From positions 52,038-116,037 of IMG/VR virus record IMGVR_UViG_3300006127_001273: a DNA stretch of 64,000 nucleotides. The stretch is one strand, 5' to 3'. Positions within the stretch are counted from its first letter, which is position 1; every line of letters starts with the position of its first letter. This document shows positions 1 to 64,000 of this stretch, piece after piece. A model generated the notes under the pieces. The model searched no databases. It was not told the DNA's origin and was given only the letters and a program-made list of their open reading frames with translations. Both the position numbers and the translations under genes were made by a program. The stretch is from a virus. Taxonomy: Duplodnaviria > Caudoviricetes.

Positions 1-159
1 GAAGGTAAGAAACCAGACTTCTTAGACTTAGACAAGGACGGTAACAAGAAAGAGCCAATGAAGAAGGCTGCTAAGGAAAAGACATCTAAGAAAGAATGTA
101 TGAAAGAGTCAGTTGAACTCGATCGTATGAAAGAGTTCTTAAAACGTCTAAACGGATAA
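1..159 (+). CDS. 3' end of an upstream CDS (partial); probable internal head/virion protein
   Basis: Frame 1 open from base 1 to TAA at 157-159: EGKKPDFLDLDKDGNKKEPMKKAAKE...ESVELDRMKEFLKRLNG. DLDKDGN is EF-hand-like; the C-terminal amphipathic motif recurs in neighbours. Confidence 0.7.
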   Translation, partial: EGKKPDFLDLDKDGNKKEPMKKAAKEKTSKKECMKESVELDRMKEFLKRLNG

Positions 160-163
160 TATA

Positions 164-1090
164 ATGGACATGAAGAAAATTCTACAGGCACTTGATAATA
201 CAGCATCAAAGCCTGTAGAAGGTGCTAATGATATTAAAAAATCGTTGCAAATTTTAGAAGAGGGGGCTAATCCGCATAAGGTTAGCCTTCCTGTTCAAAT
301 GGCTATGCAACATTATCAAGCACCAGTTGTGGAATCTAAACCAAAGAAAGGTTCGATTCTTAAAAAATATTTTGCAGAAGCTGAACAAGAAGTAGAAGCA
401 GCTCGAGAACAAGAACAGTTAAGAATTCAAATGTATTCTCGTAAGATTGCACAAAAAGTCTTAGGCGAAAGCAAAGTTAGTGAAGCACCAATTGCATATA
501 ACAAAGACGAACCTATGAATCCTTTAATTCATAGCCACAAAGGTGTAAATCAATCTACATTAAAGGGACGTATTATGCGAGCTCGTTCACAAATAAAAGA
601 ACTTGCTGACTACGCGCAATACGATGATTTAAACATGTGGAAAACAATTGTAAACCATTGGCCAGAAGTATCTATGAATATTGATCAAATCGACCATGGA
701 ATACAAGAATTATCTTCGTTACGTAAAAAAGGCGGGATTAAAAGTCGCGGTATCGATCCAACATTAGAAGATGAATTAGTTAATCCAGAAGATGCTGTAA
801 AAATGGACATCCCATTATTAATTCGTCTTTTAGAATATGCTCGTGAAGATGCTAAAACAGACATGGATCTACATAATGTTGCTGAAATGCTTATTAATTT
901 AAGTAAAGACGGCGATACTTTATCAATGGATCAATACGACCAAATTGTAGGCGATCAAAAATTATTACCTAGCCCAACTGACGAAGGACGAAATCCTTGT
1001 TGGAAAGGTTATAGACAGCTCGGAACTAAAGCAAAAGGCGGTTACAGAGTGCCTAATTGTGTTCCAGAAAAGAAAAAGAGATTTAGATAA
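164..1090 (+). CDS. Hypothetical protein, probable prohead-protease-processed internal head protein
   Basis: 308 aa; N-terminal MDMKKILQALD; several [ILV]-x-E sites (LEE, VSE, VVE); C-terminal CWKGY...GTK.KGG..VPNCVP module. Confidence 0.6.
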   Translation: MDMKKILQALDNTASKPVEGANDIKKSLQILEEGANPHKVSLPVQMAMQHYQAPVVESKPKKGSILKKYFAEAEQEVEAAREQEQLRIQMYSRKIAQKVLGESKVSEAPIAYNKDEPMNPLIHSHKGVNQSTLKGRIMRARSQIKELADYAQYDDLNMWKTIVNHWPEVSMNIDQIDHGIQELSSLRKKGGIKSRGIDPTLEDELVNPEDAVKMDIPLLIRLLEYAREDAKTDMDLHNVAEMLINLSKDGDTLSMDQYDQIVGDQKLLPSPTDEGRNPCWKGYRQLGTKAKGGYRVPNCVPEKKKRFR

Positions 1091-1091
1091 A

Positions 1092-2510
1092 ATGACACTA
1101 GAACACTCTATCAGACAAGAATTAGTCGAAAGTTTCGGATATCAATTAGACGAAGAAGGCCTTGGCGCAGATATGATGAAAAGATTATCGGCACATTCTG
1201 CTAATACATCAGTAATGTCTAAAGGTCCTGATTTTACAAAAGCTGTAAAGGCAGGAAATACAAAACTACTAACTCGACTAGCAACTGTTTTTGGATTATA
1301 CGAGTTATGGGTCCCTGCGCAAAATGCTATAATCAATATACAAAATCGTCTTGATAAAAATGAGATATCAGAAGAGCAAGCAATTAAAGAAATGGATATC
1401 ACCGTAGCACAATTTTCTGCAAGAGTGTTATCAACATTGATCACTAGCGGACTATTATTTAGAGTGTTACCTATTGTAGCAAGAATTGCAACTCCTATTC
1501 CATTTTTTGGACCAATATTTGCCGGATTAAGTCTAATTGCTATGACACCAGCTGCTAGAACTTATATCAGTACTTGGGTAAATTCTAATGGATCGTGGTT
1601 AAGTAAAATTATTGCTACCTATTTATTATCTCACGTGATACCACCAGACAGTAAGATAATTGCTTCTGCAGCCAGTTTAGCCGCCGAAGGAACGAAAAAG
1701 TTCGGTGAATTTTCCGATCAAATGCTCAGCGATGTAGGATCTTCAGTATTACACCGTCATTCCGACACTCCAGCTGATACAACTACTGCACCTAGTAATT
1801 CTCAAGATGATTATATCAATCCAGCCTCAGTTGGCGGAGCTCAGACACCGTCTATAAATCAAAAAATAGATAAAATTCGAGAAAAGTTAATTAGCTTAGG
1901 AGAAAAAATTCCTGCAACTGGCGCACCTGATGAAGAATTTTACGCTGCATATCATAGACACAGAAATGATGTTAAAGGCATTCAAGAATCAGGTGAGTCA
2001 ATTCGTGAGTTATCATTAAAATTACAAATCCTTGAAGATGCAAAATCTGATGCAGAAGCAGGCGCTAAAGAATTTATGCAAGATTTTCCAGATTTAGTAC
2101 AAATTATTCAACAGAGAATGACACAGAACGCTCCTGCTCAAGGCGGAACTCCTACACCTGCACAGCAAGACATACCTGCACAAGGCGGAACCTCTGCACC
2201 AGCAGTTAGCACAACTGCGGGTCCTTTGGGTGCGCAAGCATCTGCAGGTGGATTAAATGTATCTGCCGGACCGCAGGGTAGCAATTTTGATGCAAGCGGA
2301 CATATCACCGGAATGCCGCCTACAACATTAAATGGACCAAATCAAGAATTATTAAATAAAGCGGCAGAACTCACAAAGGCAGGAAATACCGAAAAGGCAA
2401 AGATATATACAGACGTATATGCAAGACAAGTAGCACAACAAAAGGCTGCTAAACCTACATCTGAAAATACAGAATTAAACAGAATCATTACATTAGCAAA
2501 AAACAAATAA
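1092..2510 (+). CDS. Hypothetical virion/ejection-type protein with hydrophobic segment
   Basis: ORF track 1059..2510; ATG 1092 directly after the upstream stop is the likelier start. Hydrophobic stretch LITSGLLFRVLPIVARIATPIPFFGPIFAGLSLIAM, PAQGGT repeats, C-terminal ENTELNRIITLAK. Confidence 0.55.
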   Translation: MTLEHSIRQELVESFGYQLDEEGLGADMMKRLSAHSANTSVMSKGPDFTKAVKAGNTKLLTRLATVFGLYELWVPAQNAIINIQNRLDKNEISEEQAIKEMDITVAQFSARVLSTLITSGLLFRVLPIVARIATPIPFFGPIFAGLSLIAMTPAARTYISTWVNSNGSWLSKIIATYLLSHVIPPDSKIIASAASLAAEGTKKFGEFSDQMLSDVGSSVLHRHSDTPADTTTAPSNSQDDYINPASVGGAQTPSINQKIDKIREKLISLGEKIPATGAPDEEFYAAYHRHRNDVKGIQESGESIRELSLKLQILEDAKSDAEAGAKEFMQDFPDLVQIIQQRMTQNAPAQGGTPTPAQQDIPAQGGTSAPAVSTTAGPLGAQASAGGLNVSAGPQGSNFDASGHITGMPPTTLNGPNQELLNKAAELTKAGNTEKAKIYTDVYARQVAQQKAAKPTSENTELNRIITLAKNK

Positions 2511-2521
2511 CATCATTTACA

Positions 2522-2550
2522 TTGACAGTAAATAAGAATTAATCTAAACT
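2522..2550 (+). promoter_or_regulatory. Sigma70-type promoter
   Basis: TTGACA-N17-TAAACT upstream of the dsbA-like gene; GTAAATA in the spacer. Confidence 0.7.
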
Positions 2551-2573
2551 AGGCATTTAAAGGGAGAAAATTT

Positions 2574-2828
2574 ATGAGTAGAGCATATGGCGCCGAAGAA
2601 AAGGCAAAACTTGAAAGACTTATCAATGAAGGTTCAACTGTTTTAAGAGAAATTGAAGATCTCAACGAAGGTCTCAAGGACACAGTCAAGGCAGTAGCAG
2701 AGGAACTAAATATCAAGCCGAGTGTTATCAACAAGGCTATCAAAATTGCACATAAGGGCAATTGGCAAGATCATAATTCCGATTGGGAAGAGATCGAAGC
2801 AATTCTAGACGTCACAAAGCGCATCTAA
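2574..2828 (+). CDS. dsbA: T4 DsbA-like double-stranded DNA binding protein
   Basis: 84 aa helical protein, L.RLINEGS.VLREIEDL.EGLKD.VKAVAEEL.IKPSVINKAIKIAHK pattern; GGGAG RBS. Confidence 0.7.
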   Translation: MSRAYGAEEKAKLERLINEGSTVLREIEDLNEGLKDTVKAVAEELNIKPSVINKAIKIAHKGNWQDHNSDWEEIEAILDVTKRI

Positions 2829-2846
2829 TTGCAACAGGAAAGGTTC

Positions 2847-2899
2847 TACGAGCCATAAATCGTATTGCGGGTGAGTGTGAGCCGAAAATCACACAGGAG
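2847..2899 (+). promoter_or_regulatory. Twin stem-loops abutting the DNA polymerase RBS (candidate translational operator)
   Basis: TACGA-GCCATAAA-TCGTA (2847-2864) and GTGTGA-GCCGAAAA-TCACAC (2875-2894), followed directly by AGGAG (2895-2899). Confidence 0.65.
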
Positions 2900-2903
2900 A
2901 AAA

Positions 2904-5570
2904 ATGAGTTATGTCGATGCATATTTCGACCGTGATAATGATATCATTAAAATTGTCGAAAGAAATTCTAAAGGTGAACGGGAATTTAGAGATGTTCCTG
3001 TAAAACACACTTTCTATTATAAAGATCCAAAAGGAAAACATCAAAGTATTTACGGTGACCCAGTATCAAGGGTTGTTTGTAAAAATACTAAAGACTTCCG
3101 AAAGGAAATGGCTATTGCTAGCGGCAAGCAAATATATGAAGCAGATATTAATCCAATCTTTGTTTGTTTGTCAGAAAACTATTTAAATCAAGATGCTCCG
3201 AAACTTAATGTAGCATTTTTCGATATCGAAGTGGACTTTGATCCAGAAAGAGGCTATGCTAGTCCAGATGATGCATTTATGCCTATTACTGCAATCGCTG
3301 TCCACTTACAATGGTTAGAAACACTTGTATGTCTTGCAATTCCTCCAAAGACATTAACTATGGAGCAAGCACAAGAGCAAATCAAAGACTTTCCAAATAC
3401 TATTTTGTTTGATAATGAAGCAGAATTGTTAGATACGTTTTTAGATTTAATTCAAGAAGCAGACATTTTAAGTGGATGGAATAGCGAAGGGTTCGATATT
3501 CCGTATACAGTTAATCGTGTTATTAAGGTGTTATCGAAGGAAGACACTAGACGATTCTGTTTGTTTAATCAATTACCAAAAAAGCGTGAGTTCGAAAAGT
3601 TCGGTAGACAAGCAACTACATATGACTTTGTCGGGCGTGTACATATGGATAGTTTAGAACTATATCGTAAGTATACCTATGAAGAAAGACATAGTTACAG
3701 ACTAGACGCAATTGCCGAATACGAGTTAGGAGAACGAAAAACACAGTATGAAGGTACACTTGATCAGTTATACAACAATGATTTCAAAACATTCATTGAA
3801 TATAACAGACAAGATACTATGCTTCTTGATCGTTTAGATAAGAAATTAAAGTTTTTAGATCTTGCTAATTCACTTGCACACGAAAATACAGTATTGCTCC
3901 AAACTACAATGGGAGCAGTAGCAGTAACAGAACAAGCAATCATTAATGAAGCACATCGTAGAGGATTTGTTGTCCCAAATCGTCCCAAATCAGATGAACG
4001 GGAAAACACCAATGCAGCCGGTGCGTATGTTGCATATCCAAAAGAAGGAATTCAAGACTGGGTAGGATCTTTAGACATCAACTCCCTATATCCTTCAGTA
4101 ATTCGTGCGTTAAATATGGGCCCGGAAACGATTATCGGGCAATTAAGAACAGTCGGAACCGATGCGTATATCGAAACTCAAATGGCAAAGGGCAAATCAT
4201 TTGCATCTGCATGGGAAGGTCATTTTGGCACACTTGAATATGAGTCGGTAATGAAGCAAGAAATCGGTACTGATATCACAATCGATTGGGAAAATGGTGA
4301 TATTGATATTGTAAGTGCAGCCGAAGTATATCGACTAATTTATGAAAGTAATCAACCTTGGATGTTAAGTGCAAACGGTACTATCTTTACGTGGGAGAAA
4401 GAAGGAGTTATTCCCGGATTGTTAAAGCGTTGGTATGCAGAACGTAAAGAAATGCAGGCTAAAGAGAAGGATGCACAAAATGCAGGTAACGAGATTGAAG
4501 AAGAATACTGGGCAAAGAGACAGTTAGTTAAAAAGATTAATCTAAATAGTCTATATGGTGCTATTCTTAATCCAGGTTGTAGATTCTTCGATAAGAGGAT
4601 AGGACAATCTACTACATTAACTGGTCGTCAAATTGCAAAACATATGGCTTCCAAAGTTAACGAGGTTATTACAGGTGATTACGATCACGTAGGCAAAGCA
4701 ATTATTTACGGTGATACTGACTCCTGTTATTTTTCAGCGTATAAGATCTTAAAGAAGGACATCGATAACGGTAGTATTCCATGGTCAAAAGAAGCAGTAA
4801 CTCAACTATACGATCAAATTGGCGAAGAAGTCAATGGAACATTTGCACAATTTATGTTAGACCAGTTTCATTGCCCTAAAGTTCGCGGGGAAGTTATTAG
4901 AGCAGGACGAGAAATTGTAGGATCAAAGGCATTGTTTATTACTAAAAAGCGGTATGCAGTACTTGTATATGATAAAGAAGGTAAACGTAAGGATAAGGAC
5001 GGCAAACCCGGAGAAATTAAAGCAATGGGGTTAGATCTCAAACGTTCAGATACTCCAGAATTCATTCAAGACTTTTTAAGTAAAGTACTCGAAATGGTAC
5101 TTACTGGCTCTCAGGAACAAGAAGTATTAGATTACATCACTGAGTTTAGGACTGAATTTAAAATGCGACCGGGTTGGGAAAAAGGAAGCCCTAAAAGAGC
5201 TAATAATATTACCGAATACGAAGCAAAGGAAAAACGCCAAGGCAAAGCAAATCTTCCGGGACATGTTAGAGCAAGTATTAACTGGAATACATTAAGGAAA
5301 TTATATAACGACAAGTATTCTATGATTATCCTCGATGGAGCGAAGGTTATCGTATGTAAACTTCGGCCTAATCCACTAGAATTTACTAGTGTAGCATATC
5401 CAGTAGACGAACTTAGATTACCGCAATGGTTTAAAGATTTGCCATTCGATCATTCAGAAATGGAAGCAACTATTATCGATAAGAAACTAGATAACCTAAT
5501 TGGAGTATTGAACTGGAATTTATCTAGTACTGAAGAGAAAAATACATTTAATAGTTTATTTGAGTTTTGA
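2904..5570 (+). CDS. gp43: Family B DNA polymerase (T4 gp43-like)
   Basis: ExoI FFDIEVD, ExoII GWNSEGFDIPY, ExoIII YNRQD; polymerase motifs SLDINSLYPS, KKINLNSLYG, YGDTDS. Start ATG 2904 after AGGAGA (ORF track starts 2865). Confidence 0.97.
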   Translation: MSYVDAYFDRDNDIIKIVERNSKGEREFRDVPVKHTFYYKDPKGKHQSIYGDPVSRVVCKNTKDFRKEMAIASGKQIYEADINPIFVCLSENYLNQDAPKLNVAFFDIEVDFDPERGYASPDDAFMPITAIAVHLQWLETLVCLAIPPKTLTMEQAQEQIKDFPNTILFDNEAELLDTFLDLIQEADILSGWNSEGFDIPYTVNRVIKVLSKEDTRRFCLFNQLPKKREFEKFGRQATTYDFVGRVHMDSLELYRKYTYEERHSYRLDAIAEYELGERKTQYEGTLDQLYNNDFKTFIEYNRQDTMLLDRLDKKLKFLDLANSLAHENTVLLQTTMGAVAVTEQAIINEAHRRGFVVPNRPKSDERENTNAAGAYVAYPKEGIQDWVGSLDINSLYPSVIRALNMGPETIIGQLRTVGTDAYIETQMAKGKSFASAWEGHFGTLEYESVMKQEIGTDITIDWENGDIDIVSAAEVYRLIYESNQPWMLSANGTIFTWEKEGVIPGLLKRWYAERKEMQAKEKDAQNAGNEIEEEYWAKRQLVKKINLNSLYGAILNPGCRFFDKRIGQSTTLTGRQIAKHMASKVNEVITGDYDHVGKAIIYGDTDSCYFSAYKILKKDIDNGSIPWSKEAVTQLYDQIGEEVNGTFAQFMLDQFHCPKVRGEVIRAGREIVGSKALFITKKRYAVLVYDKEGKRKDKDGKPGEIKAMGLDLKRSDTPEFIQDFLSKVLEMVLTGSQEQEVLDYITEFRTEFKMRPGWEKGSPKRANNITEYEAKEKRQGKANLPGHVRASINWNTLRKLYNDKYSMIILDGAKVIVCKLRPNPLEFTSVAYPVDELRLPQWFKDLPFDHSEMEATIIDKKLDNLIGVLNWNLSSTEEKNTFNSLFEF

Positions 5571-5582
5571 TAAGAATAATTC

Positions 5583-5611
5583 TTGACTACAGACAATAAC
5601 CTAAATATAAT
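5583..5611 (+). promoter_or_regulatory. Sigma70-type promoter with overlapping late-like motif
   Basis: TTGACT-N17-TATAAT; CTAAATA at 5601-5607. Confidence 0.8.
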
Positions 5612-5635
5612 AACATAATACGGAGAATAATAATA

Positions 5636-6376
5636 ATGAAAGATATTTTACAGGATTTAATTGCACATACTCACGCACTAGGATTTATTCCATTAGTTAA
5701 GGTTTCGTCTATTAATAGCGAAACTGTTATCGAAGCACGAGCTGATGATCTTTCAGTAAATGTGTTTGGCAAGACTAATAATCCAATTGAAGGATTCGAC
5801 GGGGTATTCGGCATGCCTAATCTAAATAAACTCGACATTCATTTAAAATGTCCTGAGTATAAAGAAAACGCACAAATTACAATAGAGACAGAAGACCGAG
5901 ATGGGGTAGAGGAACCTGCTGGATTACACTTTGTTAATGAAACTGGCGATTTTAGGAATTATTACCGATTCATGAGCAGTATTGTTGTTAACAGCAAATT
6001 AAAATCAGTGAAATTTAAAGACAATGGTCCAACGTGGGTTATCGAATTTAACCCGTCGCAGAATAGCATCCAACGACTTAAATTCCAGCAATCTGCACAT
6101 TCAGAAGAAACAGTTGTTAAAGTCAAATCAGATAACGGTAATCTTGTTTTTAGTTTCGGTGATGCAAACACTCATGCTGGCTCATTTGTTTTTGAATCAG
6201 GTATTTCAGGATCATTAAAGCAACCGATGTCATGGCCTATTTCACAATTAATTAGCATTTTGTCTTTGCCTGGCGATATGAGCATTAAAATTGCAGAAAA
6301 TCCAGGTGCGATGATGATCACTGTTAATAGTGGATTAGCAGAATACAATTACGTATTACCTGCTCATACGAAATAA
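5636..6376 (+). CDS. Probable DNA polymerase sliding clamp (gp45-like)
   Basis: 246 aa, clamp-sized, directly after the polymerase; alternating beta/alpha pattern; C-terminal strand AEYNYVLPA. Confidence 0.6.
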   Translation: MKDILQDLIAHTHALGFIPLVKVSSINSETVIEARADDLSVNVFGKTNNPIEGFDGVFGMPNLNKLDIHLKCPEYKENAQITIETEDRDGVEEPAGLHFVNETGDFRNYYRFMSSIVVNSKLKSVKFKDNGPTWVIEFNPSQNSIQRLKFQQSAHSEETVVKVKSDNGNLVFSFGDANTHAGSFVFESGISGSLKQPMSWPISQLISILSLPGDMSIKIAENPGAMMITVNSGLAEYNYVLPAHTK

Positions 6377-6377
6377 G

Positions 6378-6578
6378 ATGGAAACACATAAAAGAACTAT
6401 TGTTCGAATGATTACTTATAGAATATCTGCATGGTTATTCACGATTCTATGGACATACATGTTCACTAACGATATCGGAAAAAGTACAGGATTTGCAACA
6501 ATATTACATATTCTTTTAAGTATCGATTACTATATTCACGAACGAATATGGTTAAAAATTAAATGGGGCAAAATATGA
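6378..6578 (+). CDS. DUF2061-like small membrane protein
   Basis: METHKRTIVRMITYRI...YYIHERIWLKIKWG pattern with two hydrophobic helices. Confidence 0.7.
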   Translation: METHKRTIVRMITYRISAWLFTILWTYMFTNDIGKSTGFATILHILLSIDYYIHERIWLKIKWGKI

Positions 6579-6979
6579 ACGAAGATTTTGATTTAGAAAA
6601 ATTTGTAGAATTATTTGATATAGCAATGACATCAGATAATCCTACTGTAAGAAAAGCATTTAAAAATTTAATGATCGTTGCGGCATTAGTAGATTCGGAA
6701 AATACCAGTAAATCACTCGGACCATTAAAAGAGATTCTTACTGAATTTAGAAAGCTGTCTAATCGGGTGAACACATTAGAGGTATCTAGGTATACATCAA
6801 CGCCTTATACTAACGGAAATGTTACAATTAATACTAATACTCCGTACTATGGAATAGCACCTACATATACTTCTACTACTAGCGTATCGACTGCAAATAT
6901 GGGGTATACTATTACTAATGATCAACTCGATAAGTACTCTCACATTTATACTACTTTAAGCAAACCTACCGATGAATAA
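6575..6979 (+). CDS. Hypothetical protein
   Basis: ATGA overlap with upstream stop (ORF track starts 6563); Thr/Ser/Tyr-rich C-terminal half. Confidence 0.65.
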   Translation: MNEDFDLEKFVELFDIAMTSDNPTVRKAFKNLMIVAALVDSENTSKSLGPLKEILTEFRKLSNRVNTLEVSRYTSTPYTNGNVTINTNTPYYGIAPTYTSTTSVSTANMGYTITNDQLDKYSHIYTTLSKPTDE

Positions 6980-8633
6980 AGATTTAACAGCAACACAGAA
7001 CGATTATGCAGTATTCTTACCTGCAACATCTGGATTCTATGCTACCTTTATCGGAAAACAACGGTATAGCAATTATGTCGACCCTGCAAGACTTCCCACA
7101 TCATTCACTAATGGTGTAGAAAGTCTCAACTACCTAGAGCCAGAAAAGGGATTATTTTACTATAACTGGTGCTTATATTCTGCAGGCCATGCTAACTTAG
7201 ATATTAGTAAGCAAGACGAAGCAGAAGATATGTTTCGAAATAGAGATAGAACTACTAGTTGGGTTCTCGGTGATTCGGGCGGATTTCAGATCGGCAAAGG
7301 CGTATGGGAAGGAGATTGGAAAAATCCTAATTGTCCAAAAGCACAAAAGAAGAGAGAACAGGTTCTAGCATGGATGGACGCATACATGGATTATGGTATG
7401 TGTTTAGATATTCCGGCATGGGTATGTCGTAGTCCCGAAGGGCAAAAAGCAACTGGTATCCGAACATATGAAGAAGCAGTAGATGCAACGTACATTAACA
7501 ATGAATACTTCGTTAATAATCGAAACGGTAATTGTAAGTTTCTAAATGTTCTTCAGGGAGAAAATCACGCGCAAGCTGATGATTGGTATAATCGAATGAA
7601 GAAGTATTGCGATCCAAATATCTACGGTGATAAGGCATTTAACGGGTGGGCGATGGGCGGACAAAACATGTGCGATGTTCACTTAATTCTAAAAAGATTA
7701 GTCACACTACGATTCGACGGATTATTAGAACAAGGTAAACAAGATTGGATGCACTTCTTAGGAACTAGCAAATTAGAATGGGCAGTATTATTAACTGATA
7801 TTCAACGTGCTGTTCGTAAATATCACAATCCTAACTTTACTATTAGTTTTGACTGTGCAAGCCCATTCCTAGCAACTGCAAATGGACAGATTTATATTCA
7901 AACTGAAACTAAAGATAGAGAAAAGTGGGTTTATAGAATGGTTCCAAGTGCAGATAATAAAAAGTATTCATCCGACACACGATTGTTTAAAGATGCTGTT
8001 GTACAAGATAAACTTTTTAAAAAGAAATCAAATAGCAATGAATTCTATGGGTTTGAATCTAGTCCTCTAATTGACCAGGTCGAAATGAAGGACGTCTGTA
8101 TTTACAGTGCAGGAGTTCCTAATCCTACCTTACCAAAAAATGTAACACCGGATCCATACAATCCCGATCATTGGGAAGTATTACCTAGTTACAATAAATT
8201 AGGAAAAGTAAGCGAACGGACAAGTTGGGATAGTTTCAGTTATGCTATTCAAATGGGTCATAACGTGTGGCATCATATCAATGCTGTGCAAGAAGCAAAT
8301 CGTCAATATGACATCGATGTTAGACCATCAATGCTTATTCGAGACGGTCTTGTAAAAACAGAATACTTTAGAAATCTAGTCGACGAAATTTTTCAAATAG
8401 ACGATTTCGATAAAGCAATGGCACTTGTTGAAGAAAATGAAAAGTATTGGGATACTATTATCGGAACTAGAGGTAACACTGGAAAACGTCTTATGAATTC
8501 TTCAACGAATTTTCATAATTTGTTTGAAGAAGTTCCGCAAGAAGAATCCGACGATGACTTTGAAACAGATCCTGATAACTTTTCAGAAGAGAAACTTGAT
8601 AAATTAGAAGAAGAACTTAGAAATGAAACGTAA
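6972..8633 (+). CDS. dpdA: DpdA/TGT-like 7-deazaguanine transglycosylase (probably DNA-directed)
   Basis: TGT-fold motifs LGDSGGFQIG, LDIP, LNVLQG, GWAMGG, HFLG, ISFDCASP; clustered with folE and queE. Confidence 0.8.
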   Translation: MNKDLTATQNDYAVFLPATSGFYATFIGKQRYSNYVDPARLPTSFTNGVESLNYLEPEKGLFYYNWCLYSAGHANLDISKQDEAEDMFRNRDRTTSWVLGDSGGFQIGKGVWEGDWKNPNCPKAQKKREQVLAWMDAYMDYGMCLDIPAWVCRSPEGQKATGIRTYEEAVDATYINNEYFVNNRNGNCKFLNVLQGENHAQADDWYNRMKKYCDPNIYGDKAFNGWAMGGQNMCDVHLILKRLVTLRFDGLLEQGKQDWMHFLGTSKLEWAVLLTDIQRAVRKYHNPNFTISFDCASPFLATANGQIYIQTETKDREKWVYRMVPSADNKKYSSDTRLFKDAVVQDKLFKKKSNSNEFYGFESSPLIDQVEMKDVCIYSAGVPNPTLPKNVTPDPYNPDHWEVLPSYNKLGKVSERTSWDSFSYAIQMGHNVWHHINAVQEANRQYDIDVRPSMLIRDGLVKTEYFRNLVDEIFQIDDFDKAMALVEENEKYWDTIIGTRGNTGKRLMNSSTNFHNLFEEVPQEESDDDFETDPDNFSEEKLDKLEEELRNET

Positions 8634-9147
8634 TTATTCAACCGGAACTACAGATAATGTTACATTTTTTACCGGAGTTGAAATTGAAAAGACTCCTGCT
8701 TACGGAAAGCAAACGCTTTTCGTAGTGGGACTACATCCGGTAAACACAATTGAAGAAGTATTAGCCGAAACTACATATGATACAAGGCATATCTTTTTTG
8801 GCGCTAATCATAGTTTTAATCCGCGAATTTCCGAAGATTGGGATCAATGGGAAAAAATGATAACTCACTTTTTAGAGAAAGGTTACTTGTGTTCATTAGA
8901 CATCCCGTTATCACATGCTGAAGAGTTTAATGAAGGGGGATTGTGCAGTTACGGCACTTTTATTCCGCAAATTAGAATACCATTGCCTTACATGCAACTT
9001 TGGAATTATAATACTATGATCAAACTCGATGATAAAGGATTTAATGCAACTAATCCTGGTGTTTGGAGTCATAGTTTACATGAGCTGAAGGATCGTGAGA
9101 ATTTTACTTCATGGTATGATTATAAAAATGACAGAATTATTAAATAA
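8623..9147 (+). CDS. Hypothetical protein coupled to dpdA
   Basis: 174 aa overlapping the dpdA stop; enzyme-like motifs FFTGVEIE.TPAYG, HIFFGANHSF, IKLDD..F.ATNPGVW. Confidence 0.7.
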   Translation: MKRNYSTGTTDNVTFFTGVEIEKTPAYGKQTLFVVGLHPVNTIEEVLAETTYDTRHIFFGANHSFNPRISEDWDQWEKMITHFLEKGYLCSLDIPLSHAEEFNEGGLCSYGTFIPQIRIPLPYMQLWNYNTMIKLDDKGFNATNPGVWSHSLHELKDRENFTSWYDYKNDRIIK

Positions 9148-9163
9148 GATTCGTTCTTATCTA

Positions 9164-9192
9164 TTGACATATTATAATGTATTTGTTACAAT
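9164..9192 (+). promoter_or_regulatory. Sigma70-type promoter
   Basis: TTGACA-N17-TACAAT upstream of the QueD-like gene. Confidence 0.75.
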
Positions 9193-9221
9193 AAACTATA
9201 AATTAACAATAAAGAACAAAA

Positions 9222-9599
9222 ATGAGTCAACAAGAAACTAATATGATTTGGGTAACGTTTAGAAAGGAGGGCATCCATGCATACCCTGCTGCACTAACCG
9301 AACCTGCACTCGAGGATGTTAAATTTTTAGGACATCCTCATAGACATATGTTTCATTTTAAAGTTTGGATTCAAGTATATCACGATGACAGAGATATCGA
9401 ATTCATTCTATTTAAACGCGAGCTCGAAGGGTTATATAACAACTCTGTACTTGAGCTTAACAACAAATCTTGCGAAATGATTGCTCGTGATTTATACGAA
9501 GAAATCCATCGCAGATATCCAGGCCGCGAGGTTTGTATCGATGTAAGTGAAGATGGCGAAAACGGCTGCTTCATTAAATTTCCTTTCACTATATTTTAA
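9222..9599 (+). CDS. QueD/PTPS-fold paralog, DpdL-type (putative 7-carboxy-7-deazaguanine decarboxylase)
   Basis: T-fold motifs EGIH, LGHPHRHMF (LxxxHRHxF instead of QueD CxxxHGH), RDIEF, SCEMIA, VSEDGENG. Confidence 0.7.
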   Translation: MSQQETNMIWVTFRKEGIHAYPAALTEPALEDVKFLGHPHRHMFHFKVWIQVYHDDRDIEFILFKRELEGLYNNSVLELNNKSCEMIARDLYEEIHRRYPGREVCIDVSEDGENGCFIKFPFTIF

Positions 9600-9613
9600 G
9601 AGATAATAATAAA

Positions 9614-9886
9614 ATGGCTAACAACGAGAGATATTCAAACAAGCAATCTAAGCAAACTTATTTTGAACGTCGACCCGATATTGTTAAGATCTTTGATGAT
9701 CTTGAAGCATACCTTAATTTTTGCCGCATTGAACTGTTGCCATACAATCCGGCAGACTTGTATAATAAACACGCAAAAACTTGGCAGATTTACGAGCGCG
9801 AAGTAAAGGGTCATAAGCGTCCATGGAATAACGACCGCCGTAATCAAAAGCAAGGTGCAAGAGTTAATAAGCCAAGGTCACACTGA
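9614..9886 (+). CDS. Hypothetical protein
   Basis: 90 aa, basic C-terminus, TGATG coupling to the glycosyltransferase gene. Confidence 0.65.
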   Translation: MANNERYSNKQSKQTYFERRPDIVKIFDDLEAYLNFCRIELLPYNPADLYNKHAKTWQIYEREVKGHKRPWNNDRRNQKQGARVNKPRSH

Positions 9887-10971
9887 TGACTATCTTTCTA
9901 GTTGACTTAGAGGCGGTTTCGACACGATACACAGAACAATGGAAGGCCTATGTACCGCTTCTGCTACAAGAACAAGGACATAAAGTACATGTTATTTCAG
10001 GCCCTACTGATATCCCAAATGATACTACTCCTGGTGCTTTTCTCAATTTTGCTGGCACCAATATCTATAAGGCTGCACAAGTTGAGGCTATGGCTAGATT
10101 GTTCTCCGAAGGCAAGGTGGTTGCTGGCGATCATTTTATTTTCACAGATGCTTGGCATCCTGGCGTTATCAACTTAAAGTACATGAGTGAATTGTTACAA
10201 ATTCCTGTAACAATTCACGCACTGTGGCATGCTGGTAGTTATGATCCGCAAGACTTTTTAGGTAGACTCATTGGTGATGAACCGTGGGTACGTCACGCTG
10301 AACAAAGTTTCTTCCACGCGATCGATCATAATTACTTTGCTACAGATTTTCATATAGACATGTTCTTTGAGAACTTATTAGGTGTTAATTTCAATCCCGG
10401 ATTTAATGTTGCAAATAAAGTAGTACGCACTGGCTGGCCGATGGAATATATGGAATCTACATTAGATCCGTTTAAGAATATGGCTAAACGAGATTTAATT
10501 TTATTTCCGCATCGAATTGCTCCAGAAAAGCAAGTAGAGATTTTTAAAGACCTCGAAAAAAGTTTGCCGCAATACGAGTTTGTTGTTTGCCAAGAAAATA
10601 AATTAACAAAAGATCAATACCACACATTGCTAGGTGAATCAAAAATGGTCTTTAGTGCTAATTTACAAGAAACCCTCGGCATTAGCATGTATGAAGGTGC
10701 GATTGTAAATTCAATTCCATTAGTGCCGGATAGATTAAGTTATTCCGAAATGTACATCGACGAATTTAAGTATCCTAGCGAATGGACGCTATCGTGGGAT
10801 CATTATATTGCCAACAAAGATAAAGTTTGTCAGCATATTACAGATCTTATGACAGATTATGATTCTATCACTAGTAAGATAGAACAACAAAAAGAGGTCC
10901 TGCGAGATAAGTTTTTCTCAGCAGGTGTATTAATCGAGCATATTAAATGGCCACAACAGCTACTACAATAA
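9886..10971 (+). CDS. GT-B (GT4-like) glycosyltransferase, GTDC1/DUF3524-like
   Basis: EX7E motif ETLGISMYE; FPHRIAPEK; PLVPDRLSYSEMY. Confidence 0.8.
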   Translation: MTIFLVDLEAVSTRYTEQWKAYVPLLLQEQGHKVHVISGPTDIPNDTTPGAFLNFAGTNIYKAAQVEAMARLFSEGKVVAGDHFIFTDAWHPGVINLKYMSELLQIPVTIHALWHAGSYDPQDFLGRLIGDEPWVRHAEQSFFHAIDHNYFATDFHIDMFFENLLGVNFNPGFNVANKVVRTGWPMEYMESTLDPFKNMAKRDLILFPHRIAPEKQVEIFKDLEKSLPQYEFVVCQENKLTKDQYHTLLGESKMVFSANLQETLGISMYEGAIVNSIPLVPDRLSYSEMYIDEFKYPSEWTLSWDHYIANKDKVCQHITDLMTDYDSITSKIEQQKEVLRDKFFSAGVLIEHIKWPQQLLQ

Positions 10972-11363
10972 ATTTACCGCATCCGTATACAATTACAAAT
11001 GGTACATCAGGGGCAACATTAACATCTAATCTTGGAGTAAATGGTGCTAGTGTTAGTTGGACTACTCCTAACACTAATTTTATTAATGGTACAGGTAAAA
11101 CAGTAATGACAATTCCTCACGGTGGAGACGAAATTATTGTAGAGCCGAATGCAGCATTAGTTGTAAAAGGGTCAGTTAAAATAAACGGAGTAGATTTGGA
11201 AGAAAGATTAGAAAGAATTGAAACACTCTTACATATTCCAACCCGTGATACAGCAATGGAAAATGAATTTCCTAAGTTAAAGAAACTGTGGGAAGAATAT
11301 AATCAAGAATTAGAAAAATATAAAACTTGGAAAAGGCTAAACAATGGACAAGAGAAGAATTAA
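10947..11363 (+). CDS. Hypothetical protein
   Basis: 138 aa; Thr-rich N-terminus, coiled-coil C-terminus (LEERLERIE); overlaps both neighbours. Confidence 0.65.
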   Translation: MATTATTINLPHPYTITNGTSGATLTSNLGVNGASVSWTTPNTNFINGTGKTVMTIPHGGDEIIVEPNAALVVKGSVKINGVDLEERLERIETLLHIPTRDTAMENEFPKLKKLWEEYNQELEKYKTWKRLNNGQEKN

Positions 11364-11871
11364 GCATAAAGAATTTAAGAAACTAGTACAAGACATCTGC
11401 AATCAAATCGAAAAGAGCAATTGGAAGCCTGACTATATTGTAGGTATTACACGAGGTGGATTAATGCCTGCGTTGTATATTAGTCATTATCTCAAGGTTC
11501 CTATGAATACTTTAAAGATTAATCTTAGAGACCATACAGAAAACGATTGTGAAACTAATTGCTGGATGGCCGACGATGCATATGGATATAATGGAGATAT
11601 TGATCAGCAAGTTTGCAAAAATATTCTAGTAGTAGACGACATTAATGATACCGGTGCAACACTTAATTGGTTAATGGCTGATTGGCAGTCTAGTTGTTTG
11701 CCCAACGACGCACGATGGGATCATGTGTGGAATCAAAATGTAAAATTTGCAGTACTAGTCGATAATTTATCGAGTGATTGCAAAGTAAAAATGGACTTTT
11801 GCGGAATGGAAATTAACAAAGCCGAACAGGACGTTTGGATTGATTTTCCATATGAATCATGGTGGAAATAA
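11344..11871 (+). CDS. Type I phosphoribosyltransferase (xanthine/guanine PRT-like)
   Basis: IVGITRGGLMPA, PRPP-binding loop ILVVDDINDTGAT, C-terminal WIDFPYE. Confidence 0.85.
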   Translation: MDKRRIKHKEFKKLVQDICNQIEKSNWKPDYIVGITRGGLMPALYISHYLKVPMNTLKINLRDHTENDCETNCWMADDAYGYNGDIDQQVCKNILVVDDINDTGATLNWLMADWQSSCLPNDARWDHVWNQNVKFAVLVDNLSSDCKVKMDFCGMEINKAEQDVWIDFPYESWWK

Positions 11872-12035
11872 TGACCGAATTAACTGCACAACAACTAAGA
11901 GAAAAGATTGAACAAGTTAAAAAGGATGTTGAGTTAGTAAGAAATTCTGCAGACTCGGGTCACAAGATTGATATTATGTATCAATACATCGAATATTTAG
12001 AAGACGAATTACAAATTGCAGAAAGTAAACGTTGA
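11871..12035 (+). CDS. Small hypothetical coiled-coil protein (54 aa, absent from ORF track)
   Basis: TAATG coupling with the PRTase stop; MTELTAQQLREKIEQVKKD...YIEYLEDELQIAESKR, TGA 12033-12035. Confidence 0.65.
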   Translation: MTELTAQQLREKIEQVKKDVELVRNSADSGHKIDIMYQYIEYLEDELQIAESKR

Positions 12036-12060
12036 CCTATTCTAAATAAGAATGTATATT
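12032..12060 (+). promoter_or_regulatory. Sigma70-type promoter with late-like motif in spacer
   Basis: TTGACC-N17-TATATT; CTAAATA at 12042-12048. Confidence 0.6.
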
Positions 12061-12104
12061 AATAAGAATATGGCAATCCACTGCCTTATCATCGGAGAAT
12101 AATA

Positions 12105-12794
12105 ATGGATAAAGAAAATAAGTTAATTAGCAATATAATTCGCCAACGTATTGTATTAGACAACAAGAGATTTCACTGCAATGATAACATTGCAGATTAC
12201 ATCAAAGAAGGCGAACTAGATTTGTTAGTAGATGAGGTTGCGGATAAATTCGAAGATGTCCTCGATTCATTAGTGATTGACATCGACCACGATCACAATA
12301 CACACGATACTGCAAGACGTGTTGCTAAAATGATGGTGCTTGAAACATTTAGTGGCAGATATCGTCCAGTTCCAAAAGTAACTGCATTTCCTAATATGGG
12401 ATATAAGAGCTTGTATACTACTGGTCCAATTTCAATTCGGTCAACTTGCGCACATCACTTCCAGAATATTGTAGGCAAGTGTTGGGTAGGTATTGTACCA
12501 GACGAAGAAGTAATTGGATTGAGTAAATTTAACAGACTTGTTCATCATATTTGCGAACGTCCTCAAATTCAAGAAGAAATGACTACACAAATTGCACAAG
12601 CATTACAGGAGTATGCAAAAACTCCGCATATTGCTGTTGTAGTAAAAGCAGAGCATCACTGCATGACAATGCGAGGAGTTAAGGAACACGAAAGTGATAT
12701 GACAACTGCAATTATGATGGGTGCATTTGAATCCGATGCTGCATTAAAGAAAGAATTTTATGATATTTGCTTGTCAATGAAAGGGCACAAATAA
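12105..12794 (+). CDS. folE: GTP cyclohydrolase I
   Basis: DTARRVAKM, STCAHH, IGLSKFNR, RPQIQE, HHCMTMRGV motifs; GGAG RBS. Confidence 0.95.
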   Translation: MDKENKLISNIIRQRIVLDNKRFHCNDNIADYIKEGELDLLVDEVADKFEDVLDSLVIDIDHDHNTHDTARRVAKMMVLETFSGRYRPVPKVTAFPNMGYKSLYTTGPISIRSTCAHHFQNIVGKCWVGIVPDEEVIGLSKFNRLVHHICERPQIQEEMTTQIAQALQEYAKTPHIAVVVKAEHHCMTMRGVKEHESDMTTAIMMGAFESDAALKKEFYDICLSMKGHK

Positions 12795-13867
12795 TGAAGA
12801 TTTCTAAAATTCCAGGATTAGGTCGATTTGGAATTTTTATCGACGATCTCGATTTTAACCATTTATCGGATGAAGAATGGTTATACATTGGAGATTTACA
12901 TCTCAACAATCTTGTAACTATTATCCGTAACTGCAATCTAAAATGGCAAGATCAGATAGAATGGTGTACAAAATGGGGTGATACTCGATACGGTATAAGA
13001 TACTTAATTCTTAAAAAATATACTGGGTTAACTTGGTCAGAATGTGTTCAAGCAGCACTTAACGACGATCCCAAAATAGATGCAATCGATCGGATTAGAT
13101 TAAAAGCAATTGCTAATATGCAAGAGTTAGATCATGATACCGGAAAACACATTATGCGGATCACTGGAAAAAAAGATAAGGATGGGAATCCGTTAGGAAT
13201 GTTTTCCGAAGGAGAACTCTTATGGCATTCAAATGAGAGTGGAACATTAACATTTACACCAGGAGTAGCATTATTAGCATCTGAGAACGTTATCGGATCG
13301 TCAACCGGATTTCTTACTACAACCGATTATTATGAATCTGTTAGTGAAAGTTTTCGTTCTGAACTCGACGAAATGATTCTTATACATCGTTTTACTCCCG
13401 GAAAAATTAATCCGGGATTAAGAGCCGATCAAGATGAAGTCATGCATGGAAATATGTGTCCAGTAGACGATGTCGAAATTCCAATGGTCATTCAAAGTCC
13501 TGGCGGGATTAACGGATTACATTATTCCATTAATACTGTTTGGTCAATCAAAGGCATGAGTAAAGAAGATTCTGACAAAGTATTTGCAGAGATAGACAAA
13601 AATTTATTTGTTGAAAAATACATATACGATCATTGGTATCAATCTGATAATGATTTTTTGCTGTTTGATAATAGTATTACATTACACCGAAGATTAGGTG
13701 ATATTAAGAATAGATTATGTTACCGTGTACAACATGATTATAGTAATCTGCAAAAATCAGCATGGCAACCTTATTATCAACCAGAAATTGCTAAAAGATA
13801 TAAAGACGAAATTGCTTATTATATCGATTTAGCGGATATTAAAAATTTTAAACTGCCGGATGAATAA
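12794..13867 (+). CDS. TauD/TfdA-family 2OG-Fe(II) dioxygenase-like protein
   Basis: TAATG coupling with folE (ORF track starts 12767); LLWHSNE, GSSTGF, HWYQ..NDFLLFDNSITLHRR. Confidence 0.7.
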   Translation: MKISKIPGLGRFGIFIDDLDFNHLSDEEWLYIGDLHLNNLVTIIRNCNLKWQDQIEWCTKWGDTRYGIRYLILKKYTGLTWSECVQAALNDDPKIDAIDRIRLKAIANMQELDHDTGKHIMRITGKKDKDGNPLGMFSEGELLWHSNESGTLTFTPGVALLASENVIGSSTGFLTTTDYYESVSESFRSELDEMILIHRFTPGKINPGLRADQDEVMHGNMCPVDDVEIPMVIQSPGGINGLHYSINTVWSIKGMSKEDSDKVFAEIDKNLFVEKYIYDHWYQSDNDFLLFDNSITLHRRLGDIKNRLCYRVQHDYSNLQKSAWQPYYQPEIAKRYKDEIAYYIDLADIKNFKLPDE

Positions 13868-14450
13868 ACTGTATTTTGGATTATTACCGTCGGGTACAAT
13901 TTCAGATGCATTTATAATAGGAGTTGCAGGGTTTGATAATACATTCGTCAAACCTTGTATTCCAGAATTAACATCTAACGGAACATTAGTGTATAGGAGC
14001 CACGAGGATTATGTAATAGATTTTAGTTATCCGTTCAATCCATTAATGTTTCGTTCAATCGATTGGGCAACAAAGATTGATCAATTAACAACATTTTTAG
14101 ATAATACAAATAAAAATATTTGGATCGGATCCACTCGCCCAGAGCAATTAGACATCATTAAATCATCATTGGGCGAACGATCGGTAACTGTTTCAATTAA
14201 CTATGACGAATCATTATATCAAACAGTTCTTAAAAACTATCAATCTTTCATTACCGAACAACCAATGAATTTAGATACATCCTTATTGCCAAGATCAAAA
14301 AGTCACAAGGCTGATTACACTTTGGACTTACGCGATCTATATAACCAATCTAAATTTATCAATCACTTATTGAATATCAACATCAACATCAACGATGAAA
14401 AAATGCAATACTACAATTCATGGTTGACTTTACAACAAAATAGTATATAA
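13860..14450 (+). CDS. Hypothetical protein
   Basis: 196 aa ORF overlapping the dioxygenase stop. Confidence 0.65.
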   Translation: MNKLYFGLLPSGTISDAFIIGVAGFDNTFVKPCIPELTSNGTLVYRSHEDYVIDFSYPFNPLMFRSIDWATKIDQLTTFLDNTNKNIWIGSTRPEQLDIIKSSLGERSVTVSINYDESLYQTVLKNYQSFITEQPMNLDTSLLPRSKSHKADYTLDLRDLYNQSKFINHLLNINININDEKMQYYNSWLTLQQNSI

Positions 14451-14451
14451 T
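14424..14451 (+). promoter_or_regulatory. Sigma70-type promoter, probably giving a leaderless queE mRNA
   Basis: TTGACT-N16-TATAAT; ATG 5 nt after the -10 box; no Shine-Dalgarno. Confidence 0.55.
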
Positions 14452-14456
14452 AAATT

Positions 14457-15314
14457 ATGAATAAAATTAAAGTCTCAGAGATATTTTATAGTTTACAAGG
14501 AGAAGGACGCTTTATGGGTGTGCCTTCTGTTTTCATGAGAACATACGGTTGTAACTTTCAATGCCAAGGATTTGGGATGCCGAAGGGAGAACTAAGTCAA
14601 GAAGTCGAACCAATTGCGTATGATCATACAAATTATGCACCGTATACGTCATACGAAAATCTACCGCTAGTATCTACTGGATGCGATAGTTATGCAAGTT
14701 GGCATCCTGCATTTAAAAATCTTAGTCCGTTTGTAGAAGTAACCGAACTTGTTGAAAAGATGCTAAATCTTCTTCCATATAAAAAATGGGAAGATGAACA
14801 TCTTGTAATTACAGGCGGCGAACCGTTGTTAGGATGGCAACGGGCATATCCTAGTTTATTGTCGCATAGTAAAATGCACGGACTTAAAGATGTAACATTC
14901 GAAACAAATGGTACTCAACCGCTTAGTGAAGAATTTAAAATATTTTTACGCACTTGGAGATTGAGAGACTATACTAAAGAAATTACATTTAGTGTTAGCG
15001 CAAAGTTAAGTTGTTCGGGCGAACCTAGAGAAAAAGCAATCCGCCCGGAAGTAGTGTGTGATTATGAAACTGTCGGATTTACATATCTTAAGTTCGTAGT
15101 TGCTACAGAAGAAGATGTTGAAGAAGCAATCGAAACTGCGGACATTTATCGTGCAGAAGGTTTTACAGGACCTGTATATTTAATGCCAGTAGGCGGTGTT
15201 AATGAAGTCTACAATTTAAATGCAAAACGTGTAGCGGAACTTGCATTACAAAACGGATTACGATATAGTGACCGTTTACATTTACCGCTATTTGGAAATA
15301 GCTGGGGAACATAA
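14457..15314 (+). CDS. queE: 7-carboxy-7-deazaguanine synthase (radical SAM)
   Basis: EIFYSLQGEG, GVPSVFMR, GCNFQC...GCDS, VITGGEP, FETNGT, YLMP, RLHLPLFG. Confidence 0.92.
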   Translation: MNKIKVSEIFYSLQGEGRFMGVPSVFMRTYGCNFQCQGFGMPKGELSQEVEPIAYDHTNYAPYTSYENLPLVSTGCDSYASWHPAFKNLSPFVEVTELVEKMLNLLPYKKWEDEHLVITGGEPLLGWQRAYPSLLSHSKMHGLKDVTFETNGTQPLSEEFKIFLRTWRLRDYTKEITFSVSAKLSCSGEPREKAIRPEVVCDYETVGFTYLKFVVATEEDVEEAIETADIYRAEGFTGPVYLMPVGGVNEVYNLNAKRVAELALQNGLRYSDRLHLPLFGNSWGT

Positions 15315-15805
15315 TGGGAATAAAGAAATTTTTTAAAGATGTAACAGGTGTTACTGCTAGAGAAGAACAGCAGAAGAAAGATGAAGAAGAACGGCTTGCT
15401 TTAGTTCGAAAGGCTAATGCGGCTATGAAAAAAGAAAAAGCCGAAGCTCGAAAAAAGGCAAAGGACGAACAACTTCGTAAGGAAAAAGAAGCAGAAGCAC
15501 TACTTACTCCAAAGGAACTTGCAACTAAAAGAGGAGAACCATGGGTAGATGTTATCGGATTTAAAGTTAATCCCGATGATATACGATTCGGCTTTTTTGA
15601 AATTGACTGGAACGACCAATGGGTGTTAAAATTAAAGCAAGAAGGATATGGGGCAGATGGCGATCCGGATGACGAAATTATTGCTCGATGGTTCCGCGAT
15701 ATTCTGTTGTCTGCTGCTGTAGAAGAAGGTATCGATCCTGATTCTATACTAGCAGGATCGATAGACATTAGAAAAGCAGTTACAAAAGATTCAGAGGGTT
15801 CATGA
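15314..15805 (+). CDS. Hypothetical protein
   Basis: 163 aa; charged helix then GEPWVDV...GFFEIDWN domain. Confidence 0.7.
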   Translation: MGIKKFFKDVTGVTAREEQQKKDEEERLALVRKANAAMKKEKAEARKKAKDEQLRKEKEAEALLTPKELATKRGEPWVDVIGFKVNPDDIRFGFFEIDWNDQWVLKLKQEGYGADGDPDDEIIARWFRDILLSAAVEEGIDPDSILAGSIDIRKAVTKDSEGS

Positions 15806-16788
15806 CATTTATTATTGTTGATACAGCAAATACATTCTTTCGTTCAAGACATGTTGTGAGAGGTGATGGCGACATTAAAGTCGGCATGGCCCTTCATATT
15901 ATGTTTAACAGCATTAAAAAAGCATGGAATGATTTTGACGGAAAGCATGTGATTTTTTGCCTCGAAGGCCGCAGTTGGCGTAAGGATTTCTACGAACCAT
16001 ACAAACGTAATCGAGCAGAAGTTCGTGCAGCCATGTCTGAAAAAGAAGTTGAAGAAGACAAGCTATTTTGGGAAACGTTTGACGAATTTAAAAATTTTAT
16101 CAATGACAAAACTAACTGTACTGTTTTAAGACATCCGAATCTTGAAGCAGACGATCTAATTGCAGGATTTATTCAAAGTCATCCAGAATCTGATCATGTT
16201 ATTATCAGTAGCGATTCAGACTTCTATCAATTGCTTGCATCTAATGTAAAGCAATACAATGGCATTACTGAAGAATTGCATACAATCGAAGGCATCTTTG
16301 ATAAAAAAGGCAAACCAGTTATTGATAAAAAGACAAAGGAACCAAAGACTACGCCAAATCCAGAATGGTTGCTTTTTGAAAAGTGTATTCGAGGTGATAC
16401 TAGTGACAACATTTTTAGTGCATATCCGGGTGTACGAACCAACGGTACTAAAAATAAAATCGGACTACTAGAAGCATTTGACGATCGTAATGGTAAAGGT
16501 TTTGCATGGAACAATCTCATGCTACAACGATGGACTGATCATAATGGCGTAGAACATCGAGTTAAAGACGATTATGATAGAAATCGTGTGCTAATCGATC
16601 TTAATCATCAACCAGATAATATTCGTCAAATCATTACTGAAACAATTAATGAAAACTGCAAGCCGAAAGAAGTAACACAAGTCGGTATTCGTATGTTAAA
16701 ATTCTGTAGTTCATTTGATATGCAGAAGATTGCAGAAAGTATCCAACATTACGCAGAACCATTCCAAGCAAAATATCCACAGGTGTAA
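15802..16788 (+). CDS. rnh: T4 RNase H-like 5'-3' exonuclease / flap endonuclease
   Basis: IIVDTAN, WRKDFY..YKRNR, EADDLIA, SSDSDFYQL, GDTSDNI. Confidence 0.9.
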   Translation: MTFIIVDTANTFFRSRHVVRGDGDIKVGMALHIMFNSIKKAWNDFDGKHVIFCLEGRSWRKDFYEPYKRNRAEVRAAMSEKEVEEDKLFWETFDEFKNFINDKTNCTVLRHPNLEADDLIAGFIQSHPESDHVIISSDSDFYQLLASNVKQYNGITEELHTIEGIFDKKGKPVIDKKTKEPKTTPNPEWLLFEKCIRGDTSDNIFSAYPGVRTNGTKNKIGLLEAFDDRNGKGFAWNNLMLQRWTDHNGVEHRVKDDYDRNRVLIDLNHQPDNIRQIITETINENCKPKEVTQVGIRMLKFCSSFDMQKIAESIQHYAEPFQAKYPQV

Positions 16789-16789
16789 G

Positions 16790-17269
16790 ATGACAGAGAT
16801 TCATGCAAAACCAGTAATCGAAGGTAAGTACTGGATTGTAGAACAAGACGGTGCAAAAATTGCAACCCTTCAAAAGAAAGAAAATAATAAGTTTGTGTTG
16901 AGCAGCCATACTGGAGACGTGATGTTTAATAAAAAAGAAGACATTACTAAACAATTCGGTAATGATTTTTTCTTGCATAGTCCAAAAGTAAAAGTTACAA
17001 AAGCTGCTCCAAAAGAAGTTCACGGTTATCCTACTTCTTGCAAACCACATAATCCAATGTACGATATTAAACGAAAACTACCGTTGTTCACTAAAAGTGA
17101 TCAAAGTAAAAGCCTTTATTGTGCAGGATATTATGTAATTAAGTTTGACAAAGGTTGGGTTAAAAGTTTTTGTCCAAAGGTAATTACAATCGAGAGATAT
17201 CCTTACAAAGGTCCATTTAAGACCGAAAATGAAATGAAGACGGTGTTAACAAATGCAAAATCAGATTAA
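16790..17269 (+). CDS. Hypothetical protein
   Basis: ATG 16790 just after the rnh stop (ORF track starts 16715); PLFTKS..SKSLYCAGYY.I motif. Confidence 0.7.
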   Translation: MTEIHAKPVIEGKYWIVEQDGAKIATLQKKENNKFVLSSHTGDVMFNKKEDITKQFGNDFFLHSPKVKVTKAAPKEVHGYPTSCKPHNPMYDIKRKLPLFTKSDQSKSLYCAGYYVIKFDKGWVKSFCPKVITIERYPYKGPFKTENEMKTVLTNAKSD

Positions 17270-17501
17270 TCTAACTCCAATTACACAGTTTATACAACAG
17301 GTAAGAGCTGCTGAATTAAGCCAAGCAAAAGAAATAAAATTAAGCATTCAGCAAGCTAGATTATTAACACTTGCATTAACCGAAATTATGGACAAGATGA
17401 TTCAAGATTATGAAAGCATGTTTAATGATCTTAAGAAGCATGTCGAAACCGATGCCGAAGTTGTATCCGTATCAATGGATGGCGGCTCATTTGAAGACTA
17501 A
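17253..17501 (+). CDS. Hypothetical protein
   Basis: 82 aa helical ORF ending MDGGSFED. Confidence 0.65.
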   Translation: MQNQINLTPITQFIQQVRAAELSQAKEIKLSIQQARLLTLALTEIMDKMIQDYESMFNDLKKHVETDAEVVSVSMDGGSFED

Positions 17502-17507
17502 AAATAT

Positions 17508-17515
17508 GATAAATA
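17508..17515 (+). promoter_or_regulatory. Putative late promoter (T4 TATAAATA-like)
   Basis: Intergenic GATAAATA ~25 nt before ATG 17540; same motif precedes structural genes. Confidence 0.5.
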
Positions 17516-17539
17516 TATACGTAGTTAATCGGAGGTCCT

Positions 17540-17827
17540 ATGTCAAGACCAAAACCGCGTATCATATTAGAACATATTAACAAAAAGAATTATAAAGCAG
17601 AACAAATCTTAGAAGCGGATGCAATCTGGGCTGTCTTTTACAAAGGACAGCCTTTTAACCTAAAGAGCTTCAATAGTTTAACAAGCTACCCTGGGCCAAA
17701 ATATAAAAAGGTTAGTTTTAGTAATCAAGGTCATGCGCATAACTTAGCTAAAAAATTAAATTCCACATTTAATACAGAAGATTTTGAAGTCTATAAACTT
17801 ACTACAGGCACACCAGTGAAAAAATGA
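17540..17827 (+). CDS. Hypothetical protein
   Basis: 95 aa basic ORF with GGAGG RBS. Confidence 0.75.
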   Translation: MSRPKPRIILEHINKKNYKAEQILEADAIWAVFYKGQPFNLKSFNSLTSYPGPKYKKVSFSNQGHAHNLAKKLNSTFNTEDFEVYKLTTGTPVKK

Positions 17828-18213
17828 TCACACGTGACGCATTAACAAAAATATTTTTAAACCAATGGGGCAAAAGTACTGATAATGCAAATGTAAAACT
17901 TTTTTCTCGCAAATGGTGGCAATGCAATCGTGCTAATAAGCAACATGCATTCCGCTTAACTAACGACGGATTAGATTTCCTACAAAACGAGCTAGAAATC
18001 AAATCTTACGAAATTCCGTTTTCTGAATCAATTGAGCTGAGTCCCCAGACACTCATTTTTCTTGAAAAATATCTCGATTGTCCTTATCATATAACACACG
18101 TTAGCATAATTGTGTTTTCCGAAAAGCGATCTTTTGAACTTTGTTTATTTTCGGATGACATACGAAAGTATGGCTTAATAAAAGCTATGAAAGAACGTGA
18201 AAAAGATATTTAG
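17824..18213 (+). CDS. Hypothetical protein
   Basis: 129 aa, ATGA overlap. Confidence 0.7.
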   Translation: MITRDALTKIFLNQWGKSTDNANVKLFSRKWWQCNRANKQHAFRLTNDGLDFLQNELEIKSYEIPFSESIELSPQTLIFLEKYLDCPYHITHVSIIVFSEKRSFELCLFSDDIRKYGLIKAMKEREKDI

Positions 18214-18218
18214 ACCTA

Positions 18219-18247
18219 TTGACAACTGCGTTCAACGATCATACAAT
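18219..18247 (+). promoter_or_regulatory. Sigma70-type promoter
   Basis: TTGACA-N17-TACAAT upstream of the MoxR ATPase. Confidence 0.8.
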
Positions 18248-18304
18248 ACATACATAGTAAGAAATTACTTAACATTTTCAACAACAAACAAAAGGTAAAT
18301 TTAT

Positions 18305-19393
18305 ATGTCAGAAGTACTTAGCCGTGTAGTTGGTCCTAAGGGTGCGAAGCGTTCACTTCGCAAGGCTTTTAAAAATAAGCGTCCGATTTTCCTGTGGGGA
18401 CCTCCAGGTATCGGCAAGTCAGATATTATTAAGCAGCTCGGCAACGAGCTCGAAGCTCATGTAATCGACGTTCGACTTTCACTATGGGAACCAACCGATA
18501 TTAAGGGTATTCCATATTTTGACAGTAATGACGGCACTATGCGTTGGGCTCCGCCAGGCGAACTTCCAAGCAAGGAGTTTGCAAAGAATCATAAGATGAT
18601 CATTTTGTTTATGGACGAAATGAATTCTGCGGCTCCGGCTGTGCAGGCTGCGGCATATCAGCTCGTACTTAACCGCCGTGTTGGTACATATGAATTGCCC
18701 GACAACGTTGTAATGGTTGCGGCAGGTAACAGAGAAAGTGACAAGGGTGTTACTTATCGGATGCCGGCTCCGCTTGCAAATCGTTTTGTACATCTTGAAA
18801 TGAATGTTGATTGGGAAGACTGGTTTGACTGGGCGGCAGAAAACAAGATCCATAAGGACGTACTAGGATTCCTTACTTTTAGCAAGAAAGATCTTTACGA
18901 TTTCGATCCTAAGTCTAGCTCACGGGCATTTGCAACTCCGCGTTCATGGTCATTTGTAAGTGAACTGCTTGTTGACGACGACACCGATGAGTCTACACTG
19001 ACCGATCTTACTTCAGGTTCAATTGGTGAAGGTCTTGCTGTTAAGTTTATGGCACATCGTAAGATTGCTAGCAAGATGCCTAATCCAACTGATATTTTGA
19101 CCGGTAAGGTTAAAAAGATGGATTCTAAGGAAATTTCAGCAATGTATTCACTTACTGTATCATTGTGCTACGAGCTCAAGGATGCATGTGATAAGAAGGC
19201 AAAAGATTGGAACGACCAAGTTAATCACTTCTTCCGTTTCATCATGGACAATTTTGAAACTGAGTTGGTAATTATGGGCACTAAGCTCGCACTTTCAACT
19301 TATAAGTTGCCACTGGATCCAGACGAAATTGATTGTTTCGATGAGTTCCATAACAAGTTCGGTAAATATATTTCGCAAGCTACCGAAAAGTAA
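18305..19393 (+). CDS. MoxR-like AAA+ ATPase
   Basis: Walker A GPPGIGKS, Walker B ILFMDE, AAGNR, PLANRF, TPRSW. Confidence 0.9.
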   Translation: MSEVLSRVVGPKGAKRSLRKAFKNKRPIFLWGPPGIGKSDIIKQLGNELEAHVIDVRLSLWEPTDIKGIPYFDSNDGTMRWAPPGELPSKEFAKNHKMIILFMDEMNSAAPAVQAAAYQLVLNRRVGTYELPDNVVMVAAGNRESDKGVTYRMPAPLANRFVHLEMNVDWEDWFDWAAENKIHKDVLGFLTFSKKDLYDFDPKSSSRAFATPRSWSFVSELLVDDDTDESTLTDLTSGSIGEGLAVKFMAHRKIASKMPNPTDILTGKVKKMDSKEISAMYSLTVSLCYELKDACDKKAKDWNDQVNHFFRFIMDNFETELVIMGTKLALSTYKLPLDPDEIDCFDEFHNKFGKYISQATEK

Positions 19394-19413
19394 CATACTG
19401 CGAAGTTACCTAG

Positions 19414-19442
19414 TTGACACCGCCTACGGGCGGTGTTATACT
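19414..19442 (+). promoter_or_regulatory. Sigma70-type promoter whose spacer is a GC-rich inverted repeat
   Basis: TTGACA-N17-TATACT; ACACCGCC-TACG-GGCGGTGT at 19417-19436. Confidence 0.7.
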
Positions 19443-19473
19443 ATATACATAATGTAACAAAAAGGACAAACAA

Positions 19474-20658
19474 ATGGCACATCTTGATCCAGTTATTGAT
19501 AAAATTATTGTAGCTCGTGTAGGGCTTTTACTCCGTCATCCATTTTTTGGTAATATGGCAACTCGTCTTAAAATTCAAGACGGCAGTGACTGGTGTAAGA
19601 CTGCGGCTACTGACGGTCGTTCAATTTTCTTTAATCGTGATTTCTTCAACGACCTAACTGTTAAACAAATCGAATTTGTTATTGCGCACGAAATTCTGCA
19701 CAATGTTTTTGATCATATGGGTCGATGTGAAGGCCGTGATCGTAAGATCTTTAACATTGCGGCTGACTATTGTGTTAACGGACAATTGATTCGAGACCGC
19801 ATCGGTGATCAAGTTACTAAGATCCAAATTTATCACGATCAAAAGTATTATGGTTGGAGTGCAGAACAAGTTTATGACGACATCTACGAAAAGATGGACG
19901 AACAAATGCTTGAGCAACTTGGCCAGATGCTTGACGAACATATTGATTGGGAAAACAGTGACGACGATAATGGTAATCGTCCTTCTTATAGCAAAGAAGA
20001 ATTGCGTAAGATTCGCGATGAAATTCGTGAAGCAACTATGCAGGCAGCACAGGCAGCAGGTGCAGGTAATACTCCGGCAGGTGTTGCAAGATTAATTAAG
20101 GAACTTACCGAACCGAAAATGAATTGGCGAGAAATTCTTCGGCAACAGATTCAAAGTATTATTCGTAATGACTACACCTTCCTACGTCCTAACCGTAAAG
20201 GTTGGCATATGAACGCAATTTTGCCCGGTACTAACTTTGCAGAAACAATCGATATTTGTGTAGCAATCGATATGTCGGGTTCGATCGGTAATGACCAAGC
20301 AATGGATTTCTTAACTGAAATTAAAGGCATTATGGATGAATATAAGGACTTTAAGATTAAACTCTGGTGTTTCGATACCGAAGTGTATAACGAACAAGAT
20401 TACGATGGTTATAACGCTGACGAATTTTTGAGTTATGAAATTAAAGGCGGTGGCGGTACTGACTTCGATGCCAACTGGAATTATATGAAGGCATATGATA
20501 TTAACCCTAAAAAGTTTATCATGTTCACTGATGGATATCCTTGGCAATCATGGGGTGATCCAGATTATTGTGATACTGTGTTCATTATCCATGGTACTAA
20601 GGATATTGTACCTCCGTTTGGCGAACACGCATACTACGAGTTTGGGCATCGCTCATAA
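19474..20658 (+). CDS. Metallopeptidase plus VWA-domain protein (DUF2201-like), MoxR partner
   Basis: TAATDG, HEILH (HEXXH), MIDAS DMSGS, GGGTDF, FTDG. Confidence 0.88.
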   Translation: MAHLDPVIDKIIVARVGLLLRHPFFGNMATRLKIQDGSDWCKTAATDGRSIFFNRDFFNDLTVKQIEFVIAHEILHNVFDHMGRCEGRDRKIFNIAADYCVNGQLIRDRIGDQVTKIQIYHDQKYYGWSAEQVYDDIYEKMDEQMLEQLGQMLDEHIDWENSDDDNGNRPSYSKEELRKIRDEIREATMQAAQAAGAGNTPAGVARLIKELTEPKMNWREILRQQIQSIIRNDYTFLRPNRKGWHMNAILPGTNFAETIDICVAIDMSGSIGNDQAMDFLTEIKGIMDEYKDFKIKLWCFDTEVYNEQDYDGYNADEFLSYEIKGGGGTDFDANWNYMKAYDINPKKFIMFTDGYPWQSWGDPDYCDTVFIIHGTKDIVPPFGEHAYYEFGHRS

Positions 20659-20945
20659 TGGCACTTAAAAACGGCAAGCCTAATCCTTTAAATTACTTCG
20701 ATATTAGAAGGGTTGAGTTTGCCGCTCCACATTTTAAATATACTGTTCTAGAAAAATATCATCCAACTACTGTAAGAAGTATCGACTATTGGATTAGAGA
20801 AAATTTAAATAATCGATATTATATAGGCCAAGGAATTTCGTTAGATCATAATAACTCAATTGTGTATACTACTCGCATCGGATTTGAGTCAGAAAAAGAG
20901 TTAAGTTTTTTCACAATTGCGTGTCCGCATCTCCATACAAGATAA
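20658..20945 (+). CDS. Hypothetical protein
   Basis: 95 aa, TAATG coupling. Confidence 0.7.
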   Translation: MALKNGKPNPLNYFDIRRVEFAAPHFKYTVLEKYHPTTVRSIDYWIRENLNNRYYIGQGISLDHNNSIVYTTRIGFESEKELSFFTIACPHLHTR

Positions 20946-20969
20946 TTAAAGTTAGCAATAACTTAATTA
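20941..20969 (+). promoter_or_regulatory. Late-like motif GATAATTA overlapping a GCAA-tetraloop hairpin next to an RBS
   Basis: TAATT-A-AAGTTA-GCAA-TAACTT-AATTA followed by AGGAG. Confidence 0.4.
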
Positions 20970-20979
20970 AGGAGATATT

Positions 20980-21213
20980 ATGACAGACGAAGTTGAAAAC
21001 ATTGAAACTACCGAAGCACCTGCACAAGAAGGTGCTAGTAATGAATTATCAATTAATGATCTTAATGCTATGAAGATCATTATCGATATTGCAAGTTCAC
21101 GCGGTGCATTCAAACCAAACGAAATGGTAGCAGTTGGACAGACATATACTAAGTTAACTGCGTTCTTGGATCAAGTTGCAAAGCAAGCAGAGGCACAAAA
21201 AGCAAATGGTTAA
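20980..21213 (+). CDS. Hypothetical protein
   Basis: 77 aa, AAGGAG RBS; LSINDL..MKIIIDIASSRGAFK..EM..VG. Confidence 0.75.
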   Translation: MTDEVENIETTEAPAQEGASNELSINDLNAMKIIIDIASSRGAFKPNEMVAVGQTYTKLTAFLDQVAKQAEAQKANG

Positions 21214-21841
21214 TCTAAAACATGTTGGCAGAATGAAGTCTACCGGCAAACGTGTTTTAGTTGCGTTTAGAACGCTGCCCGGTGATGCATATAGTTGCCT
21301 TGTTGTTTCGACTGAAAGATTAGACGATTCATATCATAATGCAATCATTAATCTTGTTGAAAGTGCAGCAGCTCAAGAATCATATGAATTTGCAGAAGTA
21401 TTGAATCGCACACAATTCCCGGATGGTAGCACCATGTTGCCATCCTTACACGCTAAGGGGTTGCTTGTAAAGGCGCCGACTAGCGAAGTTGAAATGGTGC
21501 CGGTTGTAGGAACTAGTATCTTGCTATCAGAACTTAATCAACTTATTGCCGAAAATCGGGGAGTTGCGGTGGATGATCTTCATATCAAACCTAACTCTAC
21601 TGATAAAGTAGAAGTTCGGGAAGTTGCATCGGCACAAGAAATTCCTGCTGCATCCGCTGAACCTGCTACTATAGCAACTGAAAAAACAGTTACTTTTGAT
21701 TCACCAGAAGAAGAAGCAAAACATTATCGTTCTCAAGCAGATAAACTAGCTAAGGAAGCGGCAAAGTTTAGAAGATTAGCAGAGGAGTTGGCTCCAACCA
21801 AGAAAAAGAAAAACGATGCAGTCAAGGAAGAAACTGCCTAA
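21206..21841 (+). CDS. Hypothetical protein
   Basis: Start MVNLKHVG at 21206 (ORF track starts 21176); coiled-coil C-terminus. Confidence 0.7.
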   Translation: MVNLKHVGRMKSTGKRVLVAFRTLPGDAYSCLVVSTERLDDSYHNAIINLVESAAAQESYEFAEVLNRTQFPDGSTMLPSLHAKGLLVKAPTSEVEMVPVVGTSILLSELNQLIAENRGVAVDDLHIKPNSTDKVEVREVASAQEIPAASAEPATIATEKTVTFDSPEEEAKHYRSQADKLAKEAAKFRRLAEELAPTKKKKNDAVKEETA

Positions 21842-22133
21842 GGACGTTATCGATAGTTGGCCTGAAGTATTCGATGAGGTAAAATTTAATGTTTTACCTC
21901 TTCGATATATTCAAACTGTAAATATCAACTTTAAAGATAACACTACTTGGGAAATAAAACTCACAACAAAAATTCGTAATGACGGTTGGGAAACATTTGA
22001 AAAAATTTTAGCCGAAACTATTCACACTTACGAACATCGAATTGAAAATATTGATTTTAAACTAGATACCGATCGAGTTAAGAAAGATATTAAAAAGAAA
22101 ACTCAAAAATTCTTAAATAAAAAGACCATATGA
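21816..22133 (+). CDS. Hypothetical protein
   Basis: 105 aa ORF overlapping both neighbours. Confidence 0.65.
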   Translation: MQSRKKLPKDVIDSWPEVFDEVKFNVLPLRYIQTVNINFKDNTTWEIKLTTKIRNDGWETFEKILAETIHTYEHRIENIDFKLDTDRVKKDIKKKTQKFLNKKTI

Positions 22134-22624
22134 TAATTGCATTATTTGCAGTCGACGATAACGGAGGTGTCGGAAATAACGGTGGAATGCCGTGGCCTCC
22201 AAATAAAGAGGACTTTAAATGGTTTAGAGAAACAACTTTAAACCAAGTCGTAGTTATGGGCAAAACTACATGGAACAGTCCTGATATGCCTAAACCACTT
22301 CCAAAAAGAACTAATGTTGTAATCACAAATGAACATCTTAATGTTGAAGATGTTATTAGTGTTAATGGCGATGTTCCACATGTCATTAAATCGCTACATC
22401 GACGATACCCTAATAACGAATTTTTTGTTATAGGCGGAGTTAGCGTTCTATTACAAGCAAAACCTGTTTTAGACAAATTATACATTACTCGTATTCCCGG
22501 AGTTTACGAAGCAGATACTCAAATCAATTTACCTAGTTTCTTAGAAGGCTTTATACTAACTAATACTAGAGATTTAGGCTCTTGCAAGGTAGAGGAATAT
22601 GAAGCAATACAACGAAGCACTTAA
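22130..22624 (+). CDS. folA: Dihydrofolate reductase
   Basis: GVGNNGGMPW, EDFKWFR, VVMGKTTWNS, PLPKRTNVVIT, FVIGG, YITRI..ADT. Confidence 0.93.
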   Translation: MIIALFAVDDNGGVGNNGGMPWPPNKEDFKWFRETTLNQVVVMGKTTWNSPDMPKPLPKRTNVVITNEHLNVEDVISVNGDVPHVIKSLHRRYPNNEFFVIGGVSVLLQAKPVLDKLYITRIPGVYEADTQINLPSFLEGFILTNTRDLGSCKVEEYEAIQRST

Positions 22625-23471
22625 ACAAATTTTAGAAAACGGCAAAGAAAAGACTGATCGTACAGGTACTGGTACGATTAGTATTTTTGGCATGCAAATG
22701 CGGTTTGATCTTAGATTAGGCTTTCCTGCTGTTACAACAAAAAAACTAGCATGGAAGGCAGTAGTAAGCGAGCTACTATGGTTTTTAGAAGGGTCCAGTA
22801 ACGAACTTAGATTAAAAGAAATTTTATACGGAACAAATGCAACTGATAAATCTACAATCTGGTCTGCAAATGCTAATTCTAAGTATTGGAAACCACGTGC
22901 AAGAAATCCTGGAGATCTCGGACGAATTTACGGAGTTCAATGGAGAACTTGGCGGACGACAGATCGTAAATGGCTTAATTCGAGTACATGGGAACCAATT
23001 GTAATTGATCAATTACAAATGCTAATCGACGGGATCAAAAAAAATCCCGATAGTCGGAGACACATACTAACTGCATGGAATCCCGGTGATTTAGATCGAA
23101 TGGCACTTCCGCCGTGTCATGTTATGTGTCAGTTTGACGTTACTGACGGATATTTAAGTTGTCAATTATATCAACGAAGTTGCGATATGTTTTTAGGTGT
23201 TCCATTTAATATTGCAAGTTATAGTTTGCTCACGCACATGATTGCGAAAGAGTGCGGACTTAAAGTAGGTGATTTTATTTGGACCGGTGGAGATTGTCAT
23301 ATATATAAAGATCACATTGATGCTGTTAACGAACAGTTAAGTAGAAATATTAAACCCCTACCTACATTATATATAACTGTAGATAAAGGATTATTTGAAT
23401 ACAATTTAGACGATTTTAAATTAGAAAACTATGAACATCATCCTGCTATCGTAGCACCGATGTCAGTTTAA
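22599..23471 (+). CDS. thyA: Thymidylate synthase
   Basis: DRTGTGT, ELLWFL, IYGVQWR, SRRHI, LPPCH, YQRSCD, GVPFN, HIY. Confidence 0.97.
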   Translation: MKQYNEALKQILENGKEKTDRTGTGTISIFGMQMRFDLRLGFPAVTTKKLAWKAVVSELLWFLEGSSNELRLKEILYGTNATDKSTIWSANANSKYWKPRARNPGDLGRIYGVQWRTWRTTDRKWLNSSTWEPIVIDQLQMLIDGIKKNPDSRRHILTAWNPGDLDRMALPPCHVMCQFDVTDGYLSCQLYQRSCDMFLGVPFNIASYSLLTHMIAKECGLKVGDFIWTGGDCHIYKDHIDAVNEQLSRNIKPLPTLYITVDKGLFEYNLDDFKLENYEHHPAIVAPMSV

Positions 23472-24807
23472 AATGTTGTTCTAACCATTCAAAATCATTA
23501 ATCTTAGAAAGTGCCGGCAAATTGTCGGCATTTTCTTCACCGTATATTCTACCCGCTCTTGCACCGTGTAAGGCATAAATTGCAAACTTACCGTCGGCAA
23601 TATTACACCACGTATCTAAACGTGCTTCGGTTTCTGTATCTAATTGTCCTCGAATAGTCTTTGATGCTAACTTAACACATTCTCTAAATGCCGATTTCCA
23701 TGTATTGAATGGATCGGTATTAAATGCAGTAATGTTTGCTATTTGATCAATTACTTTAAACTTGCTACTTATTGCTGTAGTCATATCAGGACTGTTAACA
23801 TCCATACTAATAGTTGATTGTGTAGGTAAAAGTTTTACTCCACCATACCCATATTTTAATCCGTTTATAGGATTTTGACTACGCCATACATGTACACAAT
23901 CTCTATCGTATATTAAAGGAACAAAATCAAAATTAAAAGAATCAAGTATTTGTGCGTCTCCGTCGACTACCCAAAACATTCTCGTCGAAGATAATGTTGC
24001 CGCAGTGATATGTGCTTGATGTATACCTTTAACTTTATCCACTCGTTTAGCTAATGGGAATCGTTCTAATAATTTTTGATAATTGATATCTGCGTTAGGT
24101 TCATTATACGATATAAAAACAATATCATACGGTTTACTAATACTTGCTGTAATACTCCATTCTTTTCGATTAACTGGAAACCTAAAATCAATTTCTTTTT
24201 TACTTAAAGGCGAATAGGTGCTACAAAGTAACACTCCGTTATAAGTTTCATTTTTACCTTCAGTATGTATAAACGCATGGTTTCGTTCACGATCAAATAT
24301 ATATTCATCAGTTTCTGTAGTAAAAAATAAATCAAATTTAAACGTATCAACAATGCAGAGTTCTTTTGATATTATCCAAAACAGTTCTGTCGATGTTAAT
24401 TCTAATGCAGCCAAATATTCTTCGTATGTATCTACTGAAAAAATATCATATCGATCGACACTAGTACTTGCCATAATGTCTAATTCTTTTTTATGTACAA
24501 AGAATCGATGGTTAAATTCTCGGTCGGATACTTTAGCAGTCTTTGGGATTAAACACACTCCGTTATGGTTTTCATCATTTTGAAAAACATGCACATATTC
24601 TTCATCCCACTTTTCTATTTCATAATCAAATTTAAAATCATCGTTAACATTTAAATTAGGCCATACTACCCAAAATGCCTTAGTAAAAACTTTTTTTATT
24701 GCATCAGAATATGTCTCGGCCGACTTTGCTAACGGATATTTCTTCTTAAATTTTTTAAAGGCATTATAAGAATACGGTGTGTTAACAACAAAAATGATAT
24801 CGTACAT
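23446..24807 (-). CDS. GT-A glycosyltransferase-like protein with three tandem related domains
   Basis: Third domain YDIVFISYNEPNA...FWVVDGD (DxD)...GYGGVKL...SAFRECVKL; two degenerate upstream copies. Confidence 0.7.
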   Translation of the reverse strand: MYDIIFVVNTPYSYNAFKKFKKKYPLAKSAETYSDAIKKVFTKAFWVVWPNLNVNDDFKFDYEIEKWDEEYVHVFQNDENHNGVCLIPKTAKVSDREFNHRFFVHKKELDIMASTSVDRYDIFSVDTYEEYLAALELTSTELFWIISKELCIVDTFKFDLFFTTETDEYIFDRERNHAFIHTEGKNETYNGVLLCSTYSPLSKKEIDFRFPVNRKEWSITASISKPYDIVFISYNEPNADINYQKLLERFPLAKRVDKVKGIHQAHITAATLSSTRMFWVVDGDAQILDSFNFDFVPLIYDRDCVHVWRSQNPINGLKYGYGGVKLLPTQSTISMDVNSPDMTTAISSKFKVIDQIANITAFNTDPFNTWKSAFRECVKLASKTIRGQLDTETEARLDTWCNIADGKFAIYALHGARAGRIYGEENADNLPALSKINDFEWLEQHFKLTSVLR

Positions 24808-25706
24808 TAAACCCTCTTACGGATAATCCTCGGAGTATTATTATAAACTTGTTTAAAAAATGCAGATCCATGTTTATCAAGATCAGACATTTCTAATCCA
24901 CATTCTCTTCGTAAAGTATGACCTAACCCAGAAATTTCATAGGGTAACATTTCTTCTGTAACTGTGCTATATTTTTCATTCCACTCGTTAGTTAGCCAAT
25001 CAAAATCTCTAACTAAACTATAATCCCAATCAGTGCAATTTGTTAAATATGCACCTTCTCTAGCACCATACATCGACCATAATCCATTTTCAACATCTGC
25101 ACCGATGTTAGACCAAATTAATAATCGTTGATAATTTTGCCACCATACTGATTCGATGTCGGTGACTTTAGCACCCTGATCGAGAGACATTTTTACACCT
25201 TCTCTAAATCCTGCTCTAAATGCCTGAAAGGGACTAGCATTAGTATAACTTATAGAATAGTTCTCATTGAACTGATAATATCGATGATCGAAACAAAATT
25301 CCACTTTTCCTTTAACATCATCGGGATCGGAATTTTCGTGAGTTTTCATTTCGTTAACAAACTTACGTGTCCATAATTTAAGACCACCATTTCCATACAT
25401 AAGTCCATTAACATAAACTTTTCCGCACCAACTAAACACATGTTCGGGAGTTAGATTTAACTCTTCTAAATCAATTTCTACTTTTAAAAAATCAGGATCG
25501 ATGATATTATCAGCATCGACTGTAACAAAATATTCCGTCTCGCTTAACGCTGCACATGCTTTATGTGCAGAATCACTACCTTTAACTCCATGCACACGTT
25601 TTGCCCATGGTAGCTTTTTTAGCAAATCGGCATAATTTTTTTCAGCGTTTGGTTCATCATAACTAAGGAAAATAACGTCTTGATCAATAATTTTTATTTT
25701 ATTCAT
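24807..25706 (-). CDS. GT-A glycosyltransferase-like protein
   Basis: DVIFLSYDEPNA, FVTVDADN (DxD), YGNGGLKLW, AGFREGVKM; paralog of the adjacent gene. Confidence 0.7.
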   Translation of the reverse strand: MNKIKIIDQDVIFLSYDEPNAEKNYADLLKKLPWAKRVHGVKGSDSAHKACAALSETEYFVTVDADNIIDPDFLKVEIDLEELNLTPEHVFSWCGKVYVNGLMYGNGGLKLWTRKFVNEMKTHENSDPDDVKGKVEFCFDHRYYQFNENYSISYTNASPFQAFRAGFREGVKMSLDQGAKVTDIESVWWQNYQRLLIWSNIGADVENGLWSMYGAREGAYLTNCTDWDYSLVRDFDWLTNEWNEKYSTVTEEMLPYEISGLGHTLRRECGLEMSDLDKHGSAFFKQVYNNTPRIIRKRV

Positions 25707-26325
25707 ATATTTTTAAATTATAAGATCTAAATAAACTAACTGTTGAAATTGATATTTTAGCATTATTAAATTCGTAGTTAGTATCAAAAGGTATAGATAT
25801 AGTCGAACCATTGAGTAAATCGTCTGTTTTTATTGCAATTGTTTTAATTAAGAAATCAAAATCATCCTCTAATGTTACAAAAAACATTACTGATCCCCGT
25901 CGAATCTTATTATTAAAAAACTCTCTTGCACTAGAATTTAACGAAAATTCCCAATACGTTTTAGGCCCGTTCCACACTACTAACAAATCAGGAGTATCTG
26001 ATAAATTTGTTCTAATATGAATTAAATCATTATTTTTAAAATCGTATATAGGTGATGTTTTTAAAATTATCTGTGTAATAAAAGATCCGTCAGTAGTCTT
26101 TACTCTTGCAACAATGTAATCATTCCAACTTTTTTCGCTAGTAAAAAATCCTGCTATTTCATCATGATCAACTTCAATGCTATACTCAAAATTAGGATCT
26201 ACTTCGTTTGTGATCGAAAGAATCTGTCCGGTTTTATTATCGTAATATACATAAAATTTTGGAATAATTAGTTCAATATTTTGAAACTCTTCGACTACAG
26301 GATTACTTTTCTTTTTACGAGCCAT
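25699..26325 (-). CDS. Hypothetical protein within the glycosyltransferase module
   Basis: 208 aa, overlaps both GT neighbours. Confidence 0.7.
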   Translation of the reverse strand: MARKKKSNPVVEEFQNIELIIPKFYVYYDNKTGQILSITNEVDPNFEYSIEVDHDEIAGFFTSEKSWNDYIVARVKTTDGSFITQIILKTSPIYDFKNNDLIHIRTNLSDTPDLLVVWNGPKTYWEFSLNSSAREFFNNKIRRGSVMFFVTLEDDFDFLIKTIAIKTDDLLNGSTISIPFDTNYEFNNAKISISTVSLFRSYNLKIYE

Positions 26326-27172
26326 TTACTAAATCCTCAAGTTGTAATAATATCGAACATGATAAGAAGTCATCTTCGACATAATGAAACACCTTTGTCT
26401 GTTTTATGTTACCAATAACTAAGTCAAACTTATCATTCAATACATGCGGCACGGCATTTAACCACGATGCAAACATTACATCCCATCCTTGCACTCCTGA
26501 TTTCATATGAATAAATTCCAATGGCGAGCATATATCGATACTCGAATCATAATTTCCGACTATTTCGATTGTAATAGCAGTTGCTAAATCCATACTTAAC
26601 CAATCTTGATATAGATTTGGGGCAAATGTTGTGTAACACCATTGCCAATTATTACAAACAAATTCCAATACCTTGTAAAACTCATATGCAGTTTTATTTT
26701 TTTTGAAATAATGTAACGCATAATAAGGATTAGATAAATTGTTTTCCACAAACGATTTTCTATAAACTGTATCTGTAATTACTTCAAGTTTATGATTTTT
26801 AATTCGAGAACAAAATTTTATATCGTAGTTACTACAATAATCCCACCACTCTGATATATCTTCTAATAATAACATATCAGAATCAAGAACAATTGTTTCA
26901 TCATATGGAGTACAATAATATACCTTCCACCGATTTTCTCCTCTAAAACGAGAATTGTTAGAATGATCGCCCCACGGTATTTCTATAATTTGATCAAATA
27001 CACTTCGATATTCGTCGGGGACTGCATCGTTTGTAACTAATGACACATCTTTAATGTGCGTTTGACTAATTTTAATCGACAATGCTAATGCGTATGCCTG
27101 ACGAATATAATTAGTCGTCTCGGTATTTTGTGCGTATATTAAAAACCCTTTAGACACCATTACCTCCGTCAA
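26315..27172 (-). CDS. GT8-like (GT-A) glycosyltransferase
   Basis: KGFLIYAQN...YIRQAYALALSIK, TPYDETIVLDSDML (DxD), FIHMK; true start may be the internal MVSKG. Confidence 0.72.
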   Translation of the reverse strand: MTEVMVSKGFLIYAQNTETTNYIRQAYALALSIKISQTHIKDVSLVTNDAVPDEYRSVFDQIIEIPWGDHSNNSRFRGENRWKVYYCTPYDETIVLDSDMLLLEDISEWWDYCSNYDIKFCSRIKNHKLEVITDTVYRKSFVENNLSNPYYALHYFKKNKTAYEFYKVLEFVCNNWQWCYTTFAPNLYQDWLSMDLATAITIEIVGNYDSSIDICSPLEFIHMKSGVQGWDVMFASWLNAVPHVLNDKFDLVIGNIKQTKVFHYVEDDFLSCSILLQLEDLVNGS

Positions 27173-27995
27173 TATATCGTAGTAAACTCTTTTTATTCAT
27201 TACATGCACATCAAGATCATCAGTACTTGCAGCAATATATTCGCCTAAGTAATCTTGCTTTTCAATTAAAAATTTCATAGAGTTGCCAGACATTGTTATT
27301 AATAAATCTTTATCCAATGTGTATGTCATCTTTCCTGGTAATTCAGCAGCAAACTCTCCATTGGTTTTGCCATTCATTATATGTATTGCAATACTAAAAG
27401 CATAGTCATTCCTATACAATGAGTTATCTACACTATACAATATTCTAAAATAATCCCATTCTTTCTTAATATATTCAATTAAATCAAATAATGCATGTGT
27501 AGCGGCATTCTTCCTAAAGACGAATGTTGTAGCCCAATAAAACGGAATTGAATATTGATTTATCCGTTCATATGCAATGCGGTTACGCCAGTCAGCTAAA
27601 TCAAAACTTTTATGATAAATCTGAAACGATTCTTCTCTGTCAAATGCTAATTTAAGAATAGAAGAATTAATGATGTAATCCGAATCGACTACTAATGTCA
27701 CATCATATGGTGTTAAATTATAAACATTACTTCTAGTTGTATTTTTCCATTCAAAATGATCATGAGATAATGATCCATCATGATATCGTTTTGACATTGA
27801 TAGTTCTGGATTTAATTGGATTATTTGATCAAAACCGTGATCCGGAAACTCATTTTTTAAATAATCAAGATCATTAGTGATAATACTTACCGGAATATCA
27901 AGATGCTGTTTTATCCGAGATGCACAAAAAATTGCCATTTTTACATAGTCAATTCCTTGATTGTTATGTGCAAAAATTACAGCGCCGTTTTTCAT
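27150..27995 (-). CDS. GT8-like (GT-A) glycosyltransferase
   Basis: NGAVIFAHN...DYVKMA, TPYDVTLVVDSDY (DxD), YRNDYAFSIA, DVHVMNK; paralog of 26315-27172. Confidence 0.72.
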   Translation of the reverse strand: MKNGAVIFAHNNQGIDYVKMAIFCASRIKQHLDIPVSIITNDLDYLKNEFPDHGFDQIIQLNPELSMSKRYHDGSLSHDHFEWKNTTRSNVYNLTPYDVTLVVDSDYIINSSILKLAFDREESFQIYHKSFDLADWRNRIAYERINQYSIPFYWATTFVFRKNAATHALFDLIEYIKKEWDYFRILYSVDNSLYRNDYAFSIAIHIMNGKTNGEFAAELPGKMTYTLDKDLLITMSGNSMKFLIEKQDYLGEYIAASTDDLDVHVMNKKSLLRYIDGGNGV

Positions 27996-28342
27996 AAACT
28001 GACTATATCCTTGACACTTCTTTTATTTTTAATGTCAGTATATTTGACAGAATATTCATTTACTGTTTGAAAATACACGTCAACGATATCATTGAAAAAT
28101 TGCTGAACATCATTAATTACAACAGGAAAACTATTTGCATCGATAAACGGAACATCTTCTGTATGTCCTAAATCTAATGTTAATTTTGTAAATGTAATTA
28201 GTTCAGGCGAAACATTAAATGTACCGCCATTGATATAATAGACTGTTTTTTGTTTAAATTCTTCTAGAATCACTCGACGTTGATTCGACAATGTAGCCAT
28301 ATAATTTGCTACATCAAAGGCTTTTTCAATTCGTTCATCCAT
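27992..28342 (-). CDS. Hypothetical protein (possibly tail-assembly related)
   Basis: 116 aa with GAGG RBS; first gene after the structural paralogs. Confidence 0.7.
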   Translation of the reverse strand: MDERIEKAFDVANYMATLSNQRRVILEEFKQKTVYYINGGTFNVSPELITFTKLTLDLGHTEDVPFIDANSFPVVINDVQQFFNDIVDVYFQTVNEYSVKYTDIKNKRSVKDIVSL

Positions 28343-28343
28343 A

Positions 28344-28379
28344 AGATAACCTCAGTAGTTTTTACTACTTTAGTTATCT
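28344..28379 (-). promoter_or_regulatory. Hairpin over the RBS with a late-like motif in its 5' arm
   Basis: mRNA strand AGATAAC-TAA-AGTAG-TAAAAA-CTACT-GAG-GTTATCT-T-ATG; GATAACTA at 28378-28371. Confidence 0.55.
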
Positions 28380-28393
28380 GAGTATATTATAGT

Positions 28394-29377
28394 TTAGACG
28401 AAACTTGAGTTAGTTGCTGTCGGTCCGACTACTGATACATATGAACCCGATGCTCTAGTATAAGCAACAGTACTAGTAATTATACTATCAATAGGTTCGT
28501 TTGCATGAAGTGAGGTATCTTCGTATAAAATTTGAAATATTATTTGTGACGGATTTGGTGTTGCATTAACTTTTGCATTTACCACCAATCGATTTGGGTA
28601 ATAAGTCCCTCCGTCTGTCGATGTGATTGAAGTGAGTAACGATTGATACGAAGTTGTTAAATTATTAAAACCGATTCCTGAAGAAACATACACAGTCTGG
28701 CTCGGCCCGCTTGTATATTGTGTATTAGTGCAGCTAGTTGAATTAAAATTAAAATAAAGTGTACCAACTCTATTAAATGCTGTTTTCCATGCCAGATCTA
28801 ATGCAGTCGACGGAGTTGACGAGTCTAACCCACCACCAGAAATAGTCGGAGTTATTTCAATTCGTCCGCCTGCATTAAAAAAATATCTTGCACAGTCGGA
28901 TGCAGAAACTGGGATATTTTGTCCGTTTGTATATGCAGGAAAATTGACGGTCATAGTATGGGTTGCTAATCCGCTCCAATTTGTTTTAGTAGGGGAATCA
29001 ATAACAGTTCCGCTATACTGTCCCGCTGCCGGAAAAGCTAGTCGATTTACATTTAAATTTATTGCATCTACAATACTATTATATAATGTATAATCTGCTT
29101 GGGTTATTTCTATTGTGTTAGACGGAGCAGCAGGTAGTTGAAGGGTTAATCCTTGATGATAATAACAGGCCAATATATCATTTCTTAATGCTGCCCACTG
29201 TGCCGCAGTGATCTCAGTATACTGAGCTGCCCTGCTACTAGTAACGTTTTGGCCATATCCATATAGTTGACTAATGTCAGTAATCGGTGTATTAGCATAC
29301 GAGCCGGATCCTTGACCTAATATACTTGCAACTGATCCTTGTAATGCATTATATTGTGCTGCTTGAATAGTTCCCAT
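28394..29377 (-). CDS. Virion structural protein (tail/baseplate), paralog A
   Basis: 327 aa, S/T/N/G-rich; RYFFNAGGRIEITPTI shared with 29390-30349. Confidence 0.7.
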   Translation of the reverse strand: MGTIQAAQYNALQGSVASILGQGSGSYANTPITDISQLYGYGQNVTSSRAAQYTEITAAQWAALRNDILACYYHQGLTLQLPAAPSNTIEITQADYTLYNSIVDAINLNVNRLAFPAAGQYSGTVIDSPTKTNWSGLATHTMTVNFPAYTNGQNIPVSASDCARYFFNAGGRIEITPTISGGGLDSSTPSTALDLAWKTAFNRVGTLYFNFNSTSCTNTQYTSGPSQTVYVSSGIGFNNLTTSYQSLLTSITSTDGGTYYPNRLVVNAKVNATPNPSQIIFQILYEDTSLHANEPIDSIITSTVAYTRASGSYVSVVGPTATNSSFV

Positions 29378-29389
29378 ATGCGACCTCTA

Positions 29390-30349
29390 TTATGTAAATG
29401 ACGATGTTGTTAATGACGGCGGGACTACAGATACATAAGATCCCGATGCTCTAGTATATGATATTGTGCTTGTTATAGTGCTATCAACTGGTTCTTTAAT
29501 TGCCCATGTTGCAGATCCTGTACCGAGAGAAGAATCGGAAAATGTAATTTGATACAATATAGCAGTCGGATTTGGTGTTACGTCAACTTTTGCAAAAATT
29601 TGATATTGATTCGGATAATATGTCCCGCCACTCGGCGTTGTTGATGTTACTAACAGTTGAAATGCTGTCGTTAATTGATATGCACCAACTGCGGATGCAA
29701 CGGTCACAGTTTGCCCCGAACCACTTGTATAATTAGTATTTGTAACTGCACTTGAGTTATAATATAAATATGCCGTTCCCATTCTGTTAAAAATAGTTTG
29801 CCATGCAATGTCTAGAGAAGTTGATGCATCAGTAGTAGATAAACCGCCGCCTGCAATAGTCGGAGTAATTTCGATCCTGCCGCCTGCATTAAAAAAATAT
29901 CTAAATGCATTTGCCGATCCAAAACTTAAAGTTGCTGTATGATTATGTGTACCCCATGCCATATTAGTCATTGTAGGATTGGCTAATACCGTTCCGCTAT
30001 ACTGCCCTGCTGCTGGAAATACTTGAGGATTAGTACCAATTGCGGTCACTGCACTCGAATATGCTGCAAAACATATAGAAGAACTATTATCGTAATAAAC
30101 TTTATTTCCTACTGCGGGTGCCGAAATTGCCCTCGGTAATGTTATCCCTTGATGAATTACACATTTATTAATATCGTTAACTAAATTTGTCCATTCAGTT
30201 GTAGTAATTTTATTTGTATTGCTAACTTGAGCACTAGAGACAGTTTGCCCGTAACCACGCACTCCAGACCCTGTTCCTAATAAATTCGAAACTGTAGTTT
30301 GGAGTGTGTTATAATCACTTGCTAATACTTTTGATCCTTGACTTGCCAT
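29390..30349 (-). CDS. Virion structural protein (tail/baseplate), paralog B
   Basis: 319 aa, S/T-rich; many blocks identical to paralog A. Confidence 0.7.
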   Translation of the reverse strand: MASQGSKVLASDYNTLQTTVSNLLGTGSGVRGYGQTVSSAQVSNTNKITTTEWTNLVNDINKCVIHQGITLPRAISAPAVGNKVYYDNSSSICFAAYSSAVTAIGTNPQVFPAAGQYSGTVLANPTMTNMAWGTHNHTATLSFGSANAFRYFFNAGGRIEITPTIAGGGLSTTDASTSLDIAWQTIFNRMGTAYLYYNSSAVTNTNYTSGSGQTVTVASAVGAYQLTTAFQLLVTSTTPSGGTYYPNQYQIFAKVDVTPNPTAILYQITFSDSSLGTGSATWAIKEPVDSTITSTISYTRASGSYVSVVPPSLTTSSFT

Positions 30350-30360
30350 TCGCTACCCTC

Positions 30361-30394
30361 AATGCTAATACTTAGTGTTAAAGTATTAGACATT
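30361..30394 (-). promoter_or_regulatory. 13-bp hairpin spanning a stop codon and the late-like motif CTAAGTA
   Basis: Plus strand AATG-CTAATACTT-AGTGTTA-AAGTATTAG-A-CATT; on the mRNA strand it ends right before GAGGG. Confidence 0.45.
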
Positions 30395-31880
30395 CAACAA
30401 GTTTGATAGTCGGATCGTTATTATCTTCTAATGCAATTGCAAAAATATCCGGTGACTGTGGATCTGCTACCGCAGCACTTCCATTATTACCAGCAAATAA
30501 TCTATTTCCTTTCTTAACTTTTCCAGAAACTTTAACTGGAACACGACCTTTTAATGCAATAAAGGTGCCGCCTTCTAACTCTGCATTCATCATATAAGCA
30601 GGATTTTCACTAACGGCACCGATTGCACGTTGTCCCGGTTGACATGCAGTAACTTCCTTTTCACCGCCGATCATAACAACTGTACCAACGTCATATTCTA
30701 CATCAGCAAGATACTTTTCTGCTAAGTCTGCATAGTTTGCACTAGTAGCAGTACCGACGAAGTATGTGCCTTGAACTGCACCAGCAGTAATCGTTACACC
30801 ATTGATTGTTTGATCAGCTGTTGTTCTAGCAACAATAGTCCCTGCGGTTGCTGCAATCGATGCTGATGATGTTCCAGTGCCTAATGTTACAGTATTCGCT
30901 TGTGTAGCAATACCATTAAATGTAACTGCATTAATTGTAGCAAATCTCAATACGTTGCTGCCTAAATTTGAAGTTGCATCAACCCCAGGGACTATATTAG
31001 AACCGATTAATTTTATCGGTGTTACTGTAGCAGAATTTACAGTTGTCTGAAAAACAATTGTATCTCCAAATTGATTTTGAATAGTAGGAGTAGTTGCACC
31101 GTCGTTAAATACGTGTAATTTTGGAGTATTACCGACAGTAAATCCAGCATCACTAAAATTAGCAAGAGTTGTAAATTGTAAATTACTATTTCTTACAAAG
31201 TCACTAAGGGGATAGCCTCCTAACCTGTCCGAATCTGTTGCTGTTCCCCAAAAACGATGTGTAGTAGTTGTTTGTCCAGGTTGGTTATCATCGTTTGTAT
31301 CGATTAACGTAACACCTTGTTGTACTTTTGTAAATCCGGTAATCGGATTTACAATAGGATCTAGAGCAAATTCTGCATCTGGGCTAATAATGAACACCGT
31401 GGTACCGTTAGTAACTGCTGCGATAATTGTATGTGATGTTCCATATGTGTCTCGAACACTTCTCGATACCATTTCAGTTGTTGCAGAGCCAGGTACTGCT
31501 TGAGGACCAATTAATATGAAATTCGACCCGTCCCACGCATATAATTGCTTATTTGTTGTATCAAACCAAAAATCACCAGTTGTTAAACCAGTTGGTTGTA
31601 TACCGCCAATTTCGGCGCCGCCTGTTGTGCGAAATTTATTTCCATCATAAAATTTTAGTTTACTCGATGATGAATCAAACCAAATTTGTCCCGAAATGGG
31701 TCTCGGCGGCGGAGTATTGTTAGCAAAATTTTCCAATAAGTATAGAAAATTCTCATTTTGAGCGGTTCCGTACCCTGCGTAATTCTTACCAACAATTGTA
31801 ATATCAGTTGTATTATCAATTGTTCCGTCTGGAATCACCGAAAGTTGCGATCCGTTATATCTGTTAATAGTATATGGCAT
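30378..31880 (-). CDS. Tail fibre/spike protein with C-terminal autocleaving chaperone-like domain
   Basis: N-terminal GKNYAGYG...ENFLYLLENFAN...GQIWFD anchor; C-terminal YADLAEKY...GRVPVKV.G.VKKG. Confidence 0.7.
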   Translation of the reverse strand: MPYTINRYNGSQLSVIPDGTIDNTTDITIVGKNYAGYGTAQNENFLYLLENFANNTPPPRPISGQIWFDSSSSKLKFYDGNKFRTTGGAEIGGIQPTGLTTGDFWFDTTNKQLYAWDGSNFILIGPQAVPGSATTEMVSRSVRDTYGTSHTIIAAVTNGTTVFIISPDAEFALDPIVNPITGFTKVQQGVTLIDTNDDNQPGQTTTTHRFWGTATDSDRLGGYPLSDFVRNSNLQFTTLANFSDAGFTVGNTPKLHVFNDGATTPTIQNQFGDTIVFQTTVNSATVTPIKLIGSNIVPGVDATSNLGSNVLRFATINAVTFNGIATQANTVTLGTGTSSASIAATAGTIVARTTADQTINGVTITAGAVQGTYFVGTATSANYADLAEKYLADVEYDVGTVVMIGGEKEVTACQPGQRAIGAVSENPAYMMNAELEGGTFIALKGRVPVKVSGKVKKGNRLFAGNNGSAAVADPQSPDIFAIALEDNNDPTIKLVECLIL

Positions 31881-31901
31881 CTCTGTGTCCTACATGTCTA
31901 G

Positions 31902-31908
31902 TATTTAT
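31902..31908 (-). promoter_or_regulatory. Putative late promoter
   Basis: ATAAATA on the minus strand ~21 nt before ATG 31880. Confidence 0.5.
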
Positions 31909-31925
31909 TTTATTTTAGGCAGTTA

Positions 31926-33584
31926 TTATAGGTCAGCCTGCCACGACCATGTTCCGTTTATCAGTTGATATTCTTTAGTAGTTCTTACACCAGCAGCGAT
32001 ACAGTGGATTCTACATATTGTACTATTAACGTGTTCATATGGCGGATAAACCTTTGTAATAATTACGCTAGCGATTTGATCATTAGCTAATCCTGTAGTA
32101 TCTGACGATAATCCTAACGGTGCTTGTTGTATATTATGTGCAAGATCATTTAAATTTACGGCATCAGTAGGGTTAATTGCACTTGCTAAACTCGAAATTC
32201 TCTTACTGCTAACATCAACAGTTCCTTGATTCTTTGGGGCTAATGTAATAGTTCCGTCTATAACCGATGGATTAGTGTAAGTAATGGTCGAATTAGTAAC
32301 AGAAATACTAGAAACTTGTAATGATCCTAATACTCCGATAGATGTTAATCCCGGAGCACTAATTACTGTCGATCCTAATGTTGTCTGGCTCAATACTTCA
32401 AATCCGTTTACATAGTATCCTTTCCCCGTTGCTACACTAATATTCTCTGATGAGGTCCAACTTGTGTTAGTTAATTTCCATTCCCATGTTTTATTACCGT
32501 CAGAACCAGCTTCGATACTAATACCACCACCATTTGCTGTAGTATTTGATGGATTTGATACTGCACCTAATTGAATAACTAAATCTTCAACATTAACATT
32601 AACTGTATTAATTGTTGTAGTATTACCTTGAACTGTTAAACTACCTCGAATGATCGTGTCACCGTTTACATCTAGTGTAGCTGTAGGTGTGTTAGTGTAA
32701 ATTCCTACTTTTTCTTGCTGTGCATTAACAAATATGCTCGACAATAATCCCGAACTGTTTAATGTGTTAATTTCGAAATTTTGATTTGAAATATTTGATG
32801 CTATTTGAAATAACGACGGAGTTACAATAACTTCAGTATCTTGATTTTGACCTAAAATTAATGAAGTATTATTTTGTATAGTTAAGGTTCCTAACATCGT
32901 TGCATTGTTAATCGACGAAACGAAATTTTCCGGATACATTGCTGTACCATCATGTGCGATTAAATAATCTGCCTGTGTAACCGGCACATGCAATTTAACT
33001 CCCGCGTAATTGCTTGCGGTAAATCCAACATAGATGCTACCTGTAATACCGGATATAGGAGTTAACGGAGTAAATTCGGTCTTACTAAGTACGCCGATTA
33101 GAACTTGTGAAACGTAAACTTTAACAATAGTATGACTACCTTGATTCGAATCAATTACATCTTCAACAGAAAAACCAGAAATTCCTTGATCTTTAGAATA
33201 AACTGGGCCTGCTAATACTAGATTAGAACCATCATAAAAATGTAATTGGTCATTACTACTATCAATCCACAAATCTCCTTGTGTAAATGATGCAGGTTGT
33301 GTGCCTTGTACTATTGTTCCGCCAGATACTTTAAATGTAGAACCGTCGTATACTTTTAGTCGTCCGGTGCTAGTATCATACCATAATTGACCAGCTGTTG
33401 GATTATTAGGTTGCGAAGTATTTGCAAAATTTTCTAGTAGATATACAAAATTTTCATTAATATATGTACCATAATTACTTGCATCTTTACCGATTAGTGT
33501 TAGATCAGTCGAAGTTTGATTAATAGATCCATCTACTATTTCAGCTACAGTTGATCCATCGGTTTTTAATATAGTATAACTCAT
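31926..33584 (-). CDS. Tail fibre/baseplate-associated protein
   Basis: Same N-terminal anchor (LLENFAN...GQLWYD); VGIYT.TP.ATLDVNG; DAVN motif. Confidence 0.7.
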   Translation of the reverse strand: MSYTILKTDGSTVAEIVDGSINQTSTDLTLIGKDASNYGTYINENFVYLLENFANTSQPNNPTAGQLWYDTSTGRLKVYDGSTFKVSGGTIVQGTQPASFTQGDLWIDSSNDQLHFYDGSNLVLAGPVYSKDQGISGFSVEDVIDSNQGSHTIVKVYVSQVLIGVLSKTEFTPLTPISGITGSIYVGFTASNYAGVKLHVPVTQADYLIAHDGTAMYPENFVSSINNATMLGTLTIQNNTSLILGQNQDTEVIVTPSLFQIASNISNQNFEINTLNSSGLLSSIFVNAQQEKVGIYTNTPTATLDVNGDTIIRGSLTVQGNTTTINTVNVNVEDLVIQLGAVSNPSNTTANGGGISIEAGSDGNKTWEWKLTNTSWTSSENISVATGKGYYVNGFEVLSQTTLGSTVISAPGLTSIGVLGSLQVSSISVTNSTITYTNPSVIDGTITLAPKNQGTVDVSSKRISSLASAINPTDAVNLNDLAHNIQQAPLGLSSDTTGLANDQIASVIITKVYPPYEHVNSTICRIHCIAAGVRTTKEYQLINGTWSWQADL

Positions 33585-35791
33585 GAAGTAACTCCGGTAT
33601 AAATGATGTAATTAATAGTAGTATATGGATTCATAGTATTAACAGGTTGTGCCAATCTGTTTGATACCACTCCTCCTGAATATTGATAACCGTATCCAGC
33701 GTTATTAGTTTGTGAAAGACCGTATCCTGCAATTGCCGAGCTGTCTGTAACATTCGGGGCGCCGACTGCGTAATACTGGTTGTTACCACTGCTCATATTA
33801 TGTGTATGATCAGGTAGATTAGACGATAATAATGTTTGTTTCTCGTATCCTGCACCCGCACCTAATGTATCAGCAGTGACGTCTGTAACACGATTAGCTG
33901 CACCGCCGCCTGCATTAATTAAGATATTCGTACTTTCTTTGCTCGGTACAGTCAATTTATTATTCATATTGTCTGCACCTAATGGGAATCGACCTCTCAA
34001 ATCCGGTAATGCAAATGTATTATATCCTAACAACAATGCACTTGCTCGGTACGAGTATTGAATAACTTGGAATAACGTACTATATTTTGAAATTTGAACT
34101 TCACTTCCGTCACATAACAAATATCCTGTTGGAATAATCGTTCCTGCAAACGGAAATATTGCGCCTACCGGTACCACTGGTAGGTTAGAAATAATTGTTT
34201 GTTTCGATGTTTTTCTTAAAATAGTATTAGTAGTGTTAGTTAACGGATTTGTAGTCGTTCTGCTAATCAAGAAATAATCAGTTGACTTAGTATCAGTTAC
34301 TTCTGTTCTGTCTGCAATAATAGTCGAACTTACACTTGTATTAAATGTTGCTGTTCCGCCTGCACCAGTAAATGTTAAATTATCACTAGTTATATCGCCA
34401 GCAAGATTAAATATGGTCGATGTCGCTAGTGAAGTCGAACTACCATTTATGTTACCATTAAATGTTCCGGTAAAAATACCTAAGAAATTCGATGATCGGT
34501 CTGACTTACCAAATGTAGTAGCATATACGTTTCTAAACGAAATAGTATCAGAACCGATGTCGTAATAACCATTAGCAGACGATGTTCCCGGAATCATTAC
34601 TGAACCAGTCATTGGCTGTAAATTATTATTGAGATTATTAAACGATATAGATCCATTTACAATCGAATTTCCGCCAACATATAATCCCTTGTTAACCGCT
34701 AATCCGCCGTTTGTTACAATGCTAGCGTTCGATATACTTAATAATCCATTAGTTTTTATGTCGTTTGTTCCATTTACTACTATCTGTCCGCTAATTGTAG
34801 GGACACTAACAGTATCGTCTTTAACTGTAACAACACCGGCGACATCCAATGCTGTCGCCGGTGCTGTATTATTAGGACCAACTCCGACTCGTGCATTGGC
34901 ATTAAGGTATAGTACAGATTCCGACGCACCGGTACTATTTTTTAGTAGGAAGTTGATTCCCCTACCTGATGTATTTGAATTAAAAATTACTACACTTGTT
35001 GAAGCACTAAGATTAAAACTTAAATCACCGCCTATACTAATACCACCGTCGCTTCGAATGTTAAGAGGATTATTTGTGACACTTACAATGTCACTTCTTA
35101 AAAAGTTGCTCGAATTAACAGTTGTACCATTTACGTTTAATGCGTCTGCTTCGCTTGCTCTTCCCCAAAATTTTGTAGGTGCGGTTGTACTAGACTTGTT
35201 AACTGAATTTAACGTAATTCCTTGATTAATCGAAGAAAACCCTAATATAGTAGTCTTTGGTGTAAATGCTGCATTACTAACTATTGCAACTAGCGTACCG
35301 TCAGAGTATATTCCGGTTACATTGTGTGTTACGTTACTGATATCTGTGATAGGTACAACTTGTGAACCGGTTTGAAATCCTGCACTAAACTGAGGTCCTA
35401 CTAATAACCATGTTGATCCTGAATACACATACACTTGATTATTTGCGGTGTCTACCCACATATCACCAGAAAGTGCCGATGTTGGTGCAATGTTTGCCTT
35501 TCTAATCGATCCGACTGGATTCCATTGTGTTCCGTTATAAACATTAAGTTGATGATTGCCTTTATCGTACCATAATTGCCCTTCAAGAGCTTGACCGCCA
35601 TTTGGTTGATTTTCAGGCGATGCTACGTTTGCAAAATTTTCTAGCAAATGAAGGAAATCTTCTGCAATAATAGGACCGTAACTTGAATAATTTTTACCTA
35701 CAAATGTAAGATTAGTGGAATTATTAAGTTGTTGATCTTGTATAGTAATCGGTGCATTAGACGGATTTGTTGAAGTAATTGTATAACTCAT
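33581..35791 (-). CDS. Short tail fibre-like protein with phage tail collar domain
   Basis: Anchor LLENFAN...GQLWYD; collar VPVGAIFPFAG...GYLLCDGS...FALPDLRGRF; C-terminal MNPY..INYII. Confidence 0.8.
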   Translation of the reverse strand: MSYTITSTNPSNAPITIQDQQLNNSTNLTFVGKNYSSYGPIIAEDFLHLLENFANVASPENQPNGGQALEGQLWYDKGNHQLNVYNGTQWNPVGSIRKANIAPTSALSGDMWVDTANNQVYVYSGSTWLLVGPQFSAGFQTGSQVVPITDISNVTHNVTGIYSDGTLVAIVSNAAFTPKTTILGFSSINQGITLNSVNKSSTTAPTKFWGRASEADALNVNGTTVNSSNFLRSDIVSVTNNPLNIRSDGGISIGGDLSFNLSASTSVVIFNSNTSGRGINFLLKNSTGASESVLYLNANARVGVGPNNTAPATALDVAGVVTVKDDTVSVPTISGQIVVNGTNDIKTNGLLSISNASIVTNGGLAVNKGLYVGGNSIVNGSISFNNLNNNLQPMTGSVMIPGTSSANGYYDIGSDTISFRNVYATTFGKSDRSSNFLGIFTGTFNGNINGSSTSLATSTIFNLAGDITSDNLTFTGAGGTATFNTSVSSTIIADRTEVTDTKSTDYFLISRTTTNPLTNTTNTILRKTSKQTIISNLPVVPVGAIFPFAGTIIPTGYLLCDGSEVQISKYSTLFQVIQYSYRASALLLGYNTFALPDLRGRFPLGADNMNNKLTVPSKESTNILINAGGGAANRVTDVTADTLGAGAGYEKQTLLSSNLPDHTHNMSSGNNQYYAVGAPNVTDSSAIAGYGLSQTNNAGYGYQYSGGVVSNRLAQPVNTMNPYTTINYIIYTGVTS

Positions 35792-35797
35792 ATTGTA

Positions 35798-36403
35798 TTA
35801 CCCCATTAATCCTGTTAGACTTTGAATTCTTACAGTATAATCGATTTGTATTAAACGATTTAACGACTTTTGAACTGGGTGGAAAATTACATGTGTTAAT
35901 AATAATCCAGTACCGTTCAAATTATATGCAACTAATCCTAATTCATCAAAAACGTAAGAACTATTGTTATTAGTTGTATTGTCAAACGCTAACTGATCTG
36001 CAGGCTCACCGTAATCTAATAAACACGTAACAAACACATCAGTGTAAGTTGTTCCAGTAACATGTCTTGTTTCAATAAAGTTTCTAGTAGGATCAGTATT
36101 ATTACTCGATGTATCATTAACAACTTTAATATATGTTTGATTATATAAACTCGCATTTGACCCCGAACTATTCGGCGACAAATACGTAATAATACCTGTT
36201 GGATCTACTGCTGTACCTCCATTACCAAACGCCATTTGATATACGAAACTATCTCCGGTATTTGCAATAGATCGAGCTAATGCTATACTCATATTTTCAT
36301 AATGAATTGCATTCCTTTTATTAACATACGTAATTTTTTCAACAGGATCATGAATATGAATATGACCTTCAATATGTATGCCTGTTAATTCTCTTTTTTC
36401 CAT
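35798..36403 (-). CDS. Virion/baseplate structural protein
   Basis: 201 aa in the late operon; YQMAFGNGGT, FDELGL, LLTHVIFHPVQKS. Confidence 0.65.
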   Translation of the reverse strand: MEKRELTGIHIEGHIHIHDPVEKITYVNKRNAIHYENMSIALARSIANTGDSFVYQMAFGNGGTAVDPTGIITYLSPNSSGSNASLYNQTYIKVVNDTSSNNTDPTRNFIETRHVTGTTYTDVFVTCLLDYGEPADQLAFDNTTNNNSSYVFDELGLVAYNLNGTGLLLTHVIFHPVQKSLNRLIQIDYTVRIQSLTGLMG

Positions 36404-36423
36404 ACGAAACTCTCTTTATTGTA

Positions 36424-36431
36424 TATTTATC
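36424..36431 (-). promoter_or_regulatory. Putative late promoter
   Basis: GATAAATA on the minus strand ~20 nt before ATG 36403. Confidence 0.55.
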
Positions 36432-36450
36432 AAGCACATTAACTACTAAT

Positions 36451-37503
36451 TTAATTCAAATTATCCCAACTTGTACCGTTAAAAACCTGTAATTTTAAAG
36501 ACGAACTATTAAATAGAACTGAACCAGGTACTACACCCGTTAAATTATTTCTTTCAATAACAGAATATGACGGAAATACTATAGGTGCTGTCGGAACAAT
36601 ATTACCTCGAATAATACCGTCTGATATAATCGACGGAGCTGATATTGTTCTGTTAGAATTTAATTTTAAATTAACAGCATCATATGTTACAATTGCATAC
36701 GGTGTATTCAACGTAGGTTCTATCAGATTAATTTCAGCTACAACTGCATCTAATGTTATTGTATTATTAGAGATGTCAGTTTCATAATCGGAAATTTGTG
36801 TCTCATTTGAAATAATTTGGCTGTTAAGTTGAGCTATATGTGTTGTTCTATTTTGAGAAGGCGGTTGGGCTTGCCAATACGCCAAATCGGTTTGTGCCGA
36901 AGCCAATGCTGTTTGTGCTGTTGATAACTGTGAATTTAAAGTTCCAATATTATCCTCTAATGAACTTTGTTGGTTTAATAAATTTTGATAAAAAGAGTAA
37001 GCAGCACTAGCATTTCCGAGCACGTGAATTTGTGTAGAATCTATATTACCAGTTACATTCCCAGTTACATTCCCAATTATATTACCAGTTACATTCCCAG
37101 TTAAGTTACCAGTTACATTCCCAGTTACATTCCCAGTTACATTCCCAGTTAGCGAATTAACTGAAATCGTTATATTCTTTGTTGTATTATCAGTTGAGAT
37201 TGTAACATTATCGCCTGCTACAAAAGAAAGAGTTGTTTCTAAGGAATCAGCAATAACAGTATCGTGCCCTGCAACTTCAATTTTTGATATAGATCCTCGA
37301 TTCGGTTGGCTATTTGTAATTACAAATCTTCCTAGCGAGCCTGAGATTGCAATACCTTGCCCGGCTGAAATATTTGTTACGCTATTACTAATTGCTGAAT
37401 ACAGTTCAGTAAAATTAGAATTAACTTTTAACGCACCTTGTCTAAGAGTATCTCCGGTTCCATCATTGGGGGTTAATCCGACATTAATTAATTGCTGTGA
37501 CAT
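36451..37503 (-). CDS. Baseplate/fibre protein with gp9/gp10-like N-terminus
   Basis: QLINVG..PNDGTGDTLR....KVN.NF.ELY, GNVT repeats, coiled-coil segment. Confidence 0.75.
   Translation of the reverse strand: MSQQLINVGLTPNDGTGDTLRQGALKVNSNFTELYSAISNSVTNISAGQGIAISGSLGRFVITNSQPNRGSISKIEVAGHDTVIADSLETTLSFVAGDNVTISTDNTTKNITISVNSLTGNVTGNVTGNVTGNLTGNVTGNIIGNVTGNVTGNIDSTQIHVLGNASAAYSFYQNLLNQQSSLEDNIGTLNSQLSTAQTALASAQTDLAYWQAQPPSQNRTTHIAQLNSQIISNETQISDYETDISNNTITLDAVVAEINLIEPTLNTPYAIVTYDAVNLKLNSNRTISAPSIISDGIIRGNIVPTAPIVFPSYSVIERNNLTGVVPGSVLFNSSSLKLQVFNGTSWDNLN
37043..37150 (-). repeat. In-frame 12-bp tandem repeat (~9 units, GNVT)
   Basis: Plus-strand unit CCAGTTACATTC and variants; protein TGNVTGNVTGNVTGNLTGNVTGNIIGNVTGNVTGNI. 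Confidence 0.9.
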
Positions 37504-37508
37504 CTTTA

Positions 37509-40500
37509 TTATCCTTGGTCAAATGTATTTTTTGCATTATCAAACGATGCATTATATGTATCTAATGTAACTGTTGTTTTATTACTTTCATATTTATTGA
37601 TACCGGTATACCAAATACCCGGCGTTTCTTTTAAGAACAATGCGATTTTGTTATTATCATATAAAATATTAGTTGTAGAATCCCATTCAACGAGTGTTCG
37701 TTTGATTACTGTAACTCGTGTACCTACCGCAAGTAAATTTGTTAATCGAATTTCCTTACTAACCCCATCAACTGCAAAGTCCGCATCAAATCGGATGTCT
37801 CCTTCTGGGCTAGTCGGTGCTTGATTAACATTAAACATGCTATATGGCTCTTTTCTTAACCGTATGTTACCGATAAAGAATGTCCATCGTGTAGAATCAT
37901 CCCTAAAATATGATGAACTAGTATGTTCACTAATGCATCGATAGCTATAAGATCCCACATTAACAATTGTTCCAACTGTATAATGAACGTTTGATGCCCA
38001 TGTTAATGAATTATCGTATCCGCCAACAAATACTTCAATATCATTACATTGCTGATACCCTACCGGAATCGAAGAATACAACTCCCAATATTGGCCATTT
38101 GTTGGTACAATAGATGTTGGATTTACTGTACTAGCAACATATGATAACATGTTGACATAATAGTATCCGTTATACGATACTACATCATTAACCGAATACC
38201 CAACGGTGTTACTAAATGAACCCTTTAATGTATATCCATAATCAGTAAACCACGAATTGTTAACTGTTAAAGACGGTACAAAATTTATCGGAATTATATG
38301 ATTATGATTATTAGCATTAGTTATAGTATATTGTTCAACTATTGTATTATCTGCATACGGAATATTTTCATCTGATCCAATATCTTGTACATACGATCCT
38401 GCTTTATGTACAGGAGATACACCGGTACCTAATGTGCCTCTTCTTAGTTGTCCTAACACATAAAATATAAGAATACCGTTTTCTCTATGTTCATTTATAG
38501 TAAAGTATTCGATGCGTTCTCCTCGAATTTCAACTACACCTGGACGATTTTTTGAAGGATTTGGCAGCGTAAAGGTACTAGCATCAACTACTAATATTGT
38601 TGTGTCGTTATATAAAAGATCACTATATAATTTTGAACGTTTATTTAAACTTAATCTCTTATATTGATATCGATTTAACATATCTTTAAACTGCATGTAC
38701 GATATGCCCGATTCTAATATGTTATCATCAAATGTGATTAACGTAAATTCGTCATTAGTATTAGGCGCTGCTGCTAAAGTAACGCTACTTCTGTCGTCAT
38801 TTAATCTAAAATCAATACTTGGAGTTAAAATCTTAGAATTCCTAATAATCCAAATATAATCATCGTCAACTACTGTTCGTCCTAATTGTAGTTGTCCATT
38901 GAATATTTTTAAATGTGTAAAATAATCAATTGTATTTGGAGTTAAGGAATTATTAGTCGTTACGTTTATTGCTGTACGATTAATATTTAACACGTCATGT
39001 TTATAGAAACTAATAATTTCAACTAATTCATTATTATACTCAACATCAAATGTAATCGATGCCACCGACGATGTAGTTGCCGGAGTATAAAAATATCCCG
39101 GATGTTGTTTAATACTAATAGTCAACTCGGCACCAACATACTTTTTAGCAATAGTTTTTGTAATCTTAATTGACATATTACTGCCGTCGAAAATATAATC
39201 AGTATTTGGTTTTAATACCGCTGTTCCACTAATAATAACCGAAACATCATTGACGTCGGCGGTGTTAGGTAATGCAGCATCTGATGATATAGTATAAATT
39301 AAATCAGCATTAGTAGTTGCTTTCCTAATAGTGTGATATATGTTATTCGGTCCTTTTAGAATATCTTGACCGACCCGTACAAGCATATTAGATTCATATG
39401 GTTTTGAATCACCGATTGTATTCTGCAACGGATATACTAGCGATCCGTTAGTCTGGATAGTTTCGGATTCCATTATCGAATATGTTTGATCACTTCCGCT
39501 CACAATAATATAACTAATTTGGTCACCGACTGCTGGAGGAGTATTAAAGTTTATTCCTACTAATTTTGCAAGTTCATATGTGTCATCAGTCTCAAATATT
39601 TCATAATTTTTAGAACTTAACATGTTACCGTTGACAAAAATTGATATGGTTAATAAAGCTAACCAAGGTGCAGTAGTGATATATTGATCTGTCACTCCGT
39701 CGCCGACAAACGAGTTAAAGTCTAAAATATTTGATCCGCTAACCCCAAACGAAGTAATAGAAACAATAGTTCCAGTTATAGGAGGGTCAACTAATACTAC
39801 TGTTCTAACATTAAATTGATAATCTATAGTGTATTCATCCTTAGACAAAATCGTAACATTAGTATATTGGTTAGTAGGATTATCATACCCAGAAATTAAT
39901 TTAACCAATAATGCTTGTCTGTTATTAGGGTCTTGTGTAATCTCAAATTCTGTTCGACTACCGTCCCCAATAAATGTATCTGTTTTAATTTTTGCAGAAC
40001 CGCTAAAAGGACGATCATATACCTTAATTGCAACAGTATCAACAACTTGTCCAGGAACAATTTCTTCTGTTGCAGAACTAGTTGTCTGAGTAACGAAGCC
40101 ATCGCCATCTATAATAATGTCATCCGCTGCAAGCCCAGTTGCAGTAGTATACACCCCACCGATGTTAGATAATGCTCCGCCATTTATTGCAGTATCATAA
40201 TCGTCAGGTATAGGAGCCAACGATCCATCACTTGTACTTTGTCTAAAGATAAATGTATCTCCGATATGTACTGTAAATGTGTTCGGTACGCTAACTGTAG
40301 AAGTACGGCCGTCCATTATAATCGGAGGCATTATTGCATAAGGGTTATCCCACTGCGCATGTCCTATAAATCCAGGGTTATCTAATCTCACAGCGTTTAC
40401 TTTATTAGTACCGTTTGGTGCATAATATACATTAATTTCTGTTCCCGAAGCCGGAACATAAGGTAACGTAAAAGTATGTGTAACTGAAGTCAATGTTACA

Positions 40501-43500
40501 ATATAATCTGTAAATGTATCATCTGAACTGTCCCATCTATCACTAAAATATGGAGAACCGTCCCATCCGTAATACATGTCGAACCCGATTCCATTAACAG
40601 TTACCCCGCCGTAATCAACTCCGGACATTAACTGATCTAGGTCTTTACCTGTCTCACCTGTTGCAGGATCATAATAATACTGAATTCTGTCCGCTGCATT
40701 TAAAACCAACCAATCTTTAATGTAAGTAACTTCGATAATTGACCCTTTAATTGGGGCAGTATTAAATGTTATTAATCCAGAATATCTTGTATATCCTGAT
40801 GACTTCGATTTAACAACTGTCAATGTGTAATCATCTCTTAATACATTAGAACCATTTACAGTAACTGAAGAATAACCAACACGTACATCAGGAGCCCATG
40901 CTAAAGTAAATTGCTTCTTAGATCCAGTTCCAATTGCTGTTTCAAGTTCCTGTAATTCTGTTATAAAGTATTTTTGTGTAGTTCTATCAAACTTAATACT
41001 AATTAAATTAGAACGTACTACTCCGTTGCCTATTTTTGCAATTACTTTAGCAGGAGATCCCGAAGACGACAAACCACCGTTAATTTTAACTGTTGGTACA
41101 CTTAGATATTTTGAACCGCCATTAATCAGCACGATTCTATTTACAGTTCCTTTTGCAATATATGCAATTGCATGTGCGCCCGATCCACTATTACTAGTAA
41201 TTTCAACAGTCGGTTGGGTGATATATCCGTTACCGCCGTCGACTATTACTAATTCAGTAATACTAAATCCAACATTATCTGCCCAAAACTTCCACGGATA
41301 TGTTTCAGTTATAGTATCATATGACACAATTGTATCGTTCGAAACTTCTACTAATGCTGGAACTAATTTACCGTTTTCTAATACTGTCGGTAAGTCAAAA
41401 TCGGTTGCTGCTTGATAGTTAATATCTACTGAATTGTAATTACTTACGTATTCTCTAATTTTTGTTCTGTAAGGTTTTACCTCAGACACATATGATTGAA
41501 AATCAGCTAAATGATCATTATTGTACGTAACTTTTTGAATTAAACTACCAACATTGTGTTCAGCTTTGATAAAACTAGTTTTGAATATCCAGTCAACATA
41601 TAATTGTTCACTAAGGATATATCGTACAGATGTAAAGAATAAATTTAAGTACTCTTGAACTAAATCACCAACAAAGATATCATACTTAAATGCCTCAAAT
41701 ATGTATCTTAATTCAGTTGATGCATAATCGTCGTATACTTCTAAATCATACAATGAACTATCATACCCATACACAGTATTATCAAATTCGTACAACGACG
41801 AACTAAGTTGAATGGTACCATCCTGTAATCCAACAATACTATAACTTTGTGTCCAATCAATACTAGACGAGTCAGCATATTTTTCTAAAAGAACCCATTT
41901 ACCAGAATTATTAGTTAATACTTTAACTAAACTACCAACCAGTGAATATAGATCTTTTAATTCAATAAATGTGTTAACTACAAAATTAACTACTGTAAAT
42001 TGATTGTAACCAGGGGCATACCAATCAGTATAATTCCAGTATTGGGTTGTGTCATATGCCTGGGTATCAACTTTTGACCAAACAGTATTAATCGAATCAT
42101 AATAATAAATGCTCCACTTATTTTTTGCGGTTGAATCATTTCTTACTAATGTTGAATACGTTCTAACCGACAATATTGTACTACTATCATATCCAATTCC
42201 AGACGATATGATTTCAACTCCATTGATTTGCCCATACGAATTAATTTTAGTTTTTAAAATTGCACCAGATCCCGATCCAACTATGTCAATAAACGGAGCG
42301 TTAATATATCCTTTTCCTGCATCAACAATAACTATATCGATTATTCTGCCATTAACGATAGTAGGAACAATCGATGGCATTACAAAATCGCTAATATTAA
42401 TATAACTTAATTCTTCTACGGTATCAATAACTGTGTCATACACTCCGTCAACCGTCGTCGGTATTGGTTGTGCTGCCTCTAATCTTGATAAATCATATTG
42501 ATTAACAATTTGATGTTTAATTAAAACGCGATTTGCTTGTTCAATGACTTGCTTTAACGCTTCAAATCGATTAACAACCATACTTTGACGAGGACGATTC
42601 TCAACACCATATCGAATTTTCACCGGTAATTGTAAATCTGGAACGGTACGATTCTTTGCATCAGTACCACATAAACTATCGATCCACTTTTGTTCAATTA
42701 ATTCAGGTAATTTAGTAGTAGGATCAGTACTAATTAATTCCCACTGGCTATGAATATTTTGATCAATCTTGTCAATAATCCAGTATTGTACCGACAATAC
42801 TATATCGCTACTTTGTAGTAACGGTTTAACATTAAATAAACTAAATGAATTAACACCAGTAAAGGCAATAAATTCATACCCGTTACCGCGAGGGTTGCTA
42901 ATTAAATTAGCAACGTCATTTGCCGAAATATTTCTATTACTTACATCCGGTACTAATGTTTTATTTTTAACCCAAAAATAATATGTATTAGAAAACACCT
43001 CATTCAATTCATCATATTTTGTAATTATTGAGTATGCACTATTTCCATATAGGCTAGTACCACTAATACCTCTTGCTAGTCCAGCTGCTGTGTCAGTTGT
43101 TGCATCCCAATCCGATGGTAAAATTGATGATTCAACCCATTCATAAATATCGATACTTGCGCCCGGGAATAGTTGATTCCATGTGTTATTTCTATAAACT
43201 ACATCAGAATCATAACAGTTAAAGAATTTTGCAGTTCTTAAATCCCACCATAATTGCCCAACTTGTGCAGTCGTCCATGCTTGCCCTGAGCTACTAGGAA
43301 TGGTGCCATCGCTATTTGAATATACTGCCGGATCAAAATAAGATTTGTACGTTAGTTCTTCGTCGGCGACTCCTAAGATTTTACCCTGTAACGGGTCAAC
43401 GACATCAAGATGTGTGACTATCGTATCTGTTTTTTTGTTATATAAAAACGCCTTCTTTATCTTCTTTACATCAACTTTATCAATTTCTTGATTAACGATA

Positions 43501-46500
43501 GTCCATGTAAATGAATTAATCGGTTTTTTATATTCGTACACAATACCCGATCTAACATTAAGATCAAATCCGTATATAGAACTTAGAATAACAGTATCGT
43601 CGCCTGTTGATATACTGTATCCATATTGCGACTCGTTATCATCTAAATTGTCTAAACTTTCAGTAAATATCCAATACGAACCATATTGATCATAAATGTC
43701 AACGCGGCCTTCACCTTTAGTAGCTAAGGAGAATATTGTCGATTTTTCATCAAATGTTGTATTGTTTTCATCAAATATAATCGGATCATATCTTACCGAA
43801 CTACGACTAAAGACCACTAATGTATCAAAATCATTCATGAATGAAACGTAACTACCAAAATGCTGAGAAGTTTCGGGAGCTATATTAGTAATCTTTTGAT
43901 ATGGTACATATTGTGTATCTCCATATTCGTATATTTCTACTTTACCTTCATTAATTTTTAAACCGTCATATAATACAGAAGAAATTACAATGTAATCTGC
44001 TGCATAAGATACATCAACTCCCTGGCCAAATCCCAACCCGTCACCTTCTGTATCTGTAATAACTTGTGACAAATAATAACTTATACTATCGTCAGAATTA
44101 TATACAAATACTCGTCCCGGATTAACAGCACCTATTATAGATACACCTGCTGAGCATATTAATAACGTCGAAACATCTTTACTCATAGCCATACGATAAC
44201 CAAAATTACCGCCAATTGCAACATTATTATGAGTTATCCCTACTTTGTCTTGCCAGGTCCATTGAAGAATAACAAATTCTAATATACCGACCGGCTGACT
44301 GTCAGGTTCAACATCAGACTGAATTGTTGTACTATCAATTATCCTTGCTACAATTTGCCCGGTTGTAAATCCAGTCCCCACTATACTCATGCCTACTGCA
44401 ATTTTAGCAGTATTAGAAACTTTAATTATTGTACCATTACTTCCAATCGGATTATAATACACACTTGCATAAATCACCGGTTGGTATGTTAATTGATATA
44501 CTACCCCTTTACCGTTATTGCCGCCTGGAGCATTTATAAAAAATGTTCCATTACCAAAGGTTAAATTTGCACCAAATTGTTCGTTCTCAGCAGGCGATGG
44601 GCTAATAATGGTATCAACTAATGTAATGATGTTGTTATCGTTTACTTTATAAAGTGTTACTGCACCTTGCTTCATTAATGACGAATTAGTGCCGCCTGCA
44701 TCGACTGGAATATATTGTGTAATATTCCAATAATCTGCCCAAAGCGTAACTATAACACCATTTGAATTAGTGTCGTTTGTTAATGTAAGTTCGTTACCTT
44801 CAAATGTATCAGATACTGTAAATGCAGTATCACTTAAAATTCTTGAAACATAATAAACAACATCTGCAATTAAATTGCCAATAGTCTGCTTAAAGATAAT
44901 AGATTGCCCTGGGTTAGCTGGGCCTGATCCTAATTGATTAATAACTCGATTGTTACTAATCGCAGTAACTAAACAAGTCGGAGGATAGTCTTCTGGTACA
45001 TTTTGTGTTGCCTTATAAAATTCTCCCGAAATAGGATCACGTATAATATCCTTAATATTATACGATGATAAATGTTGCCATGCTCCTTTATATCGAGTGC
45101 ATACATGAGATGCTTGAGGAATACCAACCGCTACCCAATTATCTGCTGCTATAATCTCTTGACTCGAAATTGCTAATATATCACCAATATAATGATTAGT
45201 AAAATTAGGGTCGGTATAAGTTGATATAAATTCAGGCGGTACTGTTTGACGAACGAGCCACGATGAATTTAAACTTGCTTTGTCACGGACATAAAGTGTC
45301 CCGCTGTTGTCAGTTGTAACCAAAAAATCTGTTGAATTTGTGGTTGCAATGCTAAGACCGTATTGTGAAAAAGCATGAGGAGAAGTATTAATTATTATTG
45401 ATTGATTATATACTTTATTGTATTCCCAGGTTGCCCATTGGCCGTTTCCATTACCATTTTCATCTGTCCACATTAATTCATTAGGTAATAAATTGAGAGA
45501 AGTAATCGGCTCTGCAGAATCGATCGAGCTTGTCCGTTGACTAGTTAAGGTAAACACAACTACATTTGTTTGATCAGTGAACGTAACTGATGCAGGGGTA
45601 GACGATGACACTACATTAAACGCATTTAAATTAACCGATACTACTTTATAAAATCCTGCAAGACTACTATCAACTTGTTCTAAGGCAATTACTGATCCAA
45701 CTTGTACCGTAACAAGTGCATCTGTAGTAATTTCGAGTTCTTGCACACCGTTAACAATTACTCCAACAATATCTAATACATTCATATAGGCGCTTGAATA
45801 CCGATAGACATTCCAATCTTGTTTATCAAACCCACACCAAATATAATCTCCCATATTAATCAGAGACCATGCAGTTGATGTATCACTCGGTGCAACATTG
45901 ATATTATCTATCTTTGCAATATAAATTTTATATTTTCCGGTATGGTCGGCGGCGTAAGTCACAATATTAGTTGCATAGTATTGAACGCCGCTGTCCCAAA
46001 CTGTGTTAGTTAATAATGCATCAAGTGTGCCTATTGCAACTTTAACATCAGTTAATCTTGCGTACCCTGCAGATCTTAAGTAAGGATTAAAATTTGCTAA
46101 TACTGGCCACGGTGACGATGTATATCCTAAAGGCTTTAAATATACATCATTCGGAGTTTGTACTATTGTTAAATTATCAAGCGATGGTGACACAATACCA
46201 TATGTTAGTGAGAATGCCGCACCTGATCCTAAATTGCCGGAAGTATCTGTAATTGTCCCCACTGACGAAAACGATCCAGAATTTACAATTCGATTAATTG
46301 CAATAATTTTTCCTGTACTATCTGTTCTAACATTAAAGACGCAGGTACCAGTCGACGTTGTTACCGTTAAATTAAACTTTTCGTTACTTTCATATCCCGA
46401 TCCGCCATTTGTTATTTTTACATCTGTTACTGTGTAACTTAATGTTTGATATATTGGCGGTACAGTATCAAGAAGCTCTACACCTTGAGGATTATTATTA

Positions 46501-49500
46501 AATTTTGCTTCGTCTAATATAAATTCAATTTCATTAAATCCAGAATTTGCACCGTATTGGCCGACACGAACTGCCCATTCTTCGTAGAATTTTAAACTTT
46601 CTTTTCCTTCTTCTGTTAATACATTAAACAGATTATTAAAAACATTTTGTGTCCCTTTATCTCGAATCATACCTTGATAGAACTTAAATTCGGACACATC
46701 ATCCTGGATGATATTATCAAGATATTGTCTCTTTTGATAACCAATTAAATGATGCGCCATTGTCTGCTGATTACTATCAAAGTTATCGCTATCTAGACTA
46801 TAAAAATCAGTAAACTGACCTGCTTTATAGGTCCAATTTGGTATCAACTTAGGGCTCGGTTTTGACGACAGTTGAGTCCATTCTGATGGAGTAAACGCGC
46901 TAGTTCCTGGTAAAAATGAATTTGCACTATAATAAAATTGCTGATATTTTACAACATCACCGAGCTGATAATCTTGCCACTCAACCCAATTTTTAAATAC
47001 TGCTTGATCAAAGATAAATCCAGGGATGTTAAATGAACCATCCCAAACCGTACTAACATGCGCAGATACTTTAATTCGTTCTTGTCGATATCCAGTCGCC
47101 GGACTATAAATTAAATCATTAAAGATCGTTTTTTGATCTAACAAAATTATTTGTTCTTTTTGTACTAGATAGAAGGTTGCATTATAAATTCCATCATTCT
47201 CTTCCGGTGAGTAGGTAACTGTATTTTCGTTTCTATAAACATCAATAGTCGACGGATCAATAGGAGTCCCGTCAACTTTAAATATTTCGTAGGTGTAAAA
47301 CGGATTCGTGATGTCGTCAACTACACAATTGTTCGTTATAAATGTAAGACTTGCAGCCGCAGGGCTCAAAGAAATCACTGAACTGCCTATTGTACTCAGC
47401 CCTTCTAACTTAACAAAATCACTACTATTAAAATTACTAGAATTAATCGAACTACGAATCACTCGATAGTAATCACCCTCATATTGAACAATTGTTCCGC
47501 CTACAAATTCTATATTAGGTAACCATTGTTTCCATTTATCTTCACCAGTCGACCAATTCTGTGTTGTCCAGAACATGAATTCTTTAGCACTAGTTGTCCA
47601 GTTTGTAACTACACTTAATGAATCGCTAAAATTATCAAATCTAAATCCTTGATCTATCAACCATTGTTCATACCCTAATAGAAAATCAACAACATCTTGT
47701 ATTGTTCTTAACATGGTTCCATAAGACATAACAACAGGATTAGTTCTATTCCATCCTGTTCTTAACCGAGCTGAACATCCTCCGATAATCGGTAAGGTTG
47801 GTAATTTTTCATAGTATGCAGTATCTAGAGGGGTACTAGTATTAGTAACTAACACTCGATAAAAATTTTCATTGTATTTTACAATAGTGCCGGCATAATA
47901 TTCGTTTCCTGCAACCCATGTTGAAAATGTTTCAGATATCCCGCCTACAGTAACATTAATTCCGGTTACATTCCATTGATAATATGTAAAATACGGATCA
48001 ACTTGACTATATCCTTTAATCTCAAATCCATTTGCTAACTTTGTAATAATTACACCACTATATGTAATCTTTTTAACAGGCGAAGAACTATTTAAAATTA
48101 ATGTATAGTTTTCGTTAGGAACAAATACTCCACCTGTTGATAACGGAGATCTCGAATCTAATATTAAATTAAATTGTTCTTTACTACTAAATGCACCTGC
48201 TCGATAAGATAACTGTGCATTAATATTGTTCAAATCATATATGTATTGAGTATATGCAGTTAAATCTAATCCCACAATATAATCAGTAAGATAATTGATA
48301 ATACCCGAAGTCTGAATTTTAGTTGCGCTAGAATAGATACTCGGTATTGCAATGGTAGAAGGGTTAACTCTCAATCCAGTGTCAGAGTATATTAGTTGTC
48401 CGGCTAAATTTCTAATGACCCTCGACCGATCTAATAATGTCCCAAAAGTTTTTGCAGGATGCATTAGCATTGCTGTAATTAAAAAACTAAATGGGTAATC
48501 TGAGCTTCTTCTCCATGCCCCTTCTACCGGTCCTTGATCACCAAAAACAAAATCATCAGCAATTGAAGCTGTCACTGGACCAGTTGCCCATCCAGCTGTT
48601 AACGGATCTAATAATGTGCCGTCGCTATCAACAGGAATTCGATTGATTAAATCCGGTCTCACAAAGTTAAGAAGTTTGATCGTTGGAACATTTGGTTGCC
48701 TAACAACACCGTCTGTTAAATCTTGCCACATGATTAAATTATCACTAGTATATGGTGCTGAACCATATACTTGTTCCCACCAAGTCGGTTTATCATTAAA
48801 CCCTAACATTTCCCACGGTGTTTGATCAGGACTATCGGTATCTAGAACATAATTGTAAATTCCTCTCCAATATCCTGGACAACTTGTGCTGTTTGGAAGA
48901 TCGAAATCTTTATAATTAAATGTTAAACTTATAGTACGATCAAATTTAATATTCTGCGTGTAGTCAGCCCCTACGACTTTAACCCATTTATAAAAATTAG
49001 GCGCTAATATTTCATTAAATTCAGTTAAGCTATATTCGGTTGTTCTATTATAACCAGGAATAATATCGTAGATATCAAAAATACTAGAATCATATTTTAC
49101 CTTTATATTGTTGTAAATTCTTTTTTCTAATTCTAATAAAATTGCATCACGGAAATCTGTAAACACTCCATTTACAATTTCACCATACAGCACAGTATGA
49201 CTGCCGTCGTGCCCTTGAATCATCCATGTTGGATTCAATAATGCAGTATCTAAATATGCTCGAGGGTCGTATGTTGGCCATATACCTAACTTCGACGGTG
49301 TAGGTGGAACAAAACATCCGTTTGTACTGTCATATTCGTTGATGGTTATTATATCGTCGTTATGCAATTCTGCAGATATTATAACAAATCCTTGATCATC
49401 AAAAGAATAATCATGTTCATACAACAATTGTGTTCCATTCAAATATACTAATACCGCCGTTGTCGATAATGAATCTAAAGAAAAAACGTTGCTTAATGGA

Positions 49501-52244
49501 TAAGATTTAATTCTATAGTCAATTACCGAAATCTCAGTTTTGATACTTGGGCCAAATGGAACCATATCACTAAAATAATAAGGATCAGTGTTTGGTCGGT
49601 CTTTGGTCATCTTTTGTAGAATTAAATCAACCATAGTAGTCGGATTTGTATCTACCCCTAATGATTCAGAAGTTTTTATAAAGTTTCTCTTGAATTTACT
49701 ATATTCAATTTTTGAATGTTCGATCGCACGAACAATATTATTCTGTTCCGATGTAATATGATAAATTGAAAGGCTCAAAGGTGCGCTATGCTGGAGGAAC
49801 TTAGTACCATATAACGTAATGTTTCCTAAATCTCGTAAATTATTTGTACCCGGTGATGTACCAACAAACGATATAGTGTTAGGTAAATTATCGACAATCG
49901 AATTTACATGATCAATCACTTCTCCTAACGAAAAATTGGTTATCAACTCATTAAAAGGATTATTTTGTAAATTATACGGAATTTCATAAAACCCGTTGCT
50001 ATTGATTGCTTGTTTAGAAAACGCTCGCATAGTCAATACATCACTAAGAGCAATATCATTAACTAGTGTAATTTGTTTGTATAAAGGATTTCTAATTGCA
50101 GTTGTATCAGTTGTAAAATTCCAATTAACGGAATCAAGACGAATACCGTTAACATAAATTACTAATTTTAAATCATCTAACCCATTAATATTATCAAAAA
50201 TATCCAGAGGGAAATTGTTAATCCACCCAGAATTTTTATAGATTCTAATTGCTGCTTGTGTTGTTGTATTAGCAGAAGTTTGCCAGCCATTAACATAACT
50301 CAATACATTATTGTTGTTTGTTTTAACAAGATAACCAACATTGATATTTTTTGTAATAATCTTTGAGGTGTCTTTGTAACTAAACGAATCAGTTGCTAAA
50401 TCAAAATTAAATAATATATCGCCAATGTTGTTTATATTACCGTAAGACAGAGGAAATCCTAATACAGTATCATCTGATCCTGTTCCTACCTTATATGAAA
50501 ATAACTTAGTTCCAATAAAGGTCGAACCTGCATAGGTAGATTTATTACCATAACTAACATTATTGTCATCAACAATATCGAATAACGGAGTTTGATTTAA
50601 CTGGTTTTTTTGTTGTGCTATATTCCATGATACTCCGTCGTACCAGTACATATATCCTTGAGCACTTTTACCTGATCGAATTAAAACAACATCATTTAGA
50701 TTAGGTGTTGCATATTCTACTAAATTAATCAATCTAACGTTACTAGTTGAATTATGGACTGTAACAAAGTTAACTTGATATATTTTGTTTACAACCTGCA
50801 TATCAGTATCTGCGGTAACTAAAATCAGTTGGCCGTCGATTAGGTCTATACCATCAATGTTATATCCAAGTTGTCCTTCGATATTTGAAAAAATATCCGT
50901 TGTAAATGAATCAACTAAATCAACATCTGTAATTGCATTAGTTCCAAAATTAAACAACTTTAATCCGGTCTCAAATTCGATAATCGGACGAGTCGCTCTT
51001 GCCGTTTGATCCAACGATGCTACAGTTCCGTTTAGTTCTGCACTTTTCTTAATTACGTCAATATGAAACCATCTATTATTACGACTCCATGGATTATGAT
51101 CATTGCTGCTACGATCAATAACAATATAATCAGGAGTTTGAGGATATGATGATGCATTACTAAATGGTAGCGAATCAAACGGAGTATCATCAAATAACAC
51201 CGATTCAGTAACAGTATATGGGCCGATAATTTCTAATGTAGATTCATTTATTAATCGAATACCTGTGCCTACACCTTCAACATAAAAATGTCCAGTAGCA
51301 TACTCATTCGGAGTTACTGTACCGATAAAGGATACCTTCATTCCATTACTTAAAGATGTACCGTTTTCTAAAGTAAAAGTCTTCTTTCCTATAATTTCTT
51401 TTTCAACATCAATAAACGTATTTTCGTTGATCGAATATATCTCAAAAATACCGCCTACATCCGCATTACTTTCACTTACATAATATAAAGTTTTTGGTGC
51501 ATTATCCGGTACTGTAAAAGTTATTGTGCCGTTTTCTACTGCATAACCGTCGACTCCGACATCGGTATACCTATCTAAAAATCCAACAGTTCTTGCAGTT
51601 TTAATAGAAAACGGGTTACCTGGACTACTAATATCAAAAATGTATGTTTGACCTTTATATAACTTGATCGTCGGATTCGGCGTTAATCCAAGCACTCCGT
51701 TTGGTGAAAATATATAAACGTTATCGCCTAAATCATTTTGTATCGATACATCATAAGTGCTTATAATCTTTTGTTGTTGCCCAGAAATCTGAATAGACGA
51801 TGGGCCATATGGTAACCAATAATAGTGTTGAAAATTTACAAATTTATCCCAATTAATATGCGGATCCCAACTATAAAACTCTTCAGAATTTAATCTAGCG
51901 TGATTTGTAACATTGCTACCGAATACCCCAAGTTGGTTAATATAGTCTTGGTAATCTTTAAAAAACGTATTGTTACCCGACTCATCATTAATAACTAAGC
52001 CCGGCTCTAATTGATAATTTTGTCGTGTCAAATCAGCTGCATGAACAAATACATCATTGCCTGTGGTTGATTTAGCATATTCACGACCGATATATCCATT
52101 AATCTTTTTAACAGTCCCTGGTTGTATTAATTGATCAACTGTAGCGTGTAAGAATTTTTTATTTGCATCAGTACGATAATACTGTGGTAAAAATTCTGAA
52201 CTTATATTTGTATTATTTCCGGTTGGGTTACTGTTATCAGCCAT
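37509..52244 (-). CDS. Giant (~4900 aa) baseplate wedge/adhesin protein (gp7-like position)
   Basis: Single ORF right after the gp6-like gene; start probably MADNS at 52244 (ORF track 52256); several internal repeat classes. Confidence 0.75.
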   Translation of the reverse strand: MADNSNPTGNNTNISSEFLPQYYRTDANKKFLHATVDQLIQPGTVKKINGYIGREYAKSTTGNDVFVHAADLTRQNYQLEPGLVINDESGNNTFFKDYQDYINQLGVFGSNVTNHARLNSEEFYSWDPHINWDKFVNFQHYYWLPYGPSSIQISGQQQKIISTYDVSIQNDLGDNVYIFSPNGVLGLTPNPTIKLYKGQTYIFDISSPGNPFSIKTARTVGFLDRYTDVGVDGYAVENGTITFTVPDNAPKTLYYVSESNADVGGIFEIYSINENTFIDVEKEIIGKKTFTLENGTSLSNGMKVSFIGTVTPNEYATGHFYVEGVGTGIRLINESTLEIIGPYTVTESVLFDDTPFDSLPFSNASSYPQTPDYIVIDRSSNDHNPWSRNNRWFHIDVIKKSAELNGTVASLDQTARATRPIIEFETGLKLFNFGTNAITDVDLVDSFTTDIFSNIEGQLGYNIDGIDLIDGQLILVTADTDMQVVNKIYQVNFVTVHNSTSNVRLINLVEYATPNLNDVVLIRSGKSAQGYMYWYDGVSWNIAQQKNQLNQTPLFDIVDDNNVSYGNKSTYAGSTFIGTKLFSYKVGTGSDDTVLGFPLSYGNINNIGDILFNFDLATDSFSYKDTSKIITKNINVGYLVKTNNNNVLSYVNGWQTSANTTTQAAIRIYKNSGWINNFPLDIFDNINGLDDLKLVIYVNGIRLDSVNWNFTTDTTAIRNPLYKQITLVNDIALSDVLTMRAFSKQAINSNGFYEIPYNLQNNPFNELITNFSLGEVIDHVNSIVDNLPNTISFVGTSPGTNNLRDLGNITLYGTKFLQHSAPLSLSIYHITSEQNNIVRAIEHSKIEYSKFKRNFIKTSESLGVDTNPTTMVDLILQKMTKDRPNTDPYYFSDMVPFGPSIKTEISVIDYRIKSYPLSNVFSLDSLSTTAVLVYLNGTQLLYEHDYSFDDQGFVIISAELHNDDIITINEYDSTNGCFVPPTPSKLGIWPTYDPRAYLDTALLNPTWMIQGHDGSHTVLYGEIVNGVFTDFRDAILLELEKRIYNNIKVKYDSSIFDIYDIIPGYNRTTEYSLTEFNEILAPNFYKWVKVVGADYTQNIKFDRTISLTFNYKDFDLPNSTSCPGYWRGIYNYVLDTDSPDQTPWEMLGFNDKPTWWEQVYGSAPYTSDNLIMWQDLTDGVVRQPNVPTIKLLNFVRPDLINRIPVDSDGTLLDPLTAGWATGPVTASIADDFVFGDQGPVEGAWRRSSDYPFSFLITAMLMHPAKTFGTLLDRSRVIRNLAGQLIYSDTGLRVNPSTIAIPSIYSSATKIQTSGIINYLTDYIVGLDLTAYTQYIYDLNNINAQLSYRAGAFSSKEQFNLILDSRSPLSTGGVFVPNENYTLILNSSSPVKKITYSGVIITKLANGFEIKGYSQVDPYFTYYQWNVTGINVTVGGISETFSTWVAGNEYYAGTIVKYNENFYRVLVTNTSTPLDTAYYEKLPTLPIIGGCSARLRTGWNRTNPVVMSYGTMLRTIQDVVDFLLGYEQWLIDQGFRFDNFSDSLSVVTNWTTSAKEFMFWTTQNWSTGEDKWKQWLPNIEFVGGTIVQYEGDYYRVIRSSINSSNFNSSDFVKLEGLSTIGSSVISLSPAAASLTFITNNCVVDDITNPFYTYEIFKVDGTPIDPSTIDVYRNENTVTYSPEENDGIYNATFYLVQKEQIILLDQKTIFNDLIYSPATGYRQERIKVSAHVSTVWDGSFNIPGFIFDQAVFKNWVEWQDYQLGDVVKYQQFYYSANSFLPGTSAFTPSEWTQLSSKPSPKLIPNWTYKAGQFTDFYSLDSDNFDSNQQTMAHHLIGYQKRQYLDNIIQDDVSEFKFYQGMIRDKGTQNVFNNLFNVLTEEGKESLKFYEEWAVRVGQYGANSGFNEIEFILDEAKFNNNPQGVELLDTVPPIYQTLSYTVTDVKITNGGSGYESNEKFNLTVTTSTGTCVFNVRTDSTGKIIAINRIVNSGSFSSVGTITDTSGNLGSGAAFSLTYGIVSPSLDNLTIVQTPNDVYLKPLGYTSSPWPVLANFNPYLRSAGYARLTDVKVAIGTLDALLTNTVWDSGVQYYATNIVTYAADHTGKYKIYIAKIDNINVAPSDTSTAWSLINMGDYIWCGFDKQDWNVYRYSSAYMNVLDIVGVIVNGVQELEITTDALVTVQVGSVIALEQVDSSLAGFYKVVSVNLNAFNVVSSSTPASVTFTDQTNVVVFTLTSQRTSSIDSAEPITSLNLLPNELMWTDENGNGNGQWATWEYNKVYNQSIIINTSPHAFSQYGLSIATTNSTDFLVTTDNSGTLYVRDKASLNSSWLVRQTVPPEFISTYTDPNFTNHYIGDILAISSQEIIAADNWVAVGIPQASHVCTRYKGAWQHLSSYNIKDIIRDPISGEFYKATQNVPEDYPPTCLVTAISNNRVINQLGSGPANPGQSIIFKQTIGNLIADVVYYVSRILSDTAFTVSDTFEGNELTLTNDTNSNGVIVTLWADYWNITQYIPVDAGGTNSSLMKQGAVTLYKVNDNNIITLVDTIISPSPAENEQFGANLTFGNGTFFINAPGGNNGKGVVYQLTYQPVIYASVYYNPIGSNGTIIKVSNTAKIAVGMSIVGTGFTTGQIVARIIDSTTIQSDVEPDSQPVGILEFVILQWTWQDKVGITHNNVAIGGNFGYRMAMSKDVSTLLICSAGVSIIGAVNPGRVFVYNSDDSISYYLSQVITDTEGDGLGFGQGVDVSYAADYIVISSVLYDGLKINEGKVEIYEYGDTQYVPYQKITNIAPETSQHFGSYVSFMNDFDTLVVFSRSSVRYDPIIFDENNTTFDEKSTIFSLATKGEGRVDIYDQYGSYWIFTESLDNLDDNESQYGYSISTGDDTVILSSIYGFDLNVRSGIVYEYKKPINSFTWTIVNQEIDKVDVKKIKKAFLYNKKTDTIVTHLDVVDPLQGKILGVADEELTYKSYFDPAVYSNSDGTIPSSSGQAWTTAQVGQLWWDLRTAKFFNCYDSDVVYRNNTWNQLFPGASIDIYEWVESSILPSDWDATTDTAAGLARGISGTSLYGNSAYSIITKYDELNEVFSNTYYFWVKNKTLVPDVSNRNISANDVANLISNPRGNGYEFIAFTGVNSFSLFNVKPLLQSSDIVLSVQYWIIDKIDQNIHSQWELISTDPTTKLPELIEQKWIDSLCGTDAKNRTVPDLQLPVKIRYGVENRPRQSMVVNRFEALKQVIEQANRVLIKHQIVNQYDLSRLEAAQPIPTTVDGVYDTVIDTVEELSYINISDFVMPSIVPTIVNGRIIDIVIVDAGKGYINAPFIDIVGSGSGAILKTKINSYGQINGVEIISSGIGYDSSTILSVRTYSTLVRNDSTAKNKWSIYYYDSINTVWSKVDTQAYDTTQYWNYTDWYAPGYNQFTVVNFVVNTFIELKDLYSLVGSLVKVLTNNSGKWVLLEKYADSSSIDWTQSYSIVGLQDGTIQLSSSLYEFDNTVYGYDSSLYDLEVYDDYASTELRYIFEAFKYDIFVGDLVQEYLNLFFTSVRYILSEQLYVDWIFKTSFIKAEHNVGSLIQKVTYNNDHLADFQSYVSEVKPYRTKIREYVSNYNSVDINYQAATDFDLPTVLENGKLVPALVEVSNDTIVSYDTITETYPWKFWADNVGFSITELVIVDGGNGYITQPTVEITSNSGSGAHAIAYIAKGTVNRIVLINGGSKYLSVPTVKINGGLSSSGSPAKVIAKIGNGVVRSNLISIKFDRTTQKYFITELQELETAIGTGSKKQFTLAWAPDVRVGYSSVTVNGSNVLRDDYTLTVVKSKSSGYTRYSGLITFNTAPIKGSIIEVTYIKDWLVLNAADRIQYYYDPATGETGKDLDQLMSGVDYGGVTVNGIGFDMYYGWDGSPYFSDRWDSSDDTFTDYIVTLTSVTHTFTLPYVPASGTEINVYYAPNGTNKVNAVRLDNPGFIGHAQWDNPYAIMPPIIMDGRTSTVSVPNTFTVHIGDTFIFRQSTSDGSLAPIPDDYDTAINGGALSNIGGVYTTATGLAADDIIIDGDGFVTQTTSSATEEIVPGQVVDTVAIKVYDRPFSGSAKIKTDTFIGDGSRTEFEITQDPNNRQALLVKLISGYDNPTNQYTNVTILSKDEYTIDYQFNVRTVVLVDPPITGTIVSITSFGVSGSNILDFNSFVGDGVTDQYITTAPWLALLTISIFVNGNMLSSKNYEIFETDDTYELAKLVGINFNTPPAVGDQISYIIVSGSDQTYSIMESETIQTNGSLVYPLQNTIGDSKPYESNMLVRVGQDILKGPNNIYHTIRKATTNADLIYTISSDAALPNTADVNDVSVIISGTAVLKPNTDYIFDGSNMSIKITKTIAKKYVGAELTISIKQHPGYFYTPATTSSVASITFDVEYNNELVEIISFYKHDVLNINRTAINVTTNNSLTPNTIDYFTHLKIFNGQLQLGRTVVDDDYIWIIRNSKILTPSIDFRLNDDRSSVTLAAAPNTNDEFTLITFDDNILESGISYMQFKDMLNRYQYKRLSLNKRSKLYSDLLYNDTTILVVDASTFTLPNPSKNRPGVVEIRGERIEYFTINEHRENGILIFYVLGQLRRGTLGTGVSPVHKAGSYVQDIGSDENIPYADNTIVEQYTITNANNHNHIIPINFVPSLTVNNSWFTDYGYTLKGSFSNTVGYSVNDVVSYNGYYYVNMLSYVASTVNPTSIVPTNGQYWELYSSIPVGYQQCNDIEVFVGGYDNSLTWASNVHYTVGTIVNVGSYSYRCISEHTSSSYFRDDSTRWTFFIGNIRLRKEPYSMFNVNQAPTSPEGDIRFDADFAVDGVSKEIRLTNLLAVGTRVTVIKRTLVEWDSTTNILYDNNKIALFLKETPGIWYTGINKYESNKTTVTLDTYNASFDNAKNTFDQG

Positions 52245-55200
52245 TAGATGCTCCATAAGGTGCGCTTGTTACATTTTGTGATGTAGAAGTATTAGTAGTA
52301 GTTCCAGTTATTGCTTTAAGTACTGTTGGGGTTAATGAAGAAACGATCTCGATATCATTAACTGTTGCGCCATTAACAAATAATTGATCACTAGCAGCAG
52401 TGATTTCAAATAGATTGCCAAATCCTATACCGCCCTGACGAGGAACCACAACAAAACTTGTAATATTCGGTGCCAACTGTTGCATGACATATGCAGCCAG
52501 TTCTGAAAAATAAAATGTATCGCCAAAGTCCCAATTTTCTAACGCAAAGAACTGATTAATTGCAGCTAATACACTTGTTTGTATATAATTATCCGAATTA
52601 ACTTGAGCTGGATTTTTTACAACTTTAAATGATGCTTGTACATCAGGTGTTGCATATGAGCCAAACAGTATTTTGTAAGTTGCCGAATGGTAAACAATCT
52701 CGTCAGACATCGACTTAATAAGATTTAACTTTGGTGCTAAAATATCATATAATTCGTCAGAACCTGGAGGTAATGGTTTTATTATTGTAGACGGAGATGC
52801 TAGCCATTTTCTAAATGCAAGGTCATAACTTGTAGTTAATATATACACATCAACGATATTACTCGGACTTGGATCAATACGCGACTCGTAGTTTGCACTA
52901 TGTACATACTGGAATTTTAGGTTATCTCGCCCAACATACACTTTATAGTCCAATGTAGGTTCTAATGTTGCTGTACTTAAATTCAACTTAACTACTGTAT
53001 CAGTATCGATAAAATAGAAATACTGACTATCGTTGTAATTTATTAACGGACCCATTGAGCTTTGACTGCTAAGAATCAGTACAATATTCTCCGAATTACT
53101 AACGTAGGTATAGTCCTCTTGATCTACATTAACAAGGTATTTCTGTTCAACAATATATTTAGAAGTTGGATTTACTGACGGATTAACAATATCAATAAAA
53201 TACTCTGGGTTGTCAACAACACCATTATTATCAGAATCAGCAAATGAGATTACTAATTTTGACGGATCAACATATCCATCAGTACCAATGTATTCAGACA
53301 CGATGTCCCACTTTAAATCAGTAGTAAATGGCATTGTAGTATCAGGTTGCGTGTTAATACTAAGAAGAGTAATACTGTCTTTAATTAATTTATTATTAGA
53401 TACATCGAAAATTCTATGATTGCTATTAAAGTAAAATCTTATCTGAGCATCACTTTCAAAAATATATTGCTGCTCGCGAGATTTAACCGTATAAACAACA
53501 TTGTCTGTTGTGAACAGTATTAACCAACTCGAATCTTGTTGTTTATTAGTAGTATCGCCTTGATATGCTAAACTAAAATCAGTTGTTAAATTTAAATTCG
53601 ATTCGTAAACAATTTGCCATGCTTGTGTAGTCGCATTATAACTTAATCCAAACGGATTATTAGCAAAAATTAAATCAATCATAGTTGTTATAACTGTTGG
53701 ACTAATAGTAGTAATCCATGCAGGAATAATCTGATCAATAATAGGATAGATTCCATTTAATGTATCAAATTTTTGATTTAATACAATTGGTCCAAATCCA
53801 GATGATAACATTCCGGTCCCGGTTGCTGTTCCGTCGTCGACTATTGAAACTACCTCTGCCCATACTGATATTTCTGCACCCGGACTCGTTCCATTCCCTA
53901 AGACTAATTTATTCGAGTTTAATGTATCAAAATAATAACCTGCAGGAGCAGTAAATTTAATTAATGCACCCGGTATAAAGTATTTTAAATCGTTGGTGGT
54001 ATAATTTCCAACCTTGTATATTGTAGAATTGTTGTTAGCATCAACAATATATCCGCTAGACATACCGATATCAGTCGTAACACTAATCCAGTTAATTGAT
54101 AAACTAGCAGTAATATAGTTCAAATATTTTGAGTAATAATAATTTCGCAGACTAGCTTTCTTTAACACAGGATATAATGCATTGTAAATAACCCCTTCGA
54201 TATCAGTTCTAGTTTGATATGTAAATGTTATTTGAGAAATAGTTGGCTGAGAATATATAACTCCGTCGTCTGCAAATAACATAGTAGAACTATATGCACC
54301 TGTAGGATCTTTTAAATCAAAGTAACGACTAATTCCGCTAGATGTCCTGTTGAGAGATTTAACTTTTACTACTTGTGTACTCGCCGATAACGGACTAATA
54401 TTATAATCTTCACCTGTAATCATACGATTTTGTGTATAATAGGTCTGAGGAGCGTTTGTCTTTATGTTGGCATTCGACTCGGTAGTATTAGCATTCGATA
54501 CACTAGTTTGCAGATTTAATGTAATCGATAATTGCTCAAGTTTATTATTACGTGAATAGTAAGGGATAGTAATATTAACACTACGGATATCCTGTGTATT
54601 AATCACATACGATAACCCATTACTTACTCTGTAATAGGTACGAAATGTTCCCAAAGGTAAGTTACCAAAAGTACCGTCACTAAATTGAAGGCTAACCATA
54701 TCATTAACACGAGAAATAACTTGATAGATTGTTTGTACATTTTGATTTAAACTATTGTAAATGATATTATTACCGATTAAATTAGGTACTTTTGTCCACA
54801 ATGTCGATTCTTTACCGTTTGAATCTAATTGATATAACCACACATCATTTTCATTAATATTATTTGCATTGATGTCAATAGATTCATTGCTACTTGGTTG
54901 GCTAATAGTAAAAGTACCTTGATTTAATGTACCTTGTACAAAATTTAAAAAGAAACCTGTCCCGGGGCTTCCGGCACCCATACCGTCGTAACTATAGATA
55001 CATGCTAATGGATTTCCGAGCGCCGGTGGTTCTTCGTATATGTAATTTTCACCTTTAAATGTTGTACTTGTAATTTCAAAATTTGTATTATTACCAGAAA
55101 CTGCTTTTGTAAACGAAAAAACAGGGAGCCCGGTAATTGCGCTGTTAAATCGATATTGTTCAGTAGGAATCGAATAAATTGTCGCACTATCGGCTGGATT

Positions 55201-55713
55201 ACCAAACTGCTGGGTCGAAGAAAAAGCTGCGTTTAGAACTTTTATAAACTGATCATACCAATTGGTATTAGTTGAATCATTCCAGTTAATTGCTTGTCCT
55301 GAAAGATTAAGACCGTTACTATCGATTACATTTTCTGTAGTAATAATTGTACTAAATTTTAATAATCCTTGTGCTGCAATGTTACGAGTAGGATTATAAC
55401 TGATCATTCTAGCTAATCGTAAAACTGCATCGGTGCGATCAGCAAGTTCTAAAAAATTATTTCTTGCATTTAAATCAGCACGAAATGCAATGCTTTGGCC
55501 CATGTATGCAATAAGGTCGATTAAGGCTAGATATTCCGAGCTTTCAATGTAATCGTTAAAATCTTCGGGAAAATTTATACGAAGATAGTCTATCATAGTC
55601 CTTCTCAAATTTTCAAAATCATAACTTTGAAAATCTGCGTTCTTAAACGATTGATAAATTTTTTGCCAATCTTCCGAAACAAGAAGATTATTTAAACGAT
55701 CTGTAGAGCTCAT
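52237..55713 (-). CDS. gp6: Baseplate wedge subunit gp6-like
   Basis: YDFENLR..MIDYL...FNDY.ESS....LIDLIAY...NFLELA; QNRMITGEDY. Confidence 0.85.
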   Translation of the reverse strand: MSSTDRLNNLLVSEDWQKIYQSFKNADFQSYDFENLRRTMIDYLRINFPEDFNDYIESSEYLALIDLIAYMGQSIAFRADLNARNNFLELADRTDAVLRLARMISYNPTRNIAAQGLLKFSTIITTENVIDSNGLNLSGQAINWNDSTNTNWYDQFIKVLNAAFSSTQQFGNPADSATIYSIPTEQYRFNSAITGLPVFSFTKAVSGNNTNFEITSTTFKGENYIYEEPPALGNPLACIYSYDGMGAGSPGTGFFLNFVQGTLNQGTFTISQPSSNESIDINANNINENDVWLYQLDSNGKESTLWTKVPNLIGNNIIYNSLNQNVQTIYQVISRVNDMVSLQFSDGTFGNLPLGTFRTYYRVSNGLSYVINTQDIRSVNITIPYYSRNNKLEQLSITLNLQTSVSNANTTESNANIKTNAPQTYYTQNRMITGEDYNISPLSASTQVVKVKSLNRTSSGISRYFDLKDPTGAYSSTMLFADDGVIYSQPTISQITFTYQTRTDIEGVIYNALYPVLKKASLRNYYYSKYLNYITASLSINWISVTTDIGMSSGYIVDANNNSTIYKVGNYTTNDLKYFIPGALIKFTAPAGYYFDTLNSNKLVLGNGTSPGAEISVWAEVVSIVDDGTATGTGMLSSGFGPIVLNQKFDTLNGIYPIIDQIIPAWITTISPTVITTMIDLIFANNPFGLSYNATTQAWQIVYESNLNLTTDFSLAYQGDTTNKQQDSSWLILFTTDNVVYTVKSREQQYIFESDAQIRFYFNSNHRIFDVSNNKLIKDSITLLSINTQPDTTMPFTTDLKWDIVSEYIGTDGYVDPSKLVISFADSDNNGVVDNPEYFIDIVNPSVNPTSKYIVEQKYLVNVDQEDYTYVSNSENIVLILSSQSSMGPLINYNDSQYFYFIDTDTVVKLNLSTATLEPTLDYKVYVGRDNLKFQYVHSANYESRIDPSPSNIVDVYILTTSYDLAFRKWLASPSTIIKPLPPGSDELYDILAPKLNLIKSMSDEIVYHSATYKILFGSYATPDVQASFKVVKNPAQVNSDNYIQTSVLAAINQFFALENWDFGDTFYFSELAAYVMQQLAPNITSFVVVPRQGGIGFGNLFEITAASDQLFVNGATVNDIEIVSSLTPTVLKAITGTTTNTSTSQNVTSAPYGASNG

Positions 55714-55731
55714 ATCTTATCCTAATATCAA

Positions 55732-55739
55732 TATTTATC
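55732..55739 (-). promoter_or_regulatory. Putative late promoter
   Basis: GATAAATA on the minus strand ~18 nt before ATG 55713. Confidence 0.55.
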
Positions 55740-55760
55740 GAATAAAATTAAGTGGGTATA

Positions 55761-56210
55761 TTATTGCGCAAAGAATCCATTAGCCTGATCAAATTTCATT
55801 TGCAATGTTTGACTAATGTTATATGGCAAATATGTTAATATACATTCAATTTGTATACCTGATTCGTATGCAGTTACAATAATGTTCTGGGCACTAATTC
55901 GTGGATCATAATTAAGAATTTGATCAACATTTTTTGTAATAATTGCTTTAAGATCGTCTGTCAACGGATCAAAAAGCAGATCCCATATTACTGTACCAAA
56001 TGTTGGATTCATTAATCTTTCACCCTGTCGTATATGAAAATGGTTTAGCAAATCTTGTTGTATAAGTTCGAAGTCAAATAAACTAAAATTTTCAGTATTA
56101 GTACTAACTGTACTAAATCCTCGATACATTTTAGGTGTAATTGCAGTTGTTTGCACATTTGATGCAGGGTTTAATGTGACTTTATTGTAAAGATTTGATA
56201 TTGAACTCAT
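55761..56210 (-). CDS. gp25: Baseplate wedge subunit gp25-like
   Basis: GERLMNPTFGTVIWDLLFDPL...YDPRI. Confidence 0.88.
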   Translation of the reverse strand: MSSISNLYNKVTLNPASNVQTTAITPKMYRGFSTVSTNTENFSLFDFELIQQDLLNHFHIRQGERLMNPTFGTVIWDLLFDPLTDDLKAIITKNVDQILNYDPRISAQNIIVTAYESGIQIECILTYLPYNISQTLQMKFDQANGFFAQ

Positions 56211-57646
56211 GTTGTTGACCTCTTAACCCTTGAGAATGGGTCTACTTTGGTTGTAGGCTTATTGTAAAATGCTGGCGTTGGCGACGATACCGTACTAGTA
56301 GATGCTTGTGTTTTCGATGGTATAAATGATTGTGGATCAAGATTTTCATGTTGCACCCAAGGTTCTGCCGTTGGAATACGTGCAGGTTTCGGTGCTTCTT
56401 CAGCCGGAGTCGGCGACGGTCCGTTCCATCTAATTGCCGGTGCTACACCCAAAATTGCTGCTGCGGCCGTAAGACCAATTGTACCTTGTACTGTTATTCG
56501 TCCATCCACTTCTGCTTTTACTTGGAAGTTTTTAGCAGTAGTCATTTTAATATCTTTTGTTGCATTAACATTAAAATTGCCAGCACAAGTAAAATTAATA
56601 TCACGACCAGCAGTAACATTAAAATCATTCATTGTATGCAAACTTACGCTGTCTTGTGCATAGATATCAATCTTACCATTACTAGTCAATTCGATCCATG
56701 TTGTACCTCTAGCATTTCCGATATAAATTAAATCTTCACTATTATGTAATAATATTTGATGGCCGGTTCTTGTACGTATTCTAACTAATTCATTATGCGG
56801 AATTGTAGGTTGGCCTCCAGTTTCACCTTGTGCTACAGATGCATAGTCGGGCGGACCTTTTCCTGCTGGTGTTTTACGAAGAAACTTATCATCTCCATCA
56901 TCCATTACAAATGTTGTTCCACCTAATCGACTAACAAATACGTTATTAGCACTACTTTCTTTTTTTCCAACAGTTCCTGTTTTTGCACCAGGGCGTTTGT
57001 CAACCGGACCGGGCGTTGATATACCAAATACTGCACTCGGCACTTCTCGTCTTGAACTACTAGTTGTAATTCCTCTGATATCATCTTTAATTAATCCCTG
57101 GCCTGATAATATATCAGTTAGGGGATGTTTTGGTTTGTTAATTTTAGTTTCGTCATTAACAATTTTGTCGTTAACTTTTTTATTATATTCTGCTACCGGG
57201 TATCTACCGCCATCACCACCAGTTGTATATTGCGTTGCTGCAATGCCCGGTACCATAAAGTTCATTGCTTCATCCGGTACGCATCCGATCCAGTATCCTC
57301 GCTTTGGATCTCCGTCGATAAAAATAACCATCACCGTTGACCCAACATCCGGAGGAACAAACCACATACCGTAACTCTTTTGAGTATTGTTGTAGTCGTC
57401 TTGATTCCCTACATAATCTAAATCTGTACATCCGTAAAACGGAGTCATCATTTTTACTTGATGCAACTGCCCTCCTGCGCGAGTTTGATTACCTACCGGT
57501 CTAAGTAACTCTACTTCAAGTGTTCCCATGTATGTAGGATCAAGATGACTTACAATTGTTGCTAGATACGGGCCAGGGCGCGAACCTATACCAGCGGCAT
57601 CGCTAGGAGAATAATCAATATTTTTATCTACATTTTTATCTATCAT
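56207..57646 (-). CDS. gp5: Baseplate central spike gp5/VgrG-like (OB fold and beta-helix)
   Basis: DPTYMGTLEV, GMWFVPPDVGSTVMV.F, RTRTGHQI, beta-repeats (IELTSNGKIDIYA, DFNVTAGRDINF). Confidence 0.75.
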   Translation of the reverse strand: MIDKNVDKNIDYSPSDAAGIGSRPGPYLATIVSHLDPTYMGTLEVELLRPVGNQTRAGGQLHQVKMMTPFYGCTDLDYVGNQDDYNNTQKSYGMWFVPPDVGSTVMVIFIDGDPKRGYWIGCVPDEAMNFMVPGIAATQYTTGGDGGRYPVAEYNKKVNDKIVNDETKINKPKHPLTDILSGQGLIKDDIRGITTSSSRREVPSAVFGISTPGPVDKRPGAKTGTVGKKESSANNVFVSRLGGTTFVMDDGDDKFLRKTPAGKGPPDYASVAQGETGGQPTIPHNELVRIRTRTGHQILLHNSEDLIYIGNARGTTWIELTSNGKIDIYAQDSVSLHTMNDFNVTAGRDINFTCAGNFNVNATKDIKMTTAKNFQVKAEVDGRITVQGTIGLTAAAAILGVAPAIRWNGPSPTPAEEAPKPARIPTAEPWVQHENLDPQSFIPSKTQASTSTVSSPTPAFYNKPTTKVDPFSRVKRSTT

Positions 57647-57647
57647 A

Positions 57648-59795
57648 TTAACTAAAAAGATTTTTAACGTTAAACATTACATCTGGTCCACCTTTATTTG
57701 GATTTTCTTGTTGGGGTCTTCTCATACCATGTAACTCTTGAGTGAATTTACCATCTTTGAGACGACTCACTACTTTTGTAACTTTATAGATCCCACTAAA
57801 ATGAATTACAGGAGCAACTTTGCTATTGCCTCCGAAATCATATAAACCAGTTGCTTGATTTAAATCTAAAGGTGAACGAAAATTAACTTCAATATCAACT
57901 TCACTGCTTTGATAATTCACAGACATATCAGAATTTAAATCTTTATATTGTGTCGGTGTAGATGTATAATTTCCCATTCCGCTGTGAGGTATCCAATACG
58001 GATCTCCTAAAATTTTCATATCTAAATTTACCATTTCCATTGGGTTTGTAAGAGCGTCTAAAAAGGTTCGACCTGCTCTGTTTCCTTGATTTTCTTGACC
58101 ACCACCACCTTGATGATCAGTAGTAGTTGTAGTATTGGTGTATCTAACTTGAGATGGTAGGACTCCTGGTTCAGATGACGGTGCTAATCCAGAAAATAAC
58201 GGCTTAACGAACGAAAATAGAGAACTTAACCAATCAATTGCTTCCATAACCCCGGCTCCAAACTCTGCGGCAGTTAATACATCCTGCGATCTTGCTAAAT
58301 TATCTGCGGGCATTAATCGAGCAAATGAGTTACTAAAGTCAATGTTAAATTCCAATACTTCGGTGTTATTTCCAGTATAGATATAATCGTATCTTTTAAT
58401 AATCTCTGATTGAATTTTATCGTATCCCGGTGGACGTACATTCGGCGCAGATAATACGCCGCCGTGTGCTTTATACGGCATTATTCTATAAACAATCACT
58501 TTTGGTGTTGTACCTGTTTTTGCTAAGTTAGCATCGTCTTTAATAAAATATGTTTGTGTATCTAAAACCCACCATTGACGCATACCTTTTTCGTCTATCG
58601 CATCCATGCCGAGTGCAGTTTTAGGATATTCACTTTGCAATATTACATTATTAATAATCTGCTCGATGTACTGAGTTGATGCATATGTGTGAGTACTATC
58701 AGCTGGATCAAATTGAACATTACCATTATTCCAAATTTTAGCAGTTTCGTCATATACTTTATTTTCATCATTAACTGACGCAGATGCTTTTCTATCCGAC
58801 GAAACCATTTTTGCTTGACCAATAGCATTAGTAGTCACATTTGATCCTGTTGACGAAGTTGCACCCATTCCTAATACCGAACTTAAATCTCCGCCATTGA
58901 TTACAGCAGATGGTGATACTGTAGAAGTTAGTGCTGAAGTTATGCTAGAGTTTTGCGACGATGTCTGTGGCTTATCAGGAAACATAATAACGTATTTCGT
59001 TGGCGTAGATTCTATACCGTCGTCGACTAACTGTTTAGCTCTTGCATTTAACACCGCTTGCAAACTTTTTTCCCCAGTTTGCAATATTTCTTGAACTGTT
59101 TTTCCTTTAATTGTTGTATCGCTTTTTGTTTTTGCATGTTCGGTAGAATGTGCCTTGCCGTTAGTAACCAATGCTTCACAATTATATGTTGTTCCTTTCT
59201 CACTTGCTTTAATTCCAAAATGTTTAAAATGTATCGGAATATATCGGGTGGTACTAGGAATATTTACAGGTGCACCGTTTTGTTGCCATCCTCTAAACTC
59301 AATCGTTATTAGATAAGGAGCTTCCATCCAATTTTTCCACCCTGCATCATTTGCTGCTTTTTGAACTGCTAATACAAACATTCCCATACTGTAAGGTTCG
59401 TAAATATCAAAAGTTGCATTTGATGTGTAACTATTGTGATGTTGAAAACCAATAATGCTATCTAATGTTAAATTATCGATAAAGAAATCAAACTGACCAT
59501 ATTGAGTTTGCACTCTATTTGCAGGATCAGCACTAGCCGATTTACATATTAACTCAATACGCTGTCCTATCATGTACGTACTGTCTGGGTTATTAAATTG
59601 ATCGTGTGTTAAAACACCTAATCCTAAAATATAATCGTGAGTTGCATAATTTGATAATTCATTAGGAAGTGGTAAATTAAGATTTCCTATAGTATTAATA
59701 ATGCCGTTAGAAAAAGACGAAACTGCATTAGAAACACTCGAAGTTAGTGAAGAAATATCTGTTATTACTGCCGATGTTGAATCGAAAATACTCAT
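57648..59795 (-). CDS. Baseplate hub protein (gp27-like position)
   Basis: 715 aa between gp53-like and gp5-like genes; C-terminal ILGDPYW and FSGIYKVTKVVS..KDGKFTQEL. Confidence 0.6.
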   Translation of the reverse strand: MSIFDSTSAVITDISSLTSSVSNAVSSFSNGIINTIGNLNLPLPNELSNYATHDYILGLGVLTHDQFNNPDSTYMIGQRIELICKSASADPANRVQTQYGQFDFFIDNLTLDSIIGFQHHNSYTSNATFDIYEPYSMGMFVLAVQKAANDAGWKNWMEAPYLITIEFRGWQQNGAPVNIPSTTRYIPIHFKHFGIKASEKGTTYNCEALVTNGKAHSTEHAKTKSDTTIKGKTVQEILQTGEKSLQAVLNARAKQLVDDGIESTPTKYVIMFPDKPQTSSQNSSITSALTSTVSPSAVINGGDLSSVLGMGATSSTGSNVTTNAIGQAKMVSSDRKASASVNDENKVYDETAKIWNNGNVQFDPADSTHTYASTQYIEQIINNVILQSEYPKTALGMDAIDEKGMRQWWVLDTQTYFIKDDANLAKTGTTPKVIVYRIMPYKAHGGVLSAPNVRPPGYDKIQSEIIKRYDYIYTGNNTEVLEFNIDFSNSFARLMPADNLARSQDVLTAAEFGAGVMEAIDWLSSLFSFVKPLFSGLAPSSEPGVLPSQVRYTNTTTTTDHQGGGGQENQGNRAGRTFLDALTNPMEMVNLDMKILGDPYWIPHSGMGNYTSTPTQYKDLNSDMSVNYQSSEVDIEVNFRSPLDLNQATGLYDFGGNSKVAPVIHFSGIYKVTKVVSRLKDGKFTQELHGMRRPQQENPNKGGPDVMFNVKNLFS

Positions 59796-59796
59796 T

Positions 59797-60096
59797 TTAT
59801 ATTCCTAAAACTGTTTTTAAACTGCTGCCTTTTGGAATGTATATCGATACTCCTGGAACAAAATCAAATATAGGATCTTGTAACACATTTAAATTTCGTT
59901 GAATAAAAACCCACCATAGTTGAGGAGACCCGTATAAATCGTATGCTAACAAGTCTGGCCTATATGTGTATTGTGCCTCAATGGTATAAAGGAAATCATC
60001 CGGTTCTGCACTAACTGGCCTGATCGATAATATATCAAGATAGTTATTAGTGATAGGTGTTGTATACCAAGGACTAGTATTACTATAAGTTGCCAT
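59797..60096 (-). CDS. gp53: Baseplate wedge gp53-like (LysM-like)
   Basis: YRPDLLAYDLYGSPQLWWVF...N...DP...IYIP. Confidence 0.8.
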   Translation of the reverse strand: MATYSNTSPWYTTPITNNYLDILSIRPVSAEPDDFLYTIEAQYTYRPDLLAYDLYGSPQLWWVFIQRNLNVLQDPIFDFVPGVSIYIPKGSSLKTVLGI

Positions 60097-61109
60097 TACA
60101 TATACCCAAAATAATTATTAATATATCCGCCTGAGACAAATTGATCTAAACTAAATTGTCTAATACTTGTCCTACTATATACTGCTCGAACACTTATTGT
60201 AAATGTGCTTGCAGTTGGGACATATGCTAACCCGCCGCTAACTGTCCCTCCGATATTATATGCACTTAACATGCTAGAAACTTGTCCAACTCCTCCAGCA
60301 ATTCCGTTAACTAATCCGGTGATGCCTGACAGGCCTGGTATAGCTGAGCCGACGGTGTTTGCAACATTACCGATTGCATTAGAAATATTAGCAATGTTAC
60401 CTGCTTCTGTACCAACAACAGGAGTACTAATGTAATCACAATCTTTTGGGAGAGTAACATCAACTGTTTCAACTACAACCGGGATGTTTTTAAACACATA
60501 ATTTCCGTACCCATTTAAAAACACAACCGGAGGAGGATTACCAGCAAGCGCATCATATCCCATAAACATCTTAGTTATTGATCTAAAATAATGTAAAGAT
60601 GCTAACCAATATAATGCCTGTGTCGGATCTTCAACATTCATCGGTGCAGTGATTTGAATTTTTTGAGGTTCGGAAAATTTAAAATAATTAATAGAAAAAT
60701 TATTATGCATAGTCGGTTCGTGCCCATACGTTGCAACAGATTGCATTGTTATTTCAGGTGTATATGGAAATATCATGCCTCCTGCATCACGTAATGGTTT
60801 AAGAACTGGGCTATCAATAAAACTAATCCAATTAGGAAGACTTAATCTTACACGAAAATCATTAGGATTGTCATTGTTAGAAAACATCGATACTGCACTA
60901 ACTACACTACCGACTGCTTCCCCTGCGGCAGGCAAGTTGATACTTCTAATGGCGCTTGAAATATCGCCCGACTGTAGTGCTGAACTAATTGCAGATCCTA
61001 ATCTACCTGCGGTTCCTACTGCATTGGCTACAGAACCGAATACTGCACCCGAAGTTGCAATAGTTGAGGTACTTGATTGACCAGTATTAAATTGTTGAAG
61101 TGTAGTCAT
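60096..61109 (-). CDS. Tail tube initiator / baseplate protein (gp48/gp54-like)
   Basis: GMIFPYTPEI, GNPPPVVFLNGYG..VFKNIPVVV; first gene of the late operon. Confidence 0.65.
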   Translation of the reverse strand: MTTLQQFNTGQSSTSTIATSGAVFGSVANAVGTAGRLGSAISSALQSGDISSAIRSINLPAAGEAVGSVVSAVSMFSNNDNPNDFRVRLSLPNWISFIDSPVLKPLRDAGGMIFPYTPEITMQSVATYGHEPTMHNNFSINYFKFSEPQKIQITAPMNVEDPTQALYWLASLHYFRSITKMFMGYDALAGNPPPVVFLNGYGNYVFKNIPVVVETVDVTLPKDCDYISTPVVGTEAGNIANISNAIGNVANTVGSAIPGLSGITGLVNGIAGGVGQVSSMLSAYNIGGTVSGGLAYVPTASTFTISVRAVYSRTSIRQFSLDQFVSGGYINNYFGYM

Positions 61110-61129
61110 TTTTCGTCCTTTTGGTATAA

Positions 61130-61136
61130 TATTTAG
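61130..61136 (-). promoter_or_regulatory. Putative late promoter of the structural operon
   Basis: CTAAATA on the minus strand ~20 nt before ATG 61109. Confidence 0.55.
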
Positions 61137-61165
61137 TTGACTTTTTAATGTGCGTATATTATAAT
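61137..61165 (+). promoter_or_regulatory. Sigma70-type promoter for the late sigma gene
   Basis: TTGACT-N17-TATAAT; GGAG RBS downstream. Confidence 0.8.
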
Positions 61166-61188
61166 TTTAGTAATGGAGAAACAAATTA

Positions 61189-62016
61189 ATGTTACAAAAA
61201 GTAAATTATCTCAATAACAAGGATATGTTATTAGAGATACATAGATCAAAGACATCATATTGTAGTTTTATAAAACCAGAATATCACCAATACGATATTA
61301 TCTTACCTAGTTTAGATAAGATTAATATTAGAACTGTTGCTGATGCAAAACGAAATCAAGCAAAAAGGCTCGGTGAAGCAGAGTATATTCGTCGCAAAAC
61401 AGCCGGCGAAAAAGTCAAACAAGCAGAGTGCGAAGTAGATTATAAAAAAATCGCAAAAACTGACTTGATCTTTAGAATAATGTCGTTTGACCATATTCCT
61501 ACCAATTCTATCCGCAAGAAAAATCCAAAAAGTGTTGCAGACAGACACGAAAAAGTTAATTTTCCCCCGTTTCAACATTGGCGATTTAATGATAACGATG
61601 AATTAGAATGTGTAGGCAAGAGTCATTGGCGCGGTGATTTGTTGACTGGCGAATTTGACAAAAATAGAGGAAAAATCACGGACAATTTAGCTCGCATGAT
61701 GATTAAATTATGTGAACGATACGCTACTAGAGGCAATGTTCGCGGGTATACTTACAACGACGAAATGCGCGGGCAAGCAATCTTACAATTAACACAAATC
61801 GGTTTACAATTTGATGAAAGTAAATCCGATAATCCATTTGCTTACTTCACAGCAGCCGTTACTAATAGTTTTGTTCGTGTTATTAATATCGAAAAGCGTA
61901 ATCAAAATATTCGAGACGATATTTTAGAAATGAACGGGATGAATCCAAGTTATACTCGTACAGGAGATGCAGAATATGAATATGCACTTAAAAGATACAA
62001 CGAGGACCAAGAATGA
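61189..62016 (+). CDS. gp55: Late-transcription sigma factor (gp55-like)
   Basis: NYLNNKDML, GYTYNDEM...AI, FDESKSDNPFAYFT, F.R.I..EK; upstream of gp47/gp46 as in T4. Confidence 0.85.
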   Translation: MLQKVNYLNNKDMLLEIHRSKTSYCSFIKPEYHQYDIILPSLDKINIRTVADAKRNQAKRLGEAEYIRRKTAGEKVKQAECEVDYKKIAKTDLIFRIMSFDHIPTNSIRKKNPKSVADRHEKVNFPPFQHWRFNDNDELECVGKSHWRGDLLTGEFDKNRGKITDNLARMMIKLCERYATRGNVRGYTYNDEMRGQAILQLTQIGLQFDESKSDNPFAYFTAAVTNSFVRVINIEKRNQNIRDDILEMNGMNPSYTRTGDAEYEYALKRYNEDQE

Positions 62017-62240
62017 TAATTGATTTAAAAGATCCAAGAGTTAATAAAGCAATCGAACTGGTACAAGATAAGCATAATGTTCCTTTTGGGAGAGAATTTG
62101 AAAGAATCTTCGAAGAACAGTATCATTGTAAAATAGTCCCAGAACCGGGTGATTGGTCATGTACTAGAGGGTCGTTATATATTTCCGAAGACAAATATGC
62201 AAATTGGTTTGTATTACAATTTGGGCATGGTGGAAAATGA
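62013..62240 (+). CDS. Small hypothetical protein
   Basis: 75 aa, ATGA overlap, ends NWFVLQFG. Confidence 0.65.
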   Translation: MIIDLKDPRVNKAIELVQDKHNVPFGREFERIFEEQYHCKIVPEPGDWSCTRGSLYISEDKYANWFVLQFGHGGK

Positions 62241-62476
62241 AATTTAAAATCGACGAATTAGAAGAATTATATAACAAATACTTATTTGCAACAGCCGATG
62301 TTCCAACTATGAATGCTATTATGATGGAACTTAGACAACTTGAAGAAAAGTATAACTATAGGTTTACTATCACTGCGGTTCCTAAAGAACACGACAGCGA
62401 ACTATCATTTCAACTGTCATTCAAAACACCTGCAGATAGAAATTGGTTTGCATTAAAGTGGGGTGTAAGTGAGTAA
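62237..62476 (+). CDS. Small hypothetical protein
   Basis: ATGA overlap at 62237 (ORF track starts 62204); ends NWFALKWG. Confidence 0.65.
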   Translation: MKFKIDELEELYNKYLFATADVPTMNAIMMELRQLEEKYNYRFTITAVPKEHDSELSFQLSFKTPADRNWFALKWGVSE

Positions 62477-63482
62477 CTTATTCAAAAAAGTAGCCTGTTT
62501 TACCGATATTCATTTTGGATTAAAGTCAAACAGCGCGGTACATAATCAAGATTGTGAAGATTTTGTTGATTGGTATATTAAAAAAGCAAAAGAGGAAGAT
62601 TGTGATACAGGAATCTTTCTCGGTGACTGGCATCATAATCGTAATAGTTTGAATATTACAACAATGACTTCTAGTCTACGTGCTTTAGAAAAGTTAGGTC
62701 AAGCATTTGATCAATTTTTCTTTTTTCCAGGTAATCACGATTTATACTATAAGGATAAGAGAGATATCCACAGCGTAGAGTTCGGCAAACATGTACCGGG
62801 AATTACAATTGTAGATAAACCTACTACCATTGGCGATGTAACCCTTTGTCCGTGGTTAGTAGGTGACGAATGGAAATCTATAGGCAAAAAGCCTAGCAAA
62901 TACTTGTTTGGGCATTTTGAATTACCACACTTCTTTATGAACGCTATGGTACAAATGCCCGATCATGGAGAAATGCAACCGGATCAGTTAACTAGATATG
63001 AAAAAGTTTTTAGCGGCCACTTTCACAAAAGACAAAATAATAATAATATTCACTATATTGGCAATGCTTTCCCACATAATTATTCAGATACTTGGGATGA
63101 TGCCCGGGGAATGATGGTAATGGAATGGGGCAGTGAACCAGAATTCTTTACTTGGGATAATCAACCCACGTTTAGAACTGTTAAACTAAGCCAACTAATC
63201 GACGATGCGGATAATTTACTCAAGGCTAAGCAACATTTAAGAGTCAATCTTGATATCGATATTAGTTTCGAAGAAGCAAGTTTTATTAAAGAAAATTTTA
63301 TTACCAATTATAATTTAAGAGAATTAACTTTGATCACAGAACGGCGAGCAGTTGAATTAACTGAAGAATTTGATGTACAATCATTCGAATCAGTGGATCA
63401 AATTGTTACCAATCAGCTTGTAAGTATTCAATCTGACAAGTATAATACTAACACACTACTAGATATCTATAATAATTTATGA
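62469..63482 (+). CDS. gp47: Recombination endonuclease subunit gp47 (Mre11/SbcD-like)
   Basis: FTDIHFG, GDWHH, GNHD, GHFE, SGHFH metallophosphoesterase motifs. Confidence 0.92.
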   Translation: MSNLFKKVACFTDIHFGLKSNSAVHNQDCEDFVDWYIKKAKEEDCDTGIFLGDWHHNRNSLNITTMTSSLRALEKLGQAFDQFFFFPGNHDLYYKDKRDIHSVEFGKHVPGITIVDKPTTIGDVTLCPWLVGDEWKSIGKKPSKYLFGHFELPHFFMNAMVQMPDHGEMQPDQLTRYEKVFSGHFHKRQNNNNIHYIGNAFPHNYSDTWDDARGMMVMEWGSEPEFFTWDNQPTFRTVKLSQLIDDADNLLKAKQHLRVNLDIDISFEEASFIKENFITNYNLRELTLITERRAVELTEEFDVQSFESVDQIVTNQLVSIQSDKYNTNTLLDIYNNL

Positions 63483-64000
63483 CTCTCCTTAAGACATTAA
63501 CTGTTAAAAACTTTATGAGCGTGGGTAATCAAACCCAAGCAGTACGACTTGACTCTGAACATCTTACACTTGTATTAGGTGAAAACTTAGATATGGGTGG
63601 CGATGATTCGGGGTCTCGTAACGGTACAGGTAAAACTACAATTCTTAACGCTTTGAGTTACGCATTATACGGTACTGCTCTAACAAACATTAAAAAAGAT
63701 AACTTGATTAACAAAATTAACAATAAAAATATGTTAGTTACGTTAACTTTTGAAAAAGATGGTAACAAATATCGAATCGAACGCGGCAGAAAACCCAATA
63801 TTCTTAAGTTCTATGTCAATGATGAAGAACAATCTAGTAACGACAATGACGAAGCACAAGGCGATAGCAGGGAAACACAAAAAGATTTTCATATCTTATT
63901 CGGTATGAAGCATCTAATGTTTAAGCATATCGTAGGGCTTAACACATACACCGAACCGTTCTTATCGATGCGGGCAAACGATCAAAGAGAAATTATTGAA
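63479..64000 (+). CDS. gp46: Recombination ATPase gp46 (Rad50/SbcC-like), 5' part
   Basis: ATGA overlap; MTLLKTLTVKNFMSVGN...RNGTGKTT Walker A; open to the window end. Confidence 0.92.
   Translation, partial: MTLLKTLTVKNFMSVGNQTQAVRLDSEHLTLVLGENLDMGGDDSGSRNGTGKTTILNALSYALYGTALTNIKKDNLINKINNKNMLVTLTFEKDGNKYRIERGRKPNILKFYVNDEEQSSNDNDEAQGDSRETQKDFHILFGMKHLMFKHIVGLNTYTEPFLSMRANDQREIIE

Follow-up and report, generated by a model that had tools for sequence, protein, structure and literature searches.

A phage glycosyltransferase with a donor lobe akin to the queuosine mannosyltransferase family, encoded in a 7-deazaguanine gene cluster

A predicted glycosyltransferase (GT) is encoded within a 7-deazaguanine cluster of a tailed-phage genome fragment, and sequence profiles place the DUF3524/QTMAN proteins as the nearest cellular relatives of its donor lobe. 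We consider it an even proposition (probability of about 0.5) that the GT is a dedicated accessory enzyme of the DpdA3/DpdL module, adding an NDP-sugar-derived sugar to deazaguanine in DNA. The deazaguanine acceptor, its location in DNA and the order of the steps are what we infer from gene linkage and ancestry. GT-bearing phages probably carry a sugar-bearing deazaguanine so far undescribed in DNA. The window, the whole stretch of DNA that was analyzed, spans 64,000 nucleotides (positions 52,038 to 116,037 of IMG/VR record IMGVR_UViG_3300006127_001273).

Fold and catalytic residues

The AF2 model of the GT displays a two-Rossmann GT-B fold with a pLDDT of 94.4. GT4 and GT5 structures align to it over residues 1-360 with Z scores of 20-26 and a Foldseek probability of 1.00. 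The top matches over the whole chain (Z 22-26) are BshA, sucrose-phosphate synthase, PimA/PimB' and glycogen synthase, and the small-molecule enzymes of GT4 type that lie near the GT in fold include BshA, LmbT and tetrahydrobiopterin glucosyltransferase (Z 20-25). The GT4 catalytic set, an R/K diphosphate-binding pair together with EX7E, is present: in 53 aligned family members E270 is invariant, R210, K215 and E262 are kept in at least 90%, and the R210-x4-K215, E262-x7-E270 and P281-DRLSYSEMY-290 positions as a whole are invariant or nearly so. The GT is thus read as a retaining GT-B enzyme of GT4 type that is predicted to be active.

Single-sequence searches with the GT against Pfam, NCBIfam, PHROGs and PDB sequences yielded no significant match. 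Pfam PF00534 (Glycos_transf_1) matches 32 of the 53 family members, with a best E-value of 5.5e-9, and not the GT of the window. A profile search of the PDB gave a weak match to the Actinobacillus GT4 glucosyltransferase 8xsg (E 4e-5), and the ESM Atlas matches are viral clusters only, none of them named.

Kinship with the QTMAN family

QTMAN transfers mannose from GDP-mannose onto queuosine-34 of tRNA-Asp. The sequence-only reading had noted a likeness between the C-terminal lobe of the GT and the GTDC1/DUF3524 pattern, quoting the strings FPHRIAPEK, TKDQYHTLL, VFSANLQETLGISMYEG, PLVPDRLSYSEMY and EFKY, all of which are found in the translation of the ORF at 9886..10971. The likeness is real, far above chance, and restricted to the C lobe as originally described: the C lobes of the two families align in hhalign with a probability of 99.8 and E 2e-27. 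The GT family profile aligns to the QTMAN family with a probability of 99.7 (E 2.6e-25) and to single QTMAN-family sequences at E 1e-13 to 1e-18, whereas 29 control Glycos_transf_1 proteins from the same genomes as those sequences reach E 4e-4 or worse.

The match is the best over other GT4 families in both search directions. In five genomes, three of which had their GT4 genes counted (10-20 each), the phage GT profile matched only the QTMAN-family gene (E 1e-15 to 1e-20; runner-up E 0.48), and its top six matches in 201 genomes were precisely the six QTMAN_N genes. In the reverse search, the QTMAN-family HMM matches the GT at window positions 10528-10854 with E 9e-18. A motif scan of GTDB bacterial genomes returned true homologues and Pfam QTMAN_N (DUF3524) proteins, and nothing else. 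The best 120 matches of the QTMAN-family profile search were all bacterial, and the comparison set consists of bacterial members.

Proteins of both families are approximately 360 aa long, have the GT-B fold, and carry in the C lobe HR-x4-K, EX7E and P-D-R-L-S-Y-x-E-[IM]-[FY], a block that other GT4 enzymes lack. The QTMAN-family signature (HRW-x-DK; H-E-F-x-G-x3-E; P-[DN]-R-L-x-Y-P-E-I-F) falls in aligned blocks that are invariant in both families, and the consensus of 22 bacterial QTMAN_N proteins reads WNHRWExDK ... STAxHEFQGLAVLEA ... PVxPDRLSYPEIFPxxxRY. Generic GT4 enzymes such as BshA, sucrose-phosphate synthase, PimA/PimB' and glycogen synthase provide the best fold matches and the same catalytic motifs, but in sequence profiles they are far more distant from the GT than the QTMAN family is. 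Structure searches with the GT model, by Foldseek and by a second search, listed only generic GT4/GT5/GT20 chains and no QTMAN/GTDC1 chain, and the comparison of the GT with QTMAN is one of sequence profiles.

The N-terminal lobe shows no significant affinity of this kind. Pfam QTMAN_N (PF12038), to which true members score 165-193 bits, gives no match to the GT with E-values of up to 10 admitted, none anywhere in the virus record, and none among the 53 GT family members at E ≤0.01. Alignment of the N lobes by hhalign is not significant (probability 9.8, E 0.003, score 25, with control GT4 N halves scoring up to 19-23). A quick tree of the C lobes joins the phage GT and QTMAN families (SH-aLRT 89) and places the phage family on its own branch (SH-aLRT 95), as a sister and not nested. 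As the N lobe gives no match to the family-defining QTMAN_N, the GT represents a sister family: the earlier assignment to the QTMAN/GTDC1 family stands as a specific affinity beyond generic GT4 and falls as a claim of membership. Donor binding in GT-B enzymes falls to the C lobe and acceptor binding to the N lobe. What the common lobe suggests is therefore the same type of donor or a common descent, and not so much that both recognize a deazaguanine acceptor, and with no significant QTMAN_N likeness in the acceptor lobe the kinship is directly silent on the acceptor. We know of no established function for the bacterial QTMAN-family (DUF3524) proteins; tgt and queA were looked for beside their genes and were not adjacent in those examined.

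The gene cluster and its conservation

The placement of the GT among dpdA, folE and queE, also claimed from the sequence alone, is borne out by Pfam, NCBIfam, alignment and the TGT fold (Table 1). The cluster set combines a DSGGFQ TGT-like DpdA, an LxxxHRHxF DpdL, FolE, QueD and QueE, and is located among the replication genes PolB and RNase H. For the AF2 model of the DpdA-like protein, which is approximately 180 residues longer than TGT, all 50 Foldseek chains among the matches listed are tRNA-guanine transglycosylases. The DpdL motif agrees with LxxxHRHxF, the signature given by Cui et al. 2023 (PMC10516641), and the protein is 54% identical to the ACP17 neighbour and found in 30/30 relatives. 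The 174-aa protein has an ACP17 counterpart with 28% identity and no match in Pfam, NCBIfam or PHROGs; its ESM Atlas search gave nothing usable, and its own Atlas model has a pLDDT of 0.36.

Table 1. Features of the 7-deazaguanine cluster, in window coordinates
Feature	Position	Strand	Remarks
TGT/DpdA-like transglycosylase (DpdA3-like), 553 aa	6972..8633	+	LGDSGGFQ invariant in family alignment; TGT fold
Conserved 174-aa protein, function not assigned	8623..9147	+	start overlaps end of DpdA-like gene; 30/30 IMG/VR relatives
DpdL, QueD-like T-fold, proposed CDG decarboxylase	9222..9599	+	LGHPHRHMF; phrog_17812 match
Basic 90-aa ORF	9614..9886	+	27/30 relatives; no family match; stop overlaps GT start codon
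GT, 361 aa	9886..10971	+	ATG start; predicted GT-B, GT4-type retaining; C lobe sister to QTMAN/DUF3524
GT C-lobe signature block	10513..10755	+	R210-x4-K215, E262-x7-E270, P281-DRLSYSEMY-290
138-aa accessory ORF	10947..11363	+	overlaps GT 3' end; 11/30 relatives
Phosphoribosyltransferase, type I PRTase	11344..11871	+	Pfam Pribosyltran E 4e-13; 23/30 relatives, also PA5oct
FolE, GTP cyclohydrolase I	12105..12794	+	Pfam E 2e-46
TauD-family dioxygenase	12767..13867	+	Pfam and PHROG matches; 0/30 relatives; phage-specific, not a core GT partner
QueE-like radical SAM, 7-carboxy-7-deazaguanine synthase	14457..15314	+	NCBIfam QueE E 1e-11 to 1e-13, below cut-offs; 29/30 relatives

QueC was not found in the 116-kb virus record, an estimated 31% of the genome, nor were genes for sugar-nucleotide synthesis. 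The window contains no tRNA genes, and a scan for promoters and terminators stayed at chance level. The only hydroxylase near the GT is the TauD-like dioxygenase, which we considered as a source of the acceptor hydroxyl and rejected as a core partner, since it is missing from all 30 relatives. A role in pterin glycosylation was considered on account of FolE, a PTPS-like protein and the fold match to tetrahydrobiopterin glucosyltransferase (5zer, Z 20); it was dropped because 5zer is not outstanding among the GT4 matches and the partners of the GT are QueE and a TGT-like enzyme.

The block formed by the DpdA-like protein, the 174-aa protein, DpdL and the GT is present in all 30 IMG/VR relatives that have enough flanking sequence. 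A conserved block of GT, DpdA-like gene and DpdL is also found in the phages PA5oct, ACP17, BCSR5 and Phosso and in small alphaproteobacterial mobile islands. A DSGG[FL]Q TGT-like gene directly adjoins the GT in PA5oct, ACP17 and BCSR5 (in ACP17 the GT sits between the DpdA-like gene and DpdL), and in the islands the two genes co-occur within approximately 1-2 kb of each other. The islands comprise three to five genes; in the two examined, a weak YhhQ/Vut_1-like transporter gene separates the DpdA-like gene from the GT. The GT family is large and mostly viral, with over 8000 database proteins at approximately 70% identity and 1148 clusters at 50% identity, and occurs on at least 590 IMG/VR contigs.

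This arrangement bears on whether the GT is an ordinary GT4 enzyme acting on the envelope, a virion protein or a metabolite, its position reflecting merely a general grouping of early genes. The best solved structures are indeed GT4/GT5 enzymes of envelope and metabolite pathways, and in Xanthomonas phage PhiXhv-12 a GT relative of 26% identity has GlmS and an LmbE-type deacetylase as neighbours and is remote from the DpdA-like gene of that phage. We nevertheless regard such a role as quite improbable, as the GT adjoins the DpdA-like gene or lies approximately 1-2 kb from it in several unrelated phage lineages as well as in the three-to-five-gene islands, and the GT start codon shares bases with the stop codon of the ORF before it.

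Proposed chemistry and its target

In the mechanism we favor, FolE, QueD and QueE would produce 7-carboxy-7-deazaguanine, DpdL would carry out a proposed alteration of this compound, the TGT-like DpdA would replace guanine in DNA by the deazaguanine base, to which the GT would attach the sugar of an NDP-sugar. GDP-mannose as the donor is a guess from the common donor lobe. The sugar would most likely be joined after insertion of the base, since the substrates of QTMAN and of the T4 glucosyltransferases, queuosine and 5-hmC, are part of the tRNA or DNA before the sugar arrives. Against this mechanism, if DpdL yields an unsubstituted 7-deazaguanine, as proposed for phiST, the base would offer no obvious hydroxyl for a sugar, and the TauD-like protein is missing from all 30 relatives. 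The lack of sugar-nucleotide synthesis genes in the 116-kb record also counts against it.

The DpdA3/DpdL systems of phiST and ACP17 (PMC10516641) resemble the present one in their FolE, QueD and QueE, an LxxxHRHxF DpdL, a distant TGT-like DpdA and the lack of QueC, here from the 116-kb record. By contrast, phiST has plain dDG in its DNA and no GT match, which suggests that the GT-bearing subset may make an additional derivative. The DpdA3 phages phiST, CP220 and immuto_2-6A, whose DNA modifications have been measured, show no GT match at E 1e-3, and thus no measured modification is attributable to the GT. With dpdL and dpdA of ACP17 alone, dDG was not obtained, and further enzymes were suggested as needed (Cui et al. 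2023, PMC10516641); the main text of that paper contains no words starting with 'glycosyl'. Our literature searches found no paper tying a glycosyltransferase to deazaguanine DNA and no description of sugar-bearing purine analogues in DNA. Known phage DNA glycosyltransferases, the T4 alpha- and beta-glucosyltransferases among them, are likewise GT-B enzymes that decorate a modified DNA base and shield against restriction, but they act on the hydroxyl or hydroxymethyl of a pyrimidine (glucosylation of 5-hmC, arabinosylation of 5-hydroxycytosine). The T4 alpha-glucosyltransferase 1y6f aligns to the GT at Z 18.6, under approximately 30 GT4/GT5/GT20 chains, and no sequence relationship of the GT to these phage enzymes was detected, the PDB search included.

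The order of the steps could also be reversed, with the GT acting on a 7-deazaguanine, either as the free base (CDG, at its carboxylate, or some other intermediate) or as the nucleotide, and the enlarged DpdA-like enzyme or a polymerase then placing the sugar-bearing unit in DNA. The additional 180 residues of the DpdA-like protein would agree with this order, as would the purine-type PRTase of the cluster (23/30 relatives and PA5oct) and the small-molecule GT4 enzymes near the GT in fold. The GT family is moreover acidic (median pI 5.6), unlike an expected DNA-binding enzyme, yet compatible with one. However, a sugar-bearing base could fit a TGT-type pocket only after extensive alteration, and the islands with only the DpdA-like gene, the transporter and the GT have no PRTase. 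QTMAN, which belongs to the closest family, modifies queuosine that is part of tRNA (bioRxiv 10.64898/2026.06.28.735034). Both families are tied to 7-deazaguanine chemistry, QTMAN by experiment and the phage GT by gene context. Glycosylation before insertion appears unlikely.

The same kinship admits a different target, namely that the TGT-like enzyme and the GT modify tRNA, retuning host translation, in phages and islands much as TGT and then QTMAN, with mannose, do in eukaryotes. The island trio of a TGT-like enzyme, a YhhQ-like precursor transporter and a QTMAN-like GT does resemble queuine salvage followed by glycosylation. The phage clusters, however, differ from the QTMAN setting in being unable to make queuosine: QueC is missing from the 116-kb record, and QueA and QueG, which we take to be absent from phages, would be needed for the cyclopentenediol on which QTMAN places its sugar. 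The location of the cluster among PolB and RNase H, in a window with no tRNA genes, also speaks for DNA. In DpdA3-encoding phages G in DNA is fully replaced (Cui et al. 2023, PMC10516641), and the DNA of PA5oct, a GT-bearing relative, is resistant to enzymes with G in their sites (PMC12191111). A tRNA target is very improbable in our estimation.

Phages are known to shield their DNA from restriction both with deazaguanine modifications and with pyrimidines that bear sugars. Somewhat more tentatively than the role of the enzyme itself, and at a little under even odds, we propose that GT-bearing DpdA3/DpdL phages swap guanine in their DNA for a glycosylated 7-deazaguanine, and that the GT shares its ancestry with QTMAN. 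The phages covered by this reading include an abundant clade whose members are large and uncultured, PA5oct-like Pseudomonas jumbo phages, ACP17, BCSR5 and Phosso. The presence of the GT in cultured phages (PA5oct, ACP17, BCSR5 and Phosso) makes the prediction immediately testable by nucleoside mass spectrometry, and the proposed role could account for the lack of product from ACP17 dpdL and dpdA in E. coli. Because PA5oct-like phages are considered for phage therapy, the chemistry of their DNA matters for which host defences they escape or trigger. The kinship of the GT also gives a starting point for finding what bacterial DUF3524 proteins do and where the animal tRNA mannosyltransferase came from. 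If the reading is correct, the modified base would be the first purine analogue in DNA to bear a sugar, the sugar decoration of deazaguanine in phage DNA, bacterial mobile islands and eukaryotic tRNA would have one evolutionary root, and the expectation for bacterial DUF3524 proteins would be that they, too, act on nucleic-acid deazaguanines.

Gene run and predicted fold

The best-supported reading of the predicted glycosyltransferase (GT) is that it would serve the DpdA3/DpdL module as an accessory enzyme, adding a sugar to a deazaguanine base, a function that we regard as plausible. The 361-aa ORF begins with ATG on the + strand, and each of the strings quoted from it in the sequence-only reading is found in its translation. 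At its start codon it shares bases with the stop codon of a 90-aa ORF, and at its 3' end it runs into the following ORF, which makes it part of a co-directional, tightly packed gene run. The virus record containing the window is 116 kb long, with an estimated completeness of 31% and a G+C content of about 36%. Directly upstream of the DpdL gene lies a near-consensus sigma-70-like site (TTGACA, 17 nt, TACAAT, with TG); the total count of sigma-70-like sites across the region is at chance level.

Coordinates of the features discussed (window positions unless another locus is named)
Feature	Position	Remarks
DpdA/TGT-like enzyme	6972-8633	553 aa, upstream of GT; LGDSGGFQ invariant in the family alignment
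174-aa protein	8623-9147	start overlaps end of DpdA-like gene
Sigma-70-like site	9164-9192	
DpdL	9222-9599	125 aa; LGHPHRHMF
90-aa ORF	9614-9886	
GT	9886-10971	
QTMAN-family profile match	10528-10854	within GT
Following ORF	10947-11363	
Type I phosphoribosyltransferase	11344-11871	inside deazaguanine cluster
TauD-family dioxygenase and 196-aa ORF	12767-14450	between folE and queE
Canonical PTPS/QueD	G000:C1:7007-7537 (full virus record)	outside window, 45 kb upstream of cluster; Pfam E 2e-28
Alphaproteobacterial island L006	3042-9035	
Alphaproteobacterial island L012	5545-9068	
Phage PhiXhv-12 locus L045	4669-7903	

Searched as a single sequence, GT has no significant family in Pfam, NCBIfam or PHROG, neither QTMAN_N (PF12038) nor Glycos_transf_1, and no match among PDB sequences. 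More than 8000 database proteins show good scores to it, and the best 120 of these are about 70% identical, many of them from contigs of 100-375 kb; the family comprises 1148 clusters at 50% identity and occurs on at least 590 IMG/VR contigs. Across 53 diverse members R210, K215, E262 and E270, which correspond to the R-x4-K pair and EX7E motif of retaining GT4 enzymes, are invariant or near-invariant, and P281-L284-S285-Y286-E288 form a further conserved block. Glycos_transf_1 is matched by 32 of the 53 members and QTMAN_N by none. The confident AlphaFold model (pLDDT 94.4, pTM 0.91) predicts a GT-B fold. Among solved structures its top matches are GT4/GT5 enzymes of a generic kind, led by sucrose-phosphate synthase (Z 26) and BshA (Z 25); LmbT, PimB' and glycogen synthase each reach Z 22. 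Two phage glycosyltransferases, from HY126 and T4 (alpha-glucosyltransferase), score Z 19 and 18.6.

Relationship to the queuosine mannosyltransferase family

The sequence-only reading had likened GT to GTDC1/QTMAN, whose sugar donor is GDP-mannose. No QTMAN structure is among the matches listed for solved chains in the fold searches, so the resemblance was tested through sequence profiles. We scanned 185,579 species genomes with a pattern from the GT family alignment, P[DN][RHK]LSYxE[MI][YFW], and obtained 40 confirmed loci, about 17 of them true homologues. The remaining 23 encode proteins of ~360 aa, found in groups that include Gammaproteobacteria, Planctomycetota and Desulfobacterales; one truncated fragment was left out, and the 22 full-length proteins, all alignable end to end, formed a second profile. 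Four checked directly match QTMAN_N (E 1e-48 to 1e-57) plus Glycos_transf_1, and database relatives of the set contain PF12038, under the names 'DUF3524' or 'tRNA-queuosine alpha-mannosyltransferase domain-containing protein'.

The two profiles match in hhalign at probability 99.7 (E 2.6e-25, 263 columns). Against five whole bacterial genomes the GT profile finds one match each, the QTMAN-family gene (E 1e-15 to 1e-20), with the next best at E 0.48; the three of these genomes in which Glycos_transf_1 genes were counted hold 10, 12 and 20. Single QTMAN-family sequences score at probability 98-99 (E 1e-13 to 1e-18), whereas 29 control GT4 proteins from the same genomes reach at most 34 (E 4e-4 or worse). 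Among 201 genomes of one class, six carry QTMAN_N, and the same six genes are the top six matches (2e-19 to 3e-6), followed by three others near 1e-4. In the reverse search the QTMAN-family profile finds GT at E 9e-18. A quick maximum-likelihood tree of the C lobe joins the two families (SH-aLRT 89), each as its own branch, apart from 28 of the 29 controls.

The likeness resides in the C-terminal donor-binding lobes, which match at E 2e-27. The N lobes compare at probability 9.8 (E 0.003), barely higher than control N halves, and the few positions that align there (a His after strand 4, Y-x-P, A-x-D-x3-F-x-[TS]) are not significant. With the signal confined to the C lobe, these sequence comparisons place GT as a sister of the QTMAN family, not a member. 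The kinship holds as an affinity specific to QTMAN among GT4 proteins, but it does not amount to membership, and the best solved structures are generic. The N lobe would carry acceptor specificity, for which the likeness is uninformative.

A rival reading is that GT acts on tRNA. QTMAN is reported to mannosylate Q34 of tRNA-Asp; in the five bacterial genomes, neither tgt nor queA adjoins the QTMAN-family genes, whose bacterial role is, to our knowledge, uncharacterised. An accessory role in the DpdA3/DpdL module remains the reading preferred here.

The deazaguanine cluster and its counterparts

The 553-aa protein has no Pfam match; Foldseek on its model gives tRNA-guanine transglycosylases as all 50 matches listed, which together with the LGDSGGFQ motif identifies a DpdA/TGT-like enzyme. 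The DpdL motif fits the LxxxHRHxF signature of this proposed CDG decarboxylase (Cui et al. 2023, PMC10516641). FolE and then a QueE-like radical SAM enzyme lie downstream, and with the distant QueD gene the phage has FolE, QueD and QueE; the search for QueC in the 116-kb record (31% estimated completeness) was negative. Of 30 IMG/VR relatives that extend 6 kb or more on both sides, every one has the DpdA-like, 174-aa, DpdL and GT genes, 29 have QueE, 26 FolE and 23 the phosphoribosyltransferase, which PA5oct has too. None of the 30 has the TauD-like gene or the 196-aa ORF, so this pair resembles a recent insertion peculiar to the present phage.

DpdA3 and DpdL have been described, with phiST DNA containing 100% dDG, and phage ACP17 was named as a carrier of dpdL and dpdA; expressed in E. 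coli, the ACP17 pair gave no dDG, and other enzymes are perhaps needed (Cui et al. 2023, PMC10516641). The main text of that paper contains no words starting with 'glycosyl', and our literature search brought up no account of a sugar-bearing deazaguanine in DNA. The 174-aa protein, 28% identical to the product of an ACP17 neighbour gene, may be a missing pathway component; it has no Pfam, NCBIfam or PHROGs family, and its Atlas model is poor.

The GT gene recurs beside deazaguanine genes in other phages. It lies immediately downstream of a DpdA-like gene in PA5oct-like Pseudomonas jumbo phages (42% and 36% identical, respectively), is flanked by a DSGGLQ protein and DpdL in Acidovorax phage ACP17 (36%), adjoins a DSGGFQ + CxCxxC protein in Burkholderia phage BCSR5 (24%), close to QueE and FolE, and is adjoined by DpdL, FolE and QueE in Sinorhizobium phage Phosso (50%), where the DpdA-like gene is elsewhere in the genome. 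Chromosomal islands of Pelagibacterium, Devosia, Ochrobactrum, Azospirillum, Methylobacterium, Sulfitobacter and Roseobacter hold GT ~1-2 kb from a DpdA-like gene. Alphaproteobacterial islands of this type are small, some with DpdL, and the two examined encode a weak Vut_1/YhhQ-like membrane protein between the DpdA-like gene and GT. YhhQ imports queuosine precursors. With a serine recombinase (resolvase) beside L006, and UmuC, RecD2 and a NUMOD3 endonuclease beside L012, these islands look like a mobile DNA-modification module salvaging a deazaguanine base. GT could instead have a target unrelated to the cluster, but this is made less likely by its tight linkage, which recurs in phages of unrelated lineages and in minimal islands of bacteria.

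In Xanthomonas phage PhiXhv-12 a more distant, 26%-identical GT relative comes directly after GlmS and an LmbE-type deacetylase, neighbours suggestive of an amino-sugar donor route; that phage also has a DpdA-like gene, at a distance of about 94 kb.

Order of steps and putative acceptor

Within the proposed mechanism, the sugar would most likely be added after DpdA places the base into DNA. GT might instead modify the base or nucleotide while it is still free, ahead of insertion, which the cluster phosphoribosyltransferase fits: it hints at a base-to-nucleotide route alongside DpdA base exchange. Plain 7-deazaguanine has no hydroxyl to which a sugar could be joined, and the TauD-like hydroxylase lies outside the core set of partners. 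CDG, or a DpdL product of another kind, may be the true acceptor; a ring carbon or nitrogen could also serve. This hydroxyl-free base and the acidity of the GT family (median pI 5.6) are left unexplained by the mechanism. If the reading is true, the GT system would add a variant to the DNA hypermodifications already known from phages; the proposed function lends itself to direct tests in cultured phages.
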